This document shows, piece after piece, positions 1 to 32,000 of a DNA stretch of 32,000 bases. The DNA is from an uncultured archaeon (lineage in GTDB: Archaea > Asgardarchaeota > Thorarchaeia > Thorarchaeales > CAZPUN01), in the NCBI GenBank assembly GCA_964589775.1, contig CAZPUN010000050.1, forward strand, positions 4,102-36,101, written 5' to 3'. The notes under the pieces are model-generated. The model saw only the letters and a list, made by a program, of their open reading frames with translations, searched no databases and had not been told where the DNA came from. The stretch's first letter is position 1. The number at the start of each line of letters is the position of its first letter. The position numbers and the translations under genes were made by a program.

Positions 1-2
1 AC

Positions 3-239
3 AACGTCTTCTTAACAACCACCTGTACTGCTAACGGATATGGTTATGACGACTCAACGCATCACAATGGTGCATGGACATACTGGTTCCTCGAAGCTGG
101 TTTGATTAACCACTTCCACAGTGATCCAAACACATCAATGGAAGATGCCTATGCATGGGCTGTATCACAATATCCATACAGTGGTGGAGACACCCCACAG
201 AAATTCGACGGCGATACAAGTTCATTCTTCTACCTATAA
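3..239 (+). CDS. 3' end of a probable caspase-like (clan CD, C13/C14-type) peptidase, truncated by window start
   Basis: Frame +3 is open from base 3 to TAA 237-239: NVFLTTTCTANGYGYDDSTHHNGAWTYWFLEAGL...PQKFDGDTSSFFYL. This resembles the C-terminal 'xxtac...NGxFTyyfl.gL...PQ' part of metacaspase-like proteins. The catalytic dyad lies outside the window. Confidence 0.5.
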   Translation, partial: NVFLTTTCTANGYGYDDSTHHNGAWTYWFLEAGLINHFHSDPNTSMEDAYAWAVSQYPYSGGDTPQKFDGDTSSFFYL

Positions 240-258
240 GATGAGTGAGTCCTTCACT

Positions 259-276
259 CCTTTTTTTTATTTTTTA
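259..276 (+). terminator. Oligo-T tract, archaeal-type terminator
   Basis: CCTTTTTTTTATTTTTT about 20 nt after the stop codon at 239. Confidence 0.5.
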
Positions 277-330
277 ATATTCGTTTGTCAGGCAATTTGA
301 ATTATTAACTCATTTTCAAAAATAGAGATT

Positions 331-406
331 TGGAGCCGACGAGGGGAGTTGAACCCCTATATAAACGGTCTGCAGCCGTTCGCGTCAGCCGTTCCGCCAC
401 GTCGGC
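331..406 (-). tRNA. tRNA-Cys(GCA), intron-less, CCA encoded
   Basis: Reverse complement folds as a 76-nt cloverleaf: acceptor GCCGACG/CGTCGGC, anticodon arm AACGG-CT GCA GA-CCGTT, T arm AGGGG-TTCAACT-CCCCT, discriminator U73 (Cys identity element), then CCA. Confidence 0.97.
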
Positions 407-583
407 ACTTGAAACAAGAAGATATACAAATCAAATATAAATGTTAATATATATGTATTTTACGATTATGCTTAAATTATATTTTATATATATTTTATGT
501 GTGGTTAAAAAATAAAAACTCTTAAGAGTAAGTATATATGATTTAATAATTGGAATAAATCCCGCGTGATAGGGGGCTTACAC

Positions 584-2500
584 TTGATTCATAATGTTTT
601 CATCATCGATATGAACGAAAGAAAAGTAGTGGCACACGATCAATTCTGGAAGATTTATATTTCAGAGCCACAAATAGAAGAGTTTATTGACGGATATTAC
701 GACCTGATAAGTAGTGGAATTGCAGAAGGAACTCCGATACATGTAGGCCCTCACGTGTTATATTACTCTCGGATCACTGATGAATTGATGCTTGTTTTCG
801 CCACTGATGGTAAAGATGAAGAGCGTGTTATAAAATTCAAAGTTCGAGAAGGCGCTTCACGTCTCGCAACTGCTCTAAAGGGCAATCAATTTCAATACAT
901 ACGGGATAATCTTTCAGATATTTTAGGCGAATTGATTATCACCCGATTCAAGTTTTCATTTGTCGGTCTTGGTGGTGTTGGAAAAAGTACTCTATTGCGA
1001 TTACTATTTGGTAAGGAGCCTGCACCCGGTGGTTATGTTCCGACAATTAATGTTGCTGTAGATGCTACCGAAACAATTCGATTTGGTACTTATGATTGTG
1101 TCATTTGGGATTTTGGAGGACAGGAAATATTTCATGACCTATGGCAATTTTACTTCCAGGGCACGGATATTATATTTCTTGTGAGCGACTCGTCATTTCG
1201 AAATGTAATGCAGACAAAAACTCTGTTAAGAAACATACGCCGTCAGGCTCCGGCAGTCCCAATTTACATAATTGCAAACAAGCAAGACCTACCTGAAAGT
1301 ATGAAGCCAGAGAGCATTCAGAGATTGCTTGGTGTTCCAACATTTCCTATGGTTGCTACAGATAAATCGCGTAGGGAAGAATTTATTCGTCTAATGCTTG
1401 AAGTGGCTACAAAAAGTGCTGGTGTTACCCTGCCCGACCGTCCGATAAGTGACCTCATTGTTGTTCGTAGAAAGACGGAACTTGAAAGTGAAAAACAAAC
1501 AGAGCCTGAAAAGAAAGTCCAAACAATGGAGGAATTTTGGGAAGATACTGAAACGACAACAGAGCCGAAACCTGCTGAGCCTGAAGAGGCGGAAATTTCT
1601 GAAGAAGAGGAGGAACTTCCTGAAGTTTATGAAAAACCCGTTGAAAAGCCAAAAGCACCAGTTGTTAAGTCTATTGCACCCCCTAAGATCTACCGTATAA
1701 TTGTATTTCATAAAGCTACTGGTGAGCTCATTCTCTCCTTAGATTATGACTTTTCTGTTGATATTGAAAACACTACTTTGATTGGAATGGTACTTGCTGC
1801 TGAGCATTTCGGACGTGACATGCATTCTCAGTCTGATGAACCAGTGAAAGCCATCAAACGAAAAGATGATGTGGTTATCGTTGGTATTGGCGAACATATC
1901 GCAATGGCGATTCTAGCTGCCAAAGGAATTGATGAAAAATCACTTAGCACCAAAATTATAGAACTTGTTAAAGAGTTTGAAGATATATATCAATTTGATT
2001 TGAACCCTTGGGATGGCAATACTTCGAAATTCGGCATGTTCTCAATTAATATAGTACAACAGTTCCCAATGAAGAAAATCGCATTGGATCAGATTCCGAG
2101 ACGTAGAGCTGTGGGGCGTCCATTACCTATTGCGGATCAAATTTTCGGACGCAAGATTGTTGAAGTACAAATGGCTATTGACGGCAAGAAAAAGGTTTCC
2201 GACATTGCGAAAGAGTTAGAAATCACTAAGGAAGAACTTTTGGCGTCTCTGCAAATTCTCTATAATTACAATTGGATCGATCTTAAGAGTGTAATTAATG
2301 AAAATACGAGATTGAAGAAGATCAAGGATCCAGACCCTGAACTTATTGAATTTTATGGCGATATTATTCTCAAATTTGTAAATCTATGTGATGGTAATAA
2401 ACCCCTGAAGCAGATTGTAAATATGATTGGCATGAGTCATAGTGCTATGAGCTTTGTTGCTCAGAAATTAGTTGTAGATGGCGTTCTAGAAATAATTTAA
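584..2500 (+). CDS. Multidomain protein: longin + Arf-like small GTPase + acidic linker + longin + tandem winged-helix (NPRL2-like C-terminal half)
   Basis: G1 GLGGVGKS, G2 YVPT, G3 WDFGGQ, Arf-like LWQFYFQGT, G4 ANKQDLP. TTG at 584 after AGGGGG gives the longin-type start MIHNVFIID (ORF track starts at 566). Second longin IYRIIVFHKATGELIL...WDGNTSKF; C-terminal IDGKKKVSDIA and CDGNKPLKQIV wHTH units. Confidence 0.85.
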   Translation: MIHNVFIIDMNERKVVAHDQFWKIYISEPQIEEFIDGYYDLISSGIAEGTPIHVGPHVLYYSRITDELMLVFATDGKDEERVIKFKVREGASRLATALKGNQFQYIRDNLSDILGELIITRFKFSFVGLGGVGKSTLLRLLFGKEPAPGGYVPTINVAVDATETIRFGTYDCVIWDFGGQEIFHDLWQFYFQGTDIIFLVSDSSFRNVMQTKTLLRNIRRQAPAVPIYIIANKQDLPESMKPESIQRLLGVPTFPMVATDKSRREEFIRLMLEVATKSAGVTLPDRPISDLIVVRRKTELESEKQTEPEKKVQTMEEFWEDTETTTEPKPAEPEEAEISEEEEELPEVYEKPVEKPKAPVVKSIAPPKIYRIIVFHKATGELILSLDYDFSVDIENTTLIGMVLAAEHFGRDMHSQSDEPVKAIKRKDDVVIVGIGEHIAMAILAAKGIDEKSLSTKIIELVKEFEDIYQFDLNPWDGNTSKFGMFSINIVQQFPMKKIALDQIPRRRAVGRPLPIADQIFGRKIVEVQMAIDGKKKVSDIAKELEITKEELLASLQILYNYNWIDLKSVINENTRLKKIKDPDPELIEFYGDIILKFVNLCDGNKPLKQIVNMIGMSHSAMSFVAQKLVVDGVLEII

Positions 2501-2588
2501 TTGCATATTTTTACTTTTTTTCTTTTATTCGAAGAGTTAATAAGAGTATTTTACATATTTTACTTGATAGGTGTTGCGAGGTATGAAT

Positions 2589-3125
2589 ATGGTCGATAAA
2601 CGATACAAAATCATATTAGTCTCCAATGAGCCTGAGGTTTGGAGTAACTTTCTCAACCAGACCTGCCAGTATATAGCAGACAAGCTCACTAATGAAATGG
2701 AACGCGGTAGCGTAGATATAATTCCAATTCCTCCAGAATATCTATCCATAACGGGATTGACAAAATCAAAATTTGCAGAAAAATATCGTGAAGTTTTTGA
2801 TGATGACACTATTCTTGTAATTCCCGTATCTAAAACGAACTACCTTGAGATGATGGACCTTCGGCTTAAAATTGCGTCTTTGGATTCTATAATGCGCAGG
2901 AAGATAAAATCTCTTGTCATAATTAATTCTACGGAAGGTAAAATCACACGTGAAGATCTTATGAATTATAAGACATTGGCAGGTTCAACTCTTGGAATTT
3001 TAATTACCAATCCATATCGCATGGAAAACGCAAAATATGTTGCTGATGAACTATATAATTTCATTCACAAGGGTGCGGTTCCGGAAAACATTCTGGTGGA
3101 TTACAGACTCCGATTCTTTAAATAA
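2589..3125 (+). CDS. Hypothetical protein, probable degenerate Ras/Rab-fold (pseudo-GTPase)
   Basis: About 178 aa from ATG 2589 after GAGGT (ORF track starts at 2571). The strand/helix pattern tracks small GTPases (YKIILV...ILVIPVSKTN...SLVIINS...ITRED...ILITN...ENAKYVADEL), but no G motif is intact. Confidence 0.6.
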   Translation: MVDKRYKIILVSNEPEVWSNFLNQTCQYIADKLTNEMERGSVDIIPIPPEYLSITGLTKSKFAEKYREVFDDDTILVIPVSKTNYLEMMDLRLKIASLDSIMRRKIKSLVIINSTEGKITREDLMNYKTLAGSTLGILITNPYRMENAKYVADELYNFIHKGAVPENILVDYRLRFFK

Positions 3126-3186
3126 TGGGCTTCATTGGAGACGTATGTGGAAGAAAATATTGAAGAATGTATCATCTTAGTTGGGA

Positions 3187-5325
3187 TTATAAATCAAATT
3201 TTAGCCTCGTTCCGAATTCTGGAATTAGAACATCGTCTGGTGCTGAAGTTGCTGGCGTATGTACCATTACCTTTTTCCCTTTTAATTGGCTGACGAATTT
3301 TTCCAGTTTTGATGCTGATGAATGTGCGCTTAATCTTGCATAGAAGACACGAGGTGTTGTCTCGACTAATCCCTTGTGTATCCAATATCCGTATGTTCCT
3401 CTAGCAAGAAAGCCCGTGAATACTATTGCTGCTTCTTCATGTTCTTTATAATACTCAAATTGTTTGCGTGCCTCTCCTCCTTCTAACATGCCGCCTCCAG
3501 ACACAAGAATATCATCCTTTTTCAGTTCTTTTTCAGTTCTCAAAAGACCTCTGAATTTTCCTGAAACACCACTCATTTTTGTTATGCTTAATGCCATTCC
3601 GGATAGCAATACATTTCGTTCTCGTGAGATGCCGTACTGGTCTAACATCATTACGATCTCTTGTGCTCTTCCGAGTGCAAATGCAGGTATTATGACCGGT
3701 CCATAATTTTGTACGGCTTCTTTAATTACACTGACGGCTTGAAGTCTATCGAAATCTTCGCGTCCCCAATAAGTTCCATCGAAAATTGTAACATCTGCAT
3801 CTGTTGGCAATATTGCGCCTTCATACAAGAATGTATTATCTAAGTTAAAATCGCCCGTGTATAGTATTTTAAAGCCTTCAATATCAATTTCATAGGCAGC
3901 TGAGCCCGGTACATGCTTCGCATCAATAGGCCTTACGGTGACTCCCGGCGATACGATATATTCCTTGTCATATTCTAAAGATACGTATTTACGCTCTAAT
4001 TTATCAATATTCTTTGCTTTTATATTGTGTACTGGATCATCAATATCCTTTTTACGTTTGGCAGGAATTTGCGATACCTTCAAAGAATCGCGAAGCAACA
4101 TTTTTGAAATTACACCTGTAGGTCCAACACCCATCCATTTCTGGTCATAATATTCAAAGAGCGCTGGGAGTCCTCCAACATGATCAATATGTGCATGAGT
4201 TATCAGTATCGCATCCAAATTTTCAAGGTCCGGAGCCCATTTTGGAATCGATAGATGTGCGACTGAAAAACCGTAATCCAGTAATATAGCTCCATAATCC
4301 GTTTTAATCAAGATTCCGCTTCTTCCAATTCGCGGGCCGCCTAAGAATTCGATCTCAATATGTCTTATTTTTCCACTATATGCTAATGCAGGCATAACGC
4401 CCTTCAGTATTGGCTCAGGAACCTTACTGAAAACCTCATATGATAATGGTTCAATTTCTGGAGGATTTTCAAGTTTGTAGAGTCTAATCGGATACGGTAA
4501 ATTATTCTTTGATATTAATCCATATTCCTCATATTTTTTTGAGACCTTATCAAAAGCTTCTTCGAGTGTGAATTTTCCATTACTTTCAATTGAGCTATAG
4601 GCTTTATTTTCAAAATATTTGTAGGATATATGAACGATTCTTCTTGAAGTTTCTTTCACTTTATTATAAATGTAGTTAAATTTCATCTCGGAAAAAATTT
4701 CATCAAGGAATTCCCCTCGTCTGTTAATCAGATCTTTCAATCTAAACGTATCTGATTGGTATAGTATTTCACCATCAATATTGAATTTCTTGAGTACGTC
4801 AATGATATCTTTCTCTTGCATTATGGGGGTGCCTAAGAATGTCGTATATTCCCAGATCTTATTGACGAAATCTTCTGTTTCTTTCCAATCGTCAAAAAGA
4901 CCCAGCCATACAATATCTCGATTGATTTTTTTAATAGTTGCTTTACCTTTATGACCTGCCTTATATAGATTAATAATTACAATTCTAAAATCATCAATTG
5001 TTGATTTCTTAAGAAATATTAGATATGCCATTAAGTTCAGTACGTCTTTAACATATTCTTGTTTAATTTTACGTTTAAAGAGGAGCCTTTTTAATACATC
5101 TATGAGTTCAGTTCCCTCTTCATCATCAATTTCAAAAAGTGGAAATTCTCCAATCGGCTTTATTTGTAGAGCAAAATTAAATAATTTCTCGCCATTTGGG
5201 AACTGTTTTATTATGTTCATAAAAGTCTCGTCATTCGTAGCGTCATCGGGATTCAAATTTTTCAAGTGTTGATGGATATCACTCAATTTTCTCAGTTGCG
5301 GCTCGCTCATATTTTTCAACCACAT
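3187..5325 (-). CDS. Metallo-beta-lactamase / beta-CASP ribonuclease with long N-terminal extension
   Basis: LGG..IGRS, LLDYG, THAHIDH, HVPGS, YTGDF, DGTYW, PAFALGRAQE, SAH and VH motifs in the C-terminal ~390 aa. Alternative start at ATG 5310. Confidence 0.9.
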   Translation of the reverse strand: MWLKNMSEPQLRKLSDIHQHLKNLNPDDATNDETFMNIIKQFPNGEKLFNFALQIKPIGEFPLFEIDDEEGTELIDVLKRLLFKRKIKQEYVKDVLNLMAYLIFLKKSTIDDFRIVIINLYKAGHKGKATIKKINRDIVWLGLFDDWKETEDFVNKIWEYTTFLGTPIMQEKDIIDVLKKFNIDGEILYQSDTFRLKDLINRRGEFLDEIFSEMKFNYIYNKVKETSRRIVHISYKYFENKAYSSIESNGKFTLEEAFDKVSKKYEEYGLISKNNLPYPIRLYKLENPPEIEPLSYEVFSKVPEPILKGVMPALAYSGKIRHIEIEFLGGPRIGRSGILIKTDYGAILLDYGFSVAHLSIPKWAPDLENLDAILITHAHIDHVGGLPALFEYYDQKWMGVGPTGVISKMLLRDSLKVSQIPAKRKKDIDDPVHNIKAKNIDKLERKYVSLEYDKEYIVSPGVTVRPIDAKHVPGSAAYEIDIEGFKILYTGDFNLDNTFLYEGAILPTDADVTIFDGTYWGREDFDRLQAVSVIKEAVQNYGPVIIPAFALGRAQEIVMMLDQYGISRERNVLLSGMALSITKMSGVSGKFRGLLRTEKELKKDDILVSGGGMLEGGEARKQFEYYKEHEEAAIVFTGFLARGTYGYWIHKGLVETTPRVFYARLSAHSSASKLEKFVSQLKGKKVMVHTPATSAPDDVLIPEFGTRLKFDL

Positions 5326-5338
5326 TTTATTGTCTATT

Positions 5339-6388
5339 TCACTTTTTAATGCTATATATGCTAAACCTGCTATCTCTAAGCATTGTGCGTTTCGTAATTA
5401 GTCCTTGTTCCAGTAATAAAGATAATGCATATCGGACTGTACGCGGCGGTAATTTGCTTTCCTCAATCAATTCTCTTTGAGTTAATTTGCCCTCATACTC
5501 TAAGATTTTCAAAATTAACTTCGCACTTGGTGGAATATCCGTGGCAATATCAAATAAATCTATTTTTTGCTTGAGTTTGTCCTGAATTTCCGCAAGACTA
5601 CTCTTACTGAAAGTAATAAATTCTACAGGATTATCTGATTTCCAGATTTGGATCTCATTTGAGTTTAAGGACACGCGCTTCTGTCCATCAAGAACTACAG
5701 AAATTCCAGATGAGGACTCGATTTCGGTTATTTTTATTTTTGATTCATCTGGTACAATTAGTGCTCTGCGTGATAGATTTATTGAATTTACCGGTGTAAT
5801 TCCGAAAACTGCTGAATTTGTACCAATGATTGGTCCTCCTGCCGATAGTGAATAGCCTGTAGAACCCGTAGGCGTTGTCACTATTACACCATCTGCGCCA
5901 TCTCGCCACATGCGTTCATCATTAATAATCAGCGTATAGCGGATTAATGTAGCACTCTTTTTCGAAAAAATCGTTAAGTCATTAAGTAATGGTGGACACT
6001 TTGACCCATTAATAACGCATTGCAATCGTGTTCTTTTTTCTATGGACCATTTCCTTTCGCTAATTAGTTTTGAAATTGTCTCTAATTCTGCAATATTTAT
6101 TTCACTTAAGAAGCCCGCTTCATTGATTGGAGAAACTGGCAGAATTTTGATTTTCTCGTCAGGTCTGCTGAGTAAGAAATTTAGAATGAACTTATCGTTG
6201 CCGATTAAAATATACATGTCCGCTTTAATTTCGTCATTTGGTAATCCTTTCTCATTTACTTTATCAGCCGCACATTTGTTTAATATGACCTCTACTCCTT
6301 CCTCTTCCAGGGCAAGCACGGCTTCTTTTAGTGGTTCAGCGCATTTGGCTTCCGATTGTGTAAGAATTCCGACCTTCAAGAGAGCCAC
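5339..6388 (-). CDS. NAD kinase-fold protein fused to C-terminal MarR-like winged HTH
   Basis: GFL, LND and DGVIVTTPTGSTGYSLSAGGP motifs present; GGDG(T) replaced by GNDKF. C-terminal PPSAKLILKILEYEGKLTQRELIEESKLPPRTVRYALSLL...RDSR..IY is a wHTH. Confidence 0.88.
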   Translation of the reverse strand: MALLKVGILTQSEAKCAEPLKEAVLALEEEGVEVILNKCAADKVNEKGLPNDEIKADMYILIGNDKFILNFLLSRPDEKIKILPVSPINEAGFLSEINIAELETISKLISERKWSIEKRTRLQCVINGSKCPPLLNDLTIFSKKSATLIRYTLIINDERMWRDGADGVIVTTPTGSTGYSLSAGGPIIGTNSAVFGITPVNSINLSRRALIVPDESKIKITEIESSSGISVVLDGQKRVSLNSNEIQIWKSDNPVEFITFSKSSLAEIQDKLKQKIDLFDIATDIPPSAKLILKILEYEGKLTQRELIEESKLPPRTVRYALSLLLEQGLITKRTMLRDSRFSIYSIKK

Positions 6389-6450
6389 CTTTCTTTAATA
6401 ACTTGATGCAAACTCATTCTTTAATATTTCGGAGTTTTTCCAATATATTT

Positions 6451-6467
6451 GAGGTAAAAATTGCCTC
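6451..6467. promoter_or_regulatory. Inverted repeat GAGGTAA-AAA-TTGCCTC, candidate operator between divergent NADK-HTH and nadA
   Basis: 7-bp arms with 1 mismatch, near the centre of the 146-bp divergent intergenic region. Confidence 0.4.
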
Positions 6468-6534
6468 TTTTTTAATGTTTTTGCTCTCCTTGCCAATTGA
6501 GTCTTTCTTAAAAAGGAACAAATAAAATTAACAT

Positions 6535-7497
6535 ATGGGACTGAAAATGACTTTATCTGAGTTACAACGAGAAATAATCGAGCTAAAGAAGAAAAGAAAC
6601 GCTCTTATACTTGCGCATTCGTACCAACCAATTGAGATTCAGCAAATTGCAGATCTTGTAGATGATAGTCTAGCACTTGCACGAGCTGCCGAGCGAGATA
6701 CATCACATGATATGATCTTACTTGCCGGTGTCGATTTCATGGCTGAAGGCGCTGCAATTCTGAATCCACAAATCCCTGTATATGTTCCGGAACCCAATGC
6801 TGGATGTGTCTTAGCCAAGTTTGGAGATGTCGAATCAATTTTACAAGCAAAGGCTGAGCATCCAGATGCTCCTGTCGTTCTTTATGTAAATACTACGGCA
6901 GAAGCAAAAGCTCATGCGGATATTATTTGTACTTCTCGAAATGCTGTAGATGTTGTTAGAAGCTTAAATAGTGATATTGTCTTGTTTGGACCTGATGTAA
7001 ATCTTGCTGAGTTCGTAAGGCGTCAAGTTCCTGAAATTGAGATCATTGATATAAATCCAATTGGTCATTGTTCTGTGCATCAATTTATTTCTGTAGATGA
7101 TATATTGCGGCATAAGAAAGCGTATCCTGAGGCCGAAGTGATAGTACATCCCGAATGCCCACCTAAAGTTCAAGATATTGCTGATTATGTTGCCTCAACA
7201 AGTCTGATGATCGAACGAGTGAAAAACTCTGATAAGAATGTATTTATAATCGGCACAGAAATCGGACTCGTGGAACGGCTTCAGCTTGAAAATCCCGATA
7301 AACTAATTATAGCTGCTAAGAGTAATGCTATTTGTGTAAATATGAAGAAGAACACCCTTGAGAAGATATTATTTGTGCTCAAAGAGCTACCCGAAAGTCA
7401 TCGCGTAAGCGTTCCTGAGGCTATTGCTGAAAAGGCACTTCAGGCATTAAAACGCATGACGCAAATATATACGCATGTTTCAGTTAAAACAAAATAA
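6535..7497 (+). CDS. nadA: Quinolinate synthase A
   Basis: LAHSYQ, DSLAL, GVDFMAE, YVNT, HPEC, GTEIG motifs and three [4Fe-4S] cysteines (AGC, GHCSVH, AICVNMK). Alternative start at 6547. Confidence 0.96.
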   Translation: MGLKMTLSELQREIIELKKKRNALILAHSYQPIEIQQIADLVDDSLALARAAERDTSHDMILLAGVDFMAEGAAILNPQIPVYVPEPNAGCVLAKFGDVESILQAKAEHPDAPVVLYVNTTAEAKAHADIICTSRNAVDVVRSLNSDIVLFGPDVNLAEFVRRQVPEIEIIDINPIGHCSVHQFISVDDILRHKKAYPEAEVIVHPECPPKVQDIADYVASTSLMIERVKNSDKNVFIIGTEIGLVERLQLENPDKLIIAAKSNAICVNMKKNTLEKILFVLKELPESHRVSVPEAIAEKALQALKRMTQIYTHVSVKTK

Positions 7498-7563
7498 TTT
7501 TTTCTCTTTTTTTATGATACATTAATAAATAAGAAATTACATTTATTTTAACGGGTATGGGCA

Positions 7564-8538
7564 TTGACTGAAAAATTTCAAGAGTTAGTTGAAAAAATTG
7601 AAGTATTTCTCTTTAGAAACGATGGAGTCTGCATATTATCGAAAACCAAAAGGTCTCCAGAATTATTTACGAGCATGCTAGCTGCAATTGAAGCCTTTAC
7701 ACATACGGTCTCCGGTCTCGGTGCTGAAGAAGTAACTATGGGTGATAATAGAATTAATTACTCAAGAAATGGAGATATCGTCTGTGCTGTAATAACGCCT
7801 GAGTCTTTTGATCCGCACATTGGGAACGCAATCTCAAAATCTATCGCTGATATTTTTGTTTCAAAATATGGCTCATATCTTGCATTTTGGAAAGGCAATC
7901 TGGATGATTTTAGCGATTTTTCAACCGAGATCGATGATATAATCCATTCTGTTCTTTCTTCGTTTGGTGAGAAAATTGTATCTTCCCACATAGTATCAGT
8001 TCATGAACTTATACGAATGTATGGTGAAGACGTTTCACAAATTCTCTATAGTATTATCATGAATATTCCTATTGTTATTTATGGTGATCGTAAGAAAGTA
8101 GAAGGAATAATTAATCAACTTTCCAACTTTTTCATAAAGGATGCGCCCAACCTATCATGGGTAGAACCTGAACTGGTAAATGAGCTCATAAAATCTCATG
8201 ATTTCGTAATTATTGGTAGCTCAGTTCCACCCACCGATACTACAAATGTCTTGATTCTATCTACTAATAAAGTTGAAAATAAATTAACTGAAAATAAATA
8301 TCTCCAAAAAATTGCGAATGTGTTATTAGAGAATTTAGATGATTGGAATGATGAAGAGGCTCACAATTTTCTGTCTATGAAAAAGGCTGAATTCTTTAAA
8401 TGTGTGGAACTAGCCGAAGAATTAATTAGCAAATACAATTTTTCTGTTGAAGAGTTAAGCAAAATTCTTGAAATCTCGGAAGATATGTTGTTCCTTGTTT
8501 ATGCAGTAGCAAAACGAAATATTGAATCTTCGCAATAA
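7564..8538 (+). CDS. Longin + DENN-like domain protein
   Basis: N-terminal longin (VFLFRNDGVCI...LFTSMLAAIEAF...WKGNLDDFSDF), then a cDENN-like pattern (ILYSIIMNIPIVIYG...IINQLSNFF...FVIIG...VLIL) and a helical tail. Confidence 0.65.
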   Translation: MTEKFQELVEKIEVFLFRNDGVCILSKTKRSPELFTSMLAAIEAFTHTVSGLGAEEVTMGDNRINYSRNGDIVCAVITPESFDPHIGNAISKSIADIFVSKYGSYLAFWKGNLDDFSDFSTEIDDIIHSVLSSFGEKIVSSHIVSVHELIRMYGEDVSQILYSIIMNIPIVIYGDRKKVEGIINQLSNFFIKDAPNLSWVEPELVNELIKSHDFVIIGSSVPPTDTTNVLILSTNKVENKLTENKYLQKIANVLLENLDDWNDEEAHNFLSMKKAEFFKCVELAEELISKYNFSVEELSKILEISEDMLFLVYAVAKRNIESSQ

Positions 8539-8599
8539 TTGCAATCACATATAAATAATAAAATGCAAATGAGTTCTTAGTTTATGTAGGTGTAGTGAA

Positions 8600-10033
8600 A
8601 TGAAGATATATAATACATTGACGCGAAAGAAAGAAGAATTTAAGCCTCTTGACGATAATACTGTACGAATGTATGTCTGTGGTCCTACTGTCTATAATTA
8701 TATTCACATAGGAAATGCACGTTCGGCTGTGGCATTCGATACTATTCGCCGTTATCTTGAATTCAAAGGCTATAATGTGATATACGTTTCAAATTATACT
8801 GATGTAGATGACAAAATGATCAAGCGCGCAAATGAAATGGGTATTTCCGTCGCTGAAGTCGCAAAGAAGTTTATTGCTGAATATGAGCGAGATGCTGATC
8901 TTTTGAACTTGAAACGCCCTACATATATCCCACGAGCAACTGAAGTAATCCCTGAGATTATTGATATGATTCAGAGAATTGAAAAAGCCGGTTATGCCTA
9001 TGTGACCGAAGATGGCGTATATTTTGATGTGCGCAAGAAAAAAGATTATGGCAAACTTTCAAAAATTGATCGTGAGTCTTTAAAAGCAGGCGCTAGAGTT
9101 GAAAAGGACGAAAAGAAGAAAAATCCGGAAGATTTTGCTCTGTGGAAATTTAAAAAGCCCGGCGAACCCTATTGGGATAGCCCATGGGGTCAAGGACGCC
9201 CTGGCTGGCATGCGGAATGCTCCGTAATGTCCTATAAATATCTCGGACCTGTTTTTGATATTCATGGCGGCGGTCAGGACCTAATCTTTCCACATCACGA
9301 GAATGAAATTGCTCAGTCCGAAATCGCATATGGTGTCGACCAACACGTTCGATTCTGGCTCCATAATGGATTTGTAACTATGGACAAAGTGAAAATGTCA
9401 AAATCTCTCGGAAATATTGTACGTGCCCGTCAGGTGCTTACCGAATTTGATCCGGAGGCAGTTCGCCTATTCTTAAGTTCAACACACTACCGACAGCCAA
9501 TTGATTTCACTGAAGAACAAATTAGGCAATGGGAAACAAACCTAGACCGAATCTATGAAACAATTAAGGTTATTGATGAGCGTATCGAAGATCTACTCAA
9601 TTCCGAAACCCAGAGCGAAAACGAATCTGACAAAATCCTAATTACAGAATTGGAAAAGATGAAAAAAGAGTTCGTCGAAGCGATGGATGACGATTTTAAT
9701 TCGCCAAAAGCTTTTGCAGTTCTATTTCCAATGACAAAAACCGTACGAAAACACGCACCAAAAGCAAACTCCACATGGGTCCTACGAACCGTAAAATATG
9801 AACTAATGCGACATTTTGAAGTGTTCGGCCTTGGTTTCAGGCGTATTACAACATCTCGTAAGGTTTCTGAAACCGATAAAACAACTGAATTGATCGAGAA
9901 AATCCTCGAATTGCGTGAGCAAGCCCGTAAAAATAAAGATTATAAAAACGCAGATGCAATCCGTGACATGCTTAGAGAACTTGGTATTGTCGTATCTGAT
10001 ACCCCAGAAGGTCCAAAATGGGACTTTGCGTAG
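8600..10033 (+). CDS. cysS: Cysteinyl-tRNA synthetase
   Basis: CGPTVY, HIGN, GRPGWHAECS, HGGG.DL.FPHHENE, KMSKS and C-terminal AD.IRD.L motifs. Confidence 0.98.
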   Translation: MKIYNTLTRKKEEFKPLDDNTVRMYVCGPTVYNYIHIGNARSAVAFDTIRRYLEFKGYNVIYVSNYTDVDDKMIKRANEMGISVAEVAKKFIAEYERDADLLNLKRPTYIPRATEVIPEIIDMIQRIEKAGYAYVTEDGVYFDVRKKKDYGKLSKIDRESLKAGARVEKDEKKKNPEDFALWKFKKPGEPYWDSPWGQGRPGWHAECSVMSYKYLGPVFDIHGGGQDLIFPHHENEIAQSEIAYGVDQHVRFWLHNGFVTMDKVKMSKSLGNIVRARQVLTEFDPEAVRLFLSSTHYRQPIDFTEEQIRQWETNLDRIYETIKVIDERIEDLLNSETQSENESDKILITELEKMKKEFVEAMDDDFNSPKAFAVLFPMTKTVRKHAPKANSTWVLRTVKYELMRHFEVFGLGFRRITTSRKVSETDKTTELIEKILELREQARKNKDYKNADAIRDMLRELGIVVSDTPEGPKWDFA

Positions 10034-10247
10034 ATTCTTTTTACACATTTTTTATTTTTTTGCAATAAATATCCGTAATGGAGTATTAAACGTTTTATAT
10101 TGAAAATACTTATTTCCCTTTGCCCTGTGAAGTCTGTGCGTTCCTGTCCAAAGTCTCGTTCATTTGCTGCATCTGAATGTCGTCCAGTGTGTAACATAAA
10201 TCTCTCCAGAGCTCCAGGGGTTGAATATAGTATTGGGGGTGCTTATA

Positions 10248-11183
10248 ATGACTCAAACAAAAACTACCAAAAAGGGCATAGAACGATGCCCTGAATGTGG
10301 ATCGACCGAGATAATTATCGATCCTGAACGTGGAGACCGCGTCTGTGGAAATTGTGGGTTGGTTATTTCGGACCATTTCATAGATTCCGGACCCGAGTGG
10401 AGAGCTTTCGACCAAGGCGAGCGAGATAGACGTAGCAGGACTGGAGCTCCGATCAGTTTTTCAATACATGATAAAGGGCTTTCTACTGTTATTGATTGGC
10501 GAGATCAAGATGCTACTGGAAAGAAATTTAGTGCTAAGCGTCGTTCTGAAATCTATCGATTGAGAAAGTGGCAAATTCGTACTCGAGTTCATTCATCTGT
10601 GGATCGAAATCTTGCGCAAGCAATGTCTGAACTCGAAAGACTTGCAAGCCAGCTAAATCTTCCGAAATCTATTACTGAGCTTGCAGCTCTCTTGTATCGT
10701 AAGATGGTCGTACAGAAGCTAGCCCGAAGCCGTTCTATTGATGCAATGGTGGGAGCTGCAATTTATGCGGCGTGTAGAATGAGAAACTCTCCAAGATCAT
10801 TGGAAGAGATCGCTAAGGAATCTCGTGTAAGTAAGAAGAAAATTGGGCAGCATTATCGATTATTGGTGGATAGATTAAAGCTTAAGATGCCTATTTCGGA
10901 TCCTGCGAACTACATACCTCGTCTAATCTCGCAATTGAATCTACCCCCCAGAGTACAAAGACGCGCAATAGAAATTATTCGTAAAGCCAAAGAAAAGAGG
11001 ACTCTTGTAACCGGTAGAGATCCCCGTGGTCTTGCAGCTGCTGCAATTTATGTTGCTTCAATTCTTGAGGACGCTAAGGTTACTCAAAGAGAGATAGCTG
11101 TTGCTGGTGGAGTTACAGAAGTCACTGTTCGAAATAGATACAAGGAACTTGTACGAAAACTAAAAATCACACTTGAATTCTAA
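10248..11183 (+). CDS. tfb: Transcription initiation factor IIB (TFB)
   Basis: Zn ribbon CPECG...CGNCG, GPEWRAF, HDKGL and two cyclin repeats ending VTEVTVRNRYKEL. ATG 10248 follows GGGGGTG. Confidence 0.97.
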   Translation: MTQTKTTKKGIERCPECGSTEIIIDPERGDRVCGNCGLVISDHFIDSGPEWRAFDQGERDRRSRTGAPISFSIHDKGLSTVIDWRDQDATGKKFSAKRRSEIYRLRKWQIRTRVHSSVDRNLAQAMSELERLASQLNLPKSITELAALLYRKMVVQKLARSRSIDAMVGAAIYAACRMRNSPRSLEEIAKESRVSKKKIGQHYRLLVDRLKLKMPISDPANYIPRLISQLNLPPRVQRRAIEIIRKAKEKRTLVTGRDPRGLAAAAIYVASILEDAKVTQREIAVAGGVTEVTVRNRYKELVRKLKITLEF

Positions 11184-11189
11184 GCGGGT

Positions 11190-11783
11190 TCAAGTGTCCT
11201 CTTCCTGTTTTTCTAAGACCTCAAAGAATTTTTCGGTCAGGAATGCTCTATATCTAAATCCGCCCCAGTTGTATGACTGCATGTTTTTTGGAACTTTATA
11301 TCGTAATTCTTCTTCAGTTATGAATTTTGCAGTAAATACTTCCTTTGTGTCTATTGGATGCGGATGTCCTCCGTTTGCTTCAGCTAAAAATACTAAGCTT
11401 GTCCAGGGTATTATTTCACCATTAGGGCCTTCGAATTTTGCTTTGACCACTAAAACAAGCTTTTTTATCTTAACGTGCAGACCAGTCTCTTCAAATGCTT
11501 CTCGCTCGGCTGCTTGAATGGGATTTTCGCCTTTTTCTATCCCTCCTGATGGTGCTCTATAAATTTGAGTCCCGGCATATCGGTGTTTTTGGATCACTGC
11601 ATAAAAATCGCCCGATTTTATGAAAATAGTAACATCTCCGAATCTTCCCTTGGACGTGACTTGCTTAATCAGATCTATCTCCCATCGTTGCATTTTTGTA
11701 TAGAATTCAAATACAGGTGGATTGTTGTATTGTTTTAAAATTTCATCGAGGTCTTCATTTAACATATCTTCATCCCGATTCAT
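11190..11783 (-). CDS. Nudix hydrolase
   Basis: Nudix box GGIEKGENPIQAAEREAFEETG. Confidence 0.92.
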   Translation of the reverse strand: MNRDEDMLNEDLDEILKQYNNPPVFEFYTKMQRWEIDLIKQVTSKGRFGDVTIFIKSGDFYAVIQKHRYAGTQIYRAPSGGIEKGENPIQAAEREAFEETGLHVKIKKLVLVVKAKFEGPNGEIIPWTSLVFLAEANGGHPHPIDTKEVFTAKFITEEELRYKVPKNMQSYNWGGFRYRAFLTEKFFEVLEKQEEDT

Positions 11784-11948
11784 GACATAATTTTTTGTAT
11801 TATACGAAATTTCGAATTAATATTTTTTCGTTACTCATTTAATAGCATAAAAATTTCTTGGTCTTAACCTTTAGTTGTAGCAACTCAAAATGCATTAACT
11901 AAACTAATTTGAAATTCTTCTGTTGAATAAATAAAAAATAAGGAAGAA

Positions 11949-13928
11949 TTATCCCAAAAACAATGGGAGTATTGCCGTTAATATTGCGCCAACAAATACA
12001 GCTAATAGAATTGTAATAATTGTCATCGCAAGACTTATTTTCCAGCCGAATTCCTTTATCAGAGCTGCAATTGTTGCAATGCACGGTATATAGATCATGG
12101 TTACCGCTGTAAAAACGATCATCTGGACTGGTGTCATTACGAGAGCTAAGTTTGTAGTACCGAATGCTTCCGCAATTAAGATCAATGTCATTTCCTTTCT
12201 TAGGATTCCGAGAATTAGTGGAACTGTAGCTTGTTCTGGAAGATGTAAAATCCCGACAATTAATGGATTAAAGATCATCGAAAATACTTCGATATAATTT
12301 GTCACGTATAAGAATTCAAGAAATACACTTCCAAGTCCTATGACGGGCAATGCAATCATCAGGAATTCTTTGATATTAACCCATGCCTTTATGACGACGT
12401 TTTTTATACTTGGTAATTTATATGGCGGTATTTCCATGATAAGTCCAGTTCCTTCACCCGGTAGCCAGCGGTATAAGATTTTACCCAGCACGATTATTAA
12501 AATGATATCGAGCAGATAGAGTCCTAATGCTGGAAGAATACCAATGAATTTTGCAACGATTCCTAATATTACAACCGTTGTAGCGCTGCAAGGCACCATA
12601 ACTGATAGCATAGCTGCAATTAATCGTTCTCGTCTTGTCTCCATAATTCGGGTTCCTGCAATTGCGGGTACATTGCAGCCGAAGCTTATTATCATTGGGA
12701 TAAATGCCTTACCATGAAGTCCTATCTTATGCATAAAGCTATCTATGACGAATGCAGCCCTCGGCAGATATCCGGAATCTTCAAGAAAGGAAATTATCAA
12801 ATAAAAAGTCAGAATATACGGTATCGCTACTGCAATGCCTGAAGCAATACCTCCAATTAATCCATCTACAATGAGGGCACTACCGAAATGTCCCAAGATA
12901 TCTGATAGAACCCCTCTCGTGTATTCCATGAACATATCCATGTATGTTGTCAGAAGATCTTCTAAAAACGCCCCAAAAGTGAAAACTCCATAAAATATCG
13001 CGACCATTACCATTATGAGCGTTATGAGTCCGAGTTTGGGGCCTCCTGTAACTTCCTCCAAGATCTCTGATTTGCTTTTCTTTGGTCTTCGCTCAAAATG
13101 TTCAACCTCAGTCGCAATCCTATTCGCTTTCGAATATCTTTCCGAGCTTAACACCATCCATGAGGGCTCACCATGTATTTCTTCGAGGTTCTTTGCAATT
13201 TTCTCTGCAAACGTAACAATATCTGAACCGTTCTCTTCTTCTGAGACTCTTTGTGTTATTTGTTCATCTTGTTCGAGAAGCTTTATCGCAACCCATCGTT
13301 CCGGATAATATTTGGTAATTTTTAATTTGTATTCTCTGAGTTTTTCTAAGATTAAATTAATTGCCTCTTCGACTTCCTTTCCGTATTCAATTTTTGCAGG
13401 CTTGAATTCCTTCTTCTTTTCCTTTACGTCGATAATAAAATTCAGGATATTATCGATACCTGTTCCACGAATTGCAACCGTCGGGAAAACTGGCACTCCA
13501 AGTAAATCTGATAACTTTTCAACATTAATTTTTATTCCTTTTTTTTCCGCAAAGTCAATTTGATTCAACGCAATAATTAAAGGGGCTTCCATCTCCATCA
13601 GCTGAAACGTAAAGAATAAGTTTCGTTCTAAAGCAGATGCATCTATTACATTGATCACAAAGTCTGCATTACGCGAGGATATATAGTCACGAGTTACTAT
13701 TTCCTCCATGGAATATACTGAAAGTGAATATATTCCCGGAAGATCTATCACCCGTATTTTATATCCTTTATAAAAAAGAGTTCCTTCAGCCCGTTCGACA
13801 GTCTTTCCAGGCCAGTTCCCTACACTTTGATTAAGTCCAGTTAATGCATTGAAAATTACACTCTTTCCAACGTTAGCATTACCCGCAAGGGCAATTTCTA
13901 TGGTTTTCTCTTCCTCTTGAGCGTCCAT
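11949..13928 (-). CDS. feoB: Ferrous iron transporter FeoB
   Basis: GNANVGKS, VGNWPGKTVE, DLPG, LEDSGYLPRAAF, FGCNVPA, PC and YIPC gate motifs; many TM segments. Confidence 0.97.
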   Translation of the reverse strand: MDAQEEEKTIEIALAGNANVGKSVIFNALTGLNQSVGNWPGKTVERAEGTLFYKGYKIRVIDLPGIYSLSVYSMEEIVTRDYISSRNADFVINVIDASALERNLFFTFQLMEMEAPLIIALNQIDFAEKKGIKINVEKLSDLLGVPVFPTVAIRGTGIDNILNFIIDVKEKKKEFKPAKIEYGKEVEEAINLILEKLREYKLKITKYYPERWVAIKLLEQDEQITQRVSEEENGSDIVTFAEKIAKNLEEIHGEPSWMVLSSERYSKANRIATEVEHFERRPKKSKSEILEEVTGGPKLGLITLIMVMVAIFYGVFTFGAFLEDLLTTYMDMFMEYTRGVLSDILGHFGSALIVDGLIGGIASGIAVAIPYILTFYLIISFLEDSGYLPRAAFVIDSFMHKIGLHGKAFIPMIISFGCNVPAIAGTRIMETRRERLIAAMLSVMVPCSATTVVILGIVAKFIGILPALGLYLLDIILIIVLGKILYRWLPGEGTGLIMEIPPYKLPSIKNVVIKAWVNIKEFLMIALPVIGLGSVFLEFLYVTNYIEVFSMIFNPLIVGILHLPEQATVPLILGILRKEMTLILIAEAFGTTNLALVMTPVQMIVFTAVTMIYIPCIATIAALIKEFGWKISLAMTIITILLAVFVGAILTAILPLFLG

Positions 13929-13934
13929 GTCTGC

Positions 13935-14210
13935 TCATCCCGGAATCACTAATATTCTAGATGCAATTCCTCGACCTATTGCTAAATTTGTGCCACGAAC
14001 TGAAATTTCAATGGGGCCTCCGAATGCGGCAGATCTAATCACTGTAATTCTAGTACCTGGGACTAATCCAAGATCAATAAGCCTCTGGACTTTACCACGA
14101 CCTCCCAATATTTGAAAGACGACTCCCGATTGTCCTGGCGATAATGCGGTCAATGCTACGGCTCCCGAACCGAAACTGCCGCCAATTGGTCCTTTCATTG
14201 GTCTATTCAA
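13935..14210 (-). CDS. feoA: Ferrous iron transport protein FeoA
   Basis: RLIDLGLVPG...AAFGGPIEISVRGTNLAIGRGIA; immediately upstream of feoB. Confidence 0.93.
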   Translation of the reverse strand: MNRPMKGPIGGSFGSGAVALTALSPGQSGVVFQILGGRGKVQRLIDLGLVPGTRITVIRSAAFGGPIEISVRGTNLAIGRGIASRILVIPG

Positions 14211-14294
14211 CTTTTTTCCCTTCGTAAGTGTTGATTTAGGTTTTCTATTATTTTTTAAATTTATAATAATTTCTTATTATACATAAGAACAAAC

Positions 14295-14316
14295 AAATTT
14301 AGGCATGATTAAATTT
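14295..14316. promoter_or_regulatory. DtxR/IdeR-type metal-repressor operator upstream of feoAB
   Basis: AAATTTAGGCATGATTAAATTT matches its own reverse complement at 18/22 positions and has a TTAGG half-site. It lies just downstream (minus strand) of a TATTTAAATA box at 14328-14337. Confidence 0.65.
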
Positions 14317-14726
14317 ATTTATTACCTTATTTAAATATTTCTTTATGAGCCACGTTTTCTAAAATATTTATGCACCATAGTGTATTAGCCGTTTGGAATG
14401 ATTTACAAATGATCTGCGAGAAAGTATCGCTTTAGAAAACGGTGGGTAATCGCTTAGGTATTCATAATATGTAGGCTCGAAGCACTAAATCAAGTAATTT
14501 TGAGGACGGATGGCGACTTGCGTTTATTGCATCTAGGGCATTCTTGAGAAAATCGGAATGATAAAGTTCTTGAGGGACATGGTAAATATAAACGTAAAAT
14601 GACTATTGCGAGTCTATATGCAGTCATCTCACATCTCAATGCGAGGTAGATGTCTGATGAACGAATACAAAAAATTGGAAATTTCAAATGATTCAAGTCA
14701 CAAAAAGTAGAGGATGTAGAATAAGA

Positions 14727-16091
14727 CTACCTCTTTAATCGTTTTTTAGCTGCATCAGCGGCAAGGCAAATCGGGTCCCATGTATCTGCGACTGCAGGAG
14801 CGTAACAATTTTCAAGATCGAACATTTGATTTACGTCTGCACCCATTTGTATTCCCAGTGCGAAAACATTAATTCGCTGTGCGGCATCGTCTTCGCCTAA
14901 TGTTTGTGCTCCTACGAGTTTTGCGTCATCCTTTTTAAAGAACGCCTTAATTTTGAGTGGTTTTGCTTCTATATAATACGGTGGTTTAGAAAGTCCTTTT
15001 AGGCTGCCCTTTACGATATTGATATTGTTTTTCTTTGCATCTTCCGTTGTTAGTCCTACGCTTGCGATTTCAACGCCAAAGAGTTTAGTGACTTTAGTCC
15101 CAATTATTCCCATAAATGATGCATTTCCGCCTACTGCATTTATTCCTGCAACGCGTCCTTCTCGTACAGCTATTGTACCTAATCCGAGATTCATTGGCTT
15201 TTTAGTTATGAAGGAAATATTTTCTGCGCAGTCGCCGGCTGCATAAATATTTGGGTCGCTTGTTCGCATGAATTTATCTGTCTTAATAGCACCAGTAATA
15301 CCAATTTCAATTCCTGCGGATTTTGCAAGCTCGACATTTGGTTTTGTTCCAGTTGCTACGATAACGACATCAGCATCTATTTTGAATTCTTCACCACTCT
15401 CACGATTTTTCACGAGGACCGCTTTTGCTGTGTTGTTTTCGCTAATTATCTCTATGGCTTGATGATTTACAAGAACTTTAACTCCATGTTCCTGAGCGAG
15501 TTCTCTAACCTGTTTTGATAAGTCGCTATCGAGCATTGCAAGTAGGATTCCGGGTAAGAATTCTACAACGGTTACATCAATGTTCTTCTCGTTAAGAGCT
15601 TCAGCAACTTCCATACCGATTAGTCCGCCACCAATTATCACTGCTTTTTTAATGCTTTTCGAATATTCTTTTAGTTTTTTAGCATCTTCAAGGGTTCTTA
15701 ATCCCATTACTCTATCTGTATCTAGGCCCTTAATTGGCGGGTATGAATTTCTTCCTCCAGTGGCAATTACTAAAGAGTCATACTCTAATTCATATTCGCT
15801 TCCGTCTTTTTTCGCTACTTTTATTTTCTTTGAGTTTCTATCGATCTCTTTTACTATTTGCTCCAGTCTAAGGTCTATCTTTTGTAAATCCCATGCGTCT
15901 TTTTTCATTAGAATTAAATCATCAAAATCTCTAACCTTTTCAGAAATTGTATATGGAAGTCCGCAACGGGAATATTCTGGATATGGTTCATCTCCAATTA
16001 CTATCACTTCAGCTTTGCGGTCCGTTTTTCGTGCCCACAATGCAGCGGTTGCGCCGGCAGCTCCACAGCCAATTACTATCACCCTTGTCAT
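14727..16091 (-). CDS. FAD-dependent pyridine nucleotide-disulfide oxidoreductase (NADH oxidase / CoA-disulfide reductase family)
   Basis: GCGAAG FAD motif, single-Cys YSRCGLPY, ATG, GGGLIGME NADH motif, IYAAGDC, C-terminal YAP. Confidence 0.93.
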   Translation of the reverse strand: MTRVIVIGCGAAGATAALWARKTDRKAEVIVIGDEPYPEYSRCGLPYTISEKVRDFDDLILMKKDAWDLQKIDLRLEQIVKEIDRNSKKIKVAKKDGSEYELEYDSLVIATGGRNSYPPIKGLDTDRVMGLRTLEDAKKLKEYSKSIKKAVIIGGGLIGMEVAEALNEKNIDVTVVEFLPGILLAMLDSDLSKQVRELAQEHGVKVLVNHQAIEIISENNTAKAVLVKNRESGEEFKIDADVVIVATGTKPNVELAKSAGIEIGITGAIKTDKFMRTSDPNIYAAGDCAENISFITKKPMNLGLGTIAVREGRVAGINAVGGNASFMGIIGTKVTKLFGVEIASVGLTTEDAKKNNINIVKGSLKGLSKPPYYIEAKPLKIKAFFKKDDAKLVGAQTLGEDDAAQRINVFALGIQMGADVNQMFDLENCYAPAVADTWDPICLAADAAKKRLKR

Positions 16092-16294
16092 AAACGTACC
16101 ACCTTCTTGTGTTATTGCATTATCATCTTAAACAGTTTTTAACTCTATTGGCTGGGGACCTTTTAATAGAATTGAAAATAACTAATACAGTTTGCGTCTT
16201 TGAAAAATAACTCATTATGAAGCACAAATTTTAATGAAATATTGTGCCGTCAAAGTTAAAAAGTGTAAAATCCCAATAATAATCGTGATTTGAA

Positions 16295-16414
16295 ATGGGA
16301 AAGAAGAAAAAACTTAGTGATCGCGATAAGGAAGAGATTGCAGAAGGCCTTTGTAGCGTTTGTGTAATCCCGATTCTTATTGTCATTGGGATAACAATTC
16401 TCAGCCTATTATGA
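16295..16414 (+). CDS. 39-aa small membrane protein (not in ORF track)
   Basis: MGKKKKLSDRDKEEIAEGLCSVCVIPILIVIGITILSLL*; GTGAT RBS-like sequence just upstream; fills an otherwise empty gap. Confidence 0.6.
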   Translation: MGKKKKLSDRDKEEIAEGLCSVCVIPILIVIGITILSLL

Positions 16415-16461
16415 AGACGCGTACAAAATTAAGATCAAATTATATTAAATTATCAAAACGA

Positions 16462-16743
16462 TTACCACGCATTCTCACTTGATTTGCCGTTCCAGATTTT
16501 TCTATTTTCCTTTGTTTGCGTTCGAATTAATAGGAATCTTCCCTTTGTTTTCGTTGGTATGATGAAATACTCTTCTATTTCTCCTGAGTCTTTTATTAAA
16601 ACAATTTTTTCTTTATTCTCAGTTGGCTTTCCTGTTTCTGGGTTCAAATAGTTATATTTTACATACCTTCCCCGTTCCAATAAATTTCGAACTTCAGTTT
16701 TTCCTTTCTTTGAGATGGTCAGTACTTCTTCCGGATAATTCAT
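16462..16743 (-). CDS. Hypothetical protein (small, basic, beta-rich)
   Basis: 93-aa ORF with GGTGA RBS upstream of the ATG; no recognised motif. Confidence 0.75.
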   Translation of the reverse strand: MNYPEEVLTISKKGKTEVRNLLERGRYVKYNYLNPETGKPTENKEKIVLIKDSGEIEEYFIIPTKTKGRFLLIRTQTKENRKIWNGKSSENAW

Positions 16744-16853
16744 TCATATCACCGTTCAATTTATACAATTGTCCAGTTTAATCTGAAACTTTTATTAATT
16801 TAAACTGTAATATTTCAATGATTGTCTATCTACATTGGGATCAAAAATAGGGT

Positions 16854-17405
16854 ATGGTGATTAAGATACCTATAACTCCATTTCACATGACCTTTGCATG
16901 GGCTTTCCATAGATTGACAGGTAAACGCACTGTGCAACCCGCATTACTTATTGGATCTATGGTACCCGACATTGAAATTCCTTTTCTGGTATTTGTTGGA
17001 TACACGTATCCTCATACGCGACTTGTACTGCATAGCTTTTTGGGTGGTGCAATACTTGGAACATTAATTGCCATAGGTCTATTGTATATTGTATTTCCTT
17101 TTGTTGCAGCATTTTTTACCGGAAGAGCCCCTTCAGAAATCAAAAACATGTACAATTTCAAAAATGTCGTCATTTCGTCATTGATCGGCGTTGTATTTCT
17201 TCACGTCTTTATAGATGCGCTCCATCATCCATACAATCCACTATTTTGGCCTTTTACACCTGAGAATATCACACTATTCGTAATTGGCAACTATGCACTC
17301 ACAACTGTTTATATTCACATTATATCGGGAATACCTCTCGTCATTATAATTTTGTACTTGATTATAAAACGAGACTCTGAACTATGGGCAAAATGGTTAT
17401 TATAA
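16854..17405 (+). CDS. Membrane-bound metal-dependent hydrolase-like protein (DUF4184/YdjM-like)
   Basis: P.TPFH, GSMVPD, LHS, HVFIDALHH and PLFWPF motifs with several TM segments. Confidence 0.75.
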   Translation: MVIKIPITPFHMTFAWAFHRLTGKRTVQPALLIGSMVPDIEIPFLVFVGYTYPHTRLVLHSFLGGAILGTLIAIGLLYIVFPFVAAFFTGRAPSEIKNMYNFKNVVISSLIGVVFLHVFIDALHHPYNPLFWPFTPENITLFVIGNYALTTVYIHIISGIPLVIIILYLIIKRDSELWAKWLL

Positions 17406-17425
17406 AAAATGAGGTTGAAGAAGCC

Positions 17426-18190
17426 TCATCTTAAAAATAGTGTGATTCTTCCCATTTTACAATATGCCATAATGTCTAATTTGTATGTTGCTGATGAGTA
17501 GTCCAAACTTTGACCGATCTTTGTTGTTGCAGTATTTACAGAATATGAATATCCCGTACTATTTAGCTCTATTTCTCCTGTATCAACAAGAGCTGTTATT
17601 TTTGTTCCTACGGATGATGGCTTTAATGCAGTCACATATATTACACCTGAATCTACAATGAGATTAGTTGTAACATTGTTTGTAAACCTTGTTATGTTGT
17701 CCAAGTAGTATACAATAGTACCCGCAGAAATATGAGTGTTAATGTTTCCAATTTTTGCATTATTACTATAATTGATTGTGAAAGTACCTGCCGAGATATT
17801 TGCATTTATGTTGTACTTGATATTATTTGAAAGATAAATCATAATTTCTGCACAATTATAGTTTATGTTAATTACATCATTTGTGTAATTTACAATTGGA
17901 TCGCCATATTGTTCGTATTTCGTCCTATCGATTGTAAAATTAATTATCGCAAGATTTTCGAGTCCATTTGTGAAAAATACTTGAACAGTTGCACTTTCAA
18001 TGTTGATATTCATTGTAGTCTCATTAACATTGTTATTCGGAATAGTTCTTGAAATGTTAATTTGCCCAATAGAATTGAAAATAAATATGTTGCCTGTCAT
18101 ATTCGTTGGCAATAACCCAGATGTTACGATGAACGCAACAATTACCATAATTGCAAGCTTCTTCTCTTTAGGTGTAATCTCGTAAGTCAT
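17426..18190 (-). CDS. Membrane-anchored protein with DUF4097/LiaF-like beta-repeat domain
   Basis: N-terminal TM segment, then repeated 'ISAGT/VDSGV/VDTGEI/KMGRI' beta turns and many NxS/T sequons. Confidence 0.6.
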   Translation of the reverse strand: MTYEITPKEKKLAIMVIVAFIVTSGLLPTNMTGNIFIFNSIGQINISRTIPNNNVNETTMNINIESATVQVFFTNGLENLAIINFTIDRTKYEQYGDPIVNYTNDVININYNCAEIMIYLSNNIKYNINANISAGTFTINYSNNAKIGNINTHISAGTIVYYLDNITRFTNNVTTNLIVDSGVIYVTALKPSSVGTKITALVDTGEIELNSTGYSYSVNTATTKIGQSLDYSSATYKLDIMAYCKMGRITLFLR

Positions 18191-18193
18191 TTA

Positions 18194-18802
18194 CTATGCC
18201 TCCTCAAAACATTCAATAAAATTATCGAGTAATTTATTATATTCCGGATTAGTATGGAGCCTTGCAAGTAGTGTTAGTTCAAATGCATCCATACGTGAGT
18301 TTTCAGGTATCTCTTCGTTCTCAGAATCATCAAATTGTGGAATCTTTTCGATCTCATTTAATCTAACTTTACGAATCTTTCTTATTATTTCAATAGCTTC
18401 GTCAATCTTTGATTTCTTAATTTTCATGCCGTATTTTTCCATAATCGATAATACTGTTTTCAGATGTGCTTCTGCAAATTGAGATATATCTGATAAACTA
18501 CTGAACATGTTATCTATATCGAAATAGAATTTTCTTGCATTTGCACGATAGTATTTTTCTACAATTCCAGTTCTTGAAACATTTGTAGATACTATACTAA
18601 TAAGCCCAAGATCTAAAAGCTTGTTCACATGATGCATTATGCTTCCTGGAGTTTTTCCAAGGGCATCTGCGATTTGCTTGACTGTCATTGGCTGCTTTGA
18701 TAATAAATCGAAAAGAATTGTATATCTAATTTCATTAAGTACCTCTTTTACAACCTTTGGATCCTTTAATACGATAACTTCCCGCATGTTATCACTCTCC
18801 AA
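18194..18802 (-). CDS. ArsR/HTH_20-family transcriptional regulator
   Basis: IRYTIL..L...PMTVKQIADALGKTPGSIMHHVNKLLDLGLI...GIVEKYYRA. Confidence 0.88.
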   Translation of the reverse strand: MESDNMREVIVLKDPKVVKEVLNEIRYTILFDLLSKQPMTVKQIADALGKTPGSIMHHVNKLLDLGLISIVSTNVSRTGIVEKYYRANARKFYFDIDNMFSSLSDISQFAEAHLKTVLSIMEKYGMKIKKSKIDEAIEIIRKIRKVRLNEIEKIPQFDDSENEEIPENSRMDAFELTLLARLHTNPEYNKLLDNFIECFEEA

Positions 18803-19685
18803 TTAGTTGGATGCCCTTTGGCTGTCGTGCTGCTGGAATGTCTGAGGAATTTATAATCCAATATATTCTCGTAATCAAAATTGTATATGTAGATAGCATG
18901 ATTATCAACAAGATGATAAATATGAATGCATAAATTGAAACGATCGGTGCATAGATTATAGGATTAAGTCCATTAGCCACTGCCAATCCGAATAATGTAA
19001 ATGGCTGTACAAGACCAATAAGGATCATAACCATAATCATTTGTGAGGGATATATCCTAAGGAAATGGTGACGCATGATATCTATTGACTCAAGAAACGC
19101 CTCGCGAACCGGCTTTCTAGCAACTATCGCTGGATACATGAAACTTAATCCGCCAATTAGAATTATATCAAGTACAAATAAGCTCGTAAACAAAATGTGT
19201 GCTGAAACCGCATTATATATCCCTGCAATTTCTAATAAACTCTTTATGCCTCCAATGATATATGCCGGCAATAAGAATCCACCTACAGCTATTATTAGAC
19301 TCGCAATGAAAAAGTCTACAAAGTGTTTTTTCAGATAATATATGGTTCGTTCTGCATAACTTTCTGAGGCTTCAATTATCTCTGCCGAAATTCCATAAAG
19401 CGGTGCGACGAATGTTAGAAAGAATGTAATCGTAAGTGCCGCAATTCCGACTATGACAAATAAAATCTGATTAAATTGCTGGAAGCCGTTAGCCAATGCA
19501 TAAATATTTGAAAATACCAAGATTGAAATTAATACGGCAATTCCTATAAATACAACTATTGCCAGAATTATTGAAATTACCATGCTCAAAAAATATGTCC
19601 AAAACTTTCTCTTCACAAATCTAAATGATTCAATTAGATCTCGTACGAAAAATGCGTTCTTTAATGAGGGTTCTGGATTCTCCAT
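18792..19685 (-). CDS. Polytopic membrane protein (about 6 TM; DUF975/DUF7847-like)
   Basis: Six hydrophobic stretches and a 'P.IV....VREAFLES' motif; overlaps the start of the HTH gene, suggesting an operon. Confidence 0.7.
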   Translation of the reverse strand: MENPEPSLKNAFFVRDLIESFRFVKRKFWTYFLSMVISIILAIVVFIGIAVLISILVFSNIYALANGFQQFNQILFVIVGIAALTITFFLTFVAPLYGISAEIIEASESYAERTIYYLKKHFVDFFIASLIIAVGGFLLPAYIIGGIKSLLEIAGIYNAVSAHILFTSLFVLDIILIGGLSFMYPAIVARKPVREAFLESIDIMRHHFLRIYPSQMIMVMILIGLVQPFTLFGLAVANGLNPIIYAPIVSIYAFIFIILLIIMLSTYTILITRIYWIINSSDIPAARQPKGIQLIGE

Positions 19686-19700
19686 AATTTACACCTTCGG

Positions 19701-19742
19701 AACGTTAATATTAGTTATAACGTTATAGAAAATTAGAACGTT
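19701..19742. promoter_or_regulatory. Three AACGTT palindromes at exact 18-bp spacing (operator array)
   Basis: AACGTT at 19701, 19719 and 19737; the middle copy extends to a perfect TATAACGTTATA (19716-19727). Directly upstream of the membrane protein-HTH operon. Confidence 0.6.
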
Positions 19743-20119
19743 TCAATTTATTAGTTTTATGCTATTTTCTTGGAACTTAAACATTGGCATGATTTTTATT
19801 TCCAAATAAATAATCAAACGAAATGTATGAAATATTACTCTAAGTTCATGAATCTTTTATAAAAACGATCTAATTATTGAATGTACATTCGATAAATATA
19901 TATTTGAGATGTATAATATTAGCTGACATATTGTTCATTTTCGGTTTTCCTGTGAGTTTAAAATTTTCGATGGCACAAAAATATAAATGGGCTAATAATT
20001 TTCAAAGAATAAAAAATTTTTTTCGTAATCTTTATTAGTTCTTATATTATATAACTATTTGCTAATGGTAATCATTAGTAGAAAGATAGGTATAATTATC
20101 GAATCATGGAGGAGAAAAA

Positions 20120-20857
20120 TTGAGGATAAAGATTGTCCTCGGGGTCAAGCAACAAGGTTGTATTCTTGGTTTTGATTATCAAGATACGATATCAAAGATG
20201 ATATTGAACTTCATACAAGAATATTCTTCATCATATGGACGGCAGAACAATCCGCTCTTGTCATTTGGGCAGTTAATGATTCCTGAGCGGAGCATTTCGA
20301 ACGAGGGGATTCAGATTCTCGGTGAAAACGCATATCTCTATATTAGTTCTCCAAATTCAAAACTTCTAAAGGGAATTGCAGATGGATTGAATGAGCGGAG
20401 CACATTGAATTTTAATAATGTATCATTTGAAATTGAGCAGATAGTTTTTCTAAATGATCCGGTTATTGAAGAATCGGCATGGTTCACGACACTTTCGCCA
20501 GTTCTTGTTAGTGTTATGAAGAACATTAATGGTAAGATGAGATTATGGAATATTGGTCCGGACGATCCATTGTTTGAACGAACGCTTGTAAGCAACTTAT
20601 ATCGTCGATACAAGCGGTACTATGGTCGTCTTCCGCGGGATCGTAAATTCATCATCGAGCGAGTTCTTAGTCCGAAGCAAAAACGCATTCGTGTAAATAA
20701 CTATTATTATCGTGCATACTTAATGGGGCTTCAAGTTCAGGGGAGCAGTGAGTTATTAAATTTCGCATATCAAGCCGGTCTTGGTGAGAAGACACATTTG
20801 GGCTTTGGGATGCTTGGGCTTCTTAAGTTCAGATCTCAAGAATCTGCTGCTGAATGA
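20120..20857 (+). CDS. cas6: Solo CRISPR-associated Cas6-family protein, possibly catalytically inactive
   Basis: LYISSP, FTTLSPV, L..NL.RRY and C-terminal G-loop AYQAGLGEKTHLGFGML; TTG start after GGAGG. No array or other cas genes in the window. Confidence 0.9.
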   Translation: MRIKIVLGVKQQGCILGFDYQDTISKMILNFIQEYSSSYGRQNNPLLSFGQLMIPERSISNEGIQILGENAYLYISSPNSKLLKGIADGLNERSTLNFNNVSFEIEQIVFLNDPVIEESAWFTTLSPVLVSVMKNINGKMRLWNIGPDDPLFERTLVSNLYRRYKRYYGRLPRDRKFIIERVLSPKQKRIRVNNYYYRAYLMGLQVQGSSELLNFAYQAGLGEKTHLGFGMLGLLKFRSQESAAE

Positions 20858-20927
20858 GTAAAATTATCGGCGAAGGTTTTCCCGTTTTGGGGGCCTTTCC
20901 TGCCGAATTTTATTTTGTAGTACTCAT
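20854..20927 (+). other. Long imperfect RNA hairpin overlapping the cas6 stop codon
   Basis: ATGAGTA(20854-60)/TACTCAT(20921-27), TCGGC(20867-71)/GCCGA(20902-06), GAAGG/CCTTT, and CCC/GGG closing a GTTTT loop; much more GC-rich than the flanking intergenic DNA. Confidence 0.65.
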
Positions 20928-21057
20928 ATTCTATGGACTATTATTACTGAGATTCAAAATTACTTTTGAGATTTGGGTCTTATCGTTGTTTCCATGTAAA
21001 TCTTAATTAATGTAAAATATTCAAGGTATATTGTTCAATGGAAAAGGAGATTTTCTA

Positions 21058-22380
21058 ATGAGTACCGGTAGTACTGTTGATGCCGATTATCTTATTACAA
21101 ATGGACATTTATTGACTATGGATGATAGTCTAACAGAATTTAAGAATGGTGCCATTGCATTTCGCGGTGATAAAATAATATATGTAGGTCCTGTTGAATC
21201 TGCTTCTGGAATCGTTGCTGAATATGAAATTGATGCCAAAGGGAAGTTTGTATTACCCGGTTTCATAAATGGGCATACACACATAGGAATGTCATTAATG
21301 CGCGGATTAGGTGATGATCTCGCACTTATGGACTGGCTAACGAAGGTCATTTGGCCATTCGAACTAAAAATGACTCCTGATGATGTCTATACTGCAAGTT
21401 TGCTTAGTATTGCAGAGCTTCTACAATCTGGTGTTACAACCATAAATGACATGTATTTCCATATGGATTCTGTTGTTCGAGCTATTGAGGAGACTGGAAT
21501 TCGTGCAATTCTTGGTTATGGTATGATTGATCTGGGTAATGAGCAAAAAAGATTAGCTGAATTGAAAGAAGAGAGGCGATTCATTAATAGTATATTGGGG
21601 CGTTCTGATAGAATTATGGTATCAGTCACTCCGCATGCTGCCAATACATGTTCAAAGGAACTACTTCAAGAAAGCATTGCATTAGCGAAGGAATACAATA
21701 TTCCGATTCATATTCATCTTTCTGAAACAAAAGGTGAAATTAAAGCCATCAAAAAAGAGACTGGAAAATCTCCTGTTGAATATTTAGAAGAAATTGGTCT
21801 TTTTGATGCTAAAGTTATAGCTGCGCATGGTGTATGGCTGTCCGAATCAGAACTTAAGATTTTGTCCAAGCATGATGTTTCCATAATTCATAATCCTTCA
21901 AGTAATCTAAAATTAGGATCTGGTATCGCTCCAATTTCCAAGTTATTTGAACATGAAATAACTGTGGGTTTAGGTACTGATGGTCCCGCATCTAATAACA
22001 ATCAATCGATTCTTTTTGAAGCGCGACTTGCAGCTTTATTACAAAAGGGCCATAACCTTAATCCCAAGATATTACCTGCTGTTGATGCTCTTAGAATGGC
22101 TACGTCATTAGGCGCTAAATCTCTGGGATTACAAGACAAAATTGGTTCCTTGGAGGTAGGAAAGCAAGCTGACATAATAATGATCGATACACGCTCAGCA
22201 CACACGGTGCCTTCAGATAATCCATATTCAACGATAATATACTCCGCTTGGACATCAGATGTATCTGATGTATTCGTAGCTGGGCAACATCTGATTCAAA
22301 ATCACAAGTTTAAGACAATTAACATAGACTCTGTAATTACAAATGCAAAAAAGGCGAAAGAAAGATTGTTAAATATTTGA
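21058..22380 (+). CDS. mtaD: Amidohydrolase, MTA/SAH/5'-deoxyadenosine deaminase family
   Basis: PGFINGHTH, PHA, HIHLSET, AAHGVWL, HNPSSNLKLGSG, GTDGPASNN. ATG 21058 follows AAGGAG. Confidence 0.85.
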   Translation: MSTGSTVDADYLITNGHLLTMDDSLTEFKNGAIAFRGDKIIYVGPVESASGIVAEYEIDAKGKFVLPGFINGHTHIGMSLMRGLGDDLALMDWLTKVIWPFELKMTPDDVYTASLLSIAELLQSGVTTINDMYFHMDSVVRAIEETGIRAILGYGMIDLGNEQKRLAELKEERRFINSILGRSDRIMVSVTPHAANTCSKELLQESIALAKEYNIPIHIHLSETKGEIKAIKKETGKSPVEYLEEIGLFDAKVIAAHGVWLSESELKILSKHDVSIIHNPSSNLKLGSGIAPISKLFEHEITVGLGTDGPASNNNQSILFEARLAALLQKGHNLNPKILPAVDALRMATSLGAKSLGLQDKIGSLEVGKQADIIMIDTRSAHTVPSDNPYSTIIYSAWTSDVSDVFVAGQHLIQNHKFKTINIDSVITNAKKAKERLLNI

Positions 22381-22911
22381 GGTCCTGTGTTTTACTGGGG
22401 CTCCACAATACGGGCAGAATCTATCTTCAGGCTTGAGTATGAATCCACAATACTCACAATATTTTCTTTCTTCAGGTGGTACTGCCGAATAATCATAGTT
22501 TGGATCTATTTCAGACTCACGAGATGGTTTAATTACGCCTGTTTGTGGATCAAAATGAACATCTAAGATGTTGTCTCTTTTTCCAGTCATGATCAAACTT
22601 CTAATTCTATCTTCGGGCATTCCAGTTCTTATCGAAATATCGTGGATTGTTTCAGCTCTACCAGTATAGATTATTCTTGATATGCGTGTTCTTTGATAAT
22701 TTGTGTATAGTTTCTTGCCGGATATCAATAAGATTATTATTATTGCAATATATATTATTGGTATATTTGTATAGAGAAAAAGGATCGAAGCCAACATTAT
22801 AATAAATCCGCTAAATCCAATACTTGTATTTCTTCTATATCCGATATATCTTGGATTACGATAATTAACGCGGTATATTCGTCGTCTTGGTCTTCTTCTT
22901 GAGCGTCTCAA
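22369..22911 (-). CDS. Membrane protein with Arg-rich N-terminus, wHTH-like segment and C-terminal zinc ribbon
   Basis: RRSRRRPRRR; hydrophobic aa ~32-63; TIHDISIRTGMPEDRIRSLI helix-turn-helix; CEYCG...FCPYCGAP. Confidence 0.7.
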   Translation of the reverse strand: MRRSRRRPRRRIYRVNYRNPRYIGYRRNTSIGFSGFIIMLASILFLYTNIPIIYIAIIIILLISGKKLYTNYQRTRISRIIYTGRAETIHDISIRTGMPEDRIRSLIMTGKRDNILDVHFDPQTGVIKPSRESEIDPNYDYSAVPPEERKYCEYCGFILKPEDRFCPYCGAPVKHRTSNI

Positions 22912-22963
22912 TGTTTCTCACATATAATTAGTTGTGACATTGCCTCTTAATTTTTTCTAACTA

Positions 22964-24295
22964 TTAGCTCATGAGATATTTTTCGATCTGTTCTATGTTT
23001 ATGTTTGTACTATTTACTATTGGTTGTGCTCGTCCTTGTGGTTCTAGTTTTATTAGCATATCTGCAGAATTCATGATTTCATTCATATGAGTTACGATAA
23101 TTACCTGTCCTTGGAGAGTATCGATTGCCTTTGGCAGCAGTGCTCTTCTGATAGAGTCAAGACCTACACCCGGTTCGTCTAATATTAACACTGGCGGTTT
23201 TGGTACCTGGCTTACTCTATTTTGAATCGCATAAACAACACCGACTCTCAGTGCAAAATTTGCGCAAACATCTTCACCACCGCTTAGCTCATCTAGAGGA
23301 ATTTTATGCCCTTCATTGTCGATTAGGATAATCTCATAATTTTCATTCATAGTGAAATCGGTGTATCGTTCTGGAAATATGTTTGTAAAGATCAACCGAG
23401 CATATTTTTGTATATCGCTCATAATGTTATTTTTTATTATTTGAGGTATGTATTCAAGTTTTGATTTCAGTGTGTTCCATTCATTTATTTCATTGGATAA
23501 CTCCTGGATTTTTTCTTGCAAAGATTTAAGGTCAAATTGTGTTTTCGCAGACATAATGCTTCGATGGATTTCGTCCAGATTTCTTGATAGTGCCTTAATT
23601 TTGTAAGTCAATTCTGGGTCTTTGATCTTAGTTTGAATCTCCTCGACTATCTTTTTAGAATTTAAAATGAGTTCGCTTTTAGGTAGTAGATCGATTGCGA
23701 ATTTGGCTTTCTGAAGTAGGTCTCTTTCTTCATTTATCGTCTTTTTCAATTCTCTTATTTTACGATTTGCTTTATCTGCATATTTCAGATAGCTGTTCAG
23801 TCCAATTGACTTAAGAATAAGCTCCGCTCGTTCTTTTGGTGATGCGACAGTCATCTGAGTTATTTCGCCTTGTCGTACATAATACAAGGATGAAAACATC
23901 TTTTCGTCTATGCCGAGTATTTTTTCTATCTTATTGTTTACTTCTTTTGTTTTCGCAGTGATTGTTTTCCCATCCTCATTCTTGAGTGTAGCTGTAGATC
24001 TTGTTTTTCCTTTCCTATTGATAGTTCTCTTTACAATGTACAATTTATTATTGACCGGTGATATGAAATGAACTTTTACAACGGCTCTTTCTGCATCTCG
24101 ATTTATTAATGTAGTTAGGTCTCGAATATATCGTTCCTTTCGTTTGACTTTGCCAAACAATCCAAATTCTATGCCTTCTAAAATTGTGGATTTTCCTACT
24201 CCGTTTGGTCCTATTATTACAGTTGTTCGATCTGAAAAATTGAATTGTTGCTTCGTATATTGTTTAAAATTCTCTAACAATAGGGATTCAATCAT
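22964..24295 (-). CDS. rad50: Short Rad50/SbcC-like SMC-family ATPase (no zinc hook)
   Basis: LENFK, Walker A GPNGVGKS, Q-loop YVRQGE, signature LSGGE, Walker B LILDEP, VTH. ATG 24295 overlaps the end of mre11 (ATGATTGA). Confidence 0.85.
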   Translation of the reverse strand: MIESLLLENFKQYTKQQFNFSDRTTVIIGPNGVGKSTILEGIEFGLFGKVKRKERYIRDLTTLINRDAERAVVKVHFISPVNNKLYIVKRTINRKGKTRSTATLKNEDGKTITAKTKEVNNKIEKILGIDEKMFSSLYYVRQGEITQMTVASPKERAELILKSIGLNSYLKYADKANRKIRELKKTINEERDLLQKAKFAIDLLPKSELILNSKKIVEEIQTKIKDPELTYKIKALSRNLDEIHRSIMSAKTQFDLKSLQEKIQELSNEINEWNTLKSKLEYIPQIIKNNIMSDIQKYARLIFTNIFPERYTDFTMNENYEIILIDNEGHKIPLDELSGGEDVCANFALRVGVVYAIQNRVSQVPKPPVLILDEPGVGLDSIRRALLPKAIDTLQGQVIIVTHMNEIMNSADMLIKLEPQGRAQPIVNSTNINIEQIEKYLMS

Positions 24296-25361
24296 TTTCT
24301 TGTGCCCCCAAGATCTCTTGTGCTTTTGCAAGGATTTTTTCACGATTAATCTCATTTTCAAGAACTTTTTCTAAATTCTCCATGATATTCAAAGGATTTG
24401 AAAACTCAAATTCATTCTCGATATATGTGTATTCTTCATGCTTAAAATGTACAAATAATGGAGAAAATTCATTGTATATATTATCTATGATATCTCTAAA
24501 TGGAATTTCAAATTTCTTACTAAGTGGAATATTACCCGTAAGTGGTATTATGACGATTGCATCATTAATTTCATATTTTGAAAGAATTGCAAACAACATG
24601 TCCTGAAAGTTTTCAGGAGCTGTATTCTCTAGATTTATTCTTGAAAGTATGCTCACCGTTCTGATTCTAGGAATTTCAATTTCATTAATTTCGAGTCCCT
24701 GTGCATCAATATCGACGACATAAACCACTTTTCCTTCATGTTCCATTTCTAAATTTACGAAAGATGTCGAACCCGGTGAAAAGATACGCTTATTGCCATC
24801 ACGATATTTGGAATGAATATGCCCAACTCCCCAGTAATCAATTTTTGGGAGTTCTTTATCTGCTAATTCTCTAATGGGACTTGCATGAACTAATCCAATA
24901 TTTATTTCGCCGTTTGGCTTTATTTGTGAAAGCCTATCCTGAAGATGTATTCTTGCTACCCACGGTATTCCCCAAATTTTTACAATTCTACCATCGTATT
25001 CCTTTTCCACGGCTTCTATGTTTCGGCGTTTTAGAAAAACTGTAATGAACTTCTCATGTTGAAAATAATTTAATGGTGTGTTTAGTGCGTTTTCGTAAAT
25101 GGGGAGGTCATGGTTTCCTGGAATGATATACAAATCCGTGTCATTATATTCTTTAAAAAACTTTAATGTATCATTAACTGAGATTACAGGCGGGTCCCAT
25201 GAATCAAAAAAATCTCCTGTATGAATGATGAAATCTGGAGATTGCTTAATGCAGGTTTCATAAGCGCGTTCAAAATTCTTTTGGAAATCTTTTCTGCGTT
25301 CTTCTAGCCCAAATTGCATAAGACCCAGGTGTGAGTCAGTAATATGACAGAAGCGTACCAT
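24288..25361 (-). CDS. mre11: Mre11/SbcD-family nuclease
   Basis: DSHLG, HTGDFFD, PGNHD, VH, GHIH and PGS phosphoesterase motifs. Confidence 0.9.
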   Translation of the reverse strand: MVRFCHITDSHLGLMQFGLEERRKDFQKNFERAYETCIKQSPDFIIHTGDFFDSWDPPVISVNDTLKFFKEYNDTDLYIIPGNHDLPIYENALNTPLNYFQHEKFITVFLKRRNIEAVEKEYDGRIVKIWGIPWVARIHLQDRLSQIKPNGEINIGLVHASPIRELADKELPKIDYWGVGHIHSKYRDGNKRIFSPGSTSFVNLEMEHEGKVVYVVDIDAQGLEINEIEIPRIRTVSILSRINLENTAPENFQDMLFAILSKYEINDAIVIIPLTGNIPLSKKFEIPFRDIIDNIYNEFSPLFVHFKHEEYTYIENEFEFSNPLNIMENLEKVLENEINREKILAKAQEILGAQEND

Positions 25362-25578
25362 TTTTTCTCGCCCACCGATACCGATCTATTATCAATTTCT
25401 CTGAACATCAATAAATATGTTTTGTCAGAATTCGAATATTTCGAAAAGTTGATTTTAGCGGTCTTAATACTTGATAAAGCGTAGAGCTTATATGCATAAT
25501 TTTTAATCGGAATAAATATTAAACTGAAAATAATAAAAATAATATGGAGAAATATTATCTGTGAGATGAGAATAGATT

Positions 25579-27375
25579 ATGAAAGCCTTCCTAGACACAA
25601 ATTTTTTCATTTCGGGATTTAGTGAAAGGCCAAAGGATTTCAAATATGTAAGGCAGGCTGCAGATCGCTTAGGTATTAAGCTTGTGATTACAAGTCAGGC
25701 ATTAAAAGAAATTCGTTGGTATTTAAGACGCGAAATTCAAGGTCAGGTTGAAGTAGTGGATGTTCTTGAGCGCGATTTGAAGCGATTCGCGAGCAGTTTT
25801 AAAAAGCCTGAGAGTGCTTTGCCACAATTGCCTGATCTCTCATTAATATACGCTGCAAGTAAGAGTAAAGGGTCTATTGTGGTGTCTTCTGATTTTAAGC
25901 TCATTCAAACAATTAAAGCGTTTAAATTTCCAATTGAAGGTATAGTGGGAAGCGCTTTCATGTTAAAAATGATTGAAGAGGTTGGAGATTTAAACCTTCG
26001 AGAAAAATTAAAGAAAATTCGTGAGCGCATTTATTCTGCTGAAGTTCGTTATAGTATTGAACGACAACAGATGTTTGATCCATTAACCAGAATTCAATTT
26101 ATTGAAGAGCAAGCCCTACAAGTGTTAAGAGAAATAAACGAGACTAAAGCGAAGCTGAATGAAAAAACTTTGGAAGAAGGTTTGCTCATTCTTGATTTCA
26201 TTGAGGAGATCAAAGATACTATTCCGGGAATGTTTGAAGATTTTAGAGCTGGCAAGTACTATGCTCTAGCGAATGAACTTGAGGATTTGCAGAACGAAAT
26301 TGAACGCCAATTAACGTTATCGTCTCTCACAATGAGTTATGAATCACATCGAGAACTTGTTGAATATGTAGGTGAGCTAATTCTATTTCTGTACTATCTG
26401 GAAATGTTATGTTATATTTATGTTGCAAATAGTGAAGCAATTAAGAAGGCATTTAGTCTAAGTGAAGAATCCATGCGGCTGCTTATGTTCACTCCAATTG
26501 AGCATGTTCGACTTAAAGCTTCAGTCTACTTTTTGAGAATATTTCTTGCAATGTTACTTGAAAAATTTGATGAGATGGAATATTTCTACGGACTTTGGGA
26601 ATCTCTTGTCAGTGCCTACAATTTAGAGGATATGATCACAGCCTCTGAAGGATTTTATGTTGCAATGCAAATTTTCCGTGATTATATGGGCGGGTTCTCA
26701 TTACAGAAGACAAAAATATATCATCCTGAGGAGACATGTCGATTTTTGAGTGATGTTGCACAATTTCTTATAGTGCTTGGAGACCTTAAACGCGCGCAAG
26801 CCATTACAATGAATCTATATAAAATTGCGGTCTTTTATAAAGTTCAACAATCTGCAGTTAAAGCAATTATTATTTTGTACCAAGTAAATCTTGTAGCAAA
26901 GGGTGCTTATCAAAAGGCATTTAATAAGGTCATAAAGCATGCATTAAATAGCTTTAAGAAAAAAGGATGGGATCTTGGCAAAATAGAACCAATAATTAAA
27001 GAGATGAACGGTGAATTTCCGGATGTATCAAAATATGCTCGTCCTGTTCCTGTAGATGCTAGAGATTTGCCAAAAGAATTACGAACATGGATGGACGCTC
27101 TTGGTGTAATTGAAATAAACAATAAGGAATATCTTGTCGTTAGAAATTGGGAGATCCAAGGGAACATCGCAATTAACTCAAAGCATCACAAGGATTTACT
27201 TTCATTAAGAGCTGGTCATAAAGTATTTTTAATGTCTGGAGAGCTCAAAATTGTGAAAGCTCCCGAGCCTGTTTTGAAGGATTTTGGAATTGTATTAATT
27301 ATTACACCCAAGGAAAATGCTGAAATTTCTTTGCGTGGAGAATTTGGTTTTATAAATTTAAGTCCAAGTATTTAA
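25579..27375 (+). CDS. PIN-domain protein with long alpha-helical/TPR-like region and beta-rich C-terminal domain
   Basis: FLDTN, KEI, PDLSL and SSDFKL give a D-E-D-D PIN tetrad; amphipathic helical repeats follow. Confidence 0.75.
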   Translation: MKAFLDTNFFISGFSERPKDFKYVRQAADRLGIKLVITSQALKEIRWYLRREIQGQVEVVDVLERDLKRFASSFKKPESALPQLPDLSLIYAASKSKGSIVVSSDFKLIQTIKAFKFPIEGIVGSAFMLKMIEEVGDLNLREKLKKIRERIYSAEVRYSIERQQMFDPLTRIQFIEEQALQVLREINETKAKLNEKTLEEGLLILDFIEEIKDTIPGMFEDFRAGKYYALANELEDLQNEIERQLTLSSLTMSYESHRELVEYVGELILFLYYLEMLCYIYVANSEAIKKAFSLSEESMRLLMFTPIEHVRLKASVYFLRIFLAMLLEKFDEMEYFYGLWESLVSAYNLEDMITASEGFYVAMQIFRDYMGGFSLQKTKIYHPEETCRFLSDVAQFLIVLGDLKRAQAITMNLYKIAVFYKVQQSAVKAIIILYQVNLVAKGAYQKAFNKVIKHALNSFKKKGWDLGKIEPIIKEMNGEFPDVSKYARPVPVDARDLPKELRTWMDALGVIEINNKEYLVVRNWEIQGNIAINSKHHKDLLSLRAGHKVFLMSGELKIVKAPEPVLKDFGIVLIITPKENAEISLRGEFGFINLSPSI

Positions 27376-27491
27376 TTGCATAATTTCTCTTTTTCTTCAT
27401 TTTTATTATATTATATAAAAAATTATTTAAATAAGATTGAATATATGTTTATAGGGGCGAATACCTCTAAAGTATCATTAAGGGATGGAAA

Positions 27492-28253
27492 ATGTATCAA
27501 AGGGTGTCGACTGGCATCGATGAACTCGACGAAATATTATCAGGCGGATACATTAAAGGACGGGCTATTCTGATTGTTGGAGGGCCTGGCACAGGAAAGA
27601 GCATAATGACTTGGCAATTTCTAATGCGTGGTCTTAAAAATAATGAGAACGGTCTGTTGATTTCACTTGATCAAAATGAAAAAGATGTTATTGAAGACAT
27701 GGAATCATTAGGATTTGAACCAAGAAAATACATTGATGAGAAGAAATTACTCATTCTTAATGTTACTCCTGTAAAAGCTCTTAGGAGTGATGGAAAATAC
27801 GAATATCGCTTCTCTGCTGAGCATTCGATTTTTGGTCAGCGAACCTTTACCATGGATAATTTTATTTCGTTTGTTCATGAAAAAAGGCGTTTAATTAATG
27901 CGAGCCATATTGCAATTGATGGAATTTCTCCTTTAATGGAATTATCCCTCAATGATTTTGAGCTAAGAGAATCTGTATACACTTTAATTAATTCCATAAA
28001 GTCATTTGGAGTTACCACTCTAATCACTGAAGAATACACTCAAGAATCTCCATACGACCGATTATATTATATTGTTGATGGAGTTATCAAGTTGGGATTA
28101 GCGCCTCATATGGGAAATATCGTTCGTGTGATGCAAATTATCAAAATGCGTTCCACTGAACATATACTGCGCCCAATTATGTTCAAAATTACCAAGGGTG
28201 GAATCCTAGCATTTCCATCTGAAAAAATAGATGCTGGAGCCTCATATATTTGA
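27492..28253 (+). CDS. Single-domain KaiC/RAD55-family ATPase
   Basis: STGIDELDEIL.GG, Walker A GGPGTGKS, IAIDG, ITEE, VDGVI.L, IIKMRST.H. Confidence 0.92.
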   Translation: MYQRVSTGIDELDEILSGGYIKGRAILIVGGPGTGKSIMTWQFLMRGLKNNENGLLISLDQNEKDVIEDMESLGFEPRKYIDEKKLLILNVTPVKALRSDGKYEYRFSAEHSIFGQRTFTMDNFISFVHEKRRLINASHIAIDGISPLMELSLNDFELRESVYTLINSIKSFGVTTLITEEYTQESPYDRLYYIVDGVIKLGLAPHMGNIVRVMQIIKMRSTEHILRPIMFKITKGGILAFPSEKIDAGASYI

Positions 28254-29159
28254 GCTTAATTTATATGTTTTTATTCTTTTTATTTTAAGTTCAAAAATTC
28301 CACGTTTTGCCCCACAGTCTGTGCATTCAACGCCTGGAATCATACTTTCTGCAATTATACCACAATCAAGACACTTGTATAGTTTCATCGGTTTTGAATG
28401 GTCATGTTGTGATAATTCCATTCCACATCTCGGGCATATCATTTTATTTTCTTTCTTAAATTCACTTAGTTCTCCGCTATATCCACATGCATAATGTTCA
28501 ATTATTAATGATTTTACGATATTTGTGCTTTTACAATTATTACAGATCAGAACAGGTCTCAAGTTAGTCGAATCACATTCTGGGCATGCAAGAATTGCAG
28601 GTCCTTTATCCTCCTCTAAAATTCCGAGATTGATCAATTTACGAAGCATAGGTATAATTTCAAGTTCATTTAGATCTTCAATATGGCGTAGAGTCTCATA
28701 ATCAAGTGTCATTATTGCTTTGATTTTTGGTCTAATGGTTTTATCGCCGATTTTTAATTTTTGGATTATCTTTTGCACCTTTGGGTCGTTTAGAGCCTCA
28801 TCGATGTTTGTTGTTTTTATGTAATTTATTATGGTATTCATAAATGATTTTAGTTCACTTTTTGTATCTATTTCTGAGAGATTCATTTCTTTTATGAAAT
28901 CATTTAATGCTTCAATAATTCTTCCCTGTTCCCAAATACTATTTGTAAATATTGATATACAGTTTGGCATTTTTAAATATGTGATTACGTAATATTCATT
29001 GATTTTTATTGCGCCTATGCCTTCTTTTAGTTGGTTTCCATGTGCCATAAAAATCGGTACCGCGTCTTCATCCGAGATTTTTAAAGTATCCGGATACTTT
29101 TCCACAATATATGGTCCAATTTTGCTGTCCCACTTGATTAAAGCTATACCCTCGACCAT
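28242..29159 (-). CDS. Longin/uDENN-like N-terminal domain fused to wHTH + TackOD1-like multi-zinc domain
   Basis: IALIKWDSKIGPYIVEKYP start; C-terminal CPEC..CNNC..EHYACGY..CPRCG..YKCLDCG..CTDCG. ATG 29159 follows GGAGG. Confidence 0.75.
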   Translation of the reverse strand: MVEGIALIKWDSKIGPYIVEKYPDTLKISDEDAVPIFMAHGNQLKEGIGAIKINEYYVITYLKMPNCISIFTNSIWEQGRIIEALNDFIKEMNLSEIDTKSELKSFMNTIINYIKTTNIDEALNDPKVQKIIQKLKIGDKTIRPKIKAIMTLDYETLRHIEDLNELEIIPMLRKLINLGILEEDKGPAILACPECDSTNLRPVLICNNCKSTNIVKSLIIEHYACGYSGELSEFKKENKMICPRCGMELSQHDHSKPMKLYKCLDCGIIAESMIPGVECTDCGAKRGIFELKIKRIKTYKLSSNI

Positions 29160-29328
29160 TATTGATGCCTCCAATGAATGTCATTAAAAAAATTGTCAAA
29201 CCCATCTAATATATTTATGCATCCCAATTAAATTTTTATATATTACATATTACTTGACAAATAGGTTTTTATATGTATTAGTCGGGTGTTTCTTAGATAA
29301 AATGAATTATTTAGTTCGGGGTTGTCAA

Positions 29329-30948
29329 ATGAATCGCCAACAAATTAACGGAATCTTGCTATTGATTGTATTAGTATTACCAGTTGTTTATACTATTAGT
29401 GGAGCTGCATATTCAAATGGAAATAATTTCATAATTTCTGATGCTCCGATAATAAATCATCCTGCCGACATTTCATATGAAGTAGGAAGTACGGGCCATT
29501 TTATTACTTGGAATGCAACAGATCCCGCTCCTAAATCTTATAACATTACAAGGAATGGGACTTTATTATTATCCACTTCATGGGATGGTAGCCCTATTAC
29601 TGTTGATGTAAATGGTCTTGATGTTGGTACATATATTTATACATGTACAGTTATGAATGAAAATAACGAAACTGCTTCTGACAGTGTTACGGTAACTGTA
29701 TATCCGGACACTCGTGCTCCGATCATTGTTGGGAATGCAAATATAACATATGAATATGGTAGTGAAGGTAATACGATCCAATGGAATATTACTGAGAGTA
29801 ATCCCGATTACTACAACATTACCATGAATAATACTATTGTAGAAGAAGGTCCATGGGATGGTTCCAATATATCCATATCTGTAGATGGATTGACAGTTGG
29901 TAATTATACATATATGTTATGGGTAAATGATACCTATGGGCATTATTCAACGTTTAATACCACTGTAATTGTTGTTCCTGACCTTACGCCTCCTCAGATT
30001 ACGCCTTCTGGAAACCTCACATTCGAATATGGTAAGAAAGAGCAGACTATCGAATGGGAACTATATGATAGCAATCCTCAGTCATACAATGTGACAAGAA
30101 ATGGTAGTTTGATCATCGATTCTACTTGGACTCAGGATCATTATACCGTTCGACTAGATGTATCACCTCTAGATGTAGGAAACTACACCTTTGTATTATT
30201 TGCATATGATCAATTTGGATTCACTTCAAATGCAACAATATTCGTTCGGATTTACCCTGACGTTAGAGCGCCTGTAATTGCATCATCTGGAAATATAACA
30301 TATGAAGAAGGGTTTACAGGATATAATATTACGTGGTATGTGGATGAGACAAACCCATCAGGATACAATATTACCAAGGATGGTGAGCCGTATCTTAACA
30401 ATACCAATTGGGACGGCAGCAATGTCACGATATCAATTGATAATCTTCCTGTAGGAACGCATAATTTCACAATTGTTATGTGGGATATCTTCAATCAAAC
30501 ATCAAATCAGACCACATTTGTAATTGTAACTCCAGACTCAATACTTCCATCAATATCTAATGTATATGTTTTTCAGGGTAAGGTTTCAGATACTGAAAAT
30601 GCTGTTTCGATCCAAGCCCGCGTTAGTGACCTAAATGGTATCGTATATGTAAAACTTCATTACAGTCTTGACAACAACAATTTCACTACTGTTAATATGA
30701 CCTTAGTTGAAGGCACATCACACTTGTACTCATATGATTTAGGAAAATTCCATAACGGTCAAACAATCTATTACTACATAGAAGCCATGGATAATTCAAG
30801 TGTTCACAATATTGCACAGACATCTATAAAGCAAATAACTATTCAAATTGATGAACCTATCACGATGCCCGGTTGGATTTGGGGCGGTCTAATAGTTCTT
30901 GCTTTGTTATCCGTATTTGTTATATGCAATATTTATCGAAAGAGCTAA
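29329..30948 (+). CDS. Cell-surface glycoprotein with tandem Ig-like repeats, signal peptide and C-terminal TM anchor
   Basis: Four ~91-93 aa repeats (P.I....I.YE.G....I.W...D/E..P..YN.T.NG......W.G..I......L.VG.Y.Y...PD) plus a fifth Ig-like domain; many NxS/T sequons. Confidence 0.85.
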   Translation: MNRQQINGILLLIVLVLPVVYTISGAAYSNGNNFIISDAPIINHPADISYEVGSTGHFITWNATDPAPKSYNITRNGTLLLSTSWDGSPITVDVNGLDVGTYIYTCTVMNENNETASDSVTVTVYPDTRAPIIVGNANITYEYGSEGNTIQWNITESNPDYYNITMNNTIVEEGPWDGSNISISVDGLTVGNYTYMLWVNDTYGHYSTFNTTVIVVPDLTPPQITPSGNLTFEYGKKEQTIEWELYDSNPQSYNVTRNGSLIIDSTWTQDHYTVRLDVSPLDVGNYTFVLFAYDQFGFTSNATIFVRIYPDVRAPVIASSGNITYEEGFTGYNITWYVDETNPSGYNITKDGEPYLNNTNWDGSNVTISIDNLPVGTHNFTIVMWDIFNQTSNQTTFVIVTPDSILPSISNVYVFQGKVSDTENAVSIQARVSDLNGIVYVKLHYSLDNNNFTTVNMTLVEGTSHLYSYDLGKFHNGQTIYYYIEAMDNSSVHNIAQTSIKQITIQIDEPITMPGWIWGGLIVLALLSVFVICNIYRKS

Positions 30949-31072
30949 TCTTTTGCTCTTCAATTTTATTCTTTTTATGCCTTTGATGTTGAAAAATTTC
31001 TTGCCCATAAACTCTCATTTATATTTTGGTCCAAATTACTATGTTTTAGTAATATTTAGGGTGCGCGCCTTT

Positions 31073-32000
31073 ATGTTTGACGAGTTAGAGAAGTCATACA
31101 AATATCTCACGAATCAAGGAGCAGAATTTGTATTCATTAGAGGAGAATCTATCGATTTAACGAACATTCGATTTGAAGACGGGCGCGTAGAAAGTATAAG
31201 TAAGAGAGCCGAGCATGGTTTTACGGTATCTGTGATTTACAATGGCGCATTTGGATTTGCATCCGGTTCAAATTTAGAGAATGTAATTCCCGTATCTGAA
31301 AGAGCTTTAAAACTTGCTAAAAGTCTATCAAAATATCAGAAACAAAAAGTCCAGATCGATTCAATAAAGCCTGTTAAGATTAAACTAGATGGAACCTTAT
31401 CATTTGATCCGACTTCTATACCTACCGAGGAAAAAGTGTATTATCTCAGAGAAATATACCGAAATGTTATCGATTTAGATGATCGAATTAATGCAATTAC
31501 GAGCGAATATGAAGATACTAAGAAAGTAAATTACATAATCACATCTGATGGTTCCGAAATCGAAGAATCCATTTCGTATTTACTATCCGAATTTCGAGTT
31601 AATGCACGTTCTGGTTCTAGAATAACTTCTATAAAAACAAAAACCGGAAATAAAGGTTATTCGTGGAAGGACTTTATGCATATTGAATCTCCGGAGAAAC
31701 TTGCGAAAGAAATAATCCGAAAAATCAAGAATCAACTTGAAGGTAAGAACCCTAAAAGTGGTGAATATCCAATTGTATTAGGGCCTCTCATAATCGGCGT
31801 ACTGGCTCATGAGGCTATTGGACATTTAATTGAAGCTGACAATACTATTAAAAGTCCTCTAAACGGGCGTATTGGCACTAAAATAACTAATGAAAATATT
31901 TCTCTAATTGACGATGGAACGCTAAAGGGTGGATTCGGTACTGCTTCATATTCTGATCTTGGTGCAAAAATCAAAAAGGTTCGAATCATCAATAACGGAG
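31073..32000 (+). CDS. tldD: TldD/PmbA-family metalloprotease (TldD type), truncated by window end
   Basis: ATG 31073 MFDELEKS...GAFGFASG...GEYPIVLGP..IGVLAHEAIGHLIEAD...LIDDG; the HExxGH motif is in frame. Confidence 0.88.
   Translation, partial: MFDELEKSYKYLTNQGAEFVFIRGESIDLTNIRFEDGRVESISKRAEHGFTVSVIYNGAFGFASGSNLENVIPVSERALKLAKSLSKYQKQKVQIDSIKPVKIKLDGTLSFDPTSIPTEEKVYYLREIYRNVIDLDDRINAITSEYEDTKKVNYIITSDGSEIEESISYLLSEFRVNARSGSRITSIKTKTGNKGYSWKDFMHIESPEKLAKEIIRKIKNQLEGKNPKSGEYPIVLGPLIIGVLAHEAIGHLIEADNTIKSPLNGRIGTKITNENISLIDDGTLKGGFGTASYSDLGAKIKKVRIINNG

Follow-up and report, generated by a model that had tools for sequence, protein, structure and literature searches.

Genes and control region at the locus

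In the window, which is the whole 32-kb stretch of DNA that was analysed, a gene coding for a NAD-kinase-like (NADK-like) body fused to a winged helix-turn-helix (wHTH) domain is positioned head-to-head with nadA at a distance of 146 bp. The features of the two genes and of the control region between them are listed in Table 1. An earlier note, made from sequence alone, had claimed that the catalytic GGDG(T) motif of this protein is altered to GNDKF with the NAD motifs kept and a wHTH at the C-terminus, and this held in the Pfam search and in the alignment. Its further claim, of a head-to-head arrangement with nadA and the repeat GAGGTAA-N3-TTGCCTC in between, also held, with the core refined to the 13-mer GGCAA-N3-TTGCC and a second site recognised 29 bp away.

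Table 1. Features of the fusion gene, nadA and their shared control region, in window positions.
Feature	Position	Strand	Remarks
Fusion gene (NAD-kinase-fold/wHTH)	5339..6388	-	349 aa, GTG start, stop codon counted in; ORF list
NAD-kinase-like two-domain body, aa 1-261	5606..6388	-	Proposed ligand-sensing module; AF2 and Foldseek
Linker helix, aa 262-283	5540..5605	-	Between the two modules; pLDDT <50 for aa 262-282, helix predicted
C-terminal wHTH, aa 284-349	5342..5539	-	HTH_24; most conserved portion of the family
GNDKF, aa 63-67	6188..6202	-	At the position of the NADK catalytic/ATP-loop motif GGDGT; alignment to the genome's canonical NADK and the family
N136-D137	5978..5983	-	NE/D motif of the NAD site; Asn column invariant in alignments A1 and A2
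TPTGSTGYSLSAGGP, aa 172-186	5831..5875	-	Gly-rich NAD-binding motif, kept; alignment columns
Divergent intergenic control region	6389..6534		146 bp; sequence
Operator O1, GGTAAAAATTGCC	6453..6465		Putative, no binding data; consensus GGCAA-N3-TTGCC; in 17/17 nadA-linked intergenic regions examined
Operator O2	6482..6494		Putative; degenerate left arm and conserved TTGCC (6490-6494); exactly +29 bp from O1, nearer nadA
Conserved block AATTGAGTCTTTC	6495..6507	+	Lies between O2 and TATA box; consensus in f1/f2 g-t-TTGAGAtTTc; 14 intergenic regions, register kept
nadA TATA box, TTAAAAA	6508..6514	+	Putative; 21-27 nt before ATG; archaeal promoter consensus
Regulator gene TATA box, AAATATTAAA	6420..6428	-	Putative; matches conserved CTTAAAT left of O1 in f2 loci
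nadA, quinolinate synthase	6535..7497	+	Proposed regulated target; PF02445 348 bits; NCBIfam NF006878 358 bits (cut-off 294)
beta-CASP/MBL nuclease gene	3187..5325	-	13 nt downstream of the regulator gene, same strand; Pfam Lactamase_B and Beta-Casp

Domain architecture and distribution of the fusion protein

The Pfam search placed NAD_kinase_C (PF20143) at aa 135-259 of the 349-aa fusion (E 9e-28, 97 bits) and HTH_24/MarR_2 at aa 284-334 of its C-terminus, where HTH_24 scored 33.5 bits (cut-off 21.9) and MarR_2 26.5 bits, slightly below its cut-off of 27. PF01513, the model of the NADK N-domain, gave no match on the window's fusion protein, unlike some other members of the family, and the NCBIfam NADK equivalogs reached at best 148-151 bits against cut-offs of 304-326, or about half. 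The AF2 model, with a mean pLDDT of 85, displays the full NADK fold. In Foldseek comparisons with solved NADKs the TM-score by target was 0.78-0.86 over about 280 residues (E 1e-25 to 1e-19), and the 50 best matches were NADKs without exception. Foldseek and PF20143 show that the two-domain NADK fold, a Rossmann-like N domain and a beta-sandwich C domain, is present in the fusion. The closest solved wHTH domains were those of archaeal (Pyrococcus) Lrp/AsnC-type regulators, with weak E-values of 0.004-0.05. Neither a RAM/ACT effector domain (AsnC_trans_reg) nor a complete MarR match was detected in the fusion, the remainder of which is the NADK fold, and Nudix, 3H, NMNAT/RNK and riboflavin kinase domains were likewise absent from it in the Pfam and NCBIfam scans. 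A homodimer prediction with two copies, alignment A2 and NAD included scored 0.10 and is not evidence either way.

The fusion belongs to a large family in Asgard archaea which is also present in clusters labelled Thermoproteota/Nitrososphaerota. More than 120 full-length homologues, 40-47% identical, carry both modules in one ORF, and many of them are named 'NAD+ kinase' or 'sugar kinase' in the databases. The homologue searches bear out the earlier note's mention of NADK-HTH fusions in other archaea that are annotated as kinases. Across the family the wHTH has the near-invariant signature PPSAK...LPPRTVRYAL...RDSR..Y. The backbone of the kinase-domain tree was unresolved and the fusions did not form one clade apart from canonical NADKs, and by this tree the fusion may or may not have arisen only once.

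Degenerate catalytic motif and conserved NAD site

Of 127 archaeal NADKs, 124 have the motif GGDGT, which has been linked to catalysis (PMC3769651). In GNDKF two of its three glycines are substituted and the Asp of the G-x-D core is retained, as it is in most members of the family, and given this Asp a residual kinase activity of the window's protein remains possible. GGDGT has decayed diversely across lineages (GSDR, GNDK, GDDG, GGAA, GRDR, GDTG, GGTG, GKDG, GEDR, GGDD), some of which lack the Asp entirely (GGAA, GGTGT), and the wHTH is almost unchanged across these same lineages. A member of the f8 lineage, in genome G007, has GGDGT intact. The pattern of decay in the family is one of invariant NAD-site residues (NE/D, DG, TPTGSTAY..GG) and a degenerate phosphate-donor loop. 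The invariant or near-invariant columns of the Gly-rich motif are P173, G175, S176, T177, Y179, S182, G184 and G185, and N136, D166-G167, TPTGST.Y..S.GG and DGQ are also invariant in the family alignment. The former ATP loop has a conserved Arg or Lys (G-S-D-R/K), and SATL.RY and VNS.N..RR are conserved stretches specific to the family.

The check for a separate canonical NADK, proposed in the earlier note, was positive: a 286-aa protein with GGDGT is encoded on contig C21 of the window's genome. Kinase activity of the fusion is therefore dispensable in this genome and the fusion is probably a sensor rather than a kinase. That it is not the cellular NAD kinase of this organism appears likely, the loss of kinase activity itself being inferred. 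In genome G007 no other short canonical NADK was found, and no other NADK homologue was found in three of four f20 genomes (87-91% complete). A few relatives, those with intact GGDGT or without a detected second NADK, may thus be bifunctional or working kinases. The intact GGDGT in f8 together with the genomes lacking another NADK means that the term 'kinase-dead' cannot be generalised to the family.

Conserved linkage to NAD genes

In a set of 20 loci with 8-kb flanks, drawn from four Asgard families with the window's own family apart, the fusion was divergent from nadA in 16, and in the sister family f2 the same was seen in 27 of the 28 further loci that had enough upstream sequence. The intergenic gap in f2 and f15 relatives is 140-177 bp. 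The conserved linkage to nad genes which the earlier note had suggested examining was thereby found, with salvage genes as neighbours elsewhere. In f16 and f20 the fusion adjoins genes for NAPRTase and a PncA-like protein, and in P0129 NAPRTase follows the fusion gene. In P0138 the fusion is divergent from nadA-nadX and in P0134 from an MFS transporter gene. Where a lineage does not have the fusion beside nadA, its linkage moves to NAD salvage genes, which fits the reading as a NAD regulator.

On the other side of the regulator gene, its order with the nuclease gene is kept in 12/12 f2 loci, and almost all of another 30 loci of that family show it as well; the nuclease gene may be co-transcribed with the regulator gene.

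A conserved palindrome co-occurring with the fusion

The longer repeat GAGGTAA-N3-TTGCCTC around O1 spans 6451-6467 with arms complementary at 6/7 positions. The core form in the window is GG(C/T)AA-N3-TTGCC, O1 itself having T for C, and it has a single match in the 32-kb window, where shuffled sequence gives an expectation of 0.02. The whole 2.16-Mb genome contains only three sites of GGYAA-N3-TTGCC or its mirror, and 41 sites with at most one mismatch from GGCAA-N3-TTGCC at any position. GGCAA-N3-TTGCC is enriched about 230-fold in nadA intergenic regions: in 337 kb of context, 11/11 perfect and 16/25 one-mismatch sites fall inside 4.4 kb of nadA intergenic regions. Genome G027 has a perfect O1 with O2 at +29 before an unlinked nadA paralogue (58% identical), genome G007 has a one-mismatch O1 before an unlinked nadA, and the distant loci L074, L076 and L078 contain sites that are perfect or nearly so. 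Among operator variants, f5 has TTGCT in place of TTGCC. Inversely, no operator was found within 1.5 kb of nadA in 10/10 Asgard genomes without the fusion. The conservation of the operator and its co-occurrence with the fusion are shown by these data, and binding of the operator by this protein is inferred.

O2 in the window is only a half-site. It is found at +29 in 11/12 f2 loci, the twelfth (L046) retaining the TTGCC half alone, and in L078 the +29 spacing was judged by eye. In f1 and f2 O2 is immediately upstream of the nadA TATA box, and in relatives (A/G)TTAAAA is conserved about 14 nt past O2; the geometry of O1, O2 and TATA box is fixed across the regions compared. The block AATTGAGTCTTTC may represent a BRE or an extension of O2, a role which is inferred. 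From the promoter consensus the nadA transcript is inferred to be leaderless or to have a very short leader. The TATA assignment for the regulator gene is weak, its f2 counterpart being at varying distance from O1, and stands only as a possible inference. No Rfam family reached its gathering score in the intergenic region, the one weak match having an E-value of 0.42, and for window positions 5000-7600 no RNA data were listed but only two DNA runs, one of which, a hydrothermal-vent metagenome, is the probable source.

The earlier note had also proposed a scan for the palindrome before other nad genes. In the window's genome the motif was not found upstream of nadB (contig C55) or nadC (contig C43), so the local regulon appears to consist of nadA and the regulator's own gene. 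The gene nadX, for aspartate dehydrogenase, was not found in this genome, where NadB is the enzyme used. In the f16 and f20 loci with NAPRTase and the PncA-like gene there was no convincing GGCAA-N3-TTGCC, just scattered half-sites, and in G041, where nadA is in a nadX-nadA-nadC operon, no site was present in the 3.9 kb fetched. Perfect sites number only 2-4 per genome, the remainder being intragenic.

Other candidate sites in the window's genome were rejected as targets. The only other perfect site (C20:30030) is flanked by the ends of two convergent genes, the near-site on contig C43 is inside the L13 gene, and one-mismatch intergenic sites before an oxidoreductase beta subunit gene and a small heat-shock-like gene look like chance occurrences.

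Proposed function and mechanism

The fusion is likely to be a transcription factor for NAD metabolism with a former NAD kinase as its sensor module, both DNA binding and nucleotide binding being inferred. This was the proposal of the earlier note, a transcription factor for de novo NAD synthesis, and it is supported by the comparative evidence with DNA binding and ligand still inferred. The protein would be dimeric or tetrameric in the manner of NAD kinases, an oligomeric state that is inferred, and its C-terminal winged helices would sit on O1 and the half-conserved O2, between both divergent core promoters and close upstream of the TATA box of nadA. The kept NAD pocket of the kinase-like body would bind a pyridine nucleotide, with NAD(H) or NADP(H) as the likeliest candidates, although the identity of the ligand is inferred. 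Occupancy of the pocket would alter DNA binding and thereby tune nadA, and probably the regulator transcript too, to the NAD(P) pool. The sign of regulation is inferred as well. An operator upstream of the nadA TATA box suits activation no less than repression; activation by the ligand-free form, with the nucleotide releasing or inactivating it, is favoured because the sites are at a fixed distance upstream of the BRE/TATA, and repression is not excluded.

Several points stand against this reading. There is no direct evidence of DNA or nucleotide binding by the fusion protein, and the 'NAD regulon' in this genome amounts to a single target with possible autoregulation. The O1 of the window is imperfect and its O2 a half-site, at least some members of the family may still be working kinases, and the kinase-domain tree does not set the fusions apart from canonical NADKs as one clade.

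A bolder version of the transcription factor reading, towards which we are slightly more sceptical than inclined, has an ancient family over several archaeal phyla acting as the principal regulator of NAD homeostasis in these archaea. A tetramer would sense NAD(P) via the old substrate pocket, and its ligand-free form would activate nadA or salvage genes from an upstream element made of two sites spaced by 29 bp. Within this version the Arg/Lys replacing a glycine of the ATP loop might discriminate the 2'-phosphate of NADP. If this holds, Archaea would have their first described NAD regulon and the NADK fold its first sensor.

Alternative explanations

The fusion could instead combine enzyme and regulator in one protein, as RbkR, BirA and NadR do; it would still be an active NAD/NADH kinase and would in addition bind the operator, its substrate or product serving as effector. 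The catalytic Asp kept in most members including the window's, the f8 lineage with intact GGDGT, the absence of another short NADK in G007, the f20 genomes which mostly show the fusion alone and the PF01513 matches of some members all speak for this. Against it, GNDKF in the window's protein has lost two of three glycines, PF01513 is not matched there and the NADK equivalogs score about 150 bits where more than 300 is required, the canonical GGDGT enzyme is encoded on contig C21, and the Asp is gone in other lineages (GGAA, GGTGT). For the window's protein bifunctionality is considered unlikely. Even less support remains for a plain NAD kinase paralogue whose winged helix mediates contacts with other proteins or is without regulatory function, the adjacency to nadA being mere metabolic clustering. 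Many members do carry the database names 'NAD+ kinase' or 'sugar kinase', and genes of the same pathway often cluster without mutual regulation. However, the wHTH is the most conserved portion of the protein, a palindrome of a kind suited to a dimeric wHTH accompanies the gene, also into contexts without nadA, and the catalytic motif is degenerate; this explanation is regarded as highly unlikely.

It is also conceivable that the protein is a real transcription factor at the operator which responds to another ligand (ATP/polyphosphate; quinolinate, NaMN, NaAD or niacin; ADP-ribose), or that its body is an oligomerisation scaffold only. Known NAD regulators do vary in effector, with niacin for NiaR and ADP-ribose or NAD for NrtR (PMC2330245, PMC2330246), and the Arg/Lys in the former ATP loop together with SATL.RY and VNS.N..RR suggest a remodelled pocket. 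The invariance of the NAD-site residues while the phosphate-donor loop decays argues against this, and it is regarded as very unlikely.

Relation to known systems

The preferred reading, a transcription factor with an NADK-fold sensor, makes the fusion an analogue of the enzyme-derived regulators of the RbkR, NrtR and NadR type and not a member by homology. RbkR (PMC5397151, Rodionova et al. 2017) is likewise an archaeal cofactor regulator in which a pathway kinase is fused to a wHTH, and it was found by comparative genomics via a conserved palindromic operator upstream of biosynthesis genes. It differs in having the fold of a CTP-dependent riboflavin kinase rather than an NADK/DAGK/PFK-like fold, in acting on the flavin rather than the NAD pathway, and in combining an N-terminal HTH with an active enzyme where the window's fusion has a C-terminal wHTH and a degenerate catalytic motif. 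NrtR (PMC2330246, Rodionov et al. 2008) resembles the fusion in its enzyme-derived, often catalytically impaired effector domain with a C-terminal wHTH and governs genes for NAD salvage and de novo synthesis, beside which it is often encoded, but it is a bacterial repressor of Nudix fold, released by ADP-ribose or NAD-related ligands, and has no sequence relationship to the fusion. NadR and NiaR (PMC2330245, PMC7221760) are pyridine-binding DNA-binding proteins that exert feedback on nadA/nadB and salvage genes, and NadR also contains enzyme domains. Both are bacterial and built differently, NadR from an HTH, NMN adenylyltransferase and ribosylnicotinamide kinase and NiaR from an HTH and a 3H domain, and these folds are missing from the window's fusion. 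Canonical NadK/PpnK (A. fulgidus 1SUW/1Z0S, P. aeruginosa 7QVS) shares the two-domain fold (TM 0.78-0.86) and the NAD-site motifs; it has GGDGT where the fusion has GNDKF, and the fusion adds about 90 aa of linker and wHTH and is operator-linked to nadA.

No paper on an NADK-wHTH regulator was found in the literature searched, and since most subscription journals were outside the search a prior description is not excluded. How bacteria control NAD synthesis at the level of transcription is well documented (NadR, NiaR, NrtR), and no description of an archaeal counterpart was found in the same literature. The family would fill this archaeal gap, extending the set of enzymes reused as ligand sensors by the NAD-kinase fold, and would correct the widespread annotation as 'NAD+ kinase' or 'sugar kinase'. 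It also offers a natural series from probably bifunctional proteins with intact GGDGT to probably pure sensors, useful for studying how an enzyme evolves into a regulator.

Fusion protein encoded beside nadA

The earlier note had described an open reading frame in which a NAD kinase (NADK) fold is joined to a C-terminal winged helix-turn-helix (wHTH), with GNDKF at the catalytic position and retained ND and TPTGSTGYSLSAGGP motifs, head-to-head with nadA and with an inverted repeat between the two genes. The motifs are all found in the fusion, nadA is divergent across a gap of 146 bp and the repeat lies within this gap (Table), and the observation is therefore fully confirmed. By Pfam, residues 135-259 match NAD_kinase_C (E 9e-28) and residues 284-334 form a winged helix, where HTH_24 scored 33.5 bits, above its cut-off, and MarR_2 slightly below its own; the NADK N-domain model PF01513 did not match the protein. 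The top NCBIfam NAD kinase models scored only about 150 bits, whereas their cut-offs exceed 300. As a canonical NAD kinase the protein hence keeps the fold but fails on the catalytic motif and the curated thresholds.

An AlphaFold2 model built from a 24-sequence family alignment had a mean pLDDT of 85. The best Foldseek matches in the PDB were all NAD kinases (E 1e-25 to 1e-19, TM by target 0.78-0.86), and a PDB sequence search gave the same outcome. The wHTH taken alone was nearest to archaeal Lrp/AsnC-type HTH domains, with a weak match.

Features of the nadA region in the window and of the fusion protein (aa, residues of the fusion)
Feature	Position	Strand	Basis or remark
beta-CASP/metallo-beta-lactamase nuclease, 712 aa	3187-5325	minus	starts 13 nt past regulator stop
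NADK-fold/wHTH fusion gene (putative regulator)	5339-6388	minus	ORF, 349 aa
Two-domain body	aa 1-261		AlphaFold2 model
Motif GNDKF	aa 63-67	minus	sequence
Motif ND	aa 136-137	minus	sequence
Motif TPTGSTGYSLSAGGP	aa 172-186	minus	sequence
Helical linker, low confidence	aa 262-282		AlphaFold2 model
Compact wHTH	aa 284-349		AlphaFold2 model
Inverted repeat of the earlier note	6451-6467		
Putative operator O1, GGTAAAAATTGCC	6453-6465		GGCAA-N3-TTGCC comparison
Second putative site O2	6482-6494		f1/f2 layout
TATA-like box of nadA	6508-6514		f1/f2 layout
nadA, quinolinate synthase	6535-7497	plus	348 bits, above NCBIfam equivalog cut-off
324-aa ORF	7564-8538	plus	directly 3' of nadA

Conserved linkage to NAD genes

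In a sample of 20 loci with 8-kb flanks, the fusion was divergent from nadA in 12/12 loci of f2, the sister family of the window's own family f1, and in 1/1 and 3/3 loci of the Asgard families f15 and f5, respectively. The same pairing was seen in 27 of 28 further f2 loci (28 of 30 had enough upstream sequence). Fusion loci without adjacent nadA still have NAD-related neighbours. These are an archaeal-type nicotinate phosphoribosyltransferase (NAPRTase) and a PncA-like isochorismatase in f16, and a NAPRTase directly downstream on the same strand in f20, where nadA was not found in the two genomes searched (G066 and G095). In f8 (G007:C38, L049:5379-7626) a fusion with intact GGDGT faces, in divergent orientation, a pair of NfnAB-like NAD(P) oxidoreductase genes, one for a DHODB-type Fe-S/FAD subunit, the other for a glutamate-synthase-small-chain-like NAD(P) oxidoreductase, an arrangement that hints at a connection to NADH/NADPH exchange. 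Among more distant relatives, the neighbour is nadA-nadX (P0138, divergent), a NAPRTase that follows the fusion (P0129) or an MFS transporter (P0134, divergent). Conserved linkage to nad genes, a check proposed in the earlier note, held for the pairing with nadA.

On the other side of the regulator gene, the order regulator to beta-CASP nuclease was kept in 12/12 f2 loci and nearly all of 30 more, and was absent from the f15, f5, f16, f20 and f8 loci. Co-transcription of the two genes is possible. The N-terminal 320 residues or so of the nuclease are without Pfam match. The ORF following nadA has no significant Pfam family, its sole match being a sub-threshold partial_CstF.

Putative operator between the fusion gene and nadA

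The inverted repeat was compared across 17 nadA-linked intergenic regions, all oriented alike, and GGCAA-N3-TTGCC was found in every one (11 perfect, 6 with one mismatch). Within 337 kb of fetched context, 11/11 perfect and 16/25 one-mismatch sites fell inside the 4.4 kb of nadA intergenic regions, an enrichment of about 230-fold. The window's genome (2.16 Mb, 96.8% complete) holds only 41 sites with at most one mismatch, so that about 0.003 are expected per 146 bp; for the whole window the expectation, from shuffles, is 0.02. In f1 and f2 the order is fixed as O1, a 16-nt spacer, O2, a conserved g-t-TTGAGAtTTc block, a TTAAAA box and, about 20-45 nt past this box, the nadA start. O2 is offset from O1 by exactly 29 bp, and its conserved part is the right arm TTGCC. 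The TATA-like element that belongs to the regulator gene (CTTAAAT in f2), in contrast, lies anywhere from 5 to 45 nt from O1, and the sites are therefore positioned for the nadA promoter.

The association is also seen away from the divergent pair. G027 has a further nadA paralogue (58% identity) that is not linked to the regulator gene; a perfect O1 precedes it, together with an O2 at +29. In G007, whose nadA is likewise unlinked, an O1 with a single mismatch lies about 150 nt before that gene. Perfect sites lie between the fusion and nadA-nadX at locus L078, with a GGCAA half-site 29 bp toward nadA, and between the fusion and the MFS gene at L074; at L076, GGCAATAATTGCT lies between the fusion and a NAPRTase. 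Ten Asgard genomes that lack the fusion had no site of one mismatch or less at a distance of up to 1.5 kb from nadA, and no clear operator was found at the f16 and f20 loci. Five other genomes have just 2-4 copies each of the perfect 13-mer, and all copies away from nadA promoters are intragenic there. The earlier note had proposed looking for the palindrome upstream of nadB and nadC, and in the window's genome it was absent from both regions. The other near-sites in this genome are probably due to chance, and the local regulon therefore seemingly consists of nadA and the regulator, perhaps with the beta-CASP gene.

The second nadA of G027 (G027:C34, L064:1310-3620; Thorarchaeota-like) lies head-to-head with Fe-S assembly genes (cysteine desulfurase and IscU-like), which suggests a common control region for nadA and Fe-S supply. 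At the P0134 locus (L074:4583-5887, a Thermoprotei-labelled MAG) the gene across the operator, a perfect site, is of the MFS/Sugar_tr type; the analogy to NiaP of bacterial NiaR regulons makes it a candidate transporter of niacin or NAD precursors.

Decay of the catalytic motif and the question of kinase activity

Of 127 archaeal NADKs, 124 have GGDGT, a motif linked to catalysis (PMC3769651). Across the fusion family alignments the NAD-site motifs are invariant, and the GGDGT position is decayed in many different forms: GNDKF in the window's fusion (f1), GSD[RK] and GGDR in f2, GDDGV in f15, GGAAT/GGAAN in f16 with loss of the Asp, GRDRD in f20, GDTGT and GGTGT in f5, and GSDK, GKDGD, GDDKT, GEDRD and GGDDF in more distant members. 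The intact motif is kept by one member (f8, G007). In the kinase-domain tree the window's protein groups with f2 (support 96/93) and next with f15 and f8. Outside f1 and f2, the members of this clade carry the motif either unchanged (f8) or almost so (f15), which fits a decay later than the fusion event. The backbone of the tree is unresolved, and a single origin of the fusion is therefore possible but not shown.

A separate canonical NADK, another check of the earlier note, was found on contig C21 of the window's genome; it has 286 residues, GGDGT and TPTGSTAYALSAGG. The fusion is therefore not required for NADP synthesis in this genome, and its kinase activity is inferred to be lost. The rival reading is that parts of the family are bifunctional, enzyme and regulator in one, for which RbkR, BirA and NadR are precedents (PMC5397151). 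This remains possible because G007 combines the intact motif with the lack of any other short NADK, and 3/4 f20 genomes (87-91% complete) have no NADK homologue besides the fusion. In these small f20 genomes (G066, G095 and G042) the sole homologue carries GRDRD, and the fusion may still act as a kinase there, or NADP may be made or obtained another way.

The third NADK-fold gene of the window's genome, on contig C13, encodes a 373-aa 'long' paralogue. Such paralogues of about 372 residues, with GGDGT intact (L003:799-1920 on G000 contig C13, and L097-L099), form a separate, long-branched clade in Asgard genomes (support 100/100).

Proposed regulation of nadA

In the proposed mechanism an oligomer of the fusion would bind O1 and O2 via its winged helices, and the retained NAD pocket would take up NAD(H) or NADP(H), with occupancy changing DNA binding. 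In this way the committed iron-sulfur step in de novo NAD synthesis would be under feedback control. The Arg or Lys that replaces the last GGDG glycine in most members may, speculatively, touch one of the ligand's phosphates. In archaea, activation is the usual effect of factors bound upstream of BRE/TATA, and repression that of factors bound over TATA or downstream of it, as in systems such as Ptr2 and TrmBL1. The fixed position upstream of the nadA TATA box favours activation by the ligand-free form, a sign inferred from operator position and this background. O2 ends only about 14 nt from the TATA box, and interference with TFB is therefore also possible.

The fusion is functionally like RbkR (an archaeal riboflavin kinase with a wHTH), NrtR (an inactive Nudix with a wHTH), NadR and NiaR, but the sensor parts of these four have no domain in common with it by Pfam and NCBIfam. 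In the full-text literature searched, neither a NADK-wHTH regulator nor an archaeal NAD regulon of any kind is described.

Distribution of the fusion family

More than 120 full-length homologues of 336-400 aa share 40-47% identity with the window's protein. Nearly all are from Thorarchaeota or 'Promethearchaeota' MAGs, under database names as mixed as wHTH regulator, MarR, NAD+ kinase and sugar kinase. A profile search of 301 Asgard genomes found full-length fusions in f1, f5, f8, f15, f16 and f20. Most f2 genomes (f2 being the other family of the window's order) have them too, as do some genomes of f14 and f22; only short canonical NADKs were seen in the large families f9, f12 and f24. Beyond Asgard, ESM Atlas clusters combining NAD_kinase_C and HTH_24 are labelled Nitrososphaerota and Thermoproteota, and one homologue is named as a Thermoprotei MAG protein.

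The wHTH, with the signature PPSAK...LPPRTVRYAL...RDSR..Y, is the best-conserved part of the family. The same signature, as PPSAK...LPPRTVRYAL...DARQSLY, was found in P0140-P0157, proteins of about 200 aa, one of them from a Methanotrichaceae MAG. In these it is joined to an unrelated N-terminal part, rich in Cys and Ser, which may be secreted or membrane-bound. The DNA-binding module is not confined to the NADK fusions.

Follow-up and report, generated by a model that had tools for sequence, protein, structure and literature searches.

A maintained, solo Cas6 without the canonical catalytic triad in an Asgard archaeal genome and its likeness to known non-catalytic Cas6 paralogues

The cas6 gene and its 3′ hairpin

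The window, by which we mean the whole 32 kb stretch of Asgard archaeal DNA that was analysed, carries a cas6 gene that is followed by a hairpin and a U-rich tract. The features of the locus are as follows:

20026–20119, + strand: upstream blocks shared with the sibling species; probable promoter and 5′ leader with GGAGG at 20108–20112 (putative functions)
20120–20857, + strand: Pyrococcus-type cas6 gene (245 aa) with a double-RAMP fold, lacking the canonical triad
20204–20254, + strand: former catalytic segment, residues 29–45, with L29 for Tyr31, a deletion at His46 and P45 for Lys52
20777–20809, + strand: glycine-rich loop, residues 220–230, with T225-H226 replacing the usual Asn-Ser
20854–20927, + strand: 74-nt element of the first-pass annotation, with outer 7-bp arms at 20854–20860 and 20921–20927
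20867–20906, + strand: G+C-rich core hairpin of ~15 bp with bulges, equal in shape in the sibling
20908–20916, + strand: U-rich tract, a probable archaeal terminator that the sibling keeps

The cas6 frame is intact from its TTG start, which follows the GGAGG, and the G-loop of the protein is complete, as the first-pass annotation had stated. A profile search with TIGR01877 scored the protein at 137 bits (cut-off 58.65), and Pfam matches were obtained to Cas_Cas6_C and Cas6_I-A (PF01881, 97 bits; PF21350, 28.9 bits). With a score above the curated profile cut-off, two RAMP domains and a GhGxxxxxGhG loop, the protein belongs to the Pyrococcus-type Cas6 proteins. Its AlphaFold model has a mean pLDDT of 90.8 and is less confident at residues 40–42 and in the tail. 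The C-terminal half had been described as very basic, which turned out to be typical of the family: it holds 19 Lys and Arg residues against a median of 20, and its net charge of +9 (median +5) ranks 158 of 195 in the homologue set.

The genes around cas6 encode housekeeping-type proteins (an amidohydrolase, Rad50/Mre11, an HTH protein and YdjM), and no arrays, repeat copies or other cas genes were found in the 32 kb, confirming the earlier description of a solo gene. Mre11 adjoins a short (465 aa) Rad50-like ATPase at 22964–25361. Outside the window, 2.8 kb ahead of it on this contig, there are a leader and a solitary repeat. The window also contains, at about 14412–14660, a dispersed non-coding element of ~250 bp, both ends of which form hairpins; other copies of it are located in the source genome (G000) at C27:30235–30450, C39:52000–52203, C50:904–1110 and C53:620–830. 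This element is MITE-like, with ~25 copies of one hairpin and ~15 of the other; no Y1 transposase was found for it, and two of its copies immediately precede a solitary CRISPR repeat.

It had been claimed that a 74-nt hairpin begins on the cas6 stop codon. The 74-mer does fold (−22.6 kcal/mol, z −2.8), and the outer 7-bp repeat exists in the DNA; however, it lies outside the minimum-energy fold with a pairing probability of 0.0 in a 210-nt context, and its arms are absent in the sibling, whose cas6 stop is TAG. What is left is the core hairpin, which folds at −18.3 kcal/mol with a z that varies with the folded stretch between −1.9 and −2.8, and which ranks 10th in strength among 692 gene ends (top 1.5%). 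The sibling has a core hairpin of the same shape (z −3.6), and 38 of 55 positions in the hairpin region are identical between the two species while the rest of the spacer is gapped and diverged. The differences within the hairpin are one-sided and one bulge is shifted, and in two sequences such changes do not prove covariation. The annotation had suggested looking for a covarying 3′ hairpin in orthologues; of its element the sibling keeps only the 40-nt core in front of the U-tract, covariation was not seen, and other solo cas6 genes mostly do without a hairpin, none being present 3′ of those in L134, L106, L066, L069, L073 and L122 (−2.2 to −3.4 kcal/mol).

Several identities for the hairpin were considered. 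A SECIS element with selenocysteine readthrough was ruled out, as the sibling terminates at TAG and has lost the AUGA, and a riboswitch or other known RNA was ruled out because Rfam gave no match at E values up to 1. Comparison of the hairpin with the genome's repeats gave no copy within 13 or 10 mismatches, and the longest word it shares with the arrays is 10 nt. It was not among the 30 best genome matches of a profile of the dispersed hairpin element, and the sibling hairpin matched that profile at its foot only (E 1.3). Scans for sigma-70 promoters and bacterial terminators gave chance-level results; these models are bacterial and unsuited to an archaeal host, where the usual termination signal is a U-tract, normally without a hairpin (PMC8716108). 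The source genome has many other strong hairpins. Taken together, the cas6 hairpin reads best as a conserved 3′-end structure of the cas6 mRNA.

Catalytic residues, selection and distribution

The catalytic residues of PfCas6 are Tyr31, His46 and Lys52 (PMC3652601). A profile alignment to PfCas6 places L29 at Tyr31, a deletion of ~5 residues over His46 and P45 at Lys52, bearing out the earlier claim that the triad is lost, and the window Cas6 therefore lacks the three residues that mark an active PfCas6-type crRNA endonuclease. The Ser that follows the triad, 97% conserved in the family, is a Gly here, and residues 27–40 offer no basic replacements. All three triad residues are kept in 124 of the 195 homologues and in 8 of the 11 same-order proteins scored, and 17 of the 195 score as having none. 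The annotation had noted the lack of a His in the equivalent segment; the protein as a whole is not His-free, its sole His, H226, lying inside the G-loop. Active homologues mostly have Ser at this position; His is found in 6/195 homologues, among them all five Asgard solo Cas6 proteins, and the non-catalytic Thermococcales group has Arg, Lys, Gln, Ser, Gly or Asn. By motif correspondence only, H226 matches Ser228 of TtCas6A, a residue that contacts RNA (PMC3902920). Cas6 enzymes without the His can be active, the Sulfolobus Cas6 being an example (PMC3652601). Given this precedent and the presence of H226, we consider the window Cas6 to be likely, rather than certainly, catalytically dead.

Loss of these residues has not been accompanied by decay of the gene. 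The sibling species has a syntenic cas6 orthologue with the same neighbour order, and the two proteins are 96% identical, with a dN of 0.028, a dS of 1.08 and a dN/dS of 0.026 at synonymous sites that are near saturation. All 13 neighbours compared with the sibling are less conserved than cas6 (36–92% identity). Cas6 is thus maintained under purifying selection, a result that comes from an orthologue comparison of two species, the next homologue being at 36% identity; word-based homologue searches found no cas6 relatives between 36% and 90%. The neighbours' dS of 1.4–2.9 lies above that of cas6, and with two species an older gene exchange may inflate the apparent conservation. Three of the nine protein changes fall at residues 40–44, within the former catalytic loop and at the point of lowest model confidence, and long identical blocks are present upstream of the gene in both species. 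The 90% cluster of the window Cas6 includes the sibling's proteins, whereas nine true cas proteins of the source genome belong to 90% clusters of 1–3 members with 0 from the sibling's NCBI assemblies. Codons 181–210 of cas6 (20660–20750) are poor in synonymous changes relative to the sibling (3/20 in codons 181–200), and an RNA-level constraint on this segment is possible.

Solo Cas6 proteins with lost triads occur elsewhere. A PH0350-like protein (P0009, assigned by motif likeness) has an orthologue of 50–66% identity in 79 of 81 Thermococcales genomes (G400–G480; L040, L055–L076), and in L040 its gene is divergent from a proteasome ATPase gene. In G401, G422 and G440 the PH0350-type protein is the sole Cas6 found, and neither cas1 nor a DevR-type Cas7 was found; G401 and G422 still have small arrays. 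PF01881 matched in 35 of 400 genomes of the Asgard phylum, and among the readable matches the only other solo triad-less Cas6 is that of G061, a genome that carries a triad-intact Cas6 as well, again with no cas gene recognised next to it. Placement in the Asgard phylum follows from P0004, which bears the name Asgardarchaeia and has its close orthologue in G061, a genome from the phylum of the source genome. With one other case in 400 genomes, the gene allows no general conclusion on Asgard biology or on the origin of eukaryotes. Further solo proteins with triad losses are found in L038, L134, L106 and L108, three of which also have the G-loop His (L038:10001–10819, L134:7758–8501, L106:3918–4712); in L038 and L134 a small GTPase is the upstream neighbour. 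The same-order genomes G025 and G009 (L136:1329–2072, L137:4364–5134) have triad-intact Cas6 proteins with no recognised cas neighbours, which could possibly represent an intermediate stage.

The origin of the window lineage was approached with trees. AU tests rejected no grouping, be it with Thermococcales (p 0.54), with the other Asgard solos (0.82) or with the same-order operonic clade (0.23), and in the trees built the window Cas6 was never sister to the latter. A clade with P0007 (SH-aLRT 88–95) disappeared after removal of the catalytic and G-loop columns, and without these trait columns the lineage sits on a long branch at an open fork. Together, this case and the survey suggest that selection for upkeep, not debris, accounts for solo triad-less Cas6 genes, which may have more than one origin. 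In Thermococcales the copy is close to a core gene, and the genetic tractability of these archaea makes them suitable for addressing the question.

CRISPR content of the genome and possible roles

The first-pass annotation found no CRISPR or cas sequences in the window, and this does not extend to the genome, which has two array types together with I-A and type III modules. An array of 36-nt repeats is split across contigs C48 and C54, and arrays of 30-nt repeats lie at the contig ends of C61 and C64, the latter (C64:63000–63339) with unusually long spacers of 49–52 nt. The type III modules of C39:183–17200 are two in number and contain Cas10, and at their head is a second Cas6 with no significant similarity to the window Cas6; C36:17000–21600 has a Cmr module in which no Cas10 was seen, and C5:414–7074 a type I-A module. 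Neither cas1 nor cas2 was found in the 96.75% complete assembly, and a six-frame search of it found no other Pyrococcus-type Cas6 or remnant; a candidate cas6 remnant at the start of C5 was discarded because the match lacked significance. No spacers target the cas6 region.

The closest homologues in same-order genomes (29–34% identity) are mostly triad-intact, and several stand at the head of type I-B-like operons, next to arrays with repeats of the same family as the 30-nt repeat of C61 and C64. By this family likeness the 30-nt repeat would be cognate to the subfamily of the window Cas6. An exact search for this repeat in the genomes of other species returned no copies. The annotation had named processing of the genome's arrays in trans as evidence against its reading, and half of this was found: the genome carries arrays with a matching-family repeat, and a further Pyrococcus-type Cas6 was not detected in the assembly. 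Each of the two 30-nt arrays is cut off by a contig end, so an active cas6 may lie in unassembled sequence.

The 36-nt repeat also occurs as nine solitary degenerate copies with 3–11 mismatches (C26:4656, C30:5358, C34:16201, C40:13479, C44:5908, C50:224 and 1260, C53:225 and 869), and a copy of the array leader precedes those at C40, C44 and C50:1260. These repeats could represent arrays that are empty, or they could give rise to crRNA-like regulatory RNAs; no convincing self-target was found for them.

As the best explanation we tentatively favour a domesticated Cas6 that binds single-stranded RNA without cutting it and has a role in the host. A Pyrococcus-type Cas6 would have left its cas operon and then lost the Tyr/His/Lys triad, and the triad-less gene, transcribed as a unit of its own, would have been fixed and passed on vertically. 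Since both RAMP domains are retained, as are the groove that separates them and the G-loop, the protein most likely grips ~10 nt of single-stranded, repeat-like RNA in a wrap-around mode and does not cut it, and it may act as a chaperone or protector of host RNA independently of CRISPR loci. The hairpin and U-tract would mark and stabilise the 3′ end of the mRNA, with the hairpin probably not a ligand. The predicted fold, the missing triad, the solo setting, synteny and purifying selection are results of the analysis, while RNA binding, the absence of cleavage, host targets and the role of the hairpin are the parts that we infer. Conservation above that of housekeeping neighbours despite lost cutting residues suggests a re-used RNA-binding protein, and triad loss, synteny, the low dN/dS and the likeness to non-catalytic Pyrococcus paralogues all support the domesticated, probably non-cutting Cas6 proposed by the annotation, although H226 might stand in for the lost catalytic residues. 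The Thermococcales analogue behaves similarly to a core gene, persisting where no cas1, DevR-type Cas7 or second Cas6 was found. Against a host role stand the matching-repeat arrays in a genome where no triad-intact Cas6 of the subfamily was found, and the small arrays in two of the three cas1-less Thermococcales genomes.

An alternative that we regard as somewhat unlikely is a non-cutting CRISPR accessory in trans. Here the protein would bind pre-crRNA at the 5′ part of its 30-nt repeats, protecting it, handing it over to the I-A or III-B complexes, or competing with an active Cas6. The occurrence of this repeat family beside triad-intact homologues in same-order I-B operons is consistent with such a role, as are the crystallisation of PH0350 with repeat RNA (PMC3727216) and the known case of a Cas6 that is a negative regulator through competition (PMC12102369). 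However, cas6 is conserved well above its neighbours in a way that the genome's cas proteins do not share, and the Thermococcales analogue is kept where cas machinery was not found.

We find it more doubtful that the protein is still an endonuclease in which H226, K224 and basic residues close by form a rebuilt site, and that the 30-nt arrays are processed by it in trans, in the manner of the unlinked TTHA0078. It is the sole Pyrococcus-type Cas6 found in the assembly, its H226 aligns by motif with an RNA-contacting Ser (PMC3902920), the G-loop His is shared by all five Asgard solos and is rare among homologues, and both unlinked (PMC3902920) and His-free (PMC3652601) active Cas6 enzymes are known. 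On the other hand, the triad and the conserved Ser are gone and residues 27–40 contain no basic substitutes, and the G-loop position varies in the non-catalytic Thermococcales group. The 30-nt arrays themselves run off contig ends in a genome without detected cas1 or cas2, so their active cas6 may be missing from the assembly, or both repeats may be handled by the C39 Cas6.

A broader proposal, which we consider quite improbable, is that Cas6 was domesticated several times in archaea (in the window lineage, a second Asgard lineage and Thermococcales), and that the Asgard solos, with a G-loop His replacing the N-terminal one, are host RNA-processing nucleases or regulators that recognise structured 3′ ends, their own included. 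If this proposal were true, a CRISPR enzyme would have been turned into a housekeeping RNA-maturation factor.

Even less probable is that Cas6 binds the hairpin in its own 3′ UTR, for autoregulation or as a dedicated RNA partner. The annotation had proposed this binding, which finds no support other than the adjacency of the two. The strength of the core among gene ends, the shape kept by the sibling while the remaining spacer diverges, and the usual lack of hairpins at archaeal terminators (PMC8716108) would fit such a partnership. Nonetheless, the changes between the two sequences are one-sided with a shifted bulge, the hairpin has no likeness to the repeats, strong hairpins are common in this genome, most solos have none behind them, and the subfamily binds unstructured repeat RNA (PMC3727216). 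Lastly, a decaying relic of a lost type I-B locus, as the lost catalytic residues and the failure to find cas1 and cas2 in the genome might suggest, is effectively refuted by the intact frame, the conserved upstream region and a dN/dS of 0.026 at near-saturated synonymous sites.

Comparison with known Cas6 systems

Structures of non-catalytic Cas6 paralogues have been available since 2012, and we found no function assigned to them among the papers covered. Among the catalytic relatives, PfCas6 (3I4H, 3PKM), the M. jannaschii Cas6 (5YI6) and the same-order I-B Cas6 share subfamily and fold with the window Cas6 (TM 0.80–0.85), and the matching-family 30-nt repeat in the source genome is a further point in common with the PfCas6 group. 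Unlike these proteins, the window Cas6 has no triad and no operon. TtCas6A (TTHA0078) is likewise solo and unlinked to a CRISPR locus, with arrays elsewhere in its genome, and demonstrates that an unlinked Cas6 can be active (PMC3902920); it differs in being a member of a distant subfamily (TM about 0.55) with a catalytic His that cuts hairpin repeats. The Sulfolobus Cas6 Sso1437 also lacks the N-terminal catalytic His and yet is active, using Lys25, Lys28, Lys51 and Arg231, whereas the window Cas6 has no comparable basic cluster beyond K26 and R41, and the equivalent of Lys51/52 is absent.

The closest matches are the non-catalytic paralogues themselves. In both sequence (32% identity) and structure the best matches are PhCas6nc (PH0350; PDB 3QJJ, 3QJL, 3QJP) and PfuCas6nc (3UFC), with the window model giving a TM of 0.91 to 3UFC, 0.90 to 3QJJ, 0.85 to 5YI6 and 0.80–0.82 to PfCas6. 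Both paralogues are described as inactive proteins that bind RNA (PMC3727216, PMC3652601), and PH0350, which was crystallised with repeat RNA, is described as wrapping around this RNA in unstructured form (PMC3727216). In these proteins and in the window Cas6 alike, the Tyr, His and Lys positions are all replaced and the G-loop has a Thr where active homologues mostly have Asn, and the Thermococcales PH0350-type genes are also solo and strongly conserved. The differences are the other phylum, a longer deletion in the catalytic loop, His226 in the G-loop and the 3′ hairpin, as well as the neighbours, which are the amidohydrolase and Rad50/Mre11 genes here and a proteasome ATPase gene for the Thermococcales copy in L040. 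As in the Cas6nc proteins, the triad is lost while the fold is kept, and the gene is solo and syntenic among relatives (two species). The window Cas6 is therefore a maintained, solo, triad-less protein that resembles the known Cas6nc proteins, a kind of Cas6 that was itself already known.
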